A stretch of DNA of 13,843 nt from Promethearchaeota archaeon (lineage in GTDB: Archaea > Asgardarchaeota > Lokiarchaeia > Sigyniarchaeales > SOKP01). The notes below the pieces were generated by a model. It searched no databases and was not told where the DNA came from. It saw nothing but the letters and a program-made list of their open reading frames with translations. The stretch spans positions 1 through 13,843 of the forward strand of contig JAHLWH010000210.1 in NCBI GenBank assembly GCA_019058015.1, in the 5' to 3' direction. This document shows positions 1 to 13,843 of this stretch, one piece after another; within the stretch, counting starts at the first letter, position 1; each line of letters starts with the position of its first letter. The position numbers and the translations under genes are program-made.

Positions 1-2
1 TT

Positions 3-251
3 ATGAGCGATAACTATGATCTCGTGATACTTGATGAAATTGGAGTTGCTCTTGAAATGCATATAATCAAGATTGATGATGTAATGAACATAATTGAAAA
101 AAAACCTGAAAAACTTGAATTAATTTTAACCGGTGGCCAAAAAATACACCCAAAAATAAAGGAAAGAGAAGATCTCATAACTGAAATGAAGATGATAAAA
201 CATTATTTCTCAACAGATGGAATACAAGCCCGCCTTGGTATTGAATATTAA
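3..251 (+). CDS. cobO: Cob(I)alamin/cob(I)yrinic acid a,c-diamide adenosyltransferase (CobO/CobA/BtuR family), C-terminal part only; 5'-truncated by the window edge
   Basis: Motifs YDLVILDEI, ELILTG, DLITEM..IKHYF and ARLGIEY match the family's C-terminal half. The N-terminal P-loop half is missing, so the ATG at 3 is probably internal. Confidence 0.9.
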   Translation: MSDNYDLVILDEIGVALEMHIIKIDDVMNIIEKKPEKLELILTGGQKIHPKIKEREDLITEMKMIKHYFSTDGIQARLGIEY

Positions 252-271
252 AAATCTTACTAATTAACAAA

Positions 272-1447
272 ATGCCATATGATAAACATACCTATTTAAT
301 ATGGTTTTTAAGTTTCTCAATTATTCTAACTTCTTTTTTTTTGCTCCAAATTGGAAAATCACAAGCCATAAATATTTCTTTTTTTAATAACAACAATTAT
401 TTTCAATTTAATTCTACAAATGCATATAATATAATTGAATCCCAACTTAATTTTGGATTTCGAATTCCAGGAACTGAATCTAGTAAAAATTGTGGAGATT
501 ATTTTATTGAACACATGAATGCTATATCACCCACGCTTCCAATTTTTCAACATAATTTTAGTGTAAATACAATAAATTGTCGGAATTTTCTTATAACTAT
601 TAATCCCAATAATCCTCGCATAATAATCCTCGGAGCACATTATGATAGTAGAGCAATCTCTGAAAAAGATCCTACCGTAAATAAAAGAAATGAACCATGT
701 CCAGGAGCAAATGATGGAGCAAGTGGAGTTGCCACACTCTTGGAATTGAGTAGAATTTTCTATGAAAAAAGAGAATCCCTAAATTGTTCAGTATGGATTT
801 TGTTATTTGACGCTGAAGACCAAGGTAATGGAGCCTTGTCTGGTTGGGATTGGTGTGAAGGTTCAAAAAAATTTGTCGAAAATATTAACAATTATTATAA
901 TCCTGAAACCCAATCAATTGAAGCAATGATTTTGTTAGATATGGTTGGTGGAACAAATTTAGAATTTATTAATGAATTGAATTCGAATATGCTATTACTT
1001 GGTGAATTATTTGAAATTGGGAGATCTTTAGGATATTTAGATGCATTCCCTTCTAATCCGGTATCTAGCGCAATAACTGATGATCATTTACCTTTTAAAG
1101 AACTTGAAATACCAGTCGCTGATTTAATTATTAACTTTTGGAGTCCATCAAGTCCCTGGCCTTATCATCATACAACATCTGATAATATCACATATATTTC
1201 ACAAGAGAGTCTTGAAATAACAGGAAAAACAATTGAAAAATTTATATATAATCATTATTTAAACAGCCCCGAATATGAAAATGACTCAGGAAATTATCCT
1301 TGGAAAGATATCAATGGAAATCTCAGTTTAGATTTTATATATTATATTATTTTTTTTGTATTAATTGTTGGAATAGGAATTTCACTAATAATTATCAAAA
1401 AGAAAAATAAATTTCAAAAAACTAAGAATAAGATAAAATTGAAATAA
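272..1447 (+). CDS. Secreted, C-terminally membrane-anchored M28-family zinc enzyme, glutaminyl-peptide cyclotransferase (QC)-like
   Basis: M28 motifs GAHYDSR, GANDGASG, FDAED, LLDMVG, ITDDHLPF and YHHTTSD are present. The N-terminal hydrophobic stretch ends ...SQA. A C-terminal TM helix (FIYYIIFFVLIVGIGISLIII) is followed by a Lys-rich tail. Confidence 0.85.
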   Translation: MPYDKHTYLIWFLSFSIILTSFFLLQIGKSQAINISFFNNNNYFQFNSTNAYNIIESQLNFGFRIPGTESSKNCGDYFIEHMNAISPTLPIFQHNFSVNTINCRNFLITINPNNPRIIILGAHYDSRAISEKDPTVNKRNEPCPGANDGASGVATLLELSRIFYEKRESLNCSVWILLFDAEDQGNGALSGWDWCEGSKKFVENINNYYNPETQSIEAMILLDMVGGTNLEFINELNSNMLLLGELFEIGRSLGYLDAFPSNPVSSAITDDHLPFKELEIPVADLIINFWSPSSPWPYHHTTSDNITYISQESLEITGKTIEKFIYNHYLNSPEYENDSGNYPWKDINGNLSLDFIYYIIFFVLIVGIGISLIIIKKKNKFQKTKNKIKLK

Positions 1448-1539
1448 TTCTAATTATTATGATAAATTAAAATTGTATTTGTTATCCTTTAAATTCCAGA
1501 AATTAAATGTATATTTAGAATGAAATAATTGTTGAGATT

Positions 1540-2292
1540 ATGGAAAATAATAAAAAGATTTCCAACTCTGAAAACGGAGAATTGAAGAAAAAAAAGTTAT
1601 CTAAAAAAATCATAATTGGAATTATTATTATCGTAATTGGATTTGGAAGCCCTTTTATTATAACTTTTTTAATGCAAGCCATTCTTCAAACTCAACATCC
1701 ACTTGTAGTAGTAGTATCTGATTCTATGAATCCAGCAATTTATCGAGGCGATTTATTGATCTTGCAAGGAAAAAATCCCATAGACGTCGTAAATGGAACA
1801 ATCACGGGAAAAGAAGGTGATATAATTGTGTATGATGCACATGGGGTATGGGATGGATGGCCAAATGGTCAAGTTCCAGATGAACCAATAGTTCATAGGA
1901 TAGTAAATAAATGGTTTGATAATTCTACGGGAAAATGGATGTTTTATACTAAGGGAGATAATGATGTTACAAATACTAATATTGATCCACCTGATGGATA
2001 TTTTCAAGTTGATTATAAATATCCAGTTCCAGAAGATAAAATACTTGGAGTTGTTATTGGACGAATCCCTTCTATTGGTTATGTAAATATTTTCTTATCA
2101 GAAAATAATCTATTTCTATATCTAATAATCGGGATTCTTGGCACTTTATTAATAATTTCTGTTATATGGGATATTATAAACCCCGAAAAAGAGAAAGAGA
2201 AAGTAAAAGAGTCTAAACTTATAAAGAAAAAGGATAAGGAACGACAATTAACTTCTGAAAAAATTATAATTCAAGATGAATTTGAGGAATAG
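1540..2292 (+). CDS. sec11: Signal peptidase I, archaeal/ER type (S26B, Sec11-like)
   Basis: Catalytic Ser motif VVSDSMNP, RGDL, catalytic His motif IVHR and TKGDN...D. TM helices at both termini. Confidence 0.93.
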   Translation: MENNKKISNSENGELKKKKLSKKIIIGIIIIVIGFGSPFIITFLMQAILQTQHPLVVVVSDSMNPAIYRGDLLILQGKNPIDVVNGTITGKEGDIIVYDAHGVWDGWPNGQVPDEPIVHRIVNKWFDNSTGKWMFYTKGDNDVTNTNIDPPDGYFQVDYKYPVPEDKILGVVIGRIPSIGYVNIFLSENNLFLYLIIGILGTLLIISVIWDIINPEKEKEKVKESKLIKKKDKERQLTSEKIIIQDEFEE

Positions 2293-2463
2293 AACACTAA
2301 ATTTTTTCGAATTTTTTTAGATATATATAGTTCTAAAAGTAAAATTTTAAAATTATTATGCCTTTTTTGAATATAATGTTCTTTTGAACATTATTAATTG
2401 ATTAATAACAGAAAAATCTCTGCATACGCAGAATTTCTATTAAACAATAATACAAAAAGTTAA

Positions 2464-2470
2464 AGAGAGG
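2464..2470 (+). promoter_or_regulatory. Putative Shine-Dalgarno site for alba
   Basis: AGAGAGG ends 6 nt before the ATG at 2477. Confidence 0.5.
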
Positions 2471-2476
2471 TTTAAA

Positions 2477-2764
2477 ATGGCTAATGATCAATCCAATCAG
2501 AATAATGTGTTTGTTGGAAGACGCCCCACAATGAATTATGTAATGGCAACAATGATGGTACTTAACAGAGGCGATGAATGCACAGTAAAGGCACGAGGTA
2601 GAGCAATTTCTCATGCTGTAGATGTTTGCGAAATCCTTCGCAACCGATTTTTAAAGGGAACAGAATACGGAGATATTATCTTGGGCACAGAGGAATTAGA
2701 AGGTGAAGGTGGGCAAAAAAATAATGTAAGTTCCATTGAAATTACATTGAAACCACCAAAATAA
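2477..2764 (+). CDS. albA: DNA/RNA-binding chromatin protein Alba
   Basis: VFVGRRPTMNYV, VKARGRAISHAVDV and VSSIEITL are canonical Alba motifs; length 95 aa. Confidence 0.96.
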   Translation: MANDQSNQNNVFVGRRPTMNYVMATMMVLNRGDECTVKARGRAISHAVDVCEILRNRFLKGTEYGDIILGTEELEGEGGQKNNVSSIEITLKPPK

Positions 2765-2810
2765 AATATCTAAACTAGAAAACGTCGTTACATCGACAAT
2801 ACTTATCTAC

Positions 2811-2826
2811 TTTTTTTTTTTATTTT
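2811..2826 (+). terminator. Archaeal oligo-T intrinsic terminator after alba
   Basis: T11 run plus ATTTT about 46 nt after the stop codon. Confidence 0.6.
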
Positions 2827-2970
2827 CAATTAAAACAATTATCTATATTGAATCAGTTTGTGTTAGAAACTCTTTTTTTTCAAATAAGTTAAAGCATTTT
2901 TAACAAATAATAATTTTAAAATTCATTAGATTATTTCAAAAAATATTGCTTTAAAAGGATTTGAAAAATT

Positions 2971-4113
2971 ATGTTAGAAGAAAAATATAAAAAAGCCGCA
3001 AGAATAATTGTGAAAGCTGGATTTCTTCCTTTTCCAATTAGTGACACTTTACTTGAAATATTGAAGATATTAATTAATGAAAATGAATTGGATTTAATTT
3101 TTGCTTTTAAACGACAAGTTTCTCAAACTATGGAGCAATTAAAAAAGAGTAGTAAAATGAAAGAACAAGAAATAATAAAAAATATAGAATCTTTAGCCAA
3201 AAAGGGTTTAATTTTCGATCAACCAAGTTCTAGAGGTATTATGGTTTATAGATTACTACCTTTATTGAATGTTGGCGTTTTTGAATATACTTTTATGAAA
3301 AAGCTTGAATATTCAGAAAAGGAAAAGAAATTTGCACTCTTATTTGAGAAACTATTTAGTGAATATAAAGAGTTCGTTCAAGATAATTACGATGCAATTG
3401 AACCCTTTCTTCAGACCATGCCTCCTGTTGATCGTACAATTCCAATAGTAGAAAAAAATGTTGAAGGAAAAGATATTCAAATATTGATTAATGAAGAATT
3501 AGAAGTACCCACGGAAGAAGTTATCCTCGCCCAGAATGTTGCAGAAATTATTAACAAATTTGACGATATTGCAGTTGGACATTGCTATTGCCGACATCAT
3601 AAAGATTTACTGGGCGATTCATGCAAAATTAATGCACCGCGAGAGAATTGTTTCACTTTTGGAAAGTCAGCTAGATTTACTACTAAACAAGGTTTTGCTA
3701 GAATGGTTACAAAAGAAGAGGCATTAAAAATATTAAGGGAGGCTGAAGAAAATGGATTAGTACATAAAGCATTCCATCCACATTCAGATATATCTAAAGC
3801 TGAAACTTCAATCTGTAATTGTTGCACTTGCTGTTGTGAAACTTTTGATCAATTTAGGAAAGGTGCTTTGCCTATAATTAATGTAACCAATTACTTATCG
3901 TGTGTGAATCCTGATCAATGCACAGGTTGTGGAACATGCATAGAAAAGTGTCCCATTGGTGCAATGTCAAGAAATGATGATAATATTGCTGAAGTAAATG
4001 AGTCCAATTGTATTGGATGCGGAGTATGCGCTCATTTTTGCCCAGAAACAGCTATATCCTTGTTAGAAGGGAGAAGAACTGTTTATATCCCTCCTCCAAG
4101 ATTAAAATCTTAA
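2971..4113 (+). CDS. 4Fe-4S binding protein: N-terminal wHTH-like region, central Cys cluster and C-terminal 2x[4Fe-4S] ferredoxin domain
   Basis: Ferredoxin motifs CTGCGTCIEKCP and CIGCGVCAHFCP. Extra Cys motifs CYCRH..C..C and ICNCCTCCC, plus EAEENGLVH, typical of this anaerobe family. Confidence 0.88.
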   Translation: MLEEKYKKAARIIVKAGFLPFPISDTLLEILKILINENELDLIFAFKRQVSQTMEQLKKSSKMKEQEIIKNIESLAKKGLIFDQPSSRGIMVYRLLPLLNVGVFEYTFMKKLEYSEKEKKFALLFEKLFSEYKEFVQDNYDAIEPFLQTMPPVDRTIPIVEKNVEGKDIQILINEELEVPTEEVILAQNVAEIINKFDDIAVGHCYCRHHKDLLGDSCKINAPRENCFTFGKSARFTTKQGFARMVTKEEALKILREAEENGLVHKAFHPHSDISKAETSICNCCTCCCETFDQFRKGALPIINVTNYLSCVNPDQCTGCGTCIEKCPIGAMSRNDDNIAEVNESNCIGCGVCAHFCPETAISLLEGRRTVYIPPPRLKS

Positions 4114-4142
4114 TTTTTTTAAATTAATTTTTTTTTATTTTT
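4113..4142 (+). terminator. Oligo-T terminator after the 4Fe-4S gene
   Basis: T7, T9 and T5 runs immediately after the TAA. Confidence 0.55.
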
Positions 4143-4233
4143 AGGAGATGATATCTACAAATCCAATTATTTAAAATTTTACAGGTTGATTTTTCCTTCT
4201 AAAGATTATTATTTAGAAAGGAATCATATAAAA

Positions 4234-4593
4234 TTAATAAAATTGTGTTCTCAATTTAGATATTAATTGTCCCCGATCTAAGACTTGGATACCATTATTT
4301 TTTCCGTATTTTTCTGAAAATTCACTAGATTTACTACAAATCATAACTCCACCTTCAATATCTTCAACATCCTTACAAGCTTTGTGCAATTGACGGATCT
4401 GAGTTATTGAAATCTCTCGTTTCCAGTCTCGAATAAAGACTCCAAATTTTCCTCCATTGTCTAATATTAATGCATCAAATTTCCAAATTTTTTTTGATTT
4501 ACCTCGAAATGTTTGTTCTTCATCTATATATCGATAATTCGCAGAAAATAATGTTTTTGCTAATTCCCGCAGGTTTTTATCTATTAAATCCAA
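4234..4593 (-). CDS. Mrr_cat-like restriction-endonuclease-fold (PD-(D/E)XK) small protein, probably catalytically degenerate; TTG start
   Basis: Mrr-like layout: FRGKSKKIWKFDALI, GVFIRDWKREIS..QIRQL, GGVMIC, YGKNNGIQVLD...L. The expected (E/Q)xK motif is replaced by FIR. Confidence 0.75.
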   Translation of the reverse strand: MDLIDKNLRELAKTLFSANYRYIDEEQTFRGKSKKIWKFDALILDNGGKFGVFIRDWKREISITQIRQLHKACKDVEDIEGGVMICSKSSEFSEKYGKNNGIQVLDRGQLISKLRTQFY

Positions 4594-4636
4594 TTCACAT
4601 ACACATTTTTTTATTTTTTAATGTAATATTGAGATG

Positions 4637-4687
4637 GTATCTAAATCTAGACTATTTTTAAAAAATATTTAATATAATATAATATCT
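4637..4687 (-). repeat. Upstream conserved block, copy 1
   Basis: GTATCTAAATCTAGA at 4637-4651 is identical to 4986-5000. The 24-mer at 4664-4687 matches 5008-5031 at 20/24 positions and reads ...TATTAAATATT (TATA-like) on the minus strand. Confidence 0.8.
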
Positions 4688-4725
4688 ACACAGTATATGT
4701 ATTTTTGTCGGATTGCTATTTTTTA

Positions 4726-4935
4726 TTAATCTAACTTATTTAATGAATGATCTCTGTTATTTGAATCAATTTTGTTCAGATAATTTTCAAAAATATCATT
4801 AAAATCTTTTACTAAATTATTTGCTAAGACTTTACATCTATTAGAGAATTCAATTTTTTCTATATCTGTATCTCGATATCTCTCGATTGAAAGTATTTTT
4901 GCTAATTCTCTCAGATTTTTTTCTTTTATGTCCAA
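4726..4935 (-). CDS. Small 69-aa hypothetical protein whose N-terminus is paralogous to the adjacent Mrr-like protein; TTG start
   Basis: MDIKEKNLRELAKILSIERYRDTD aligns with MDLIDKNLRELAKTLFSANYRYID. The start context and upstream motifs are conserved. The C-terminal part is unrelated and looks helical. Confidence 0.6.
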   Translation of the reverse strand: MDIKEKNLRELAKILSIERYRDTDIEKIEFSNRCKVLANNLVKDFNDIFENYLNKIDSNNRDHSLNKLD

Positions 4936-4985
4936 TTTACATCAACAATTTACATTTTCTTTTTTTACAATATATTATTTAGAAA

Positions 4986-5031
4986 GTATCTAAATCTAGA
5001 TTAGTGGAATATTTAATACATTGTGATATCT
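4986..5031 (-). repeat. Upstream conserved block, copy 2
   Basis: Second copy of the 15-mer (349 bp from copy 1) and of the 24-mer. Confidence 0.8.
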
Positions 5032-5074
5032 GGGAATTATAAAAAAAGATAAAAAAAAGTTTAACCTTTATTGT

Positions 5075-5923
5075 TTAAAAAAAATCACTAATTTTTATTA
5101 GTGGATAATCTCCATTATTAGGGCTAAATTTTTCTAAATATAAATCCAAGATACTTCTAAAAAAAATTATTATATTATTTGCGACTACTTCACAAATATT
5201 GTTACAATCAAAGTAATTATTAGGAAGTAGGGGACATCTTGGATTAAAATTTTTACAATATTTTTTCATTTGGAGTGAAAATCCTTCTGCTCGAAGTATC
5301 TTAAAATAATTCCATGAGTCTTTGAATCCAGCAAACTCATAGGGCTTTAATTCTTGAAGTCTCTCTTTTAAAGATTTTTCATTGAATTTGAATTTTAAAC
5401 GGTGTTTTATTTTTTTCAATTCAATAACAAATTCTGCTTGGCTCCAATTACTATACACTTGGAGTAAAGCTTCGGCTTTTATAACCTTTTCAGGCGAAAT
5501 TATTTTCCAACCATCAGCTCTTTTACATTTAATATTTTTATTTTCAAAATTATCAAAATTGGTTGGGTAAATCCAACACTGAGGTGGTTTAAGATCTGTA
5601 GAATAGAGCTTACATCCATTAAGCTTTTTATCAAAAAATGCGCATTTTCCTGTTTTATCATCAATCCGTATTTGAAATGAAAAAACATCTCCTCTTATGA
5701 AATCTTTTTCAGTTCCCAATCCTTGACTTATAATTTCTTTAGCTAATATTTTTGGAATATCGATAAATATAGAGCAACAATCAGCATGGCAAATACTTGG
5801 ATCTGTACAATTTGGACCGGTTATTCCCTCTTCCATTAATTTATTATAATTCCTTATAATTTCTAATACATCTACTTTAAGGATATCTTGATTTTCTCCT
5901 CTGTATAACTCATCTACTTTCAA
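5075..5923 (-). CDS. YkgJ/UPF0153 (CxxCxxCC-type) cysteine-cluster protein, putative Fe-S or Zn binding; TTG start
   Basis: C...ICHADCC, CAFFD...GCKLY...KPPQCWIYP, plus additional C-terminal Cys residues (YCKNFNPRCP..DCNNIC). Confidence 0.78.
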   Translation of the reverse strand: MKVDELYRGENQDILKVDVLEIIRNYNKLMEEGITGPNCTDPSICHADCCSIFIDIPKILAKEIISQGLGTEKDFIRGDVFSFQIRIDDKTGKCAFFDKKLNGCKLYSTDLKPPQCWIYPTNFDNFENKNIKCKRADGWKIISPEKVIKAEALLQVYSNWSQAEFVIELKKIKHRLKFKFNEKSLKERLQELKPYEFAGFKDSWNYFKILRAEGFSLQMKKYCKNFNPRCPLLPNNYFDCNNICEVVANNIIIFFRSILDLYLEKFSPNNGDYPLIKISDFF

Positions 5924-6152
5924 ATTTTTTCATTTATTATGATAAAATAGGATTAAGCAAACACATAACAGTAATTTCTAATATCATTCAAAACGTGTCG
6001 AGATTATATTTATTTTGTTTTTTAAATTTAAAAAGGATTTATAAATTTATTAAAGAATTACTATAAATTATTTATTAAATAATTTATATTAAATCTATAA
6101 GTAATATTATACAATACCCCCAATTAATCAAAATTTTAAGGTATAATTATAA

Positions 6153-8315
6153 ATGAGGGATATAGAAATAAAAAAAAATTTATTAATCGTAATAGATATA
6201 ACCGAAAAAGAAAATGCCGTTCTTAATGATTTAGGAAATGTTAAGGAAATAAGTGGAAACGGCAAATTAATTATAAAAAATCCGTCTGATAAAAGTCGAT
6301 TGTGGAATATTACATGTGATCTAAAAGAAACGGTAAAAACTTCATTTTCTGCACGTGAAATAAAAATAGATACTCTAGACCCGTTAAAGGATTTTTCTTC
6401 CGATTATACAATTTCAAACATAAAAGAACCTCTTTTAACAATTGCTGAAAAATTCGATACTTTATCAGATTTTTCAGATCGTGAAAATAACACGTTTTTA
6501 TTTGCTCAAGACACTAAATGTCAGTTAAAAATCCATTTAACAAATCAAATAAGTGGAGATATTATCAATATTAAACTTATTAAAGAGATTCCTTCTATAC
6601 TTAAAGATATTGAACTCGTTCCACCTAATAATGGAACAGCTTCAATGAAAGAAGAAGAAGGTTCGAATAAAATATTTTGGGAATTAAACTCTTTAGGTGT
6701 TGGTCAATCGGCTGAATTAGTAGTAAATTGTATTGGATTAGCAAATTCCGTAGAAATGCAACCACTTGGAGAAATAAGAGCTACATATCTAGTAAACAAT
6801 AGAATATTAACAATGATTGATCCAGATATAGTTGCAATAACAGATTCGATGAGTGGAGTAACAAGGGATGAAGGTAGTAAACCAGGGGTATGGGATTGTA
6901 ATGTTGAATTTATTAATGAATCTGAATTTCAAATAAAGTTAAATGATGTAAGAGTAGAACATAATATTATTACAGGTAAAGAAATTGTAGTAGCCCAAGC
7001 ACCCGGAAAGATTTTAAACAGAGATCAAGCATGGGATTATGATTTCATTGTTGAATCTAAAGAAGTCCCTCAATTAGAACCAAGTTTCGAATTCACTACT
7101 TTATTTACAGCAATAAAAAGAGTTGAGGGAACTATATATAAAGAACCATTATATTATCCCGTTCTTCGGGCAGAAGTATCAAAAGAAATTAAACCAAATG
7201 AGGTAGGAGCTTATGCAAATACTGAAATGGAAATTGTTAACACTATTTTTAATAAAGGATCAGCTCAAATCGATAAATTACTGATTACAGATGAAATAAC
7301 CGAAGATTTTGAACCTCCAGACCTGAATTTAATTAAACTCTTTGCAAAAACTGGTGGAGAATTAAAAGAAATTTTCGGTAATGAATATGTTAAGGTATTT
7401 CAAATTACCCCGGATGATAAGGACTTAACAAAATCTCATAGAATAGAAATTGAACTATTTAATATGGCAAATGACTTATCATCAGATAGTACTTTAGAAA
7501 TATCATATCCAATAATTGCTAGAAATCCAAAACCTGATAAATCGTATCAAATTCCAATTACTGTTCAATTAAATACGAAAATTGAAGGAAAACCCTATAT
7601 TATTGCCCCAAGTGAAACACCGGAAATAAAAATTAAATATATTGCTAGAAAATTTAAGACTCTTAAAAGTATTAAGCCAGGTAGTGCAGCAGGGGAATTT
7701 ATTGTGAGTATTCAACTCCAAAATCAAGGAAATGTTGAATTGGAAAATATTCTAATTAAGGATAAAATTCCGGTAAATTTTGAATTGATAAGCTTTTCTC
7801 CAATGGAATTGAAATATGAGTTAAATAAGATTGAAAATGAATCTGAATTAGTTGTAAGAATTGTAGAGTTAAAAGCTGATACTGTATTGAAGATCGAATA
7901 TCAATGTTCTGGAATCGGTGAATACCCACGATATGAACCAGTAGTTATTGTTGAAGGAAGAAAAGACAATATTTCTAAGCCAGAAGAAAAGACTGAACCA
8001 ATAGTAAGTAGTACACCTGAATCATCAATAGGTTCATTTGCGGAAAGCTTATCATTCTCAATTAAATCACAAATTATTGATGAAATCATTAATCTTGAGA
8101 AAAAAATAACGCCTGGATTAAAATCAGTGGATGTTGCCAATATGATTGAAAAATTGAGAGACTTTATTGCTAATATTGCGAGAGTTGGCCCCTTTATTCA
8201 TGAAATTGGACAAATTGCAAGAGAGTTTAAAGATCTAGGAGAAAAAACCATTGTTGGTGAATCTCACGACAAAATTACCAAAAAAATCAAAGAATGGAAA
8301 GTGAAATTTTTTTAA
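6153..8315 (+). CDS. 720-aa cytoplasmic protein with multiple Ig-like beta-sandwich units, a mu-homology-domain-like N-terminus and a Vps28-CTD-like helical C-terminus
   Basis: Long ORF with no signal peptide or TM helix. A repeated motif N-x4-[IL]-x-[NK]-[IL]-x-[IL]-x-[DK]-x-I-[PT] occurs (HLTNQISGDIINIKLIKEIP, IFNKGSAQIDKLLITDEIT, LQNQGNVELENILIKDKIP). The ORF is solid; the domain names come from by-eye alignment. Confidence 0.7.
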   Translation: MRDIEIKKNLLIVIDITEKENAVLNDLGNVKEISGNGKLIIKNPSDKSRLWNITCDLKETVKTSFSAREIKIDTLDPLKDFSSDYTISNIKEPLLTIAEKFDTLSDFSDRENNTFLFAQDTKCQLKIHLTNQISGDIINIKLIKEIPSILKDIELVPPNNGTASMKEEEGSNKIFWELNSLGVGQSAELVVNCIGLANSVEMQPLGEIRATYLVNNRILTMIDPDIVAITDSMSGVTRDEGSKPGVWDCNVEFINESEFQIKLNDVRVEHNIITGKEIVVAQAPGKILNRDQAWDYDFIVESKEVPQLEPSFEFTTLFTAIKRVEGTIYKEPLYYPVLRAEVSKEIKPNEVGAYANTEMEIVNTIFNKGSAQIDKLLITDEITEDFEPPDLNLIKLFAKTGGELKEIFGNEYVKVFQITPDDKDLTKSHRIEIELFNMANDLSSDSTLEISYPIIARNPKPDKSYQIPITVQLNTKIEGKPYIIAPSETPEIKIKYIARKFKTLKSIKPGSAAGEFIVSIQLQNQGNVELENILIKDKIPVNFELISFSPMELKYELNKIENESELVVRIVELKADTVLKIEYQCSGIGEYPRYEPVVIVEGRKDNISKPEEKTEPIVSSTPESSIGSFAESLSFSIKSQIIDEIINLEKKITPGLKSVDVANMIEKLRDFIANIARVGPFIHEIGQIAREFKDLGEKTIVGESHDKITKKIKEWKVKFF

Positions 8316-8390
8316 AAATCTAATTCTTATATATCTATTTTTTTATTATTAATTGAAACGAAGTTATAGAAAGCACAGATTTATTGCTTT

Positions 8391-9527
8391 TTATTCATCA
8401 TCTGCTTTTGGAATTTTGGGAAGTGTCCTTCCAGAAACTTTAATTATTTTAGGTTTAGTTTGATTATCTTTAGTTGTTCCTAAAGTGTCTTTCTTTGCAC
8501 TCGATGTCTTTGGTGTAGCCTTTTTAGCTATTGTTTTAGTTGTGGGTTTTTTAGTTGGTGTTTTAGTGGTTGTTTTTTTAACTGATGTTTTAGTAGTTGT
8601 TTTTTTTACTGCTGTTCTGGTTGCTATCTTTTTAGCTCTTATTGGAGTCTTTTTATCTAAAGTTAGTATTTCAATCCCTTTTATTATTGCACGTTCCTCA
8701 TCAATATAAACCTTTATCTTATTGTTTTCTAGTTCAATTATTCCACTAGGAAATTTTTTAATTCTTTCCCACTCAGTATCCTCAACTTCTTTTCCAAGAA
8801 CTGAGGTTATCTTAGAGACCGCTCCATATAAATAATTTCCCATTATGATATTTTGCCGTTTATATCCAGCTGGAATATCATTTTTTAAAATTTCAATTAA
8901 AATTTTTTTAACTTGATCTTGAGAAAAAGACGATTTTTTAGTAGCGTATCTAGGACTTATACTTGACGGAGTTATCGGAATAGGTTTAGCTGTTACTTTT
9001 TTAGGTGCTCGAGGTATAATATCAAGAGAAACTAAAGTAGATTCCATTGCATTCCCATCAAAGCTACCTAAAGCCGGGGAATAATAATCTGTACTTTCTA
9101 TTTTTTTCGAAACTGGAGATGCATCCACGATTGTCCCCTGAATATTTCCATCTCTTTCTATATTTCTAATATATTTCATATCTGGTAATCTTTCAGTTAC
9201 TTCCATCGATTCTAGACCAAATACATTTAAAAACTCAACTAACTCATCCCCCTGATCAATAGATTTTATTATACATCTATGAAGTCCTGCTGACCTCATT
9301 AACTCGTTTTGCAGTCCTTGGGCAACTCGCGAAGAAATAAACCGCTTCCGAACTGGGGACTTAGAACCTTTCCAAATATAAATTCTCCTTATATCTTCCC
9401 TCACTATCACAAATACCCGGTTAGGATCTAAAATTGAGCCTAATTCTTCAGAAGATATATTCAGTTTATTTCTAGTTCCATCATCCAATAATTCAAAAGC
9501 CATAAATTCCTTGTATTCAATCATCAT
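8391..9527 (-). CDS. Gelsolin/villin-domain protein (Asgard actin-regulator type) with a second globular domain and a basic low-complexity tail
   Basis: LDPNRVFVIV...RIYIWKGSKSPVRKRFISSRVAQGL...IDQGDELVEFLNVFG is a typical gelsolin repeat (W-x-G and QG-x-E...F). Confidence 0.88.
   Translation of the reverse strand: MMIEYKEFMAFELLDDGTRNKLNISSEELGSILDPNRVFVIVREDIRRIYIWKGSKSPVRKRFISSRVAQGLQNELMRSAGLHRCIIKSIDQGDELVEFLNVFGLESMEVTERLPDMKYIRNIERDGNIQGTIVDASPVSKKIESTDYYSPALGSFDGNAMESTLVSLDIIPRAPKKVTAKPIPITPSSISPRYATKKSSFSQDQVKKILIEILKNDIPAGYKRQNIIMGNYLYGAVSKITSVLGKEVEDTEWERIKKFPSGIIELENNKIKVYIDEERAIIKGIEILTLDKKTPIRAKKIATRTAVKKTTTKTSVKKTTTKTPTKKPTTKTIAKKATPKTSSAKKDTLGTTKDNQTKPKIIKVSGRTLPKIPKADDE
8499..8633 (-). 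repeat. Five imperfect 27-bp (9-aa) tandem coding repeats, KKxxxKTxx
   Basis: KKIATRTAV / KKTTTKTSV / KKTTTKTPT / KKPTTKTIA / KKATPKTSS. Confidence 0.85.
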
Positions 9528-9883
9528 TCTTCTTTATACTTGTCTCAAATTAAAAATAACTTTCTTTATAACCTTATGATAAAATCTCTCTTATTTGAAT
9601 ATGTTTGTTTTTAATATTGCATAAATTTACAAAAACTAATATAATTATATAATATCTATATATATTTTTATCCCTCTTTATGTTTAGGATTAATGCAATG
9701 AGATAATAATGATCTATTCAAAAATAAATCAATAATAATAATTAAGCACTCGTCTAGCAAACAAAATGGGTTAATTTATTCAAAAGAATTAATACAAGTT
9801 TAACAATAATTATATAAATCTTTATTCTCATATTGTTATTAAATTAAATTAATTAATACAATTATTAAAAAGGTTTGAATAAA

Positions 9884-10567
9884 ATGGGAGCTAATTTTTG
9901 CCCAAGTTGTGGTGATCCTTTACAACCTGGTCAGAAGTTCTGTGAAAAATGTGGTGCTAAAACTGATGAGTCTGCACCAACACCTTCTCAAACTGAAAGT
10001 GTTACCAAACCCGCACCGAGTGGTGGTCTCTTCGACATTAACCGAAACTACTATGTCTTGAAAGAAAAATACTGGGATTGGGGATCTGGTGATATTCTTG
10101 ATGAAAAAGGGCAACCTATCGGAAGGATGCACCGTAAAATAATTTCACTTAGAAGAAAAGTTGAGCTTATGGAACTTGATGGAACTATCCAGGCAACAAT
10201 TCATGCTAAGATTGTTAGTGCAAGAGGAGCTCAAGATTTAAAAGATCCAGAGGGAAATATGATCGCCAGAATTAAAAAAGCATTTTTAAGTGTTTTTCGC
10301 CCTAAATTTTTCTTAGAATCTCCAGATGGAGAAAAATGGTATGAAGCCCAAGGAAAGTTTATGGGGTGGAGTTATAAAGTCAGAAATTTTAAAACTGGCG
10401 AGTTAGTTGCAGAAATCGAGAAAGCGGATAGGTGGAGGGACATTTTCTTAGGCGGTCTGTTCGATTTTAAAGATACATACGCCTTACGGATTCACGACAA
10501 TAAAACAGACAGGCGTATCTTGCTTGGATTCGTCTTAAGTATTGATAACGTTTTGCATGACAAATAA
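9884..10567 (+). CDS. Zinc-ribbon + LURP-one-related/Tubby C2/phospholipid-scramblase-fold protein (ATG 9884 preferred over TTG 9875)
   Basis: N-terminal FCPSCG...FCEKCG, then a Pro/Ser/Thr linker. Repeated D-x-x-G-x-x-[IV]-[AG]-x-[IM] beta-hairpins, G-x-F-x-x-W-x-Y, DTYAL and a terminal hydrophobic helix (RRILLGFVLSIDNVLH). Confidence 0.82.
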   Translation: MGANFCPSCGDPLQPGQKFCEKCGAKTDESAPTPSQTESVTKPAPSGGLFDINRNYYVLKEKYWDWGSGDILDEKGQPIGRMHRKIISLRRKVELMELDGTIQATIHAKIVSARGAQDLKDPEGNMIARIKKAFLSVFRPKFFLESPDGEKWYEAQGKFMGWSYKVRNFKTGELVAEIEKADRWRDIFLGGLFDFKDTYALRIHDNKTDRRILLGFVLSIDNVLHDK

Positions 10568-10580
10568 TCTTAAGAAATTC

Positions 10581-10602
10581 TTTTTTTTTTTAATTTTTTT
10601 TT
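10581..10602 (+). terminator. Oligo-T terminator after the LURP/scramblase-like gene
   Basis: T11-AA-T9 beginning 14 nt after the stop codon. Confidence 0.65.
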
Positions 10603-10704
10603 CTAAAACAGTGATAAAATTGGTCTCATTTTTGGGAATTCGATTTTACTAGAACTATTTATTCAAACCTAAAGTAATTATTGAAAGATATTTTATGTTA
10701 ATTA

Positions 10705-10720
10705 AAAAGATATTTATATG
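10705..10720 (+). promoter_or_regulatory. Putative BRE-TATA promoter for the pssA-like gene
   Basis: A purine run (AAAAGA) is followed by TTTATAT at 10713-10719, about 33 nt before the ATG at 10752. Confidence 0.45.
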
Positions 10721-10751
10721 AATAAGTAGAAATTATAATAGGTTTTTTACA

Positions 10752-11540
10752 ATGAGTATGATTCGTCTCTTAAAATTAAAGGATTACATCACTCTTTCAG
10801 GGACAATTTGTGGGATTTTTGCCTTAATGGTTGGAATTATAATTAACGATTTAGCAATGGGATTTTTTTTAATTATGATTTGTCAAGGGACAGATCTACT
10901 AGATGGTTATGTAGCTAGGAAACTGAAACAAAAAAATAAAATTGGAAAAGAGATAGATTCATTAAATGATTTATTTTGTTTTGGAGTTGTACCTGCAATG
11001 TTAATTTTTATTGGTTATTGTGATGATTTACCCTTTGAATTAATATTTTATATTCCAGCCGTTATTATTTTCATTTTGTGTGCCCTACTTAGATTAGCAA
11101 GATTTAATATTATGGATGCAAAGGGATATACAGGAATAGTATCTCCATTATCCTGTTTAATGGTGACCTTCTTTTTTTATATTGATTATTTTAGTATTCA
11201 AACTTTTGAAGAAAATAATTTTATTTCAATTTGGGTTCAATTACTATTTCCATTTTTATTAGGATTTTTGGGCTACTTAAATATTACAACTTTTATTATA
11301 TATGGTGAAGAGATAAAGAAAAAGTCTGGAAACTTAAAATATGTCTTTATTGTCGGAGGCATTCTCACAATCGTAATCGGTATAATTGGACTAACTTTTC
11401 CAAAACAGTTAGCGGCGTTACCGATCTTGTCTTTATTTATATTTGTCTTTGCTTTAGGATGGGGTTATATTTGTCTTGGATTTAAAAATTATCTAAATTC
11501 AAGAAAGAATATAAAAAAGGAACTTAATTCAACTAATTAA
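10752..11540 (+). CDS. pssA: CDP-alcohol phosphatidyltransferase, PssA-like (probable archaetidylserine/phosphatidylserine synthase)
   Basis: Family signature DLLDGYVARK...GKEIDSLND, followed by FGVVPA, LRLARFN and YTGI as in subclass II PssA. Multiple TM helices. Confidence 0.8.
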   Translation: MSMIRLLKLKDYITLSGTICGIFALMVGIIINDLAMGFFLIMICQGTDLLDGYVARKLKQKNKIGKEIDSLNDLFCFGVVPAMLIFIGYCDDLPFELIFYIPAVIIFILCALLRLARFNIMDAKGYTGIVSPLSCLMVTFFFYIDYFSIQTFEENNFISIWVQLLFPFLLGFLGYLNITTFIIYGEEIKKKSGNLKYVFIVGGILTIVIGIIGLTFPKQLAALPILSLFIFVFALGWGYICLGFKNYLNSRKNIKKELNSTN

Positions 11541-11555
11541 TATTTATGAAAAAAC

Positions 11556-13049
11556 TTAATTTTTTAATCTTTCAATCCAATTTTTGATTCGACTTTGCAG
11601 TAATTTTTGTAGATCCTCATCAAGCTTTCCTTTATTTTTGAGATCTGTTATCCAGCGTCGAATATCATTTAAAACAACAGAGAAGCCTTTATTTTCAAGA
11701 ATATAGTCATTTAATTCTTCTAAATGTTTTGCAATTTCACTTCCATTTTTCGTATCTAATTCTTCCAAAATTGCGATAAATCGAGAGCCAATCTCAGTAA
11801 TCTCTCCTTCTAGAATTCCACTTTTAAGAATTTCATCTTTAATAGATTTCAATGGTACTTTTTCTTCCTTTTTACCAGCATCTTTAATAAGTTTTTCCTT
11901 CTCTTCAATAAACGATGAAACTTTATCGATCTCTTCACCTACCGGTTCTTTTTTTTCATGAATTTCTTGGGTTGGAAGTGTAATCTCTATTTTTTCAATT
12001 TTTTCTACGATTTTAATTGGCATTTGTTTTGTTTTTTCAAGTAGAAATTGGAATGCTTGATTATTTTGGTGAAGTGGAGAAGACATAAAATTAAAGACGT
12101 TTGCTAATAATTCAAATATTTTTTGACTAAGAGATTCATCGAAAATGGCAAACTTTTCCTCTTCTTTTTCTAAGACCATTTTAAAAGTTTTCTCTTGATC
12201 ATTAACAGTTTGTTCATATTCGTAAATTAAATCAAATAAACTCATTCGAATCTCATTTTCAATTTTCTCAACTTGAGAGGATATTTCATTAATATTTTGC
12301 TGTAAGATCTCTGAATTTTTTGTAAAAATATCAGGTAATTTTTCATTGTAACTTTCTTTAATTTTATTAATTTTATTATCAATAATTTTATCTACTAATA
12401 ATTTTATATCGTTCTGCTTTTTTTTAAGATTAAATTCTTCGAGATTTTCCATAATTTCTTGCTTTATATTCTCGATTTGTTTTACAAAATTTTGAAAATG
12501 TAAATTGAAAACGTTCTCTACCATTTCATAAAATTTACCGGTATTGCTTAGTAATAGATTTAATTCAGGAATTAATGAAACTCCATCTTCATAATCCGCT
12601 TTTATTAAACTTAAATTTCCTATAATTGTGGTTTTTGCTTCTTGAAAATTCTTAATATAATTTTTTAAATTTAATAAAAATCCAGATTCTTCTTTAATCT
12701 CATTAAAAATTTTGGATATTTTATCAGGTAATTCATTTGCCATTTGATTTGATTTAGCATCAAATTTCTTATAATAAGTTATAAATGCACGATATGGGGG
12801 TATAGCATAATAATAGGGTGTAATTTCCTTGGAAGATTCTAAGTTAGAAATACACAACCCTTTAGTTAAAAGCTCTTCGATTAAATTTTTATTTAATTCT
12901 TCATTTGTAGTTTCTGTAATTGATGAGATTTCTTCCATTGTTAATGGGGATCTCCCAATAATTTTTAAATAAAGGTCAAGACTATCATGTGAGAGATCTA
13001 ATTCATTTAATAATTGAGTTAAAAAATCTTTATCATTATTATTTGCCAT
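11556..13049 (-). CDS. TrmB-like wHTH + long coiled-coil/helical region + Vps28-CTD-like C-terminal domain (ATG 13049; alternative TTG 13055)
   Basis: The N-terminus LDLS...LYLKII...LTMEEIS...LIEELLTKGL...YYYAIPP is TrmB-wHTH-like. About 250 aa of heptad-like E/K/L/I helix follows, then a charged linker and a terminal helical domain. Confidence 0.72.
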   Translation of the reverse strand: MANNNDKDFLTQLLNELDLSHDSLDLYLKIIGRSPLTMEEISSITETTNEELNKNLIEELLTKGLCISNLESSKEITPYYYAIPPYRAFITYYKKFDAKSNQMANELPDKISKIFNEIKEESGFLLNLKNYIKNFQEAKTTIIGNLSLIKADYEDGVSLIPELNLLLSNTGKFYEMVENVFNLHFQNFVKQIENIKQEIMENLEEFNLKKKQNDIKLLVDKIIDNKINKIKESYNEKLPDIFTKNSEILQQNINEISSQVEKIENEIRMSLFDLIYEYEQTVNDQEKTFKMVLEKEEEKFAIFDESLSQKIFELLANVFNFMSSPLHQNNQAFQFLLEKTKQMPIKIVEKIEKIEITLPTQEIHEKKEPVGEEIDKVSSFIEEKEKLIKDAGKKEEKVPLKSIKDEILKSGILEGEITEIGSRFIAILEELDTKNGSEIAKHLEELNDYILENKGFSVVLNDIRRWITDLKNKGKLDEDLQKLLQSRIKNWIERLKN

Positions 13050-13210
13050 AATCAAGCACTATTAGTGAGTAATGATTTTTATAATATTTGATTTGATTTT
13101 ATATATTTGTTTGTAGTGTTGATTAATAGTTCTAAAATTATATAAATTCTAAGATTCTTATAAAATAATATAAAAAAAGATATAAGTTAAAAATGTGAGT
13201 ATTGGTAATA

Positions 13211-13843
13211 ATGGATATTGATGAAATATCAATTGGAACTGAAGCAACTTTCCTTCCACCTTTTGAAAATGGCATTAAGACGGTAAAAAGACTTGAAGAA
13301 ACTGGGTATGCTTCTTTATGGTGGGCAGACCACTTGATGGGTTGGATACCCGAATCTATCTGGACTCCAGATATTATTAATGTAGCAGCTTATCAGAAAA
13401 CACCCCACTTCTTCTTTGAAGCTTATACTACGATTGCCGTTGCGGCTTGGAATACCGAAAGAGTAAAATTGGGCACATCTGTTACTGAAACTTTTAGGAG
13501 ACATCCTGCTGTACTTGCACAGTCCTTTTTAACTTTAGATCATCTCTCTAAAGGCAGAGTAATTCTTGGTATCGGAGCTGGTGAAGGTGAAAACGTTATT
13601 CCATATGGAATTGAATGGAATAAACCGGTGAGTAGATTGGAAGAAGCGATTACAATTATTAAGCTTCTTTGGAAAAATGATAAAAAAGTGGATTTCGATG
13701 GAAATTTCTGGAAACTAAAAGATGCAATTCTTGCAAGGGGTGCATATAAAGATTGGTAATATCATGAAAACTGGATTGGGGCACACAGCCCTAAAATGCT
13801 TGAATTAGAAGGAAAAATAAGAGATATCTACTTCCCTTCAAAA
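13211..13843 (+). CDS. Luciferase-like monooxygenase (LLM) class oxidoreductase, probably F420-dependent; in-frame TAA at 13757-13759 and 3'-truncated by the window (sequence error or pseudogene)
   Basis: GYASLWWADHL, TERVKLGTSVT, RHPAVLAQ..TLDHLSKGRVILGIGAGE are LLM motifs. Homology continues in frame after the stop (WIGAHSPKMLEL). Confidence 0.85.

Follow-up and report, generated by a model that had tools for sequence, protein, structure and literature searches.

Clathrin adaptors, COPI and muniscins bind cargo and partner proteins through their mu-homology domains (MHDs), and an archaeal homologue of the domain bears on the pre-eukaryotic rise of vesicle-coat machinery. In muniscins (FCHo1/2, SGIP1, Syp1) and stonins the MHD is C-terminal and comes after F-BAR or disordered regions. 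Proteins with DUF11 domains are typically secreted or surface proteins. For Asgard archaea, Supplementary Table 3 of Eme et al. (2023; Nature 618:992, PMC10307638) lists candidate eukaryotic signature proteins of the medium-subunit family Adap_comp_sub (PF00928) in 44 rows. Other Asgard proteins, as set out in the accessible portions of Liu et al. (2020, preprint) and Makarova et al. (2024), join a Vps28 C-terminal domain (Vps28-C) or a steadiness box to adaptin-appendage, longin or Ig-like domains; those portions, which include part of the supplements to the mBio version, do not mention the family described below. Among the papers listed by our literature search, none joins Asgard archaea with the mu homology domain, muniscins or a medium subunit.

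The window, by which we mean the whole stretch of 13,843 nucleotides analysed from a Lokiarchaeia-type Promethearchaeota archaeon, encodes a 720-aa protein, here called P0001. By structure prediction and profile search, residues ~10–235 of P0001 are an MHD homologue.

Gene and domain organization

P0001 is the translation of the open reading frame given in Table 1, and its gene is single-copy in a search of the window's own genome (94% complete). The Kyte-Doolittle peak of the protein is 1.07 (19-residue mean), and a hydrophobic N-terminus occurs in 0/120 near homologues and in one of 96 distant full-length homologues. P0001 is thus predicted from its sequence to be soluble and to lack a signal peptide, in agreement with the first-pass annotation, which had noted no export signal. 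Scanning the window for Rfam families and tRNAs gave no match, and a scan for bacterial-type promoters and terminators gave signal no better than shuffled sequences.

Table 1. Features of the P0001 gene and its conserved upstream neighbours, in window coordinates.
Feature	Positions	Strand	Remarks
Whole gene, P0001, 720 aa + stop	6153..8315	+	
MHD subdomain A, first part, aa ~10–108	6180..6476	+	six predicted strands
MHD subdomain B, aa ~109–222	6477..6818	+	seven predicted strands; DUF11-like
Return segment 3' of subdomain B, aa ~223–235	6819..6857	+	strand 225–230
Domain 2, presumed beta-sandwich, aa ~236–340	6858..7172	+	boundaries from sequence alone
Domain 3, presumed beta-sandwich, aa ~341–495	7173..7637	+	boundaries from sequence alone
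Domain 4, DUF11-type Ig-like sandwich, aa ~496–603	7638..7961	+	
Low-complexity linker, S/T/P/E-rich, aa ~604–631	7962..8045	+	alignment consensus unconserved
C-terminal module, ~90 residues, aa ~632–720	8046..8312	+	helical by sequence pattern
282-aa CxxCxxCC protein (PF03692-like, 22.4 bits, cut-off 23)	5075..5923	-	divergently transcribed
119-aa protein, weak Mrr_cat-like match	4234..4593	-	second conserved neighbour

Mu-homology domain

An AlphaFold2 model of residues 1–235 (alignment of 44 rows, mean pLDDT 83.4, pTM 0.76) predicts a pair of beta-sandwich subdomains, the second (B) set into the first (A), which can be superposed on solved MHDs at 8–16% identity and an rmsd of ~4 Å. A Foldseek search of the PDB with this model returned a mu-adaptin or delta-COP MHD in 40 of the 40 matches listed, the best having an E value of 3.7e-9 and a TM-score of ~0.6 (normalised to the query) over ~240 columns at 11–16% identity. 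Matches covering both subdomains, drawn from eight MHD families, rank above all single-sandwich matches. The two-sandwich arrangement of the model clearly resembles MHDs more than it does Ig folds that are independent of each other.

Model residue 10 pairs with residue 171 of mu2 in many rows, and model residue 235 pairs with mu2 residue 413, which we take to lie beyond the end of subdomain B; because the alignment continues this far, the return segment is matched as well. Residue 413 of mu2 is where most alignments stop, while a few run on to 424; the final ~22 residues of mu2 are accordingly unmatched by the 235-residue construct in most rows. The C-terminal strands of mu2 that complete subdomain A carry W421 and R423 of the tyrosine-motif pocket. 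If positions are counted off evenly from where the alignment begins, D15 and K42 of P0001 would sit at mu2 D176 and K203, which we take as the reference sites in strands 1 and 3. D15 is kept in 113 of 120 near orthologues and K42 in 117; among 96 distant representatives they are found in just 14 and 20, respectively. These putative equivalents of the mu2 tyrosine pocket are not conserved across the superfamily. The residues of subdomain A that are conserved family-wide are G37, N43, W51, Y85 and E99, while T230, S232, S234 and G235 of the return segment are invariant in near orthologues. An invariant stretch, P244-G245-x-W247-x-C249, lies just beyond the construct, within residues ~236–260. 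The first predicted MHD strand begins at residue 13 of P0001, with the same start in orthologues.

Sequence profiles recognise the domain in relatives of P0001. The PF00928 model (curated cut-off 31.6 bits) has no match to P0001 at E <= 1, and a search of its own genome with this model gave no match. At E <= 1 the model is found in 9 of 44 near homologues, and P0092 (36.7 bits) is the sole one above the cut-off among six scanned individually. Eight of 24 distant representatives match at a lax threshold and three exceed the cut-off (P0147, 40.9 bits; P0175, 40.7 bits; P0122, 34.9 bits), with the P0147 match covering positions 12–236 of the 259 in the profile. In some members the matches thus reach into subdomain A (profile positions 12–236, 18–233 and 69–227). 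A family profile searched against the PDB retrieved adaptor proteins in 27 of 30 matches (AP-3 mu, E 0.0012); the matches are almost exclusively adaptins and not pilins or other DUF11-like folds. In the HMMER alignment, positions 135–228 of this profile follow AP-3 mu through the IP, the G, the W-x-I and the final strand, and subdomain B aligns to subdomain B of both AP-3 and AP-2 mu. Sequence searches of the PDB with P0001 alone, with the full-length profile A1 and with P0147 alone returned nothing relevant.

The first-pass annotation had proposed an MHD resemblance at positions 6174–6830 (aa 8–226), which the Foldseek matches and the AP-3 mu alignment bear out. Both strings that it quoted are present, NLLIVIDITEKENAVLNDLGNVKEISGNGKLII at aa 9–41 and QLKIHLTN...NIKLIKEIP...NGTAS...KIFWELNSLGVGQSAEL...PLGEIRATY at aa 124–212. 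The second had been read as a subdomain-B pattern, and HMMER gives the same register against AP-3 mu. The first had been read as the MHD start pattern; its register is the one that HMMER chooses for a paralogous subfamily against mu2, although at -2.7 bits this piece of the alignment is statistically weightless by itself.

DUF11-like sandwiches

The Pfam DUF11 model (PF01345, cut-off 24.6 bits) matches aa 513–556 in domain 4 at 25.1 bits and is found in 44/44 homologues; TIGR01451 scores 22.9 bits on P0001, slightly below its cut-off of 24. The nearest clusters in the ESM Atlas are labelled 'DUF11 domain-containing protein'. Three more beta-sandwich units had been expected after the MHD. The last of them is the DUF11 domain just described, whereas domains 3 and 2 are tied to it weakly (hhalign probabilities of 48.5% and 22.5% against domain 4), and CARDB was weakly matched in two homologues (domain 3). 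The DUF11 signal extends into the MHD itself. Subdomain B of distant members matches DUF11 and exceeds the DUF11 and PF00928 cut-offs alike, and subdomain B compared with domain 4 gives an hhalign probability of 66.6%.

Domain 4 also carries what appears to be a faint adaptin-ear-like signal. AP3B1_C is matched by domain 4 in 25 of 44 homologues (best E 0.0026), and the family profile matches a gamma-adaptin ear there in the PDB (E 0.0068); the gamma-adaptin ear is likewise the top PDB match of a profile of domain 4 only, at E 0.68.

C-terminal module

Lokiarchaeia-type orthologues have the C-terminal module. Elsewhere among the Asgard families sampled, the match mostly ends near profile position 594, so the orthologues concerned appear to lack the module. 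It had been proposed to be an ESCRT-I-like domain, and the searches did not support this. Pfam VPS28 (PF03997) matches neither P0001 nor any of 44 homologues, and in P0001's own genome and 61 genomes of the class it misses the P0001 family; in those 61 genomes it picks just a ~215-aa Vps28 and a ~795-aa family, a frame of the latter size passing the model in the own genome. The hhalign probability of the module against the Vps28 C-domain is 1.9%, in a test that is insensitive since the positive control reached merely 10.8%, and against the C-terminus of the ~795-aa family it is 0.9%. An iterated HMM of the module converges without reaching Vps28, its sole gain being a 190-aa ORF on contig C239. 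The ESM Atlas gave no usable match to the module, and its BLASTP comparison with the 499-aa protein encoded next to it yielded an E value of 0.79.

Distribution and genomic context

Homologues of P0001 number 186 at E <= 1e-3 and 297 clusters at 50% identity, and 120 of the 151 Asgard genomes sampled have the ~590-residue core. We conclude that the P0001 gene is real and conserved. Ten distant clusters are, by name, from Thorarchaeota alone, and the relatives of P0220 are Njordarchaeales. The 22 runs listed with the family comprise no RNA; they are DNA from sediment, cold-seep and vent metagenomes of eight studies. A separate Atlas hit (0.85), to be taken as a lead at most, falls in a DUF11+SAP cluster from Thermoplasmatota.

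At near loci the two upstream genes of Table 1 are conserved (the 282-aa gene at 72 of 80, the 119-aa gene at 68 of 80), and both are missing at 20/20 distant loci. The pair is thus confined to P0001's family of genomes, and for this reason we claim no binding of these neighbours to P0001. No gene neighbour is common to more than eight of the 20 distant loci, and the PADLOC defence-system models match neither P0001 nor its two conserved neighbours.

Proposed role and alternatives

We favour, at a probability of roughly 0.55, the interpretation that P0001 is a cytoplasmic, soluble multi-domain Asgard scaffold with an MHD, probably a stand-alone adaptor. The adaptor or coat-like function that had been suggested for it may apply. 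In the arrangement proposed here, sandwich A would receive an inserted DUF11-like sandwich B before the chain returns into A; two or three further DUF11-like sandwiches would follow, the last a clear DUF11, and Lokiarchaeia-type genomes would add a flexible linker and the ~90-residue module, predicted to be helical. Because its MHD is at the N-terminus and without a longin domain, we infer that P0001 is unable to act as medium subunit in an AP/COPI-like tetramer. By analogy with muniscins and stonins, its most likely role would be that of an MHD adaptor acting on its own, in which short motifs or partner proteins may be held by the sandwich surfaces, perhaps at a membrane, while the C-terminal module may dock the protein onto other machinery.

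P0001 could instead be a generic cytoplasmic DUF11/Ig-repeat protein with no coat or adaptor role, its MHD appearance being a product of convergence or model bias. The presence of DUF11 in every homologue scanned, its match to subdomain B itself among distant members, the kinship of that subdomain to domain 4, the ESM Atlas labels and the failure of PF00928 on P0001 are all consistent with this, but the ranking of two-subdomain matches from eight MHD families above every single-sandwich match, the extension of some PF00928 matches into subdomain A and the near-exclusive retrieval of adaptins from the PDB argue against it, and we regard it as unlikely. Generic DUF11 or CARDB folds with independent sandwiches were also the outcome that the first-pass annotation had set against its own proposal; half of that outcome was found, in that subdomain B of distant members does match DUF11, whereas the modelled arrangement of the two sandwiches fits MHDs clearly better. 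A related and quite speculative idea, to which we give little credence at present, is that the Asgard family preserves the way in which the MHD came about. Subdomain B would be a DUF11-type Ig repeat, first in a tandem array and lodged in a different sandwich, and the eukaryotic MHD, perhaps with the adaptin-ear sandwiches, would trace back to a cytoplasmic DUF11 array of archaea. This is compatible with the data because subdomain B of distant members passes both cut-offs and resembles domain 4, which in turn is faintly ear-like; if true, the ~590-residue core would be a proto-adaptor shared across Asgard archaea, and the docking helix module a later addition in Lokiarchaeia.

The remaining explanations concern partners of the protein. 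Were the C-terminal module a divergent Vps28-C-like bundle, it could attach the MHD protein to ESCRT-II. Asgard proteins in which Vps28-C is fused to adaptin-appendage or Ig-like domains are described by Liu et al. (2020) and Makarova et al. (2024), and the end of the module falls in register with the end of Vps28-C as well as that of the ~795-aa Vps28_C protein (hhalign, not significant). The VPS28 model nevertheless selects other proteins and passes over this family, the hhalign and iterated-HMM comparisons fall short of Vps28, and orthologues in most other Asgard families appear to do without the module, which makes an ESCRT link improbable. It is more doubtful still that P0001 truly corresponds to the medium subunit of an AP/COPI-like coat in archaea, with the longin part and large subunits encoded by separate genes. 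The own genome does contain HEAT-repeat proteins matching Adaptin_N (PF01602) and a weak sigma-like frame, but Adaptin_N also fires in 3 of 14 control genomes, and the sigma-like frame scores 18.6 bits with PF01217 (cut-off 22.5) and has an in-frame TGA. The appendage families PF02883 and PF09066 have no match in the own genome, although their absence is not established since the controls are equally silent, and no longin or large-subunit gene lies beside the MHD gene at 80 near or 20 distant loci.

Comparison with known systems

The first-pass annotation had supposed that the family might be partly known, and the Adap_comp_sub candidates of Eme et al. (2023) show this to be so. Among 20 of the 44 rows of their table, several candidates carry, by eye, P0001-family motifs such as KN.S...R.WN and W.C..EF.N.SEF, and a 705-aa Lokiarchaeales protein looks orthologous to P0001, again by eye; a 15-residue motif of one listed sequence is absent from the homologue set collected here. 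Since the family was catalogued in 2023, the P0001 gene itself is no discovery, and the window adds one orthologue. The accessible part of that source is a Pfam-match listing and does not give architecture, the division between core and C-terminal module, or function. Added here is that conservation centres on a ~590-residue core of four domains without a signal peptide, which most of the Asgard genomes sampled possess, that this core has no longin domain, and that its subdomain B is DUF11-like. These points on core, longin and DUF11 should ease experimental work on the family.

Like DUF11 (PF01345/TIGR01451) repeat proteins, P0001 has a domain 4 over the cut-off and a DUF11-like subdomain B; unlike them, its family has no signal peptide and the first repeat is predicted to be nested in another sandwich. 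With the Asgard Vps28-C multidomain proteins, as far as the available portions of the two studies describe them, P0001 shares Ig- or adaptin-like sandwiches and a small C-terminal helical module, but its module is not recognised as Vps28-C in any of the comparisons made here. In contrast to the AP-1 to AP-4 mu subunits and delta-COP, P0001 lacks an N-terminal longin domain, and where their chains end it continues with Ig-like domains and a putative helical module. Muniscins and stonins, whose MHDs lie outside an AP tetramer, differ from P0001 in domain order, since P0001 begins with its MHD and the DUF11-like sandwiches come after it.

N-terminal fold of P0001

The gene for P0001, a 720-residue protein, lies in an AT-rich window (G+C ~25–33%). 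Window positions 6174–6830, which a first-pass annotation had likened to the mu-homology domain (MHD) of adaptor-complex mu and delta-COP subunits, correspond to residues 8–226, and both sequence strings cited there were found in the translation. An AlphaFold2 model of residues 1–235 (input alignment of 44 rows) has a mean pLDDT of 83.4 and a pTM of 0.76, with pLDDT below 50 only at residues 1–9. It contains six strands in residues 13–102, seven in residues 120–214 and one more at residues 225–230. When the model was compared with the PDB by Foldseek, all 40 of the matches listed were AP mu or delta-COP MHD entries (best E 3.7e-9; query-normalised TM ~0.5–0.64 over ~205–260 columns at 11–16% identity). 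VIA-align, a Foldseek-independent structure search of 48,161 representative chains, placed MHDs at ranks 1–8 and 11 of its top 12. For the two-sandwich arrangement, the alternative of generic Ig folds with independent sandwiches was not borne out.

A Pfam scan of P0001 itself found no adaptor family at E ≤ 1, missing PF00928 (Adap_comp_sub); the sole family assigned was DUF11 at residues 513–556 (25.1 bits; cut-off 24.6). At E ≤ 1, nine of the 44 near homologues have a PF00928 match, the best at 3.7e-9. In six homologues scanned singly the match covers residues ~50–216 and profile positions ~70–227 of 259, and only the near homologue P0092 (36.7 bits) exceeds the curated cut-off of 31.6 bits. 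Of 24 distant representatives, taken from among 1.84 billion searched proteins, eight match PF00928 and three exceed the cut-off; in P0147, a distant homologue, the match spans profile positions 12–236 and thus includes part of subdomain A. When all PDB sequences were searched (E ≤ 10) with a profile weighted towards the N-terminal region, adaptor proteins made up 27 of 30 matches, including AP-3 mu (E 0.0012), AP-2 mu (~0.12–0.25), AP-1 mu and the gamma-adaptin ear. The AP-3 alignment recovered the subdomain-B pattern of the first-pass annotation. Its "start pattern" fared less well: HMMER picks the same register when a paralogous Asgard subfamily is compared with mu2, but the pattern scores −2.7 bits and carries no weight alone. 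We conclude that the original observation was right and that the MHD reading of the N-terminus is well supported by the structure searches and by the PF00928 matches in homologues.

The paralogous subfamily (distant homologues P0147, P0175, P0148 and relatives, alignment A5) has an N-terminal extension of ~100–250 residues ahead of the MHD and is without the C-terminal helical module. Searches with this extension found nothing significant, the F-BAR protein PSTPIP1 appearing at E 0.46. Several P0001 orthologues in other Asgard genomes (G073, G083, G143 and others) carry one to three TAA, TAG or TGA codons in frame within the match.

In most rows the model alignment stops at mu2 residue 413 of 435, and the last mu2 strands, which hold part of the tyrosine-motif pocket, are therefore unmatched in the 1–235 construct. 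Model residue 10 aligns with mu2 171, and equal spacing would place D15 and K42 at what we take to be mu2 D176 and K203. D15 is kept in 113/120 near orthologues and K42 in 117/120, falling to 14/96 and 20/96 of the distant representatives, and the residues conserved across the superfamily (G37, N43, W51, Y85, E99, N131, K144, G161, W176 and G206) are core-like. This pattern of conservation argues that a tyrosine-motif pocket is not a feature of the P0001 family.

Domains following the MHD

Past residue 235, domain limits were drawn from sequence alone. By hhalign of domain alignments, subdomain B matches domain 4 (66.6% probability, E 5.4e-5, 70 columns), as do domain 3 (48.5%) and domain 2 (22.5%); subdomain A has no match to subdomain B or domains 2–4, every pair being at or below 3.1%. 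In distant members the subdomain-B stretch passes both the DUF11 and PF00928 cut-offs, and thus looks like a DUF11-type sandwich that probably opens a tandem series. Domain 4 is matched by AP3B1_C in 25/44 homologues (best E 0.0026) and matches the gamma-adaptin ear at E 0.0068 with a broad profile and 0.68 with a narrow one. These faint but recurrent adaptin-ear-like signals are leads only.

A low-complexity linker (residues ~604–631) precedes a C-terminal module (residues ~632–720) that is helical-looking by sequence pattern and that the first-pass annotation took for an ESCRT-I-like domain. The source genome contains a Vps28 of 215 aa. It also has a ~795-aa frame with a C-terminus passing the VPS28 model. 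Across 61 genomes of the class, nearly all VPS28-model matches are of these two types, and the P0001 family is absent among them. The hhalign probabilities for the module were 1.9% against Vps28-C and 0.9% against the ~795-aa family, a weak test in which the positive control reached only 10.8%. Iterated over the source genome, a module HMM converged without reaching Vps28. The single sequence it added was an ORF of 190 aa (E 0.0026, falling to 2e-8 after its inclusion), which suggests that P0001 and this ORF have a small helical module in common. The P0001 family has a match in 120/151 sampled Asgard genomes; outside the source genome's own family and its sister family, most best matches are frames of ~580–630 residues in which the profile match ends at position ~540–605, and which are therefore without the module. 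These results lend no support to the ESCRT-I link and suggest that the module was added in a lineage-specific manner.

The ~795-aa frame has a region resembling, by eye, repeated winged helices and a beta-rich middle part. Many genomes of the class have frames of this type (~790–830 aa), which are similar to the multidomain Vps28-C proteins of Makarova et al. (2024).

Genomic context

Features of the P0001 window and of related loci
Feature	Location	Strand	Description
P0001 gene	window 6153–8315	+	ORF, 720-residue protein
119-aa protein	window 4234–4593	-	weak Mrr_cat match; divergently upstream, 68/80 loci
282-aa CxxCxxCC-type protein	window 5075–5923	-	PF03692 22.4 bits, just under cut-off; divergently upstream, 72/80 loci
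378-aa protein	window 8391–9527	-	residues 26–106 match solved Asgard gelsolin-like domain 7c2f_B, E 1.2e-5
230-aa protein	window 9875–10567	+	N-terminal zinc ribbon; LURP-one-related/scramblase-type domain PF04525, E 2.3e-8
499-aa protein	window 11556–13055	-	weak matches only; N-terminal TrmB-type winged helix, E 0.019
190-aa ORF	source genome G000:C239:25687–26256	-	C-terminal part matched by P0001 C-terminal-module HMM
~795-aa frame (L083)	source genome G000:C121 around 19529–19801	-	C-terminus passes Pfam VPS28, 25.6 bits
~230-aa HxHxDH gene	loci L114–L117, L120, L122, L127, L133	same as MHD gene	68–158 nt upstream of MHD gene; metallo-beta-lactamase-like by eye

Only two of the other ORFs in the window, the CxxCxxCC-type and Mrr_cat-like genes, accompany the P0001 gene across 80 orthologous, Lokiarchaeia-type loci. 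Neither occurs at any of 20 distant loci from other Asgard families, where the sole recurrent neighbour is the HxHxDH-motif gene (8/20); genomic context therefore gives no general functional clue. No convincing sigma, large-subunit or appendage partner was found in the source genome, in which the P0001 gene is single copy (94% complete).

The gelsolin-like protein has a long basic K/T-rich tail and is common to only 3/80 orthologous loci. PF04525, found in the 230-aa protein, is presumably a tubby-like fold family that is otherwise mostly eukaryotic. Past its N-terminus the 499-aa protein, to which no family was assigned, is K/E-rich and helical by eye.

Relationship to known proteins and proposed role

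Homologues of P0001 are, by name, Asgard archaeal (Promethearchaeota, Lokiarchaeia-type MAGs). Supplementary Table 3 of Eme et al. 2023 (PMC10307638) has 44 PF00928 rows, at least some with P0001-family motifs, among them a 705-aa Lokiarchaeales protein. P0001 is a further member of this already listed family, in line with the earlier expectation that it might be partly known. Asgard proteins in which parts of Vps28/Vps23 are fused to adaptin-like domains are described by Makarova et al. (2024) and in the 2020 preprint of Liu et al.; neither work, in its accessible part, mentions the P0001 family. A 2026 structural-clustering preprint, in its accessible part, mentions AP and COPI subunits and not the MHD, and literature joining Asgard with mu-homology terms yielded nothing beyond these works.

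As the first-pass annotation held, P0001 is without an export signal: its peak hydropathy is 1.07, no segment is membrane-like, and a hydrophobic N-terminus occurs in 0/120 near homologues and 1/96 distant full-length homologues. P0001 is conserved and signal-less; it has no longin domain, and its N-terminus is MHD-like. It probably acts outside any AP-like tetramer as an interaction scaffold, with the lokiarchaeial C-terminal module as a putative docking element. In this it would use its MHD as muniscins and stonins do, as a stand-alone module.
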